Shown here in pieces: positions 1 through 38,127 of a stretch of DNA of 38,127 nucleotides. Below the pieces are notes generated by a model. The model was not told the DNA's origin. It made no database searches and saw only the letters and a program-made list of their open reading frames with translations. Both the position numbers and the translations under genes were made by a program. Source of the DNA: a virus (taxonomy: Duplodnaviria > Caudoviricetes); the IMG/VR virus record IMGVR_UViG_3300012347_000587, positions 1-38,127 of that record, one strand, 5' to 3'. Position 1 is the first letter of the stretch, and each line of letters starts with the position of its first letter.

Positions 1-294
1 GTCTAAGATAGCGGGATAACCAAATTCTAAGAGTAAATTTCGAATCAGGAAAAGGATTTCTTTTAGAGACGTTTTTTTATCCAATAACCGATTTTTCGCT
101 GCTAATTTCTTGTAAGCCATAAATAAAATCACACCATAAAAGGCAAAATATTCGGCAAAAGTGATTAAATAAGCTGTCGTCAAACCATCAAAGATTCGGT
201 TGAATTGCGAACTCGCCAATGCTGCCGATGTTGCAGCGATTTCGGCATATTTATACCGATCAAACCATTCTTTGAAATTGGATTTAGTGAACAT
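1..294 (-). CDS. Host hypothetical membrane protein (5' part; runs off the window)
   Basis: Manual translation from ATG 294: MFTKSNFKEWFDRYKYAEIAATSAAL...AYLITFAEYFAFYGVILFM...LLLEFGYPAILD, open to base 1, with hydrophobic stretches. Confidence 0.7.
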   Translation of the reverse strand, partial: MFTKSNFKEWFDRYKYAEIAATSAALASSQFNRIFDGLTTAYLITFAEYFAFYGVILFMAYKKLAAKNRLLDKKTSLKEILFLIRNLLLEFGYPAILD

Positions 295-318
295 TGGTAA
301 TTTTTTGATTATTGATGT

Positions 319-366
319 TTATAATCGAAAAAATGAAACCTACATAAATCCAAAATGAATTATGCA
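319..366 (+). repeat. Left phage end: terminal IR with two putative transposase-binding sites
   Basis: TTATAATCGAAAAAATGAAACCTACATAAA matches the reverse complement of 37771-37800 at 22/30; second site CCAAAATGAATTATGCA at 350-366. Confidence 0.6.
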
Positions 367-412
367 ATTTCGTGACAAATATATAATATTAATCAGTATT
401 TAAACATCATTT

Positions 413-436
413 AAAAAGCCCTTAATAGGGCTTTTA
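413..436. terminator. Intrinsic (probably bidirectional) terminator after the formyltransferase
   Basis: AAAAAGCCCT-TAAT-AGGGCTTTT hairpin adjacent to the stop codon at 437. Confidence 0.8.
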
Positions 437-1105
437 TTATGTACTCTTGCTACCGTTACGCTCCAACATCAATAAATCAGGTTTAAATATATCCTTGCCG
501 TCCGTGTTAGGCTCAAACGTGCTGTATTCCTTTTGCTGTGGGTTCTTGATAATAATACCCGCGTGAATATCATACAAAGCCTTTTCTAACAGCCTTAACC
601 CCATTGGCTGTAATTCGTGTTCCCACAATAGTTTTGCGGCCTTACGCGGCTCCATTGCGTACATTTTCGGGTCAATGAAACATATATCCTGGTACGCTAT
701 GTCGCCACGATCAATCCCGGAGTTAAGCCAAAACACTGTGCCGCCTGTTATAGCGTCACGCATACGAACCGCCCACTCAATAGAAGACCGGCCACGATGC
801 CGGGGCAACAAACTTGGATGATAACCTATCCAACCAATATTAGCCTTATATCTCGTCCGGGTGCCAATATAATCAAACGAATGCGCAGTTATACCCAAAT
901 CAATATTATCGGGCAATGTGCCCTCCTTTAACGTGCCCCCGGGTACAACTGGAATATCAAACAACTTAGCCATTTTCATCATGTGCCTATCGCCAAGCGG
1001 AGTGCACACTCCCACAATCTCAACAAACTCCAAACTATTGCACAACCTAAACACTTCTTGTCCAAAATACTTTGTGCCGCTTATAAAAACCCTTAATTTT
1101 TTCAT
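437..1105 (-). CDS. 10-formyl-THF-dependent formyltransferase/hydrolase (FMT core)
   Basis: YHPSLLPRHRG (HxSLLPxxxG) motif and GIDRGDI catalytic Asp. Confidence 0.9.
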   Translation of the reverse strand: MKKLRVFISGTKYFGQEVFRLCNSLEFVEIVGVCTPLGDRHMMKMAKLFDIPVVPGGTLKEGTLPDNIDLGITAHSFDYIGTRTRYKANIGWIGYHPSLLPRHRGRSSIEWAVRMRDAITGGTVFWLNSGIDRGDIAYQDICFIDPKMYAMEPRKAAKLLWEHELQPMGLRLLEKALYDIHAGIIIKNPQQKEYSTFEPNTDGKDIFKPDLLMLERNGSKST

Positions 1106-1629
1106 TTTCCTAAATATTTAAAACTTTGTACGGCTCGAAAGTGGCCTCCATAACCACACCCGGTTATTGTTCCTTTTTTACCTGTTTTCGTAATACTGGC
1201 GTTGCTCCTTGACTTATTCGCACCGTAAAGAATAGCATTAGTTTGCGTCCAAACGTCAGCGTTTCGCAAATAACCGCATAACTGTGGGTGTGAAGTATGA
1301 AAGAACGTGTGATACTTTCTTTGACAGCGGCCATTCCCTTCGAGGTGGTATTGCATAACCTCATTTAAAAATGCGGTTCCGACACCGGCACCTTGCCACT
1401 CCGGCATAACAACCAAGCGTGTGGCTCGATACGCGTTAGCAGTAAACATTGGACAAACTGCAACGTGCGCCACAAGTTCCCCATCTACAACGCCAACAAA
1501 ATACTCCGCTGCCGGTGGGTGTGGAAGGTCTAAATAATAATGCTCTTTAAACAACTTCCAATAAGTTCCGTTGACCTTCCAAACTTCAAGTTTGATGTCT
1601 GGCCGTTTCCCGATTTCAATTTTTTTTTT
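1102..1629 (-). CDS. GNAT acyltransferase domain, probably the C-terminal half of an ATPase-GNAT fusion (-1 frame)
   Basis: RLVVMPEWQGAGVG acyl-CoA-binding motif A; frame open from 1647 (KKIEIGKRPDIKLEVWKVNGTYWKLFKEHYY) with only a TTG at 1554 as first start. Confidence 0.8.
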   Translation of the reverse strand, partial: KKKIEIGKRPDIKLEVWKVNGTYWKLFKEHYYLDLPHPPAAEYFVGVVDGELVAHVAVCPMFTANAYRATRLVVMPEWQGAGVGTAFLNEVMQYHLEGNGRCQRKYHTFFHTSHPQLCGYLRNADVWTQTNAILYGANKSRSNASITKTGKKGTITGCGYGGHFRAVQSFKYLGK

Positions 1630-2225
1630 AATACTTTGGTATTTACATCATATACCCAGTCCGGTTGCAACCACTCAATAATATCATAGTGGCACGATAA
1701 CAAAACCACTTTCTTTCCTTTATTCCTTCGCCAGTTCTTAGCGAATGCCAACGCTCCAATTTTGGCAATCTGTCTATCCACTACGCTTGTGAATTCATCA
1801 ACAACGGCCTCGGTTGGTGCCTCGGTAACTAACCGAGCTAATCCCGCTCTAAATTGTTGGCCATTCGATAATGCATTGAATGGGCGTAACCAACTAGGCA
1901 CATCGCCAAGACCCACAGCGGCCAATGCTCCGGTGGCCGTATTGAAATCTCCCGATGGCAAAATGCAATCAATAATAGGCTTGGAACAATCCCAACCCGC
2001 GTATAAATCGTGAATTTTATTCTCTCCAAAAAACTGTTTTCCTATCGAGGTCTTACCAGAACCGGACGCGCCAACAATTAAACCAATTCACCAATCCAAA
2101 TCATCAATATCAATGTTGGCCTCAGTTTTGAAGCTTGAGCCGTCCTCGGCATTAAATAATGATTTTACTCTTTGCGCACGGTAACTTTCAAAGTTTCGTG
2201 TGCTGTTTTCTACTACTATTTTCAT
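1530..2225 (-). pseudogene. ABC-family ATPase without a membrane partner, interrupted by an in-frame TGA at 2088-2090 (pseudogene or readthrough)
   Basis: ATG 2225: MKIVVENS...DIDDLDW*IGLIVGASGSGKT (Walker A) ... LSNGQ (signature) ... VVDEFTS (Walker B) ... LSCH (H-loop), all in one frame. Confidence 0.75.
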
Positions 2226-2350
2226 GTGGTTACTACTTTTAATTTCATACCTTTTTTTTGGAGTTCCTCAAAGATTTTCTTTTGCTCCTCCTCGTTTTCA
2301 CAAATAACAATCACACCGTATTGTTGTTTGTATAAAAATTGCTTTGCCAT
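2222..2350 (-). CDS. 42-aa small protein, first gene of the ATPase/GNAT/formyltransferase operon
   Basis: MAKQFLYKQQYGVIVICENEEEQKKIFEELQKKGMKLKVVTT*; ATGA overlap with the ATPase start; below the ORF-track cutoff. Confidence 0.75.
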   Translation of the reverse strand: MAKQFLYKQQYGVIVICENEEEQKKIFEELQKKGMKLKVVTT

Positions 2351-2374
2351 ATTTATAAATTTAAGTTACATTTG
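2343..2374 (+). promoter_or_regulatory. Bacteroidota sigma-A promoter, antisense to the operon leader
   Basis: TTTG (2343-2346), 20 nt, TACATTTG (2367-2374), matching the TTTG-N19-21-TAnnTTTG consensus. Confidence 0.65.
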
Positions 2375-2376
2375 TC

Positions 2377-2478
2377 GTCTCACCTCATTACACACCAAAG
2401 CCCGAAAACTAGAGAAGACATGATATGTCCTCCGTAGCTTTCGGGCTCGTGTTTAAAAATGGGGTGAGATACTTTTTT
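2377..2478 (+). ncRNA. Candidate ~100-nt long-hairpin small RNA
   Basis: Nested stems TCTCACCTCATT/AATGGGGTGAGA, ACAC/GTGT, AGCCCGAAA/TTTCGGGCT, GACAT/ATGTC; starts right after the promoter and is followed by T6. Confidence 0.55.
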
Positions 2479-2489
2479 AAAGCGGGGGA

Positions 2490-2624
2490 CTATTTTTTAT
2501 TCCCGTCCTCCTGAGAAATTTCCTTAACCGTGGGCAGCACTCCAATATGATTAATATTTAACAACGTATAAGTGCCATATCGCTTTAGCCAAGTTCTACC
2601 ATATTTATCTCTTAACAACTTCAT
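2490..2624 (-). CDS. 44-aa hypothetical protein
   Basis: TAATG overlap with the tail fibre stop; MKLLRDKYGRTWLKRYGTY...EDGNKK*. Confidence 0.4.
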   Translation of the reverse strand: MKLLRDKYGRTWLKRYGTYTLLNINHIGVLPTVKEISQEDGNKK

Positions 2625-5600
2625 TAACTATCTACATTTACATTATTTGTGGCGGCGCTTAAACTTCCTGAAAGAGCAACTTTTCCCGCATTTTGAACCC
2701 AATAAAAAATATTATTTTTTACTACAGACACTCCTGTATATCCTGTACTAATTCTATCTTCATATACTGCATATTCGGCAGTAGAGCCTCCTAAAGCACT
2801 TCCAATATAGTTTCCAAAAATGTGATTCTTATTTCCTTTCAAAATATAGATTCCAACGCGATTTCCAGAATTCAATGATTTCCCAAAATCAATAATATTA
2901 TTATTTGAAATCATAGTGTTTTCAGCGTAACCACTTGCGTCTCCTATAATTCCAATGCCATTGCCATTTTGCTCATTAATAGCATTATTGGTAATTTTAC
3001 AAGCAACACCACTTAAAACAGACATAGAATTATAGGGAATTCCGGCTTTGTCATTCCTAACAAAAGTATTGGAAGATATATTGCTGTGAAATGCTTTTAT
3101 AGCAAATCCACCTGTTTTAACGACATAAGTAGTTCCATTGACCACGACGGTTTCAACACCATTATTATCTGCAAAAACACAGTTTGTAATATTTGGGTAA
3201 ATTCCTCCATTAATTAATGCACCGAGTGCGTTCCATTGAAAAGAGGAATGAGAAATATTGCAAGCATCGGGATTGTTAGCAAACAATCCTATACCACAAT
3301 CTGTCACATTTACATTGTGAATCAGTAACACGTCTGTAGTCGTTTTGCAGTAAATACCAATTTTAGTTGAAATGTCTTTTCCAAATCCTTGCAATAGAAA
3401 GTCACTAAATTTAATTCCACGTAATTTTATCGTTGAATCTATTTTCATAACATCAATATCAGAAGAAGCTCTAAGAGTAGTAATTCCTTCTAAATCGCCA
3501 TAAAGATTACCTGTGTTTCGACCTGCTAAACCCGTACCCTCTCCAATTAACGTAATAGCTTTATCAATTACAATTGTATTTGCAATATAGAATCGTCCTC
3601 CGCTAAGTTGAATTTTCCCTCCTCTAGTCGAAATTGATTGTATTGCCGCATTAATTTGAACATCGTCATCGACTCCATCGCAAATATAATGGCACCTGTT
3701 TTTAACATCTGCCGAAGCATCTACAGAAGCAATAGTTATAATTGGCGATAATGCCTGTTGTTGTTTAATTCCTGTATTCGCCCAAGCTGTTCCGTTGTAT
3801 GAATAGACAAAACCTTCATCAATTACCATCACAGCCCATCCATTAGAAGGTGTTGGATAAGTAGAAGCTAAAGCTGTAAATGTAGCTACAGGTGTTTTAT
3901 AAACAAGACCAGTGCTAATAGCGTTTATTTGATTTACTAGTGTATTATTTGCAGCTACAGCCGCATTAGACAATGGTTTAGTTAAATCAGGTGTATTGTC
4001 AACGTTTCCTAATCCAATCTGTGTTTTTGTCACTTGATGTGGATTGTTATAATCAACGAAGTGCGGCTTTACAAATGTGTTTTGTTCTCGAAGTCTAATA
4101 TTTATAGATGTATTGATGTTATCTACATAAAAATTATCAGTACTCAATAATTTAGAAAAATCCAATACTCCAAAAACTCTAATTTTACCATCTGAGCTAC
4201 TAAAATCAAATGATGTTGGTACTGTTGGAATTACCGTAAGTCGCGGCATTGTAAACGTTGTATTTTTCGTGTAATTTTTTACAACAAAATGATAATTATT
4301 TGTAGATACATTGGTCAAAGATATTATTCTAATATCATCATTTAACAATGAAGTATCTACCCAAATTTCTATGGCTTTAATTTTAGAAATAGCTTGCTTC
4401 ATTCTGTAATCCAAACTATTGTAATTCATTATACCAAAGTCATTTGACAACAATAAATCATAATTTTCTGTATCTTGATTTAATTTTAAAAAAGATGTTG
4501 CTTTTACTTTCAAACATAAAGTATCAACAGTTTCTACAAATGAAAAATTAGTTGGGATTTTTGTTAAATCAAGTGTTCCAATTACTTTAAATTCACCAGA
4601 ACCTGAAATTAAGTTTATTGTCTTAATTTCATTTTTCGAACCAGTATTGACATAAGTAAGGGTAATGTTAGACCCAAAATCTTTTATGACAAGTGCTGTA
4701 TTATCAGATGTTAAATTAGAAATTCTAGTAACTCTCACATTTGAAGCATCGACTAAGTCGTCTCTAAGGTAAACTTTCAAATCTAAAATAGCGGAGGCGG
4801 CTTTTATATTTAGTTCGCTCACCAAAAAAGGCTCTATATTTTCAAATTTTAAGTTAAACAACTTTTCTTTGACAATATTTTTGTTTAAAATAATAATGTC
4901 ATTTCTATATAAATCAAATTCTTTATCATTCGCTAAAGATTCTTTTATTGAAATCCCACCATTTGTTCCTTCTGAAATATATTGCTCGTTCAGTTTATCC
5001 CAGTCAAAATCTAATATTAATTCTGAGCCATAAAAAGCATCACTTACTGTTGTGTTTTTTAAATAATAAACAAACTTATTACCTAAAGTTGACGGTATAG
5101 CAATCCACCATCTTACTGTTGTCGATGGAACTCCAGATATATATTGGTAAATTCTAATGTCATAATTAGCAGGTTTACGAATTACAGTAACTCTCAAATC
5201 CGTTCCTTTTAACGTATCATTCGGCAATAATTTAATTCTATTGATAGAATCGATTGCCTTATTATCTAAAGTTGTGTAGGTTCTTCCGGACTCAATAAGT
5301 AGTTTTTTTGAGTCAAAATTAATCTTAGTAAAATCAACATTTTTAGCGTACTCCGCCAAACTAAAAGTCGTAGCGCTAACCGTCCAAGCCCCTCCAACTC
5401 TCGATAAAAATGCAATGGAATTAACCGGTACAACCATACCACCACAATTAGCATACGTACCCGCAGCGGCAGCAAAACCGTGAACGTTTATAGTTGCCGG
5501 AATAGTTGAGCTAGGTGTGATAGACCCTAAAAGTGTAGACTCGACAGTAGCTCCTAAAATTTGCTCGCCAACCCAAGTTCGCAAAGCACCAAATAATCCC

Positions 5601-5809
5601 GCGTGTGCATTCTCAGCACCAGTGTGCGAGATAAATTCCTCATTGCTTGCCTTGGCAGCCAATAAAGTCGCAAGCCCGTCAATATCCGTCGCAGCTACTT
5701 TATCGTTCTTGTGACGAAAAGAGTCAAACATATCATAGAACTGTTGTTGCGTTGGAATTAAATTGGTTTTAAACCAGTTTTTTATATCGGTCAAAGATGT
5801 TAAGGCCAT
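2624..5809 (-). CDS. Tail fibre/tailspike with C-terminal pectin-lyase-like beta-helix (putative depolymerase)
   Basis: N-terminal KNWFKTNLIPTQQQF motif of Bacteroidota phage fibres; NNPHQVTKTQIGLGNVDNT fibre motif; CDGVDDDVQINAAI..GGKIQLSGGRF beta-helix cap followed by Asn-ladder repeats; position after baseplate. Confidence 0.85.
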   Translation of the reverse strand: MALTSLTDIKNWFKTNLIPTQQQFYDMFDSFRHKNDKVAATDIDGLATLLAAKASNEEFISHTGAENAHAGLFGALRTWVGEQILGATVESTLLGSITPSSTIPATINVHGFAAAAGTYANCGGMVVPVNSIAFLSRVGGAWTVSATTFSLAEYAKNVDFTKINFDSKKLLIESGRTYTTLDNKAIDSINRIKLLPNDTLKGTDLRVTVIRKPANYDIRIYQYISGVPSTTVRWWIAIPSTLGNKFVYYLKNTTVSDAFYGSELILDFDWDKLNEQYISEGTNGGISIKESLANDKEFDLYRNDIIILNKNIVKEKLFNLKFENIEPFLVSELNIKAASAILDLKVYLRDDLVDASNVRVTRISNLTSDNTALVIKDFGSNITLTYVNTGSKNEIKTINLISGSGEFKVIGTLDLTKIPTNFSFVETVDTLCLKVKATSFLKLNQDTENYDLLLSNDFGIMNYNSLDYRMKQAISKIKAIEIWVDTSLLNDDIRIISLTNVSTNNYHFVVKNYTKNTTFTMPRLTVIPTVPTSFDFSSSDGKIRVFGVLDFSKLLSTDNFYVDNINTSINIRLREQNTFVKPHFVDYNNPHQVTKTQIGLGNVDNTPDLTKPLSNAAVAANNTLVNQINAISTGLVYKTPVATFTALASTYPTPSNGWAVMVIDEGFVYSYNGTAWANTGIKQQQALSPIITIASVDASADVKNRCHYICDGVDDDVQINAAIQSISTRGGKIQLSGGRFYIANTIVIDKAITLIGEGTGLAGRNTGNLYGDLEGITTLRASSDIDVMKIDSTIKLRGIKFSDFLLQGFGKDISTKIGIYCKTTTDVLLIHNVNVTDCGIGLFANNPDACNISHSSFQWNALGALINGGIYPNITNCVFADNNGVETVVVNGTTYVVKTGGFAIKAFHSNISSNTFVRNDKAGIPYNSMSVLSGVACKITNNAINEQNGNGIGIIGDASGYAENTMISNNNIIDFGKSLNSGNRVGIYILKGNKNHIFGNYIGSALGGSTAEYAVYEDRISTGYTGVSVVKNNIFYWVQNAGKVALSGSLSAATNNVNVDS

Positions 5810-5822
5810 AATGTATATCTAT

Positions 5823-6599
5823 TTATAGTTCGATTAATGCGTATTTAAATTGTAAATCTTGTGCAGCCGCTGCAACCTCTCGTAATAAAAGCGAGAACCC
5901 TGTGGCCGTTTGGTTCTTAATAGTCCAAACGACGTCATTATCCTGATCGTAGTCCGCTCCAAGCGAAACGAGAGAACCAACAACTACATAGCTTGCCGTT
6001 CCCACCGTTGGAAAAGTAACGGCCAATGTAGCATCGCCCGCAGGATTACCCACCGGAGCAGAGCCTTTATATAAAAAAGGACTTGAAATATCCGGTTTAT
6101 TTAGCAACTGTGTCACTCCGCTCGTAGCGTTCCAGTCTGTAGGTTCTTGAACTTTAGCGTCTCGATCAATAGTGTCTAATTTATCTATAATAGTCGCAAA
6201 GGTTTCGGCTATTCCAGCAAACAATTCCGCTAAATCTTTCGTCGGAATTGGTCTTTTAAAATCAGCCCACGGATAACTAACCGCTGCTATTCCAAAAGTG
6301 GCGTGGCGTTCATAAATAACATCCCTTGTATTTAAATCTTCAAATTCTTTGGCCGTAACAACTTCGACTATTTTAACATTGGCTCCAACCGTGCCTCCAA
6401 CGAATGGCAAAAGTTCGCCATTGATATAAACAAAACCGTCGGCTGCCGTAACTCCGGTAACCTCACAACCGGATATAATAGAAAAATTACCCGCGATAGA
6501 TCCAAGCACGTTGAAAATTTCATAGGCTTTTTGCATCTCATCGAGTATGTCAGTTTCAACTCGAAAACCGCCGCTTTGGTTAAAATTTAATGTGTTCAT
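5823..6599 (-). CDS. Tail/baseplate-associated fibre protein
   Basis: Position between wedge genes and fibre; C-terminal VTFP...YVVVGS...TATGFS beta-sandwich typical of fibre tips. Confidence 0.6.
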   Translation of the reverse strand: MNTLNFNQSGGFRVETDILDEMQKAYEIFNVLGSIAGNFSIISGCEVTGVTAADGFVYINGELLPFVGGTVGANVKIVEVVTAKEFEDLNTRDVIYERHATFGIAAVSYPWADFKRPIPTKDLAELFAGIAETFATIIDKLDTIDRDAKVQEPTDWNATSGVTQLLNKPDISSPFLYKGSAPVGNPAGDATLAVTFPTVGTASYVVVGSLVSLGADYDQDNDVVWTIKNQTATGFSLLLREVAAAAQDLQFKYALIEL

Positions 6600-7060
6600 G
6601 TTGGTATGATTTGGTAGCGTTTCGACGCTAATTTGTATTTAATAATTAAGGCATTCAATTCATTTATTTTAGTGTCAATGACATCCTGTGGAGCGTGAAC
6701 AATAAAATCATAACCCGTATTCAAAAACTCTGAATTTTGATAAATAACTAATCGTCCAAGAAACTTTGGCTTATTTTCAGCCGGTGTATAAATGTATGTG
6801 GCGGGATAAGCGTTTCCATCACTTATAAAAATGCGTCTCGAACCTTCGTCTAATTTATCATTAAAAACATTACGCAAAGAGTAAACCTGTCCAGTATGAT
6901 TAAGCGAATACCAATCGTCCGACCGTTTTTGAAGCCATTCAGCATGCAAAGTTTCAAGTGGCACCAGGAGCGATTGTAAATAGGCAGTAAGTATTGGTTT
7001 CCTTAGAAAACTAGGAATCATCAACACAGCCAACTTATTAAAATCGATGTTATACCACAT
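6596..7060 (-). CDS. Baseplate wedge subunit (Mu gp48/P2 gpI analogue)
   Basis: Synteny after the baseplate J-like gene; ends KYKLASKRY. Confidence 0.6.
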   Translation of the reverse strand: MWYNIDFNKLAVLMIPSFLRKPILTAYLQSLLVPLETLHAEWLQKRSDDWYSLNHTGQVYSLRNVFNDKLDEGSRRIFISDGNAYPATYIYTPAENKPKFLGRLVIYQNSEFLNTGYDFIVHAPQDVIDTKINELNALIIKYKLASKRYQIIPT

Positions 7061-7916
7061 AGGTTATACTGCTAAAATTTCCACTTTCAAAAACTCCTAC
7101 ATTCAAACTTCCCACTTCAAAATAGCCACTTCTAGGAATGGTTCTCACATTGACAACCGCAAACTCACTAAAACCAATTACAGCATCGTAGTGACTGGCT
7201 GTGGCTGTAACAATATTTACATTGTTCACACCGTCAACCGTTCTAAGACTAGCAATCAAATCATTCAGAACCAACTCACCATCGAAGGGTAAATTTTTCA
7301 TATACAATTTTATAGCGTCTTCAATTGGCTTGCCTCCGTTCTTGATGCTCGTACCGTTTTCATCAATTACCAAAACATCTCTATAAACATCCATTGCCAA
7401 AATCAAACGATCGGCGGGATTGTTCAAAATGTTAAGTCCAACACCCGCATATTTTATTTCCTGCATATATTCAGAGAAACTTTCAAGTTGTGGAGCTGTC
7501 AGCGGCACAAGAAAATCACCATCGTCACCGGCAACTTTTATTGTCAATTTATTGCTTTCCAAACTTTCTTTTACTGAGCAATATTTAATGATTTTCGAAG
7601 CTTCAATTTCTTCAGTAGTGAAATCAGTATTTTCAAACTGGTCACTATCATAAATCAAATCAAAGCCATATTGAAAAGCTAAAGCCATTTTTCTATACCA
7701 ACGTGGCGTGCCTGATTTTTGTTCCAGGATTGCGGTGTCTATTTGGGTTTTGTGGGTGTCGAATAAAACTTCTACCATCCAAATTGCATAAGAAATCACA
7801 AAAACAAACAACCGATAAATTGACACTTTACTTGTGGAGTTAAGCGTCGCTAAATCAGGATTCGAAGTAATAGATTCGAATATTGTATTTTGAATTTCTG
7901 TTATTGATCTAGCCAT
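7050..7916 (-). CDS. Baseplate J-like wedge protein
   Basis: MARSITEIQ start, GTPRWY motif, LRTVDGV C-terminal motif; synteny. Confidence 0.7.
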   Translation of the reverse strand: MARSITEIQNTIFESITSNPDLATLNSTSKVSIYRLFVFVISYAIWMVEVLFDTHKTQIDTAILEQKSGTPRWYRKMALAFQYGFDLIYDSDQFENTDFTTEEIEASKIIKYCSVKESLESNKLTIKVAGDDGDFLVPLTAPQLESFSEYMQEIKYAGVGLNILNNPADRLILAMDVYRDVLVIDENGTSIKNGGKPIEDAIKLYMKNLPFDGELVLNDLIASLRTVDGVNNVNIVTATASHYDAVIGFSEFAVVNVRTIPRSGYFEVGSLNVGVFESGNFSSITYVV

Positions 7917-7917
7917 T

Positions 7918-8205
7918 TTATCCTATTTTAAAATTTAATCCAATTTGCATGTAACCTATTCCAAGTCCGGGAGGAACCGGCGGGCGTTTTGTTCCGGTGG
8001 CGATTAGTTGTTTTTTGTTTTTAAAATAATTGGTTACATCCGTATTTTTAAAATTAGAGTCTGCCGCGGTTACGGTTTGTCCGGGTTCCAAGTCATCTGT
8101 TATTGAAAGTCCGTTTTTAACCGCCCATTCAAAGGCAGCCATAACGCTTCCGCTTTCCTGAATAGCGAGGTCTAATACCGATTGATTATCAATTATGTAT
8201 ATCAT
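7918..8205 (-). CDS. LysM-like tail protein X analogue
   Basis: QSVLDLAIQESGS...AVKNGLSITDDLEPGQ LysM-like pattern. Confidence 0.7.
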   Translation of the reverse strand: MIYIIDNQSVLDLAIQESGSVMAAFEWAVKNGLSITDDLEPGQTVTAADSNFKNTDVTNYFKNKKQLIATGTKRPPVPPGLGIGYMQIGLNFKIG

Positions 8206-8603
8206 TACGGGTGCTCTTTTTTATATTTTATGAACTCACGGTTTTTGTCATCATACATTTTCTTGTACAGTGCGGTTTGTTTTTTGTGGTACTCAATTTC
8301 CTGAAGTAATGTTTTTTCCTTAGCATCAAACAGATTTGAAATGTTTTGTGACATTTCCTGTACGTGCCTATATTTTTCTTCATAGCGAATACCTAAATCA
8401 TCAAGAGCTTCTTTGTACAGATCAACTACTTTCGAACCGTTTTCAATATCAATAGTTTCAGCACTTTTTTGGGCGGTCGACACTTCAACTCTTAGTTTTT
8501 CAACCTCCTGTTTGTATTTGCTTTTGGCAAAAATAAAAGTGAAGTAACCCGTTCCGCCAACCATTGTTACTAAGGCACTAAGCACAACTATCCATTGATC
8601 CAT
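8205..8603 (-). CDS. Single-TM coiled-coil protein, holin candidate
   Basis: N-terminal hydrophobic helix (residues ~4-26) followed by a charged coiled coil. Confidence 0.45.
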   Translation of the reverse strand: MDQWIVVLSALVTMVGGTGYFTFIFAKSKYKQEVEKLRVEVSTAQKSAETIDIENGSKVVDLYKEALDDLGIRYEEKYRHVQEMSQNISNLFDAKEKTLLQEIEYHKKQTALYKKMYDDKNREFIKYKKEHP

Positions 8604-8605
8604 AA

Positions 8606-8887
8606 CTATATTTTCTTTAAAGTAATTAACTCCTTGATTTCATTATAATTTTTATTGTCACGTTTCAAATGAATTCGAACTCTATCCTCAAACTCTTGCG
8701 GATTTTCTTTAGCATTTACGAGCTGTATTAAATTTGGTGCTAGAACTGGATCACTTTTCAGGTCACCTGAGTTCAGTCTTAAAATAATTCCAACCTCCTG
8801 AAGCACGCTCTCGTCAATTACAAAATCGCCATCAACAATAACAATATCATCGTTAGCATCGAGTAGTATGTCAGTTTCATATGTCAT
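8606..8887 (-). CDS. Baseplate gp46/gpW-like protein
   Basis: DILLD..DIVIVDGDFVI..GDLKSDP pattern; follows the spike gene. Confidence 0.6.
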   Translation of the reverse strand: MTYETDILLDANDDIVIVDGDFVIDESVLQEVGIILRLNSGDLKSDPVLAPNLIQLVNAKENPQEFEDRVRIHLKRDNKNYNEIKELITLKKI

Positions 8888-8938
8888 AATATTTTATCCT
8901 ATTTTCTCCCTATCCTATTGGAGAGGGTTGGGGTGAGG

Positions 8939-9499
8939 CTATCCGTGTTTTATTTTTTCGTTTTCAATATTCGATAGATCCGCAGTTTCTAAACTTACAA
9001 ATGCACTCGACAACCCTTTTAATGTGGCTCCACCGTCATTTGGGACCGGTATCCAATTTTGAAAAACCGTTTTCAATGCTTCCAATACTGCAGTATTTTT
9101 ATCAACCTGTAATTTTAATTCCGTGGCGTTTACAATTCCTCCAAAAGTTTCGCCATTAATAGTCATTACACCATCCTTTAAAATCAATTTAAACCCAGTT
9201 GCGTCACTTATTTCAATTTCATCAACCGACTCGCATTCTATCAAAAAAGCATCAGCAGCATTGTTGTTTATTATTCCAATAATGCACTTTGTACCTATTG
9301 TTGGATTTCGGTTAATAGAACCTATTCCTAAATTCACTTCGAAAAAATCACAGCCGTCAATAACCCCTGTGGCCGTCATTGTTTTTTTATCCCAATCAAC
9401 CTCTTTAACAACACACCAGTGCGTTTGTACGTCAATTAACTTTTTAGCTTTTGAAGTCAAAAGTTTTCCAAATTCTATTATGTTGGATCCTGGTTTCAA
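8939..9499 (-). CDS. Baseplate spike (gp45/gpV-like)
   Basis: OB-fold-like N-terminus with PTIGTKCIIG; VPNDGG tip motif; synteny. Confidence 0.7.
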   Translation of the reverse strand: MKPGSNIIEFGKLLTSKAKKLIDVQTHWCVVKEVDWDKKTMTATGVIDGCDFFEVNLGIGSINRNPTIGTKCIIGIINNNAADAFLIECESVDEIEISDATGFKLILKDGVMTINGETFGGIVNATELKLQVDKNTAVLEALKTVFQNWIPVPNDGGATLKGLSSAFVSLETADLSNIENEKIKHG

Positions 9500-10476
9500 T
9501 TTGTTTTTTCTCCTAATTTTATAACCTGACGAATACCGTCACGATTGAATGTTTTTGTAACTCCTTCGATATAATAAATTCCGTTTCGGTCTTCATATAA
9601 AGTACTTTTCAAATTGGCCTTTTGGCCGTGTTTTACCGATGGAATTCCAAAGGCTGTAAACGAACCGTCAAATCGGTCTTGTTTGTATTTTTCATAGTCG
9701 AGCTTCACCAGAACCTCCAACTCTTGCCTTGATTTATTATAGTGAGTCAATTGTCTAGGTTGCCCGGCTTTATCGCCAAACTCCACTTCAATTTTATCGC
9801 CATTGCTTAAAGTAGAAACTCCTTTTATCAAAAGAAATAAATCATCTTTACGTACATAATTCAAAGAACTGCTAACACAATTACGCTCCAAATGAAAATT
9901 AACTTTCTCGACTTCACTATCGTCTGAATAGTATTTTCCACAAACCAATACTTGCACACCATTGACAGTTTTAAAATAAGTGTTCAACTTCCACGGCTCT
10001 TGCTGCAGTTTATCCAAAACCTCGGCAACCGTGGTTTTAGGAAAACGAACACTACCAATTTGCACCCCTTCCAAAGCGTCAATAGTATATCCTGGTGCAA
10101 TCTGTGTGAGTAAATCTTTTAAGCCAATATTCGGGTGGCTAAAGTTTACCGGGAGTTGCTTCATTTTCCACATTTCATCCTGCAGTTTAATCCGTATTGG
10201 AATATCAGCCGCAACTTCGGTAATGTATCCACGAAACTCTTCTTTATTGGTTCCGTTGTATCCAAAAGCAATGGTTACAAAATCGCCTCTTCTGAAGGTG
10301 TCCCTCACTTTATTTTTATCAAAGAACTTTATTTTTCGTGGCAATACTATTTCGGCAGTTGCCGTCAAAAGTGTCCACGAGCTTTCAATAATTATCTCGG
10401 TTATTTGCGTTAAAACTATTTCGCTTCGACGGTCATTTTTGGCAAATACGATTTGGCAGTTCATTGCTAAAGTCAT
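9496..10476 (-). CDS. Baseplate hub / late control D-like protein (gp44 analogue)
   Basis: TATAEIVLP...EEFRGYIT...GIYYIEGVTKTF pattern; synteny. Confidence 0.75.
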   Translation of the reverse strand: MTLAMNCQIVFAKNDRRSEIVLTQITEIIIESSWTLLTATAEIVLPRKIKFFDKNKVRDTFRRGDFVTIAFGYNGTNKEEFRGYITEVAADIPIRIKLQDEMWKMKQLPVNFSHPNIGLKDLLTQIAPGYTIDALEGVQIGSVRFPKTTVAEVLDKLQQEPWKLNTYFKTVNGVQVLVCGKYYSDDSEVEKVNFHLERNCVSSSLNYVRKDDLFLLIKGVSTLSNGDKIEVEFGDKAGQPRQLTHYNKSRQELEVLVKLDYEKYKQDRFDGSFTAFGIPSVKHGQKANLKSTLYEDRNGIYYIEGVTKTFNRDGIRQVIKLGEKTN

Positions 10477-10479
10477 AGT

Positions 10480-11118
10480 CTAAAAATTTTCGTTTACATC
10501 CGGCAAAATCAGTTCAACGGCATCATCACTGGTTAATGTCATAGAGAAAGGAATAATTCCCGGCGAACCTTGAATACTTTCCTCTTTAAAGTCATCCATT
10601 ACAACAGCGTGAATTTTTTTGGTTGTAAATAGCTTTCCGCTCACGTTGATAGCACTTGCTAATTCCTCCCACTCTTGTATTGTAATAATCTGGTCACGTG
10701 CGCTAATTTGTGGTGTGTCAATTGCCAAACCTTTCACATCGACAATCCAGTCATCAAATCCAAATATTTCCTTGACGGTTCCATTATTACCTGATAGATT
10801 TGTTTTGGTCATATTTTTAGCCCTGCGAAAAGAAAACAAAGTAGCCGGTGGCAAAACAAAATCCTTATACTCAATATCCTCCAAAATCCCTGCAGAGGTA
10901 TATATTTTATAAGTTCCAGACTTAAATTTTAAAAGACCTATTATCGGCGTTCCCATCCAACTGGTTGCTTCTTTTTTATAGTAATCCTCAATCAAGCTGA
11001 TCCCTTTATAATCAAAATTATTTGGGGCTTGTTTATTGAGCGGTTCCGTAATAAAAATAGGGGAGCTAATGCCGAAAGCAGCACCAAACAATTGCGATAA
11101 ATTATATCTTGCGTCCAT
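10480..11118 (-). CDS. Tail tube initiator-like protein (DUF6046-like)
   Basis: GTVKEIFGFDDW motif; directly after tape measure. Confidence 0.65.
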   Translation of the reverse strand: MDARYNLSQLFGAAFGISSPIFITEPLNKQAPNNFDYKGISLIEDYYKKEATSWMGTPIIGLLKFKSGTYKIYTSAGILEDIEYKDFVLPPATLFSFRRAKNMTKTNLSGNNGTVKEIFGFDDWIVDVKGLAIDTPQISARDQIITIQEWEELASAINVSGKLFTTKKIHAVVMDDFKEESIQGSPGIIPFSMTLTSDDAVELILPDVNENF

Positions 11119-13118
11119 TATCCCATACTTATTACACTGTCACGAAGACGGTCATTAATCAATCCTACCACTTTATCCGCTACTTTTCGAATATCTAAAT
11201 CACCACTAATTCCAAAGTGATTTGTAATATTCAAAGTCATTGTGATAGATTTTCCAACTGCGTTGTCACCAGAACCGGTTGTAGTTCCTTCGCCTTTGGC
11301 TTTTTTCTTTTTTCCTTCAGGATCATTCAATCCGGCAAGATTCAACCCTTTAGTGTCAAGTTCGGCGACCGTGGCTTTCTTGCCTAGTTTTACAGCACTT
11401 TCACCTTTTGCCTCCTCCGCTTTTTTCTTTGCGGTGTATTCATCACTTGCCTTTTGTCCTGAGGCGAGTGCTTTTGGAACACCTCCCTTTACATTATTAT
11501 AAGCATTTCTTGCTGCTGTAACTCCTGTCAAATCAGATGCGGCTTGTTTCCCTGTTTTCCAAGCCTCAGACCATTCGCCTTTAAAAAAGTGGTGTAGTGC
11601 TTTTCCAACTCCTGAAAGCCCGGAAAGCAAACCTTTAAATCGGTCAACCACATACGTTTTTATGGTATTACCAAATAATTTGAGCATTTCCCAACCTTTG
11701 AAAAGAACGTTTCTAAAACCCTCGAATTTGTTCCAACACAAGGCAACAACTCCCGCAAGGGCAACAACTCCAACAGCAACCCAAACTAATGGATTGGCAG
11801 CCATAGCCGCATTCCAAGCCCATTGCGCCGCTGTGGCAACGCCTGTGGCTCCTGTCATAATCACCGTTTTAGCAGTGGTCAGCATCGAGGCGTTGGAGGC
11901 AAGACCTAACATTGTTTTTACACCACCCATTGCTTCCTTAACTCCTCGTGAGGCAATGGTCATATTAGCCATGACACTAATTCCATTCGCTCCCGCAGAT
12001 ACGTAAGGTTCCATTGCTGTGGTGTATTCTCCAATGGCTATTTTAGCATCATTAAAAACAGCGTTCATTCTGCTTTTCTTTTCGGCAGAGGTGTCCATCA
12101 TTATACCCGCTTGCTCTTCAGCTGCGTTTGTACCTTCGATTTTCTTTTGGAGTGCATCCTGGGCGTCAACACTGTTTAGCATAATGCTTGCGGCTGCAGC
12201 ATTTTCAGTACCAAACATTTGAGCCATTATAGTGGCATCGCCTTGCGCCTTTTTAAGTTCGCGTAATCTTGTAGTTAATGGAAGTGACGTATTGGAAACA
12301 ATATCCATATTTACGCCAAGGGCTTTCAGTTTTCCTGCGGCTTCTTTTGGCAAAACATCCTCACCGGCCATTTTACCCAATACGTTTCGTAAAGCAATAC
12401 CGGCTTCGGCTCCTTCTTTTCCTCCTGCGGCCAATGATTGTAAAACAGCATTGGTCTCCACAAAGGAAACATTGGATTGTTTGGCCTGAACTCCGGCAAC
12501 TTTCAATGCTCCTGCAATGGATGGAACCTCGGCGGCTCCCTCTTTTGCACCGGCGGCCATTACGTTCATCATTCGAGCCATTTCCTCTTGTGCTGCAATT
12601 GGATCTGATAAATCAACTCCATATTGTAACATGGCAGTGGTCAGGGCATCGACGGAACCTACAGCATCATTACCCATTGTTTTAGAAAGTGTACGAACAT
12701 TGTGTTCCATCTTTTCTAAAGCTTCAGGTGATTTTGCAATATCAGGACCTAGTCGTGAAAGTATAGTTTTGTAAGTGTTTAAACTATCCGTTGCTTCGCC
12801 TCCAAATTGCTCCGCACTTGCTCTGGCTTTTTTGCCCAAATCTTCCAAGCCGTCACCAGTAACTCCGGTAATAGATTCTACCTCGGCAAGACCGCTCTCG
12901 AACGACACGAATTTTCCATTAAAATCTTCCAGTCCTCGTTTGATCTGTTGAGCCGATTGGTCAACCGCCATCAAGTCAATAGCACTAAATTTATTCAGGC
13001 TTTTGCCAACCTCATTAAATCGTTTTTCAGTTGTGTCAATGACCTTGTTAACACCAGAAATACCACTCGTGAGGCTATCTTTAAATCGTAACTCCCAAGT
13101 GGTATTTGCTGTTGTCAT
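11118..13118 (-). CDS. Tail tape measure protein (TP901-type core)
   Basis: Ala/Gly-rich helical repeats, GKEGAEAGIALRN, MFGTEN, NAAMAANP + TM-like stretch. Confidence 0.92.
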   Translation of the reverse strand: MTTANTTWELRFKDSLTSGISGVNKVIDTTEKRFNEVGKSLNKFSAIDLMAVDQSAQQIKRGLEDFNGKFVSFESGLAEVESITGVTGDGLEDLGKKARASAEQFGGEATDSLNTYKTILSRLGPDIAKSPEALEKMEHNVRTLSKTMGNDAVGSVDALTTAMLQYGVDLSDPIAAQEEMARMMNVMAAGAKEGAAEVPSIAGALKVAGVQAKQSNVSFVETNAVLQSLAAGGKEGAEAGIALRNVLGKMAGEDVLPKEAAGKLKALGVNMDIVSNTSLPLTTRLRELKKAQGDATIMAQMFGTENAAAASIMLNSVDAQDALQKKIEGTNAAEEQAGIMMDTSAEKKSRMNAVFNDAKIAIGEYTTAMEPYVSAGANGISVMANMTIASRGVKEAMGGVKTMLGLASNASMLTTAKTVIMTGATGVATAAQWAWNAAMAANPLVWVAVGVVALAGVVALCWNKFEGFRNVLFKGWEMLKLFGNTIKTYVVDRFKGLLSGLSGVGKALHHFFKGEWSEAWKTGKQAASDLTGVTAARNAYNNVKGGVPKALASGQKASDEYTAKKKAEEAKGESAVKLGKKATVAELDTKGLNLAGLNDPEGKKKKAKGEGTTTGSGDNAVGKSITMTLNITNHFGISGDLDIRKVADKVVGLINDRLRDSVISMG

Positions 13119-13349
13119 TTATTCTGTTCTAGGCATAAAATGGGCGACTGCCAATTTTATTGTTATTTCTAAATCTTGATTCTTTTGGTTCGAAACATAG
13201 AGGTACTCATTATACAGTGCCGACCACTCTTTATCGCTTAATTGCTCAATTTTGATGTTGGGATAATGATAGCGGAGTATGGCGTTTATTTTGAGTATGA
13301 ATTGCTCATCATCCTCTTTGTCTTTGGGGTCGAGTCGTGACCCCTCTAA
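13119..13349 (-). CDS. Tail assembly chaperone T extension (-1 frameshift product G-T)
   Basis: 76-codon -1 frame (LEGSRLDPKDKEDDEQF...PRTE*) filling the gap to the tape measure; slippery A AAT TTT at 13355-13349 and GGGGTC/GACCCC hairpin downstream. Confidence 0.85.
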   Translation of the reverse strand, partial: LEGSRLDPKDKEDDEQFILKINAILRYHYPNIKIEQLSDKEWSALYNEYLYVSNQKNQDLEITIKLAVAHFMPRTE

Positions 13350-13675
13350 AAATTTTTGATTTCCGAGGTTATACTTTTACCAATCAATTGAATTCTTGCC
13401 AAAAGTTCTGAGAACATTACACCGTCCTGATCTATCACTTCCATATCGCCTTCCAGTACGCAGCCCATTGTTAATTTGTGCTGTCCCTTCAGGTCGTTTT
13501 TTTGCATCGCTTCGGCGGAGGCTTGTACAATGGCTCGAGTGGGGCGTTTTACTAAATAGCAATATTCCGTACCTTCGTCATCTTTAATAATGACTTCTTT
13601 CAGGTTTCTTTTGCCTCCTACTTTTGCTTCGTGTTCAGCAACCTGAACGTCTGTGTATGGTTTTATAACTGCCAT
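13346..13675 (-). CDS. Tail assembly chaperone G
   Basis: Between tube and tape measure; likely start ATG 13675 (MAVIKPY). Confidence 0.8.
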   Translation of the reverse strand: MAVIKPYTDVQVAEHEAKVGGKRNLKEVIIKDDEGTEYCYLVKRPTRAIVQASAEAMQKNDLKGQHKLTMGCVLEGDMEVIDQDGVMFSELLARIQLIGKSITSEIKNF

Positions 13676-13680
13676 AAGTC

Positions 13681-14112
13681 CTAGATTACATTCCACTCGA
13701 TGTGGCTAATTAATAATTCGTACTTTGTTGTGATAGTCATATCGTTTTGCTTCACTTCGACACCGTCACCCATAAACTCCGCATTACGGATTCTATCTTT
13801 CAGAATAACACCGTTTTCAGTTTCGTACTGGACAATCATATCAAATGGAGCAATATCACGAATAGATTTCCCCGGAGGCAATGAAAGTTTCAAAGCGTCC
13901 ACTTCCTCTTTCATTAAAGTGATAGAAGCTTTTGGTTCATAGTTTCCGCGTCCACGTCCTATTGGAAATTTACCGGCACCATAAACGTTTTCTTTCTTTT
14001 CTTTGTCGTCATACGCTAGTTCCGTGATGCCTTCTACATCACGTCCAAGTATATTTGCAGTTACGGTATTCCATCCCTGCAGTGTTCCAAATTTGTTTAC
14101 TATTGTACCCAT
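13681..14112 (-). CDS. Tail tube protein
   Basis: Follows sheath; VYGAGKFPIGRGRGNYE motif; 143 aa, beta-rich. Confidence 0.8.
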   Translation of the reverse strand: MGTIVNKFGTLQGWNTVTANILGRDVEGITELAYDDKEKKENVYGAGKFPIGRGRGNYEPKASITLMKEEVDALKLSLPPGKSIRDIAPFDMIVQYETENGVILKDRIRNAEFMGDGVEVKQNDMTITTKYELLISHIEWNVI

Positions 14113-14113
14113 C

Positions 14114-15298
14114 TTAATTGATTGAATTTGTTAAACCTAATGCCACTTCAAACTCGTGAACAATACCATCGGCAACCACTGAAGCTTTCACTTTTACGGG
14201 TTGAGTTCCGCTAACCACTTGCGTAGGATCTATAAATACTTCAAATCCACTTATCTCGTCATCGGACACCAGTTGCTCTAAAGCTTTGTTGCCAATTCCT
14301 ACCCAACGGGTTACAGTTGTGTTTTTGATAAATCCGGTAGATGGGTCTTTTTTCACGACTCCTTTAACCTCTGGCAGTAATGCCACTCTCAAAGCTCTTG
14401 CTGCTTTATTCCAAACTCGGTTGTTTTCGATAAAACAATAGTCCGAAGCCTGTGTAATAGCTGTTTTTGAGTTGGTAAAGAACACACCAGGATAACCTTC
14501 GTAAGAAGCCGCGAAGATGTAACCGTTCGCTTCCAAAGTTGTTAATTGGGCTTTGGTCAATGATTTAATGGTAGTGCCATCGGTTAACTTTGGCTCCAAC
14601 CACAATCCTAAATTTTTATCCGTCAATGGATAGTCTGCCGTTCCTCTTTTGGCCAATGGCTTGTTTTGGATATTGACAGAGCCTACATTTTCGTTTACTT
14701 TACGAGCCGCAATCATTCCCAACAATGCTCCTGCAGCTGCAAAAGTTGATGTTCCTGATCCAACCACTAAAATTGAAATTTGCGGAGCCGATAGGGTTGT
14801 TAAATCCAATGCATCTGCAAACGCGAATCCGTTCCAACCAAGAATACCAAAATCAATAAGACGGTTTTCAGCGGCCAAAACATCAATTACATTGGCTTGA
14901 TAATCTGCAGCAGTTACTTCTTGAGTAATGATACCAAAATCATCAACAACAGAAAATCCTTTGATGGCAGGGTTTTCTTTAAGGAAAGAAACAACATTAG
15001 CAGCCGTTTTTACATTGTACAAGTACAAAGTACCTTCTGGAGCCAATCTGAAAAATTCAGAAATATGCTCATAAAAAGGAGTTGCACCGTTTGAACTGGC
15101 ACTGGCTGTAAGTCCTAAACCTTCCGCTTGAGAAAGTGAGGTTAAAACCAAACCTTTCCCTGAGTTCGCAATTACCAAGTCAAGCGGTGCATTACCGGTT
15201 GCTTTAATAATTAAGGCAAGGTGGCTGTCTAAACTTGGACTTTTACGTCCTAAACCGCCTTGTAATTTTTCTATTTTAACACCTGTTAACTCTCCCAT
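14114..15298 (-). CDS. Tail sheath protein (DUF2586-like)
   Basis: QGGLGR start; SDYCFIENNRVWNKAAR; LVSDDEISG sheath C-terminal motifs. Confidence 0.85.
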   Translation of the reverse strand: MGELTGVKIEKLQGGLGRKSPSLDSHLALIIKATGNAPLDLVIANSGKGLVLTSLSQAEGLGLTASASSNGATPFYEHISEFFRLAPEGTLYLYNVKTAANVVSFLKENPAIKGFSVVDDFGIITQEVTAADYQANVIDVLAAENRLIDFGILGWNGFAFADALDLTTLSAPQISILVVGSGTSTFAAAGALLGMIAARKVNENVGSVNIQNKPLAKRGTADYPLTDKNLGLWLEPKLTDGTTIKSLTKAQLTTLEANGYIFAASYEGYPGVFFTNSKTAITQASDYCFIENNRVWNKAARALRVALLPEVKGVVKKDPSTGFIKNTTVTRWVGIGNKALEQLVSDDEISGFEVFIDPTQVVSGTQPVKVKASVVADGIVHEFEVALGLTNSIN

Positions 15299-15684
15299 TA
15301 TTTATCGGATTGAGTGGTTTGACGGTTTTCTGGGTTCTTTCCATCTTTGCCTAGTGTGGCGTTTGGAATAACAGTCTCGGCAGTCACTTTGATGTTTTTT
15401 ACATCTTTTGAAACTGTGGCTTTTTTAGTAGCTGCTTTTGGAGTAGCTGCTTTTTTAGCTTCAACTACTGGAGTAACTATCTTTTTAGTATCGACTTTTG
15501 GAGCCTCTACTTTTACTTCCCGATCAATTGGGAAAATTTTTAAATCTCCTTTGTCCAGTTCAGCGTAGTTTTCTGAAAAGAAAATGTTTCCGTCTTCTCT
15601 TGCATACACTTTATCCTGGGCAGGATGTTGCTCAAACACTTCTAGTGCTTTTGCCTCTAATTCTTTTTTTGAGTATGTTTTCAT
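15298..15684 (-). CDS. Hypothetical protein with Lys/Ala/Thr-rich low-complexity tail
   Basis: TAATG coupling to sheath; DGNIFF motif, KKAATPKAATKKAT. Confidence 0.7.
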   Translation of the reverse strand: MKTYSKKELEAKALEVFEQHPAQDKVYAREDGNIFFSENYAELDKGDLKIFPIDREVKVEAPKVDTKKIVTPVVEAKKAATPKAATKKATVSKDVKNIKVTAETVIPNATLGKDGKNPENRQTTQSDK

Positions 15685-15706
15685 AAATTGAAATTTTAAA
15701 TCGTTT

Positions 15707-16249
15707 TTAAACCCACCAAATACAGTTCTTATACCTCCAAATTAAATAAACAAGTCCTCCAACCGGAATGAACCATAAAAGCCAGTAATACGTAATAGTT
15801 TTATCAGTTGCCTTTCCCTTTTTAGACTCGGCTACTTTTGCAACCGTTGTACTGGATTTAGTTCCTTTGTCAACAACCTTTTTAGCCGTTGAAGCTTCGG
15901 ATTGCAGCGTTTCTTTTTTATTGGATTTTGAGCTTGTTTTTTCCTCTGTTCGAGAGGCGTTGTTTAGCTCTTTTTTAGTGCCGTTTTCGTCAGTATAGGA
16001 ACTTGGCTTTGTAGGGTCTACTGGTGTGTAAGTCGTTTTAATTGTCGTGGTTTCATCCGTGGACACAACCTCGCTACTAACTTTTACACCTGTGCTATCC
16101 TGAGCCGTCAAGTCCTTTTTTTCTGTGGCGGTTTGCTCTAATTCTACTTTCTTATCAATATGGCTAGTTTGTGTTTTTCGTGTGCCACAGCTAGTCATAA
16201 ACAAAAGAATAAGCAAAAAGGAAAACCAATAAAAGAGTGCTTTTTTCAT
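15707..16249 (-). CDS. Lipoprotein with C-terminal TM helix; unimolecular spanin candidate
   Basis: Lipobox LFMTS-C; C-terminal YYWLLWFIPVGGLVYLIW; overlaps the endolysin stop. Confidence 0.65.
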   Translation of the reverse strand: MKKALFYWFSFLLILLFMTSCGTRKTQTSHIDKKVELEQTATEKKDLTAQDSTGVKVSSEVVSTDETTTIKTTYTPVDPTKPSSYTDENGTKKELNNASRTEEKTSSKSNKKETLQSEASTAKKVVDKGTKSSTTVAKVAESKKGKATDKTITYYWLLWFIPVGGLVYLIWRYKNCIWWV

Positions 16250-16725
16250 TTTTTAAAGTATAATTCTGATTCTAGTTGACGGCGTGAAATCAAGCCGTTT
16301 GTCACTCGACCTCCTGACTTATTCCATTTTGCAAATTCTTGAGCAATGGATGGATCATTTGGATTCGCATTTACTTTTTTAAGGAGAGTGCTATCTCCTA
16401 GACCTTCAGCAATTAAATCAACATCAATATCGGTTCCTACGTTGTAGGCAAAGCTTAGTATAGCGTTGTATTGATTTTGATTTACATTTGATTTAACCAG
16501 TGAGTTGACTTCTTTTACAAATTTTGAAACAATGATTTCGAATATCTGAACACCGTAAGCCCTCGTAATTGGCTTATCCTTCATTGTTACTTTTCGGCCA
16601 TCAGGATAAAAAGTGTTGCCAAACCCAATAGTAGGCTTGCCACCAGAACACAAGTAAGGAACCGCAGAAAAACCCTCACGATTTTGTAAAAAAGTTGATC
16701 CGGCACTATCAATGTTTTTTGTCAT
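16246..16725 (-). CDS. Endolysin, GH24 phage lysozyme
   Basis: E-x8-C-x5-T triad (EGFSAVPYLCSGGKPT), SFAYNVG, GLISRR. Confidence 0.92.
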   Translation of the reverse strand: MTKNIDSAGSTFLQNREGFSAVPYLCSGGKPTIGFGNTFYPDGRKVTMKDKPITRAYGVQIFEIIVSKFVKEVNSLVKSNVNQNQYNAILSFAYNVGTDIDVDLIAEGLGDSTLLKKVNANPNDPSIAQEFAKWNKSGGRVTNGLISRRQLESELYFKK

Positions 16726-16738
16726 TTGTAATTGAATT

Positions 16739-16790
16739 AACCCCCGAAGGGTGTAGTCGAGCCGCAGTGGCTCCGACTACCCTTTTTAAA
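16739..16790 (-). promoter_or_regulatory. Tandem hairpins between capsid and lysis genes (partial terminator or mRNA stabiliser)
   Basis: Minus strand: GTAGTC..GAGCC-ACTGC-GGCTC.GACTAC, then CCC-TTCG-GGG; no strong U tract. Confidence 0.5.
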
Positions 16791-16802
16791 AAATCAGATA
16801 AA

Positions 16803-17798
16803 CTATCCTATGATAGCGGCTACACCTTCATCACGGATGGCAATACCAATAAAGTAAAGCTCAAAACCGATAGTGTTTCGTCTGTTTTCTGGATCTAATT
16901 CTTTTGGTCTTGCATAACGGGTTACGCTACCAGTGGCTTTGAAACACGTTTTTTCGTGCATAATTACAGAGGCCATTTGTACACCGTCAGCTGCGCCAAA
17001 AGCTACTTTTGTACCCGCAGTAAATGTTGGGTTATAAGTACTTTCGTAAGTTTTGAAACCGTAGTATGATTTAGAAAGAACACCATCTACAGCATTATGG
17101 TACTGTGTTTGGAAGGTTCTGTCTTCATTCAATAAGTCGGCAACGTGATCTGGACATAATACCAGGATACGACCTTCTTTAGGTACTAACAATTTATCAA
17201 GTTTTTTCTTCATCAAGGCAACATCTTTTGAGGTCAATGTTGGTCTTGCTCCGTCAACCGCTCCTGTACAAACTAATACTGGAGTAGTCGCAGTGTTAGC
17301 AGATGGTGCAATTGAATGTAAAGCGTGTTGGCCTGTTTTGTCCTCCAACTCTTCTCTGTGTTGTTCTTGAACGTCAGAAACTTTTTCGTATGGCAATGCG
17401 TATAATTCGGCAGCCGTTACGGTTGTGTTAGTAGTTTCGTATTTGTTCAAAGAAAGTACTACATGAGTATCATCTCTACCTGCAGAAACAATCGGATAAA
17501 CTGTGTTGTTGATTAACACGGAAGGAGCCGCGCCTCTTTTTGGTATTTTTATGACGTCGTTGTCAACCCAAGATTGTTTGCTTTTTAAAAGGCCTAACCA
17601 AGAATTATCGTGGCGAAATTTTTTCAACATTTCTTTTTCTGCAGTTTGATTTAAAACTGGCAAAGCGACAGGAGTTACACCCGCCATTTGAACACCGTTT
17701 TCGCTCATTCCAAAAGCGTGAGCCACGAATGATGCACCAAGGCATAAGGCTAAAATAAATACGACTTTAAAAAGTCCAGAAATTTTCAGATTTTTCAT
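16803..17798 (-). CDS. Major capsid protein with hydrophobic N-terminal extension
   Basis: Follows protease/scaffold; VPKEGRILVLCP...YYGFKTYES HK97-like pattern; 331 aa. Confidence 0.8.
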   Translation of the reverse strand: MKNLKISGLFKVVFILALCLGASFVAHAFGMSENGVQMAGVTPVALPVLNQTAEKEMLKKFRHDNSWLGLLKSKQSWVDNDVIKIPKRGAAPSVLINNTVYPIVSAGRDDTHVVLSLNKYETTNTTVTAAELYALPYEKVSDVQEQHREELEDKTGQHALHSIAPSANTATTPVLVCTGAVDGARPTLTSKDVALMKKKLDKLLVPKEGRILVLCPDHVADLLNEDRTFQTQYHNAVDGVLSKSYYGFKTYESTYNPTFTAGTKVAFGAADGVQMASVIMHEKTCFKATGSVTRYARPKELDPENRRNTIGFELYFIGIAIRDEGVAAIIG

Positions 17799-17851
17799 AT
17801 TTGAATTTGATTTAATTTTACTAATTGATTTTACGAGTGGATCGTGGCTTT

Positions 17852-18916
17852 TTATCCGAAGTAAGCCGCTTCTAGTTGTTTGAATTTTTCGGGGTCTTTA
17901 GTCATCAGTTCCATCAACGCTTCCGGGTCTTTGGCTTGATAATCTTCCATAGTCCATTTGTCACGTCCTGCAGCGGTAACTCCCTCTTCCAATTCGGCAG
18001 AGATTTTTGTCACGCCTTGCATAGCGTCAATAATGGTTTTTGTTCCTTCAAAATCGGCGGTGGCTAATTTTGAGTAGTGAGGAGCTAAATCAGCCGTGAA
18101 TTTTTTAGCCAAAACCGCTGCATCCACCAATGTTTTTACATTAGCTTCCAAAGTTGTTTTTGCGCTAGCCTCCAACGTTTCTGTTTTACCTGCCTGTGTC
18201 TGAAGCGCAGTCAATGCGGCTTCAATTTGAGCATCTGTAGCGTCAGCCGAAAGCTTTAGTCTACTAATCAGTACGGTTCTTTCCATTTGTTTTTTGTTTT
18301 CATTATTAATTTTCGGGATAATTGGAGCCGCGATGGCTTCCAATATTTTGATACTTTCGGCCGTTACGGTCTCAGTTTGTTCTAGTATTGAATTGAGCAG
18401 ACCATTAACAAGTGCCTCGTTGGCAGTCATCCAGTAATCGCCTTGTGCAAAAAAGGCTTCAACCTCCTCAAGCGTTTTATTCATTTTAGTGGAATAGGCG
18501 GTTTTGTATTCCTCCGTGGTGTTTTCCAATAACTTTAAATCGGCTTTAATGGTAACAATATCACCGTAGGTTCCCAGTCTTGGGCGGTGGATCATTATTT
18601 GAGAATTCGGGTAAGCGATACTTGGAAATTGTGTCATAAAGTAAGTCGCTGCCGATGCGGCAACCGCTCCAATTTTCACGGTCACTTTTGGCAATCGTTT
18701 TAAATCGTTACACATTTCTGTGGCTTCAAAGCAATTCCCTCCCGCACTATTAATATAAACTTCAACATCCGTAATACCCGTTTTCAGGTAGTCATCTACA
18801 ATGGCTCTTATGGTGGCAGAGGAACTTTGTGACCACTCACCAATACGGTCAATGATTTTTATGGTTCCGGCTGTTCCGGCACTCGATGCTTCAATAAATG
18901 TTTTAGGTTTTGCCAT
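17852..18916 (-). CDS. ClpP-like head maturation protease with C-terminal scaffold domain
   Basis: INSAGG, AASAA (Ser), IMIHRP (His), WMTANEAL..GL; helical Ala/Glu-rich C-terminus. Confidence 0.9.
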   Translation of the reverse strand: MAKPKTFIEASSAGTAGTIKIIDRIGEWSQSSSATIRAIVDDYLKTGITDVEVYINSAGGNCFEATEMCNDLKRLPKVTVKIGAVAASAATYFMTQFPSIAYPNSQIMIHRPRLGTYGDIVTIKADLKLLENTTEEYKTAYSTKMNKTLEEVEAFFAQGDYWMTANEALVNGLLNSILEQTETVTAESIKILEAIAAPIIPKINNENKKQMERTVLISRLKLSADATDAQIEAALTALQTQAGKTETLEASAKTTLEANVKTLVDAAVLAKKFTADLAPHYSKLATADFEGTKTIIDAMQGVTKISAELEEGVTAAGRDKWTMEDYQAKDPEALMELMTKDPEKFKQLEAAYFG

Positions 18917-18947
18917 TCAATACTATGTTTTATTCGCTTTTGAGATG

Positions 18948-19082
18948 ACAAAGTTTGGCTTTTTATGCAGGGTAAAAAAAAAGAGGTTTTAACTTAGTAA
19001 CTATCCGTTACTTAATTAGTTACGTATAGTTACCGAGTTGTAAGGTTGATTCATTTTTTACCCTTAATTACAACAACTTTGT
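18948..19082. promoter_or_regulatory. Bidirectional late promoter region
   Basis: Divergent genes; mirror AACTTTGT boxes (18948-18955 on -, 19075-19082 on +), 11-bp IR AGGGTAAAAAA/TTTTTTACCCT, central GTTAC/GTAAC repeats. Confidence 0.6.
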
Positions 19083-19099
19083 ATCATAGAAATAACACT

Positions 19100-19597
19100 A
19101 TGGCTAAGGAAAAAGAGAAGCGTATCGCTTTCGATTACTACACAAATCAAGGTTTAACGGCTAAAGCCATTTCGGAAATTGTAAATGTTTCCGAAAAAAC
19201 CATAGGCGACTGGGTTGAAAAAGGCAAGTGGAAAGGTGTGCGGGATTCTAATATGAACAGCTCACAAAACCGCGCCTCCAAAATCAAGGAGTTGATTAGT
19301 GAACTAACTGAGCAACAACTCGAAATCAGTGAGGAGATTAAAGCAGCGAAGGCAATTGGAGAAAAAGAGCAAGTTATTGCATTGCGTCAACAATCTGCGT
19401 CCATTAGTCAAGAGGTGGCCATACAAACAAAAGCATTGGAGCGTATGGATTCCGAAAACCGTATTTCATTAGGGCTATACCTCGAAGTAATGGCCGACAT
19501 CTTCAAGAACTTAGAGCATTTCGACAAAGACGTGTACTTAAAAACATTGGACTTTCAAGAGTCCCATTTATCAACCATATCAATCAAACTAGGATAA
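19100..19597 (+). CDS. terS: Terminase small subunit (N-terminal HTH)
   Basis: Likely start ATG 19100; GLTAKAISEIVNVSEKTIGDW..KGKW HTH; upstream of terL. Confidence 0.75.
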   Translation: MAKEKEKRIAFDYYTNQGLTAKAISEIVNVSEKTIGDWVEKGKWKGVRDSNMNSSQNRASKIKELISELTEQQLEISEEIKAAKAIGEKEQVIALRQQSASISQEVAIQTKALERMDSENRISLGLYLEVMADIFKNLEHFDKDVYLKTLDFQESHLSTISIKLG

Positions 19598-19848
19598 TGA
19601 GCGTATTCAAAATTATATTGAACCTTATGGTTCAAAAAGCCCCTTTAAGTCAATATTACCTAAACGTTGGAGCACACTTCTTAAAAAAAGGAGCGGGTTT
19701 TAAAATAGGACAAATTGTTAAAGAAAAGCACCTTTCAGATGGTTTATATCGTGTGAAAGTGATTACCGGACTATTCTATGATTTCAACACCAATAAGGTA
19801 ACTCATACTGCCGAAAATAGAATTATCAAGAATGAAAAGAAACGATAA
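19597..19848 (+). CDS. Hypothetical protein
   Basis: TAATG coupling to terS; overlaps terL start. Confidence 0.65.
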   Translation: MSVFKIILNLMVQKAPLSQYYLNVGAHFLKKGAGFKIGQIVKEKHLSDGLYRVKVITGLFYDFNTNKVTHTAENRIIKNEKKR

Positions 19849-21352
19849 GGCCACTCTCGAACGCTACAAAAAGAAGCTCGAACTTTCCCGCTCGTTTTCG
19901 AATGTAAATCCATTTGAAACCGATAAAGAAAAGCGCGAAGCTATTGAGGTTGCAAAAAAGAGTTACCGTGCAATGGTGCAACGATATTTTCCGCATTATG
20001 CCACATCCGAAACGCCCGACTTTCACATTGATTTTGCCAATAAAATAAAGAAGGAAAAAACCATAAAAGCATTTGCCGAATGGGGAAGAGCCTCTGCAAA
20101 ATCAGTTGTAAACTGTGTTCTTGTGCCTTTTTGGTTATGGATAAATGGGGAGCCAATGTATTTGGTTGTTGTGGGTAACAACGCAGACAGGGGTAAACAA
20201 TTATTGGAGGACATTCGTGCGGAGTTCGAAAGCAACCCGCAAATTATAAACGATTTTGGGGAGCAATACAACCAAGGCTCTTGGGAGGATGGCTTCTTTA
20301 TTACAAAAAGTGGTTTCATTGGCCAGTCGCTTGGTATGGGTCAATCCGTTAGGGGTTTGCGTGTAAAAAGCAGAAGACCTACTCATATTGTTCCTGATGA
20401 TACTGAGACAAAAGATTTAAACCAAAACCCAGTGCGTCAGCTAAAAATGGCTCGTTGGATTGAACGGGATTTGATTCCAACAATGGATGGTCCAATTCGG
20501 AGGTATATTCATAGTAACAATAAATTTGCTCCAAAAATGGTACAAACCATTCTACAGGAGTTACACCCTGATTGGTGGGTACATCGAGTAAATGCGTATG
20601 ATCCTGTTACATATCAACCAGTTTGGGAGTCAAAATACACTGCTGACTACTTCAGACAGATAGAAAAGGAAATTGGAGTTTTAGCGGCTAACGCAGAGTT
20701 TAATAATACTCCCCATATCGAGGGAACAATTTTCAAAGCAGAGGACATTCAATATGCACCATTACCAAAACTCAACACGTTTAAAATCATTTTTGGTTAT
20801 TGGGATGTGGCCTATTCCGGTACACAAACTTCTGATTACAACGCCATAGTTGTGGAGGGTTTAAAAGACCGAGATTTTTGGGAAATTGATTGCTTTGTCC
20901 AACAATGCAAAATGAGTGCAGCATTAGCCTATATGTGCCAGTTTCAAAAATCATTGCCGGACACGGTTGTCGTGCATTGGGTGTTTGAAAGCCAGTTTTG
21001 GAACGATGCTGTTGATAGCGCAATTCGCGATGCCGAAAAACTGTTTAACTGCCGTTTAAATATTATTAAAAGAGATAGACCACGTGCCAATAAATACGAC
21101 AGGATGCTACAATTGCAACCATATTTTCAAAATGGGCGATTCTTTTACAGTGATAAATTAAAGCACAAAAAAGACCATCAAATTGCGATGCAGCAACTTT
21201 TTGGCATCGAACCAGGATATAACTCAAAGGATGATTATCCGGATGCGAAAAAAGGCGTTACGGATGAGTTAGAAAAATATGTAACCTATGGAGGTTCTGA
21301 AAACAGCAGCTATAAATCGGGTCGAATGAGCCATAATAATGATAGAATATGA
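19832..21352 (+). CDS. terL: Terminase large subunit (Mu gp28-like)
   Basis: GRASAKS Walker A variant, GQSVRGLR, RPTHIVPDD Walker B, YWDVAYS and DDYPDA RNase H-like nuclease motifs. Confidence 0.9.
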   Translation: MKRNDKATLERYKKKLELSRSFSNVNPFETDKEKREAIEVAKKSYRAMVQRYFPHYATSETPDFHIDFANKIKKEKTIKAFAEWGRASAKSVVNCVLVPFWLWINGEPMYLVVVGNNADRGKQLLEDIRAEFESNPQIINDFGEQYNQGSWEDGFFITKSGFIGQSLGMGQSVRGLRVKSRRPTHIVPDDTETKDLNQNPVRQLKMARWIERDLIPTMDGPIRRYIHSNNKFAPKMVQTILQELHPDWWVHRVNAYDPVTYQPVWESKYTADYFRQIEKEIGVLAANAEFNNTPHIEGTIFKAEDIQYAPLPKLNTFKIIFGYWDVAYSGTQTSDYNAIVVEGLKDRDFWEIDCFVQQCKMSAALAYMCQFQKSLPDTVVVHWVFESQFWNDAVDSAIRDAEKLFNCRLNIIKRDRPRANKYDRMLQLQPYFQNGRFFYSDKLKHKKDHQIAMQQLFGIEPGYNSKDDYPDAKKGVTDELEKYVTYGGSENSSYKSGRMSHNNDRI

Positions 21353-21771
21353 TTTATATTGATAAGGAATACTTAGTCAGTTTTGCACAGGAGCGTTTTA
21401 TTGACGAAAGCTCGCAAAGTGACGATACCATTTTAGACCAAATTGAGGAAACTCAAATAGCAGTTATCAAAAGTTACTTAGGAACACGTTACGCCACCGA
21501 AACCGTATTTGATGAAGCTGACCCAATTCACAATGAAGTATTGCGCGAAATATTGGCAAAGTTGGTATTATACAAACTCATTCGTAGGAATGCAGCTCGC
21601 AAAGTTCCAAACGACTACAAAGAGCAATATGACGAGGCTATGAAAACTTTAAAAGAGGTTTCAATTGGCATTATCAAACTTGGTGGAGTTCCTCCTGCAG
21701 TGGATGAAACCGGAGCCATAATAAGCAATTCAATATCAGGGAATTTAACCAATAAAGATTTTTACATATAA
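21349..21771 (+). CDS. Head-tail adaptor, Mu gp36/DUF1320-like
   Basis: IKSYLGTRY...LYKL.RR...YDEAMKTLKEV..G pattern. Confidence 0.85.
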   Translation: MIYIDKEYLVSFAQERFIDESSQSDDTILDQIEETQIAVIKSYLGTRYATETVFDEADPIHNEVLREILAKLVLYKLIRRNAARKVPNDYKEQYDEAMKTLKEVSIGIIKLGGVPPAVDETGAIISNSISGNLTNKDFYI

Positions 21772-23051
21772 TGGAAAATCCTTTTAAACAAGCCTACACG
21801 GCATTAGAGAACAAAATATTAAAGAATACTGACCCACGCAAACTTAAAGCGGTTTCGGCTGCCATGAGTGCGGATAAAAGTTATTCAAGACAACTGGAAA
21901 TGGAGTCCGTTACAATGGCATCCAAAAACCTTTCAGAATGGAAAACAGCCATCCAGTTGGCCACCGATCCCGAAAATCCTGACCGCTCTAATTTAAGGAC
22001 TTTATATGAAAATCTTTTATTGGACAATCACTTGGCATCGGTTATTGATTCAAGGATTTTGTTTTGCCAACGCTCTACATTTAAAATAGTAGACGAAAGC
22101 GGGACAGAAGATGAGGAGTTATCCAAACTTTTGGAGCGTACTTGGTTTGAAGAATTGGTGCATCTTATTTTAATGGCGCGCTTTCAAGGAACTACTTTGA
22201 TTGAGTTATTTGAGGTTGACGAATTGGGGGAACTGAACGAGGTTAACGAAATCCCATTAGGCTATTTCAATCCAAAAAAGGGCATCATTACCAAAACGCC
22301 TGGAGAAGATAAAGGTTGGCCATACAAAGAGGGAACAATGGCAAATTACTACCTTCAGGTAGGAAAAGACAAAGACCTTGGAATGTTAGCCAAAGTGGCT
22401 CCAATTGTTCTTGCCAAAAAACTAGGCATTGGCTCTTGGCTTGATTTTGTAGAAAAATATGGAGTACCACCGTTATTTATTACAACAGATCGCGAAGACG
22501 ACTCCCGTTTAAATCAATTATTTGAAGCCGCCCAGAATTTCAAGTCCAACCACTTTATGGTAGGTCGCGGAAACGAGAAGTTTGAGGTTCCTTCGGTTAC
22601 GTCAAACAATCCATCTGGAGCATTCGACCCTTTAATTGAACGCGCCAATTCCGAAATATCAAAACGCTTTCTTGGAGGTACCGGATTGACGGACGAAAAA
22701 GGTTTTGTGGGTAGTGTCGAGATTCAGTTTAAGTTAGCAAAAGACCGTTTTGAAAGTGATAAGCTAATGATTAAAAACGTAATGAATAAAGGCATCTTTC
22801 CACGCCTCATTAAATTATCTCCTATTTATTCCGGGTTTACCGGTAAAACTTTCATTTGGGATAATGCCGAAATCAGGACATCCAAAGAAACTGCAGATTT
22901 AGTGAACGTTTTAGGCCAACAGTTTGAGATTGACCCGGAATGGGTAGAGCAACAAACAGGAGTGCCAATTTTAGGACAAAAGGCCGTAGCCGGTTCTCCC
23001 GACCCCTTGGCTCTTGATCCCGCTAAAAAAAAAAGTCTAGCGAAAAAATAA
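21771..23051 (+). CDS. Portal protein (DUF935/Mu gp29-like)
   Basis: DNHLASVIDSR, WLDFVEKYGVP, NSEISKRFLGGT motifs. Confidence 0.9.
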   Translation: MENPFKQAYTALENKILKNTDPRKLKAVSAAMSADKSYSRQLEMESVTMASKNLSEWKTAIQLATDPENPDRSNLRTLYENLLLDNHLASVIDSRILFCQRSTFKIVDESGTEDEELSKLLERTWFEELVHLILMARFQGTTLIELFEVDELGELNEVNEIPLGYFNPKKGIITKTPGEDKGWPYKEGTMANYYLQVGKDKDLGMLAKVAPIVLAKKLGIGSWLDFVEKYGVPPLFITTDREDDSRLNQLFEAAQNFKSNHFMVGRGNEKFEVPSVTSNNPSGAFDPLIERANSEISKRFLGGTGLTDEKGFVGSVEIQFKLAKDRFESDKLMIKNVMNKGIFPRLIKLSPIYSGFTGKTFIWDNAEIRTSKETADLVNVLGQQFEIDPEWVEQQTGVPILGQKAVAGSPDPLALDPAKKKSLAKK

Positions 23052-24349
23052 CGGCTTTATTTGAGCGATTAGAAGGTAATTATCATTCCTGCAGCCACGA
23101 CCATTTACCACAAGTTGAGGCAATTGATTTGAGCCGCTATAATGCCATTATTGACAAACTAGCCCAAGAGTTACACGACGGAACAGTAAGCCCATCCTTG
23201 AGCATTGAGAACTTAACGCTCCAAACATTTTCAGACTTGAATAGTGGAGCTACGGAAGGCTACGGATCTAAATATACTTTGTTTGGAAAAGATGCCGGGA
23301 AAGATGCTGCAGTATTACAAATGCAACAAAATATCTACCGATTTTCACACGCCAAAACCGTGGCAGAATTAGAGGAATTTAATAAGCTGCTTTATGATGG
23401 CGACCAAATTAGGCCTTTTAATGACTTCAAAACAGAGGTTGAAAAAATCAATGCCAAGTACAACCGGAGCTATCTTGAAACCGAGTACACCACGGCAAGA
23501 AATGCGGCAGAACACGCCCGAAAATGGCAGGACTACCAATCGGATAAAGATTTATTTCCCAACCTGAAATATATGACCGTTGGCGATGGACGCGTACGAG
23601 AGGAACACGCCGCACTGCAGGGAGTTATAAAACCATTGGACGACCCTTTTTGGAGTTTATATTATCCTCCAAATGGATGGAACTGTCGTTGCTACACCGT
23701 ACAAACTGCGGAGCCAATGGACAAAGGCAAATATGAGGACAAAACAGTACCTAAACAGTTTTTAGGAAATGTAGGGAAGGACAATGTAATTTTTTCCAAA
23801 GAGCAAACTTTCTTTCAGATTGCAAAAGCCGTTGGAACTAAGGGCACGAGACAAGCCTTTGAATATTCAAAAATAAATGTACCATTAATTAAGGCCTACA
23901 AAAGCACCAAATCTAGCGGAAGAGTAAATGTAAGTCCTTGGACTGATACTAGAAATAATGAGCTATTTGGAAATTATGGAACTGCAATCGCTCTGGCCGA
24001 TAAGGAAAGTTTAAAAATTGATTTAGTGGCTCATTTAGACGGTAAAATTATTCTAGGCAAGCCAAGCCCGGAGTATAGAATTAATGGTAAAATAGGCGAT
24101 AGAAAAACACCTACAACCTTAAATTATACTAAGACTTTAGCCAAAGCAAATCAGCAAATGTGCGAGGTTGTAGTTTATGATTTGTCGAAAAATGGAGATA
24201 CCATTGACAATGCTTTACAAAAAATCAGTAATGTGTTAGGCAAAAAATCTAAGGATGGGAAACCTGTACACGGCAACATAAAAGAAATTTATATTGTATC
24301 TGGAGACAGAAAAACAATAAAGCATTTTAAACGAGAAAAAGCGGACTAA
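23027..24349 (+). CDS. MuF (gp30) minor head protein with C-terminal CdiA-like nuclease domain; probably made as a portal fusion
   Basis: YMTVGDGRVREEH...DDPFW..YPPNGWNCRC MuF motifs; C-terminal SPEYRINGKIGDRK...KANQQ..VVVYDL; frame open from 23027, first start only TTG 23129. Confidence 0.85.
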   Translation, partial: KKKSSEKITALFERLEGNYHSCSHDHLPQVEAIDLSRYNAIIDKLAQELHDGTVSPSLSIENLTLQTFSDLNSGATEGYGSKYTLFGKDAGKDAAVLQMQQNIYRFSHAKTVAELEEFNKLLYDGDQIRPFNDFKTEVEKINAKYNRSYLETEYTTARNAAEHARKWQDYQSDKDLFPNLKYMTVGDGRVREEHAALQGVIKPLDDPFWSLYYPPNGWNCRCYTVQTAEPMDKGKYEDKTVPKQFLGNVGKDNVIFSKEQTFFQIAKAVGTKGTRQAFEYSKINVPLIKAYKSTKSSGRVNVSPWTDTRNNELFGNYGTAIALADKESLKIDLVAHLDGKIILGKPSPEYRINGKIGDRKTPTTLNYTKTLAKANQQMCEVVVYDLSKNGDTIDNALQKISNVLGKKSKDGKPVHGNIKEIYIVSGDRKTIKHFKREKAD

Positions 24350-24415
24350 AAGCCCGCTTTCTCGAAAGAACCATCTCAAGGAAAGCCGAGAGATTTATAT
24401 TTCATTGCAAATATA
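24332..24415 (-). ncRNA. Candidate antisense small RNA unit (promoter, hairpin, terminator) at the 3' end of muF
   Basis: TATATTTG at 24415-24408; ATCTC/GAGAT hairpin; terminator GCGGGCT-TTT-AGTCCGC-TTTTT whose G.U pair forms only on the minus strand. Confidence 0.5.
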
Positions 24416-24461
24416 CAAACATTTTTTAAACGTTAATTAAAAGAAAGTTAAATTTCATTTT

Positions 24462-24986
24462 ATGGCCAAAAGAAGAGAAGACGAGGTTCCTGATTTTTTA
24501 GGAATTGCACGCCAACTAAAAATTGACGTGGTGCGCTATGCTGCCATAACCGGACTTAACTTTTTTATTGATAGTTTCCAAAAACAAGGGTTTACAAATA
24601 CCAGTTTTGAGGCTTGGCAAAAGCGAAGTAATGACAGCCGTCCCGGTGGTGCCATATTGGTCAAAAGTTCTTTTCTTAGGAACAGCGTAAAGGTAATGCA
24701 GCAGTCATCGGATGCCGTTTTATACGGTTCCAATGCTCCTCACGCCAAAATTCACAATGAAGGTGGTGTTATCAATATGACGTTGACAAAGAAAGCGCGC
24801 AAGTACTTTTGGTTTATGTATTATGCCACAAACGATACTAGGTACAAATGGATGGCAATTAGCAAAAAGGATCATCTTACTATAAAAATACCCAAGCGAC
24901 AATTTATAGGCCATAGCGAAACATTAATGAGCAACTTAGAGGTTTGGCTTAAAAACGAAATAGAAACCCGATTTAAAAACAGTTAA
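24462..24986 (+). CDS. Virion morphogenesis protein (Mu gpG-like neck protein)
   Basis: WQKR..ILVKSSFLRNS..HAKIHNEGG..IPKRQFIG. Confidence 0.9.
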   Translation: MAKRREDEVPDFLGIARQLKIDVVRYAAITGLNFFIDSFQKQGFTNTSFEAWQKRSNDSRPGGAILVKSSFLRNSVKVMQQSSDAVLYGSNAPHAKIHNEGGVINMTLTKKARKYFWFMYYATNDTRYKWMAISKKDHLTIKIPKRQFIGHSETLMSNLEVWLKNEIETRFKNS

Positions 24987-24987
24987 T

Positions 24988-25500
24988 ATGAGCGTAACAC
25001 ACAACTGGACAAAGGCTTTATACAAAGAGTTGGCCGAGAAGACGACAAATGGAATTGCAGCCGTTAAATGGTTCGATTTATGGCACAATCAAGTGGGATT
25101 TTTAGAAGACGAACATCCGTTTCCGACACCTGCAGTGTTTACAGCATTTAGATCTGGAAAGATTACGGATATATCCCAAAAAGTGCAACAAGTAAACCTG
25201 CAGGTTGATTTCTACATTTATTTTGAAACCTTTGCGGATACGTACAGCGGAGCAATTAATGAAGATGCTGCCCTTAACTTCTTGGACACTATTGACGAGT
25301 TAAACAGACTTTTTCACGCTACAAGTGGGGAAAATTACACCGGAATGAAACGTATTGGATTTAATCCAGAGGACACAGGAAACGCGGGAAATTTGTATAG
25401 GGTAACGTATGAATGTTTGTATAATGATTACACGGCTTTTGTTGAACCAGGAGAAGGAACCTTTTCAGATCTAAACGTTGAGAAGTTTATTGTTGATTAA
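24988..25500 (+). CDS. Tail completion/terminator protein (gp37-like)
   Basis: VKWFDLWHNQV..FPTPAVF motif; synteny. Confidence 0.6.
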   Translation: MSVTHNWTKALYKELAEKTTNGIAAVKWFDLWHNQVGFLEDEHPFPTPAVFTAFRSGKITDISQKVQQVNLQVDFYIYFETFADTYSGAINEDAALNFLDTIDELNRLFHATSGENYTGMKRIGFNPEDTGNAGNLYRVTYECLYNDYTAFVEPGEGTFSDLNVEKFIVD

Positions 25501-25708
25501 ACATTGATAATTGCGGTGTAGCATAAGCCACGCGATTAAAGACAATGTTTTCGATAGTTTTTGGAGATTTATAGTACTTGTTTCCAAGCTTGGCTAGTAT
25601 CCAGTCGGTGGTGTATTTTTGCACGCCAAATTCTTTCATAGACGAGAACTTGATAAAGTCACGCTTTAGGTCTTCATAGAATCTATTAGTTTCGTCCCGT
25701 GCTGCCAT
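25487..25708 (-). CDS. Putative Mor/C-like late transcription activator
   Basis: Likely start ATG 25708; LAKLGNKYYKSPKTIENIV HTH-like C-terminus; last gene of the early arm. Confidence 0.6.
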   Translation of the reverse strand: MAARDETNRFYEDLKRDFIKFSSMKEFGVQKYTTDWILAKLGNKYYKSPKTIENIVFNRVAYATPQLSMFNQQ

Positions 25709-25737
25709 GAGACAAATATAATTAACTTTATTGTAAT

Positions 25738-25772
25738 AAAAAACCCGATTTTTTAGGTCGGGTTTTTGTTTT
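25738..25772. terminator. Intrinsic terminator (better on +, likely bidirectional)
   Basis: AAAAAACCCGATT-TTTT-AGGTCGGGTTTTTGTTTT. Confidence 0.75.
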
Positions 25773-26289
25773 AAGAGTCGTTTCGTATTGTCCATTCATT
25801 GCCTCGCTTCTGAAAATAAAATAGAATGTTTTTATCATTCTCACTAAATTCATTAAAGGATTTCAAGGATGTTTTTTCCAAATCGGCACCAGGAACAAAC
25901 CAAGACTTCCAGACCGGGAACAAATCTAAATATTTACCTTGCACCATTGTAAACTTGTATTTTTTTATACCGGGTTTTTCTAAGTCTACATTTTTACCTT
26001 CAAAATAAATTTTAAAAAAAACCATTAGGCACTTACTAAAATCTTTTGATGTTTCTAATTGTTCATCGGTAACGCCTTCAGGAGCAAAAACAATTTTTAA
26101 AAATCCTTCCTTTTCAAACTCTTTGTAATTGTACAAGTGATAATTAATTTTTGCCATAGATTTCATATCGTTGGCAATCTTTAATGAGTTTTCAAAATCC
26201 GTGGACTTCAACTGTTCGATAGCGATGTAATCCTGTGCGCTTACCAATAATCCTATTAGCAAAGTGGCGAGTAAGAGTAGTTTTTTCAT
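25771..26289 (-). CDS. Secreted hypothetical protein
   Basis: Signal peptide MKKLLLLATLLIGLLVSA-Q. Confidence 0.75.
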   Translation of the reverse strand: MKKLLLLATLLIGLLVSAQDYIAIEQLKSTDFENSLKIANDMKSMAKINYHLYNYKEFEKEGFLKIVFAPEGVTDEQLETSKDFSKCLMVFFKIYFEGKNVDLEKPGIKKYKFTMVQGKYLDLFPVWKSWFVPGADLEKTSLKSFNEFSENDKNILFYFQKRGNEWTIRNDS

Positions 26290-26291
26290 TA

Positions 26292-26447
26292 TTATTTTTT
26301 AAGTTTTGATTTTTGAAATTCCTTATCGGCTACAATTCCGAAGCCTACCATTGATAATTTTGCGGCTCGAAATATTTTGCTAAGCTGTAGTGTGTGTTCA
26401 GCTAAATCTTGAGCAGTGAGAGAGACTTTCTTTAATTTACTTTCCAT
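26292..26447 (-). CDS. 51-aa hypothetical protein
   Basis: MESKLKKVSLTAQDLAEH...KSKLKK* fills the gap between co-oriented genes. Confidence 0.55.
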   Translation of the reverse strand: MESKLKKVSLTAQDLAEHTLQLSKIFRAAKLSMVGFGIVADKEFQKSKLKK

Positions 26448-26457
26448 AATTCAAATA

Positions 26458-26766
26458 TTAGAAGTCATTTAAAAAATCCTGCGCACGACTCTTGGCCTCA
26501 TAAAAATCAGTTTTTGTCGATTTATATTCCGGTTTAAACCAGCATCCACTTCCTGAGTTTTTTAAGGAGGAAAACGTTTCTACTTCAATTTCATATTTAC
26601 GTTCATTATCCTGTTCGGACTCTTGAATAGTTGTTTCTTTGTTTTCATCAATTTTACCATATATAGTGGATCTACCATATTCACCTACATCATATTTGAA
26701 ATAATATGGGAGTTCAACTTCTATTGTTTCTACAACCGTAACGTTTTTTGTTATTTCAACTTTCAT
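26458..26766 (-). CDS. Hypothetical protein
   Basis: ORF in the early operon. Confidence 0.7.
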   Translation of the reverse strand: MKVEITKNVTVVETIEVELPYYFKYDVGEYGRSTIYGKIDENKETTIQESEQDNERKYEIEVETFSSLKNSGSGCWFKPEYKSTKTDFYEAKSRAQDFLNDF

Positions 26767-26803
26767 TGCCTTTTTATTAAGTTATTCAAATGTAGTATTT
26801 TTT

Positions 26804-27334
26804 CTAATACCTTAAATCCGTCCAGTGAATAATTTTTCCACTAAACCAACTATTACCAGTTTCAGTGTATTGTTCGTTGATACGTTCTAAAAAATAAGCA
26901 TTAAACTCTTCAAGACTATCAAAACCATCGTTAATGGCTAATTCTTTTTTAGCATGGTGATATAAATAAGAATCGTCACTCCCGATGTATGAGCCTACTT
27001 TAGCAATTGTTATTTCAAGGTCGTTACCTCTTTTAGTCATAAACACTTCTTGAACGCTCACCACCGGCAGAACCGGAGCAAACCGAAACATATCTTTTTG
27101 ACGGCAATTGATAAAGAAATCAATTTTGTTTCCGGCTTTCCAACGGTCTTTTTTATCTTCCCGGAATGTGTGGATTTTTGGAGTTATATGTTGTTTTGAA
27201 AAAAGATCATATCCTGTATATTTCCAAAAATTTAATAAATTAATTGGGGCTTTGTAGATTTCTATTCCTCTTAATATTTTCTCAACAAAGTATGTTGGCT
27301 TTCCGTTCATTTGTGTGCTAAAGGGTAGTATCAT
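26804..27334 (-). CDS. ASCH/PUA-like domain protein
   Basis: KIHTFR...WKAG..IDF and ELAINDGFDSLEEF...IIHW pattern. Confidence 0.6.
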   Translation of the reverse strand: MILPFSTQMNGKPTYFVEKILRGIEIYKAPINLLNFWKYTGYDLFSKQHITPKIHTFREDKKDRWKAGNKIDFFINCRQKDMFRFAPVLPVVSVQEVFMTKRGNDLEITIAKVGSYIGSDDSYLYHHAKKELAINDGFDSLEEFNAYFLERINEQYTETGNSWFSGKIIHWTDLRY

Positions 27335-27500
27335 TTTCTTTTTTTTCTTTTAAAAGGTTAGAAAGTGGTATTCTAATACGGCTTTGGTACCGTTCTGACT
27401 GGATAAGCAAATCCAGTTCTTTGAGTTCGAGGTCGGAGCAGTTCTCAAGGAATTGCTCCGGTGTAATTGTTAGGGTGAAGACTTTGTTTAGGGTTGGCAT
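27318..27500 (-). CDS. Hypothetical protein
   Basis: ORF in the operon with tight spacing. Confidence 0.65.
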   Translation of the reverse strand: MPTLNKVFTLTITPEQFLENCSDLELKELDLLIQSERYQSRIRIPLSNLLKEKKENDTTL

Positions 27501-27503
27501 AAT

Positions 27504-27752
27504 TCAGACTTTTATCAAGTTTTGTTTGTGGATTGATTGATTACATCTAGGACAGTCGTAAGGTTCTACAAATACATCTATGTGGCCTCCTTGGTTAATA
27601 CCGGTAACTATACATTCTTTTTGTGTATGCCGTTCTTTGTATTTTACGCCTATTTCAATTTTTTGATTTTCGTAAAATTTCAAGTCCTCCCAACTTTCAA
27701 AAGGGTGACAATTACATCCGTACATCCCTATTGGTTTTATATTTTCTGGCAT
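27504..27752 (-). CDS. Hypothetical protein, Cys-containing
   Basis: TAATG coupling; CNC and CPRC. Confidence 0.6.
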   Translation of the reverse strand: MPENIKPIGMYGCNCHPFESWEDLKFYENQKIEIGVKYKERHTQKECIVTGINQGGHIDVFVEPYDCPRCNQSIHKQNLIKV

Positions 27753-28231
27753 TAGGCTGTTTTTTTAGTTCTACTCTCCTTAATCACCTCATTCCAAAAC
27801 TCCTGAATTTCCTTGCTGGTGTAGTCGAGGTTGGCGAGTTGCTTATTGAAACTGTTTACTTGCTCTCGGATTTCTTGTAGTGTTACTTCCAAGCGGTTTA
27901 TTGGCTTGCCTATTTCGATTAAAAAATCTTGATACAAAGTTTTGTATTCTTTATCGAATTTCATTAGGGTTGGGTGCTGCTTGATGTAATAAGCTATTGT
28001 GCAGTGATTTTTACTAAAAAAGAAACCGATTCTATGATAGGTTTCGCTTTCTTGCACTAGCTGTATGGCCACGGCAGCACGAGCTCGGCTATTGTCACGA
28101 GTACCTGTACGGTCTAATGGATCTACACCATAAACCTTTTCGGCCATTTCTACAAGAAAACAGGCGCGGGTTGGGTTTTTTAATTTTTGAGTTGTTCTCA
28201 TTTTGTTATGCTTTTTGCCACTCATCTTCAA
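27752..28231 (-). CDS. DnaA domain IV-like HTH protein
   Basis: R..SRARAAVA...TYHRIGFFFSKNHCTIAY resembles the DnaA C-terminal R..AR......IG..F..DHTTV pattern. Confidence 0.6.
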   Translation of the reverse strand: MKMSGKKHNKMRTTQKLKNPTRACFLVEMAEKVYGVDPLDRTGTRDNSRARAAVAIQLVQESETYHRIGFFFSKNHCTIAYYIKQHPTLMKFDKEYKTLYQDFLIEIGKPINRLEVTLQEIREQVNSFNKQLANLDYTSKEIQEFWNEVIKESRTKKTA

Positions 28232-28652
28232 AGTAGCGTTGGTTTATAAATGTGGAAAGATGCGCTTTGGCAATTTGTTTTTTGGCTAGATAAATATTAT
28301 ATCCTTTGATTGCCATAAAGCATTTAATAACATCGGGTTCTTTCAATTTTTTGAAACTCTTTTCGGCTTCAAACTTTTTGACTTTGTTGTCGTAAAGGTT
28401 CCAAAGTGTCTCAAAACTATAATCGGGCGTTTCTTTGATGATTTCAAAGAGTTTAATATCTAGCTTCCACTCTTTGATTATCGACTCTTTATAGGGGAAA
28501 TTACCGTCTTTAAACAGCCAGTCGCAGGATTTTTGAGTGAGTCCCATATTCAGGAATTTAACCTCTGCTATAATGCCGTTTAAATTGTATTTAAATACCC
28601 AAACTGAATCTCGTGTTTTGGCTCGAAGCGTGTAGGTGGTTAGCTGCTCCAT
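28206..28652 (-). CDS. Hypothetical protein with replication-initiator-like C-terminus
   Basis: FETLWNLYDNKVKK..A...F and HLSTFINQRYFEDE. Confidence 0.55.
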   Translation of the reverse strand: MEQLTTYTLRAKTRDSVWVFKYNLNGIIAEVKFLNMGLTQKSCDWLFKDGNFPYKESIIKEWKLDIKLFEIIKETPDYSFETLWNLYDNKVKKFEAEKSFKKLKEPDVIKCFMAIKGYNIYLAKKQIAKAHLSTFINQRYFEDEWQKA

Positions 28653-28963
28653 ATATCGGCAAGTTTAAAAATATTGGTTACACAAGGTATTTTTAAATTG
28701 ACAGCAAGTTGCAGCTCCATCATTGCTCTAACACTTTGGGTATGGCAAGGCAAAAGATAAACAGCGTCGCAATCAATCAGTGCTTTGCAACATTTTTTCA
28801 TTGCAACTTCCCAAGTTGCATCCCAATCGTTGACAACATCTAGTGGGTTTACAACTAAAAACCCGCATCTTTCGAGGTTAATTTGTACGTCTTCAAATTT
28901 ATCGATAACCAGTTGGCGGTCTAATCCGGTTACTTTCCCGGCGATGTATATTTTCTTTTTCAT
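28640..28963 (-). CDS. DUF4406 (nucleoside deoxyribosyltransferase-like) protein
   Basis: KIYIAGKVTG...VVNP...CDAVYLLP...S..A..E. Confidence 0.85.
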   Translation of the reverse strand: MKKKIYIAGKVTGLDRQLVIDKFEDVQINLERCGFLVVNPLDVVNDWDATWEVAMKKCCKALIDCDAVYLLPCHTQSVRAMMELQLAVNLKIPCVTNIFKLADIWSS

Positions 28964-29295
28964 TATGCTAATTGTTGGTTTAAATTATGTCGGATAAATC
29001 GAAGTACATTTCTATCGTATTCATTCATCGCGAAGTCGTCAACAATGATTAAGTAGTATTCGAGAAAGTGTGCTTCGTGGTATTTTAGCGAAAAGGAGTG
29101 TTTCTTTTTAGGGCTAAAAAGTGTTTTTTTATAAGCCTCCTCAACGTGTTTCTTTTTGAGTTTGATTACAATCTCGTCCAGGCAAGATCTAGCAACTTTT
29201 ACGCTGCGATCTGTAATTGGAATCTTGGCAATATGGTTGAATGAAAAAACCAAAGATTCCAATTGCTGTAGTGATAATTTTAAGGGTACTTTCAT
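28963..29295 (-). CDS. Hypothetical protein
   Basis: Translationally coupled ORF. Confidence 0.7.
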   Translation of the reverse strand: MKVPLKLSLQQLESLVFSFNHIAKIPITDRSVKVARSCLDEIVIKLKKKHVEEAYKKTLFSPKKKHSFSLKYHEAHFLEYYLIIVDDFAMNEYDRNVLRFIRHNLNQQLA

Positions 29296-29546
29296 TACAT
29301 TAATTCGATTAAAAGTTTAATATCTTCGACTGTTATTTCACGGCCGTGCAATTTCTCACCGTTGAACTCTACATATCCAAGTAAAAATTGATGTCTAGCG
29401 CTATACTCATAAGTAATGTGCAGCTCAGAGTCGTTTTTATGAAAAGCCCACCAACGGTAATACTCACCGTGATCTAGTTGACCGCCTTCTATTTCTACAA
29501 ATAGTAGTTTTTTAAGTTCGTCAATTGTAAATATTGGTTTCTTCAT
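29295..29546 (-). CDS. Hypothetical protein
   Basis: Translationally coupled ORF. Confidence 0.65.
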   Translation of the reverse strand: MKKPIFTIDELKKLLFVEIEGGQLDHGEYYRWWAFHKNDSELHITYEYSARHQFLLGYVEFNGEKLHGREITVEDIKLLIELM

Positions 29547-29547
29547 A

Positions 29548-29694
29548 TCAGCAGTCTGTTTTAGGTTTTGTTAATTGTTCGCCACATTCGGTGCAAAATT
29601 CTGCGGTGGTTTCGCATCCGCATTCAGCGTTTAGGGTTCTGGTCTCGGCTATGTCGTGAGGACAAACTTCGGTGATGCTATATTTTGGTTCCAT
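29548..29694 (-). CDS. 48-aa putative zinc-binding protein
   Basis: MEPKYSITEVCPH...FCTECGEQLTKPKTDC*; fills a gap, not in the ORF track. Confidence 0.6.
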   Translation of the reverse strand: MEPKYSITEVCPHDIAETRTLNAECGCETTAEFCTECGEQLTKPKTDC

Positions 29695-29902
29695 GATACA
29701 ATCCACATTCGCCGCAGTAGAAGTTTCCTTTTTTCTCTTTTACCTCAGTATCAATTTCGCATTCTAAGCAATACAGCCTTTCAGCGTTTTCAATATCCTC
29801 GACCATATTCAAGGCATTGGACATACCAAGAAAAAAGCCTATCCAAAAAGCGGCACCAATTATTAGCAATGCTAATGCTATCATTAAAATATTTTGTAAC
29901 AT
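29678..29902 (-). CDS. Membrane-anchored zinc-ribbon protein
   Basis: N-terminal TM; CLEC...CGECG. Confidence 0.65.
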   Translation of the reverse strand: MLQNILMIALALLIIGAAFWIGFFLGMSNALNMVEDIENAERLYCLECEIDTEVKEKKGNFYCGECGLYHGTKI

Positions 29903-29904
29903 AA

Positions 29905-30387
29905 TTATTTGTTTTTAGTTTTATACATTGAACCTACTATTCCTTTAAATGCTTCGATTATTTTTGAAACCTCCCACGGTTGCATTTTTTTGAGTGGTTT
30001 TTTTACTGGCGATAAATTGCCTTTTAACCAATCGCTCAAACGTTCGATATCTGCCACTTCGCCGTGTTTGCCATTTGGGGTTGTCCATTGTGCTGTTCGC
30101 ATATAGGCAAGGAGCGTGAGGTGTTGGCGGTTGTCTTTATCGAATAATCCCCAATTGTCGTCTTGTGGTTCTGCGCCTGTTTGGGCTTTGATGATTCGAA
30201 CCGCTTGCGCTTGTGTGAGAGGAATTGGTTTGGTTAGACTGGTTCTGCTGACGTCTCCGGTTACCCATTGCACCCATTCCTCTTTGATGTCTTCTTGGAA
30301 ATTGGCGTTTTTGCGGATTTCCTTTATTTGATGGGCGGTGATGGGTAAATCATCGCCGTAGACTGGTGGAGCTTTAGTTGCTTTCAT
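29905..30387 (-). CDS. GemA/gp16-like early protein
   Basis: ITAHQIK..TSLTK..LTQAQA..LKKM...EVSKII pattern; likely start MKATK. Confidence 0.55.
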   Translation of the reverse strand: MKATKAPPVYGDDLPITAHQIKEIRKNANFQEDIKEEWVQWVTGDVSRTSLTKPIPLTQAQAVRIIKAQTGAEPQDDNWGLFDKDNRQHLTLLAYMRTAQWTTPNGKHGEVADIERLSDWLKGNLSPVKKPLKKMQPWEVSKIIEAFKGIVGSMYKTKNK

Positions 30388-30670
30388 AATACGCATCATT
30401 TATTGAAAAGGTCACTCCGTAAAACCCTGAAACAATTAGTTTGTGTTTTCCTCCGGGATTGTAAAAAGAAATATTGAGAGGTGTGCAACGTGGGTATTTT
30501 GCGTTGAGTTCAGATTGTTTTTCTAAGATTTCTTTTTTTAACTGTGGAAGCTTCGAGGCATCAATCAGTTTAGATCTAAGTGAGTTTAGATAAGTGGCAA
30601 ACTCGGCTTGGAGTTTGTTCTTGGTTTGAAGCGAGTTGGAGGCTTCGAGATAGTAGTGGGTTGGACTCAT
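30374..30670 (-). CDS. Hypothetical protein
   Basis: ORF with A-rich start region. Confidence 0.7.
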   Translation of the reverse strand: MSPTHYYLEASNSLQTKNKLQAEFATYLNSLRSKLIDASKLPQLKKEILEKQSELNAKYPRCTPLNISFYNPGGKHKLIVSGFYGVTFSINDAYYESN

Positions 30671-30690
30671 TTTGTTGTTGTTTTAAATTT

Positions 30691-30818
30691 GCTCCCGATG
30701 CAGGATTCGAACCTGCGTATGATGGTGCCTTGACATAATGGGTGGCGGGCTGCATCACTATTTAAAAAAGTCTATTCTCCCTTTCAGCTAACTTTTATCC
30801 TCCAAGGCAATCGGGAAA
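30691..30818 (-). ncRNA. tRNA-like structured RNA (acceptor stem + T arm, no canonical D or anticodon arm)
   Basis: TCCCGAT/ATCGGGA 7-bp stem, GCAGG-TTCGAAT-CCTGC T arm, extra TGCCTTG/CAAGGCA stem enclosing ~70 nt. Confidence 0.65.
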
Positions 30819-30832
30819 CCGAATTAACTAAC

Positions 30833-31024
30833 CTATTTTTTTATCAGAAATAGTATTCCAAGTACAATTAATACAGCTATTACAACTGTGCCCAGTATTA
30901 GTACTGGAGACAAAACCCACCACCAACTCCAGTCGATGTATTTTGTCAATTTTAAAGTGATGAACACTATTGTTAGTAATCCTGCGAATCCGATTCCTCC
31001 TGATGATGTTGAATTTTTACTCAT
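30833..31024 (-). CDS. Small two-TM phage membrane protein
   Basis: GGIGFAGLLTIVFITLKLT..IDWSWWWVLSP. Confidence 0.8.
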   Translation of the reverse strand: MSKNSTSSGGIGFAGLLTIVFITLKLTKYIDWSWWWVLSPVLILGTVVIAVLIVLGILFLIKK

Positions 31025-31042
31025 TGTTTTTAGTTTTAATTA

Positions 31043-31243
31043 TTATCCTTTATATTCTGCTTTTGTGTGTGTTTTGAAAGCTCCACTTTCAATCACGGCT
31101 TTCTTGTAATTGTTGAAAGCGTTAGTTTCCTGTGTGGTAAACTCCTGCCGAGCCACCCAATTGCCGTTCGAATCTTTATAGATTTCTTTGCCGTTGACGT
31201 TGTAGGATTCGTGATCTACTACGGGTATTATTTTTACGCTCAT
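31043..31243 (-). CDS. Hypothetical protein
   Basis: YNVNGKEIYKDSNGNW; ORF in the operon. Confidence 0.7.
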   Translation of the reverse strand: MSVKIIPVVDHESYNVNGKEIYKDSNGNWVARQEFTTQETNAFNNYKKAVIESGAFKTHTKAEYKG

Positions 31244-31379
31244 TTTCGAGTTGTTTTAAGAAGGTTTTGAATTTAAATCGAAGCCATTCGAGATAAGAAA
31301 GAATAGCTTTTGAGTTCGTGAGTAGCAGCAGAACCACTAATAGTACGATGGTGCTTATGTAGGGGTTACTCTGTTGCAT
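31176..31379 (-). CDS. Small membrane protein (uncertain)
   Basis: Hydrophobic N-terminus; overlaps both neighbours. Confidence 0.45.
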   Translation of the reverse strand: MQQSNPYISTIVLLVVLLLLTNSKAILSYLEWLRFKFKTFLKQLENERKNNTRSRSRILQRQRQRNL

Positions 31380-32076
31380 CGTCTTGAGGAATTTCTTCGC
31401 TAAAGAATTCGAACTTATAACCGCTCAAAAAATCTACTGAAGACATAGACAATGGGACGTTGGTTTTCGAACCGTCTTCATTAATCAAAGCCGCTTCAAT
31501 GAACCAAGAGGAGCGCACCGGTTTGTAGGATGCGGCGATGATGGAAACACCGTCCGTAAACTCTTCGTTGTCGAAATCTTTGGTTAGCTTTTGAAGTTCG
31601 AGCACTCTGGAACCTTTCAAGTTTCCTTTGGCATCTTTTTTCAAGAGGTTGAAAACAACGTTTACCAGTGCTGCGGTTTCTTCGTTGGTGGCTAGTGACG
31701 AAATGTAATTGTTTACCTTTTCGATTCCTGCTGTAACCGTATCGTCCCAGCCGTCGTTTATTCTGTAACCGATTGTAATCTCTTCGCGCTCGGTTGAAAA
31801 GGTGTGCGACTGTTGTTTTTGTTTCAGTCCGTAAACTTGGTTTTTCAAGTCCAAAATATCTTCAAAGAATTTGAAAGTTTCGGTTTTGGCATCACTGATT
31901 ATTTCTGAAGCACGGCACAATTTAAACATTGCTTTGGGTACGGTTTCGGCTACCAGTGCTTTGTAGCTTTCGCGGTCTTGGTCTTTTTTGGCTTCGATTT
32001 TTGCCAAGGCATCTTTGAGCTCTTGTGCTGTGAATTGTGCAATTGATTTTGGTTGCTCTTGTGTTACTGTGCTCAT
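31366..32076 (-). CDS. DUF3164 family protein of Mu-like phages
   Basis: QQSHTFS...GYR..DGWDDT...LLKKDAKGNL..SRVLEL. Confidence 0.85.
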   Translation of the reverse strand: MSTVTQEQPKSIAQFTAQELKDALAKIEAKKDQDRESYKALVAETVPKAMFKLCRASEIISDAKTETFKFFEDILDLKNQVYGLKQKQQSHTFSTEREEITIGYRINDGWDDTVTAGIEKVNNYISSLATNEETAALVNVVFNLLKKDAKGNLKGSRVLELQKLTKDFDNEEFTDGVSIIAASYKPVRSSWFIEAALINEDGSKTNVPLSMSSVDFLSGYKFEFFSEEIPQDDATE

Positions 32077-32087
32077 AATTTTAATTG

Positions 32088-32339
32088 TTATTGATTTCTA
32101 ATTTCTACTTTTTGGATAATAAATTGTATTTTGCTTTCGAGCTTCGGGTGACATTGGTAATATCGAACGTCCTGTTCTTTGTTACCTTCGTTCATTTGGC
32201 TGAGTAATGCGCCACGTTCTTGATTGATACATATTCTTTCGAGAGTGGTAAAACAGGCGGTTCTGCCGAAGGTTTGTTGGTCGCTGTCAAATACTAATAC
32301 ATCGTGCAAGTTTTCGAGGCGGTGATTTTTGTCGCTCAT
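32088..32339 (-). CDS. Hypothetical protein
   Basis: ORF in the early operon. Confidence 0.7.
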   Translation of the reverse strand: MSDKNHRLENLHDVLVFDSDQQTFGRTACFTTLERICINQERGALLSQMNEGNKEQDVRYYQCHPKLESKIQFIIQKVEIRNQ

Positions 32340-32343
32340 TGTT

Positions 32344-32727
32344 TTAGTTCTGGTTGAAGTTTAAACTATGAATTTTGATACCGGCTACTTTCAGACATTT
32401 GCCGTTTGTCGTTTTTTTGATTTCGTTAAGCAATACCATTGGACGTATGTTAAACATGTGGCAAGTACATTGCGAATAACAGCGTTTGAAGTCCTCCGTA
32501 ATGATGGTTTCATTTTCTTCGTAGCGTTTTGTCAATTGTTCAAATTCTTTTTCACACTTAGAATATTCCATCATAAACCATTTATTAATGGAGGAATTGG
32601 CTAGCACTTTTTGAAACTCGTGCGTGTTGATGGTAACACTTTCACACCATTTGGCGTAAGCTCCGAAGATAAAATCCTCATACTCTTCAGGAGTCATCTT
32701 TAATTTTTGATTGATTGTTTTTGTCAT
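32344..32727 (-). CDS. Hypothetical protein
   Basis: ORF in the early operon. Confidence 0.7.
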   Translation of the reverse strand: MTKTINQKLKMTPEEYEDFIFGAYAKWCESVTINTHEFQKVLANSSINKWFMMEYSKCEKEFEQLTKRYEENETIITEDFKRCYSQCTCHMFNIRPMVLLNEIKKTTNGKCLKVAGIKIHSLNFNQN

Positions 32728-32729
32728 GG

Positions 32730-33356
32730 CTATTTAATTTTTAAATCGAATTGGGCGGCTCCTTGCTCCCAAATAGTATAAGGCTCTTTATCTCCTCCAA
32801 GGCGGCTTAAACACATCGCCCGGTAACCTTCAACTCTGATTTTTACATCAGCATCATATTTCACAAACTTGGCGAGTGATCCCTCCGGGTTCTTGCCGTC
32901 TGCGTGGCTTATGAAAATGAACAGTTTATTTGTAAACTCCTCCTTGAGAAGTTTGAATTCCTTTTTTGTAAGTTCTGCGTGCTGCAGTGAGTCAATGAAA
33001 ATAATATCAGGTGATTTCTTTCGTCTTAATCGCTCCTTTAGGTCTTCGGTACTTTCCCGGTTACCTATCAGAAAGCGGTTTTTGACTTCCTGCATATTCT
33101 GTTGGACAATGGCTCTTTGCATCGATTTGCGTGCGCCCTCTTCCAGTGTGTTATAAAACACTTTTCCTGATTTGGTCAGGGCTTTGGCCAGTTGAAGCGA
33201 AAACCCGGTCTTACCGTTGTAGCTTTCGCCCCAGATAATCCAAACTCCACTTCTTTCGGGTGTGCCTAGTAACTTTTTAAAGGCGGGTGGCAGATCTAAT
33301 TCAATGAACTTTTTTTTGGTTATTTCGTCTATGGTTACGGCTCGTTTTAATGCCAT
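32730..33356 (-). CDS. RecA/RadA-fold P-loop ATPase
   Basis: WIIWGESYNGKT Walker A, LEEG, IIFIDS Walker B, FIFISH. Confidence 0.8.
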   Translation of the reverse strand: MALKRAVTIDEITKKKFIELDLPPAFKKLLGTPERSGVWIIWGESYNGKTGFSLQLAKALTKSGKVFYNTLEEGARKSMQRAIVQQNMQEVKNRFLIGNRESTEDLKERLRRKKSPDIIFIDSLQHAELTKKEFKLLKEEFTNKLFIFISHADGKNPEGSLAKFVKYDADVKIRVEGYRAMCLSRLGGDKEPYTIWEQGAAQFDLKIK

Positions 33357-34201
33357 TAAACTCTATTTTTTACAGCGTGAATTTTTCGTTTTACTCTTCT
33401 CAAATCGCCTTCAGAATCATTGAATATATCTTTGATGTCTTTAGGGCTTTCGACACCATTGGCAATGCATATTTGAGTTACATCCGTGAAGTTCACGCCT
33501 TTTAATTCTATGAATTTTCGGCCGATACGGGAGTTGATTTCTTTGTATCCTTTTTTGTTGAGTTTAATCCCTTTGTTGATTCTTTTAGAAAGATGATCAG
33601 TTGCGCAAAGAACAATCCCGCAATGGTCTTCAAGGCGATTGTATAAAGTGATAAAGAAGTAAAGAACGGTGTCTGGCAATTTGTCTGCCTCGTCTAATAT
33701 CATAAGTGGACTGTCTTGTGATTTTAGTTTTTTGATAATTTCATTCATCATTTCGGCTACAGTAAAACCGGAATAATCTACACCCATTGCGGTTAAGAGT
33801 TGCACTAGGAACTCTTTGCGGTTCCAGTACTCGGCACAACTCAATAAATAGGAATTGCGGTTGTCTTGAGTATAAAGTTCGAAGGTCTTAGACTTACCGG
33901 AACCTGCATCACCGGTCATTGCAAAAACGTTCGCATTATTCTTGGCATCGTTTAGAAAGTTATTGATAAGTTTAAAATCGGTAGTTTCTACACAAACCCA
34001 TTCTTTAGAACTATGTCCTATTTGTGAGGCTACATTACGCCACATCGTGTCGGATATTTGTTCCCAGTTGTTGTTGATGATTTGGGAAAGCAACGCGGGT
34101 GAAACACCGCTTAATGAATGTGCCGCCTTGTTTTGGCTTCCTTTTTGAGCGATGTAGGCGGTTAACTTTTCTTGGACTTGTTTTTTGAATTCAGTTGTCA
34201 T
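33356..34201 (-). CDS. MuB-like transposition AAA+ ATPase with N-terminal HTH
   Basis: SQNKAAHSLSGVSPALLSQ HTH, GDAGSGKS, LMILDEADKL, SRIG arginine finger. Confidence 0.9.
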   Translation of the reverse strand: MTTEFKKQVQEKLTAYIAQKGSQNKAAHSLSGVSPALLSQIINNNWEQISDTMWRNVASQIGHSSKEWVCVETTDFKLINNFLNDAKNNANVFAMTGDAGSGKSKTFELYTQDNRNSYLLSCAEYWNRKEFLVQLLTAMGVDYSGFTVAEMMNEIIKKLKSQDSPLMILDEADKLPDTVLYFFITLYNRLEDHCGIVLCATDHLSKRINKGIKLNKKGYKEINSRIGRKFIELKGVNFTDVTQICIANGVESPKDIKDIFNDSEGDLRRVKRKIHAVKNRV

Positions 34202-34248
34202 ACTTTTGTTTTTTAATAGATTAGGTTAATTCGGGGTGCAACCCGTTT

Positions 34249-36249
34249 TTACATTAATTGAGTATAGTCAAACTCTTGATCTTCCTCAGTGAGAACCGCT
34301 TCACTTACTTTCTTTTGATAGTTCGCGATGTCGGTTTTTTCTTTTTTTAATCTCTTGGTTTTGATGCCTTTTAGTTTTGGGTTTTTAAATCCGTAGCTTT
34401 CGGCAGTCATTTTGTGTTTTTCAAGATTCGCCTCCACTTTTGCTTCGGTTGAAATTCTAAGTTTTTTAGTGGCTTCGATTTGGTCTCTGTAATATTGGGC
34501 TTCCCAATCTTCCTGCTCTTGCTGTCCTCTGTGTATTTCAACTTTCGTTTCGGCGGCTCTAACAAATCTTAATCCTAGTGGCGTTTTCTTGTAGAGATAG
34601 ATCAAACTCATATCGTCTGGGTCAAACTTGATGTGAAACTTTTGACCTACATTTTCAATATGCCAATCCTGGTCTACGGCTCTTGAATTTTCTTGATACA
34701 CTACATAATCATACTGAATCGTCTTTTCTTTAAAGCTAATGCCGCTTGAGTGGCACTGAATTGGTTGATTTCTCTCAATCCAAAAGAAGTCAACCATTTG
34801 AAACGGCGTTACTTTTGGACAATCCGGGTTTTCGCTTTCAAAGTACATTTCAATTCTAGGCTTTCCGGTTTTTGGGTGAGTGGCTTGGTTCCACTCGTTA
34901 CGTTTTTGCACGTATTGTTCCTTTAATTGGGCAAACGTTGGCAGCATTTCGGGATTAGCTAGAATAAACTCCATATTGGCGTGGCTCGAAACCTTTTTGG
35001 ATGTGATGTTTTGTCCAGAGTAGTTTGGCAATTGTGCCAAGAACTGGGTTTGGAATCTTCCAAATGCGCTCTCTATGGTTTTTGATTTACCATTATAAGG
35101 CTGCGTTTTAATGGCTAAATGGCTAATTTTATCAAAGAAACCACCCGCGTGAAGCTTCTTGTTACCGGAACCATTATCTAGCGATATTTGGTAAGGCCTG
35201 TGTTCCGAAACTTGAATGGCCATTTTGTACGCTTGGTATCCTGCCTCGTAATCTTCCTTCTCTGAAATGTGGTACCCTAAAAATACTTCGCTGTAAGCAT
35301 CCATAACCTCATACACATTTATGGTTTTCATTTTACCGGTTGCATCTTGATAGTAAAGGTTGATTTTGGTACCATCTGAATACCAAAGTGAATCTCTCAT
35401 AGATGGCAAAGCCGTTTTGAATGACATAGTAAATTTTTCTTTAAATTTCAATTCGCCAAAACGGTATCCGTACCAAAGTGGTTCAATCTTTGGATCTGTC
35501 AGGAAGTTGATAATAGATTGCTCTGACTTAATCATTTTCCAATCTTGCTCCATAGCTTCGGTATTGTATTCTTTCAATAGTTGGTTGTAATTGGCGACAC
35601 GTTTAACACGGTCACACCATCTGGCCAAAACAAATGACTTGGCATCATCGTTAATTTTCTCCGCATTTTTGGATCCAAAAGCCTTGTGAATAAAAACCCC
35701 GTAACCATCGTTTAAGTACTGTTTAACTTTGTCTTTAAGGATTCGTGGGTTTCTTGGAAGCGAGTGCGGATAAGTATGTTTTGGAAGTTCTGAAACCACC
35801 TCTGCAATACGATCCCAAACATTCACTTTTGTACCGGCCAAAGCTTTGCGCTGCGCTAATTTTGAATTTACAATAGTATTGATGGCATTGGCTATTGATG
35901 CATTCCAACAATACTCCTTGATGTTTTTATCCGGTAGTGCCTCGCCGCTGTCGAGCGTATAGTTTCTATAAAATTCGTAGGCCTTTTGATCGTCAAGTAT
36001 ATAATCAGTAAATGTGATAGTCGTCACCTTTGCGTAAGGATCCCCGGCTAGTTCAATTACTTTATTTTTTATATCAGATCTCATAGTGTCGAATTGTATT
36101 AGTGCTTTTCGGCCGTTGCCGCCTGTGGTCTTTTTGTTAAGGTGACCTCTTCTTACAAGAGCATCATAATTACAGCTTGTAATTATACCTGAGCTTATAA
36201 GCCAATTGGCGTGGACACATAGAATATTATTTTGATAGTATTCGAACAT
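34249..36249 (-). CDS. MuA-like DDE transposase
   Basis: WYSDGT (D), ISLDNGS (D), PYNGKSKTIESAF (E); upstream of the MuB-like gene. Confidence 0.92.
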   Translation of the reverse strand: MFEYYQNNILCVHANWLISSGIITSCNYDALVRRGHLNKKTTGGNGRKALIQFDTMRSDIKNKVIELAGDPYAKVTTITFTDYILDDQKAYEFYRNYTLDSGEALPDKNIKEYCWNASIANAINTIVNSKLAQRKALAGTKVNVWDRIAEVVSELPKHTYPHSLPRNPRILKDKVKQYLNDGYGVFIHKAFGSKNAEKINDDAKSFVLARWCDRVKRVANYNQLLKEYNTEAMEQDWKMIKSEQSIINFLTDPKIEPLWYGYRFGELKFKEKFTMSFKTALPSMRDSLWYSDGTKINLYYQDATGKMKTINVYEVMDAYSEVFLGYHISEKEDYEAGYQAYKMAIQVSEHRPYQISLDNGSGNKKLHAGGFFDKISHLAIKTQPYNGKSKTIESAFGRFQTQFLAQLPNYSGQNITSKKVSSHANMEFILANPEMLPTFAQLKEQYVQKRNEWNQATHPKTGKPRIEMYFESENPDCPKVTPFQMVDFFWIERNQPIQCHSSGISFKEKTIQYDYVVYQENSRAVDQDWHIENVGQKFHIKFDPDDMSLIYLYKKTPLGLRFVRAAETKVEIHRGQQEQEDWEAQYYRDQIEATKKLRISTEAKVEANLEKHKMTAESYGFKNPKLKGIKTKRLKKEKTDIANYQKKVSEAVLTEEDQEFDYTQLM

Positions 36250-36250
36250 C

Positions 36251-36439
36251 TTAATCCGTTTTAGGTTCTAAAATCTTTAACATTGATTTTGCATCCTCAA
36301 TAATTGCCTTGGCTAGTTCCGTATTTTCCTCTCTCTCACCACGTAACACAAGTCTTATGTAGGTATCAGTACAGTTATGTTTGTCTGCTAAAGCCGACTT
36401 GTTAATTTTTTTTCTCTGTTCTTTTGTGAAGTGTGACAT
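36251..36439 (-). CDS. Ner/Cro-like HTH regulator
   Basis: SALADKHNCTDTYIRLVLRGER HTH; first early gene, divergent from the repressor. Confidence 0.8.
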   Translation of the reverse strand: MSHFTKEQRKKINKSALADKHNCTDTYIRLVLRGEREENTELAKAIIEDAKSMLKILEPKTD

Positions 36440-36448
36440 ATTTTTAGT

Positions 36449-36533
36449 TAGCTTTGTTTTGAAATCTGAAACAAATATATAAACAGTATTCTAATTCACA
36501 AACACTTTTCTAATTTATTTTAGAATATTGTTT
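36449..36533. promoter_or_regulatory. Lysis/lysogeny switch: face-to-face promoters plus operator repeats
   Basis: Minus TTTG(36502-36499)-19 nt-TATATTTG(36479-36472); plus TAGCTTTG(36449-36456); AAACAnTwTTCTAA at 36481, 36500 and inverted at 36520. Confidence 0.7.
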
Positions 36534-36556
36534 AAATTATTTTTAAGTTATTGAAA

Positions 36557-37009
36557 ATGAAACCCATTGAAAGAGTAAAAAAATTGATAGATTACCTAGA
36601 TATATCCATTAGCGCATTCGAAAAAGCTACTGGAATGTCTAATAATTCAATTCAAACAGCCATCAAAAGGGTTTCTAATCTAAAAGATGACACCTTAAAC
36701 AGTATTCTAATTACATATCCGGATGTTTCTGCGGAGTGGCTTTTAACCGGTAAAGGATCTATGTTTTCCAAAGACATAAATTTAGATACCACCATATCGG
36801 AACCAGGATCACAATACGGAGTTACAAATGAGCTATTAAAAGAAAAAATAGCTTTCCAGTCAGAACAAATTGACTTTTACAAGTCAAAAATTGAGTTCTT
36901 AACGGATAAATTAAATGCAAAAAAAATCCCCGAGGGTAAAGTTCTCGAGGAGGGTATGAATATTATCGACAAAATTCAGGAGTCATTGAGTAAAAAAAAA
37001 CTTAGTTGA
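36557..37009 (+). CDS. Prophage repressor (HTH) with coiled-coil C-terminus
   Basis: ISISAFEKATGMSN HTH and YPDVSAEWLLTGKGSM; no S24 peptidase motifs seen. Confidence 0.85.
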   Translation: MKPIERVKKLIDYLDISISAFEKATGMSNNSIQTAIKRVSNLKDDTLNSILITYPDVSAEWLLTGKGSMFSKDINLDTTISEPGSQYGVTNELLKEKIAFQSEQIDFYKSKIEFLTDKLNAKKIPEGKVLEEGMNIIDKIQESLSKKKLS

Positions 37010-37139
37010 GATGTTCATCTTCACAAAGTAGGAGGTCTTCAAGTAACTCAATACAAATCTTTCCTTCCATAAATAATCTGCGTAACATTCTCACGTATTG
37101 ATACTTTCTATAGCTGTAATCTATTTTATTTAGGGGCAT
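37002..37139 (-). CDS. Possible 45-aa protein convergent with the repressor
   Basis: MPLNKIDYSYRKYQYVRMLRRLFMEGKICIELLEDLLLCEDEHLN*. Confidence 0.3.
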   Translation of the reverse strand: MPLNKIDYSYRKYQYVRMLRRLFMEGKICIELLEDLLLCEDEHLN

Positions 37140-37280
37140 AAAATGGGGTTTAAATTAACGCTCTAATTTAAATACGCGTGAAAATTATTCTTTACGGTTT
37201 TCCACATTTGTACAGGAATCAAGAGTGTTTTTTTTTGAAATTATTTTTTTTATTTTGGTTTTAGCAGGAAAACCAGTGTT

Positions 37281-37304
37281 AGCCCTTATGAATAGGGCTT
37301 TTTT
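37281..37304 (+). terminator. Intrinsic terminator
   Basis: AGCCCT-TATGAAT-AGGGCT followed by a T run. Confidence 0.65.
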
Positions 37305-37421
37305 AATTTATGTATTCATAAAAACAAGGGTATTAAGTGGGTAGTTAAACACAAAAAAAGGTGTTATTTGAGCGATTTAATGTTTTATATATTATTTAAT
37401 CTATCTTATTATTTTGATTTT

Positions 37422-37457
37422 TGTATGTGCAACTGTATGTGCAACTGTACGAGCAAA
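37422..37457. repeat. Three tandem 12-bp repeats
   Basis: TGTATGTGCAAC x2 + TGTACGAGCAAA. Confidence 0.85.
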
Positions 37458-37557
37458 GTATAATTTTATTAATTTGCTATAATTTTCAAACTATCCCATT
37501 ATGAACTATTAAACAGGCTTTTTAAAGTGTTTAATAACTGTTTAAACACTAAAAAAT

Positions 37558-37586
37558 AACCCCCATTTAGTAATAAAATGGGGGTT
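37558..37586. repeat. 11-bp perfect inverted repeat
   Basis: AACCCCCATTT-AGTAATA-AAATGGGGGTT. Confidence 0.7.
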
Positions 37587-37683
37587 TTAGCTATATTTGT
37601 CCGGGTTAATGGTAGTAAGCCGTTTAAAGCGTTTAAAAATGGTACTAGCGATGGAAGTTCAATGATAGTAAATAGTAGATAAA

Positions 37684-37800
37684 TGCACCTTTTATTTTTG
37701 GTGTGTTCTCGACCTTTTTTATTGTGAAGTATTGATTTTATTGGTTTTTTCGACCTTTTTTGTGTTAGGTATTATGTATGTTTTATTTTATAGGGTGTAA
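37684..37800 (-). repeat. Right (repressor-side) phage end with putative transposase-binding sites
   Basis: Reverse complement TTACACCCTATAAAATAAAACATACATAAT; second site CCAAAAATAAAAGGTGCA (37701-37684); TCGACCTTTTTT direct repeat in between. Confidence 0.6.
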
Positions 37801-37815
37801 TTTAAACTTCATATT

Positions 37816-38127
37816 ATGAAAAATAAAATTTTAATTATGCTTAATTATATAATACTAGCACTCCTTTTTATCAATTGTGATACTAAAAATGATGATTTTA
37901 ACTATGTACCCGAAGAAGGTACAACGACAACACAAGTATTAATTAAAACAGATAAGGCAAAATATTTGCCTAATGAAGCTGTTGTTTTCACTGTTGACAA
38001 GGTTGTTGCCAACAGTAAAATTAGATATAAATATCTAAATACTATATTGTTAGAGCAGCCCTTAACAAATACAAGTTGGACTTGGACTCCTCCCTCTACA
38101 GATTATCGAGGATATATGGTTGAAGTG
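37816..38127 (+). CDS. Host GH66-like (dextranase) lipoprotein, N-terminal part
   Basis: Lipobox LLFIN-C; TDKAKYLPNEAVVF...WTWTPPSTDYRGYMVEV resembles the N-terminal domain of Bacteroidota GH66 enzymes. Confidence 0.75.
   Translation, partial: MKNKILIMLNYIILALLFINCDTKNDDFNYVPEEGTTTTQVLIKTDKAKYLPNEAVVFTVDKVVANSKIRYKYLNTILLEQPLTNTSWTWTPPSTDYRGYMVEV

Follow-up and report, generated by a model that had tools for sequence, protein, structure and literature searches.

A conserved recoding site predicts two products from the ABC ATPase-GNAT gene of a Mu-like prophage cassette that may acylate DNA

The joint between an ABC ATPase and a GNAT acyltransferase in the last operon of a Mu-like prophage is very probably a programmed site from which one gene yields two products, the frameshifting itself being predicted from the frames kept by its relatives. 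The operon lies near one end of a 38,127-nt stretch of viral DNA (IMG/VR record IMGVR_UViG_3300012347_000587), called the window throughout, and its features are listed in Table 1. For the cassette as a whole we propose, at a probability of roughly 0.5, that a two-product ATPase-GNAT would draw on formyl-CoA as donor and acylate a base of DNA. An earlier note on this operon had presented it as a candidate novel modification system, but the family and its predicted role are already in print: a system of ABC ATPase and GNAT has been predicted to acylate a DNA base (PMC7824862, in its passage citing Iyer 2013). The cassette is widespread.

Pfam marks the window as a Mu-like prophage by its rve transposase, Mu portal, Mu F, gp36 and protease I. 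For the ATPase, the nearest relatives (92-97% identical) sit in Flavobacterium genomes; the operon is the end of a Mu-like, Flavobacterium-type prophage. It is the last operon on the minus strand, preceded by the tail-fibre gene (5809-2624), and in an alignment with 11 relatives likeness stops at about 320, the phage end, which bears out the order of tail fibre, operon and phage end described in the earlier note. The terminator that the note placed after the operon can be seen as a hairpin and T-run at 435-413, although a terminator scan did not call it. Pfam E-values for the domains of the operon were 1e-5 (ABC_tran), 3e-7 (Acetyltransf_1) and 2e-15 (Formyl_trans_N). The note had further counted four translationally coupled units; both of the ATGA overlaps that it cited are real, at 2222-2225 (42-aa ORF and ATPase) and 1102-1105 (GNAT and formyltransferase), but the genes number three, because the ATPase and the GNAT are one recoded gene. 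Two breaks interrupt this gene in the window: codon 46 is TGA, and the reading frame changes by -1 at a run of ten A. As the note had remarked, no permease stands beside the ATPase: none was found by Pfam in the window or among the 70 downstream genes, other than formyltransferases, that were scanned, and an ABC transporter was rejected on this ground. PADLOC gave a weak ABC-motif match and nothing else. Among the sequencing-run matches no RNA run was listed and all shares were at most 0.20; the four examined are contigs of relatives.

Table 1. Features of the operon and its leader, in positions of the window
Feature	Position	Strand	Basis or remark
Formyltransferase, FDH/ALDH1L1 N-terminal type	437..1105	-	His96, Ser98, Asp132 intact
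GNAT acyltransferase domain of the long product (about 374 aa)	1102..1619	-	CoA-binding loop motif intact
ABC ATPase frame, the predicted short product (231 aa, ends S-I-I-I-stop)	1530..2225	-	TGA at codon 46 here
Predicted dual-coding stretch, short ATPase tail and GNAT start	1530..1619	-	Low synonymous variation
Predicted A10 slip site, in-phase A_AAA_AAA, joining ATPase to GNAT in -1	1620..1629	-	Conserved offset
Premature TGA just before Walker A	2088..2090	-	Gly codon in all close relatives
42-aa protein, stand-alone ParB-like C-terminal module	2222..2350	-	phrog_28816; small-protein profile
Structured leader	2378..2511	-	Segment 1, 2511-2505; segment 2, 2490-2482; hairpin, 2469-2378
Leader hairpin apex, segments 3 and 4	2433-2427 and 2419-2414	-	Fold analysis
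Predicted antisense Bacteroidota promoter, TTTG-N20-TAnnTTTG	2343..2374	+	Faces back through the leader hairpin
Terminator-like hairpin and T-run	413..435	-	Visible in the sequence; missed by the terminator scan

To place the operon in its family we collected 442 loci from annotated phages, viral contigs and genomes. Of these and the window together, 434 were parsed and 9 dropped; the set includes contigs fetched twice, and all locus counts are of related sequences, not of independent events. The junction between ATPase and GNAT is in frame in 259 of the parsed loci, in -1 in 171 and in +1 in four. PHROG 11143 is a single protein that spans both the ATPase (profile positions 1-194) and the GNAT (195-351), and the model of a relative with a natural in-frame fusion has confident ABC and GNAT domains (pLDDT 92, pTM 0.87), while in the short-form model of a relative the tail (205-231) is disordered. 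The ATPase has the ABC fold, with Walker A, signature, Walker B D-E and H-loop invariant or nearly so across 114 fused homologues, and the CoA loop motif of the GNAT is kept in 163 of 171 representatives. Two known enzymes to which the earlier note had likened the protein fall away. There is no detectable sequence or profile likeness to Mom (hhalign probability 0.2%, BLAST E 0.58, and a Pfam Mom match in just 2 of 114 members, at E 0.002), and the Mom assignment was therefore dropped. TmcA/NAT10 is an ATP-dependent GNAT that acts on a nucleobase and has a helicase-like ATPase; unlike it, the phage system has an ATPase of ABC fold, and the TmcA-type Pfam domain is absent from the 25 commonest families of the 114 members, and the TmcA/NAT10 assignment was rejected.

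Judged by its relatives, the A10 break in the window is a conserved recoding site, not damage, and for that reason it needs none of the repair that the earlier note had called for. Where the joint has at least six A, the -1 frame is held in 155 of 163 loci at run lengths of 6, 7, 9, 10 and 11, the remaining eight being in frame 0 or +1. An in-phase slippery heptamer is found in 169 of the 171 loci with a -1 junction (A_AAA_AAN in 151, G_GTT_TTT in 17, another in one; two have none), and the G_GTT_TTT loci form a second -1 clade, in Firmicute phages of Streptococcus and Lactococcus type. The stop of the short frame overlaps the H-Y-Y-L codons of the GNAT in 36 of 37 -1 representatives, and across 31 close loci synonymous variation is 0.20 in the overlap, compared with 0.44-0.56 in the six blocks that flank it. 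Slippage on A-runs like this one has been documented both for the ribosome and for polymerase (PMC3711429, PMC5009743), and the run in the window may slip by either route, ribosomal or by RNA polymerase. No downstream stimulatory RNA structure was found near either of the family's slip signals; for the -1 site the mean folding z is -0.33 in 31 representatives. Polymerase slippage needs no such structure.

The in-frame relatives show a signal of the opposite sense. At 85% identity they are represented by 131 sequences, one of which was dropped for a bad anchor. Of the 130 left, 95 have NGG-RGG, then a spacer of three bases, and then usually CTT or GTT with a pyrimidine after it. The purine run is missing from 23 more, almost all of Bacteroidales type, which carry TGY-CTT/CCC-Y; the others have T-runs (4), A-runs (3), weak signals (4) or nothing (1). 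Because this count selects on the motif, we repeated the comparison by position and blind to the motif, on those 137 in-frame loci whose spacing is the modal 120 nt, reduced to 77 representatives. The +1 frame was open as far as the H-Y-Y-L stop in all 77, versus 12 of 77 for the control frame, and in 72 of the 77 its stop fell on one shared position; at 70% identity the corresponding figures were 31/31, 8/31 and 28/31. In the blind set, leucine is CTT in 49 of 52 cases and glycine GGG in 35 of 36, and different residues (R, W, G) are encoded across the purine run. All 77 write the tyrosine as TAT (41% elsewhere), and CAT encodes the first histidine in 71 of 75 (38% elsewhere), a choice of codons from which it follows that the isoleucines are fixed in the +1 frame.

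The geometry of this signal (SD-like purine run, 3-nt spacer, CTT-pyrimidine) matches that of the prfB +1 site (PMC12421855). It departs from prfB in that after CTT the A site holds a sense codon (CGG, TGG, CGA, CAA or AGG), where prfB has a stop, and in that the shift exits the long frame to give a truncated product; the window carries its A-run in place of the +1 signal. The SD is absent from the +1 signal of the Bacteroidales members, whose phylum has mRNAs without SD (PMC6847099). The -1 and +1 arrangements mirror one another, and both junction classes are predicted to give the same two products, the full fusion and a short ATPase carrying a tail of about 28 residues that ends in I-[IT]-I. 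A known parallel for the products is dnaX tau/gamma (A_AAA_AAG on the ribosome, A9-A10 in transcription), where a short ATPase also accompanies a longer form and the mechanism also differs between lineages, as described in PMC3711429 and PMC5009743. Unlike dnaX, the default product here would flip by lineage (+1 out versus -1 in), the last residues of the short product are selected, and a downstream hairpin was not found.

There is a very slight chance that the A-run instead switches the gene ON and OFF by phase variation, or comes from an error of assembly, and that the in-frame class makes a single protein. Runs of 9-11 A are mutable, and the eight A-run loci in frame 0 or +1 would suit such a switch or error, but the -1 state dominates at all five run lengths, including 6 and 7, and synonymous sites in the overlap are constrained. 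An assembly error is further opposed by one contig from an independent sequencing run that crosses the A-run without a gap, and a single protein in the in-frame class by the alternative frame that stays open in 77 of 77 of those genes.

The TGA at codon 46 is probably a private lesion or a sequencing error that would leave the copy in the window inactive. We regard this copy as probably dead or miscalled because glycine is encoded at codon 46 in each of the 18 loci that are at least 90% identical (some of these being the same contig twice); the window is the only locus with a stop in that column of the alignment. An altered genetic code for TGA was rejected, as TGA ends 6 of the 44 ORFs of the window and the relatives have glycine there.

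The enzyme downstream of the GNAT points to a donor. Searched against the PDB, the family profile of the formyltransferase matched FDH best (157 bits, E 3e-45), ahead of Fmt (103 bits, 1e-28) and PurN (at most 64 bits, 1e-16 or weaker), and a single-sequence search also pointed to the FDH type. The best structural-sequence relatives are the N-terminal domain of FDH/ALDH1L1 and HypX, with which the His-Ser-Asp triad is shared; His96, Ser98 and Asp132 are invariant across 43 formyltransferase sequences. Unlike FDH/ALDH1L1, the phage enzyme stands alone at 150-230 aa, without a carrier or dehydrogenase domain. The FDH domain moves formyl to a phosphopantetheine thiol, and formyl-CoA has been proposed for HypX (PMC6802093).

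Co-conservation of the formyltransferase with the ATPase-GNAT, which the earlier note had asked to be checked, holds for the Mu-like form, in which the gene follows in 58 of 64 untruncated small-gene representatives, versus 22 of 78 untruncated representatives of the ParB type; the formyltransferase is thus an accessory gene of the family, found with the GNAT in phages of both Bacteroidota and Pseudomonadota hosts. Counted with donor-slot profiles that were built from the same loci, a formyltransferase lies within 2.5 kb in 89 of 171 representatives, and a CoA-transferase-III-like gene occupies the slot in 13 of 171, nine of them with PanD; these 13 are one clade and possibly a single event. 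The CoA-transferase-III-like and formyltransferase genes never occur together in the 171 representatives. ASCH neighbours are found in four of the 171. In 65 others, 13 of them on short contigs, the surrounding 2.5 kb holds neither a formyltransferase nor a CoA-transferase, PanD or ASCH gene, so formyl is not a universal donor. The slot likely supplies an acyl-CoA, formyl in the lineage of the window, because thiol formylation of FDH type is joined by the CoA-transferase substitution in one clade.

The 42-aa protein reads as a conserved ParB-like partner module without the DNA-binding domain, because in 64 of the 81 long upstream ORFs a profile of the small proteins matches the very last residues and because ParB_N is present in 9 of the 20 such ORFs scanned. 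The full ParB-like protein stands before ABC-GNAT in non-Mu phages. In annotated phages the order is ParB and then ABC-GNAT, with terminase genes nearby. The protein is likely an adaptor; a PDB search with its profile gave no informative match. Among phage DNA-modifying enzymes, the T-dioxygenases, which are oxidases, have been shown by experiment to depend on ParB (PMC13229309). One Porphyromonas phage record labels the small gene 'acr candidate'.

Upstream of the operon, the leader (fold z -6.9) can pair in two competing ways, 1:2 together with 3:4 or 2:3. Of the A-run loci, 161 have enough DNA upstream to be searched, and 94 of these carry the leader motif; none of the 263 others does, and Rfam has no family for it. 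Across 45 of the 48 distinct copies (three were left out of the alignment) the apex helix is kept, with G-U pairs on the sense strand, and the 2:3 pairing extends with matched changes. The upstream TTTG of the predicted antisense promoter, which we take to be the -33 box of a Bacteroidota promoter, occurs in 33 of the 45 leaders. TAnnTTTG, the Bacteroidota -7 consensus (PMC9723704), is in place in 44 of 45, with a background of 0.08 per 105 nt. From this arrangement we infer that an antisense RNA of roughly 100 nt and an attenuator-like switch hold the operon off. Loci L008, L009, L014, L139, L170 and L171 have a C5 methylase under this leader (three Pfam-confirmed), and in L005 and L164 the N-terminal sequence of a C5 methylase starts just downstream.

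DNA is the likely target, given the published prediction, the ParB partner, the late position of the cassette (beside terminase genes or at the mom position), the ASCH neighbours and the C5 methylase that shares the leader. Counting against it, the Mu-like form has lost the DNA-binding domain of ParB. The E. coli ASCH protein YqfB hydrolyses N4-acylcytosines (PMC6972931). Because N6-acyl adenine has been found unstable, cytosine N4 or guanine N2 would be at least as likely a site as adenine, and because Mom uses Gly-tRNA and not CoA (both points from PMC13219725), a non-CoA donor may also be considered, although the canonical CoA loop that the GNAT keeps leans against Gly-tRNA.

Our proposal, in which formyl-CoA, the DNA target, frameshifting, subunit pairing and antisense control are what we infer, is that the operon would be a post-replicative machine for acylating DNA bases. 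The FDH-type formyltransferase would pass formyl from 10-formyl-THF to the thiol of CoA, and the GNAT fused to the ABC ATPase would hand it on to an exocyclic amino group in the phage DNA, where acylation would probably block host restriction. In the lineage of the window the short ATPase would be the default, with the fusion arising by a -1 slip on the A-run, ribosomal or by RNA polymerase. Most of the family would make the fusion by default, and a prfB-like +1 slip would give the short ATPase, which would most likely pair with the fusion in an ATP-gated ABC dimer. The small ParB-derived module would act as adaptor, and the antisense-controlled leader would likely silence the operon in the lysogen.

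A fuller account, which we offer tentatively and hold to be rather doubtful, has a base of DNA formylated through formyl-CoA by an asymmetric ABC machine with both its subunits encoded by one gene, and with the frameshift rebuilt repeatedly in both directions and the acyl group swapped elsewhere. The need for both subunits would have driven the rebuilding, always with the same I-[IT]-I tail; the +1 exit would likely be ancestral and would have given way to -1 entries in phages of Bacteroidota and Firmicutes and to T-runs elsewhere, and other clades would have swapped the acyl group through a CoA-transferase/PanD module. The family history behind it comes from a tree of 103 rows, on which the SD-CTT state recurs in all parts, the A-run clade (support 97) is nested within a Bacteroidota clade without SD, and the Firmicute -1 clade (support 100) and the T-run clade (support 96) are separate. 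As this is a quick-version tree, the order of recoding events on it is only a suggestion.

Three other accounts of the cassette bear on target and donor. We consider it unlikely that the target is a host protein or aminoacyl-tRNA, in takeover or anti-defence, rather than DNA: phage GNATs that acetylate RNA polymerase are known (PMC7824862), GNAT toxins are described as acetylating aminoacyl-tRNA, tight control would fit toxicity and the 'acr candidate' label would agree with such a role, but the ParB partner, the late position by terminase or at the mom position, the leader shared with a C5 methylase and the ASCH neighbours all speak against it. Decidedly unlikely is a base made in two steps, in which the GNAT would add an aminoacyl group, from acyl-CoA or aminoacyl-tRNA, and the formyltransferase would then N-formylate the new amine. 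Such a route would make sense of PanD, whose product is beta-alanine, beside the CoA-transferase in nine loci, and most of the formyltransferases in the PDB match list are N-formyltransferases. The transfer of glycine from tRNA by Mom (PMC13219725) also favours it; the profile, however, scores 157 bits to the thiol-formylating FDH domain versus at most 103 to any N-formyltransferase, and the GNAT keeps its CoA loop. There is little chance that the formyltransferase serves metabolism unlinked to the cassette, as a 10-formyl-THF hydrolase or in purine support, next to a GNAT that uses acetyl-CoA. The isolated FDH domain does have hydrolase activity (PMC4388273), and 56 of the 78 untruncated ParB-type representatives have no formyltransferase, but in the window the gene overlaps the GNAT stop translationally, and in the small-gene form it follows the GNAT in the 58 of 64 representatives counted above; it does so too in phages of Bacteroidota and Pseudomonadota hosts.

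The nearest system in print is the ABC-GNAT system of Iyer, with which the window shares domain order and predicted role, its ATPase being 46% identical to that of Tenacibaculum phage pT24 (E 4e-25); the passage of PMC7824862 that describes it mentions neither a formyltransferase nor a donor slot, and neither a short product nor a frameshift. Some of the cassette neighbours may be covered by Iyer 2013. A search of the literature on the cassette, recoding and formylation gave no description of this frameshift, of the link to an FDH-type donor or of the leader. Neither 'GNAT' nor 'acetyltransferase' occurs in the main text of PMC3711429, whose supplementary cluster tables may bear on novelty. 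With Mu Mom the cassette shares its place in the last operon before the phage end, the GNAT fold and a small overlapping upstream gene. Expression of mom in Mu is under tight control. Mom differs in being one enzyme with a Gly-tRNA donor and no ATPase (PMC13219725), and the small gene of the window is a C-terminal module of ParB, not Com.

Annotations often split off the GNAT half as a short ORF of its own, and cloning the annotated ORFs could fail because both products may be needed. With formyl-CoA as the proposed donor and culturable phages, a long-standing prediction becomes a set of specific tests. Culturable phages whose cassettes are intact include Komp_PAO1_1 and phiE255, of the formyltransferase type, the Gordonia/Rhodococcus phage Jace, which has PanD and a CoA-transferase, and Lactococcus P335, which has no donor gene; N-acyl bases are labile. 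If the proposal is true, it would add an acylated DNA base and a rare prfB-type +1 signal outside prfB, and the family would be a natural series in which recoding in opposite directions within one gene family gives the same two products.

The structured leader, for which no Rfam family was matched, still heads the operon where a C5 methylase has been inserted ahead of the small gene. Private premature stops in the ATPase, like that of the window, also occur in three relatives among the homologous ABC-GNAT loci (L003, L222 and L238), and in the published example from Tenacibaculum phage pT24, annotated as two ORFs, a same-frame stop lies within the GNAT part. Additional types of ATPase-GNAT joint come from loci L413, L417, L439, L440, L390, L392, L406 and L412, and comprise in-frame T-runs, an in-frame A10, an SD-like sequence followed by 3 nt and ATG, and, in one -1 gene, GGGAGG without a heptamer. 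Elsewhere in the prophage, the Mu F head protein with its CdiA_C-like domain and the stretch that follows its gene look like a MuF polymorphic toxin arrangement.

Features and coordinates in the window and at homologous loci (L numbers)
Feature	Position	Remarks
Structured leader	window 2343-2511	alternative pairing, predicted antisense promoter; also L001:4701-4859 and 46 further distinct copies
Mu F head protein	window 23129-24349	C-terminal CdiA_C-like domain, Pfam E 1e-7
Stretch after Mu F gene	window 24462-25500	
Short tandem repeat	window 37424-37450	near probable other phage end
Palindromic sequence	window 37515-37590	after the repeat
pT24 gene	L243:3836-5008	
PanD-like/CoA-transferase-like pair	L253:3954-5062	
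Same pair	L355:3478-4513	
Same pair	L365:2576-3588	
AdoMet-decarboxylase-like/Cpn10 neighbourhood	L377:3123-3506	
Same neighbourhood	L385:364-786	

In a clade without the ParB module, an AdoMet-decarboxylase-like gene lies 5' of the ABC-GNAT gene and Cpn10 lies 3' (L377, L385). At three other loci (L253, L355 and L365), the place of the formyltransferase is taken by a PanD-like decarboxylase and a short class III CoA-transferase-like gene (about 223 aa), a pair that could be a source of beta-alanyl-CoA or another acyl-CoA.
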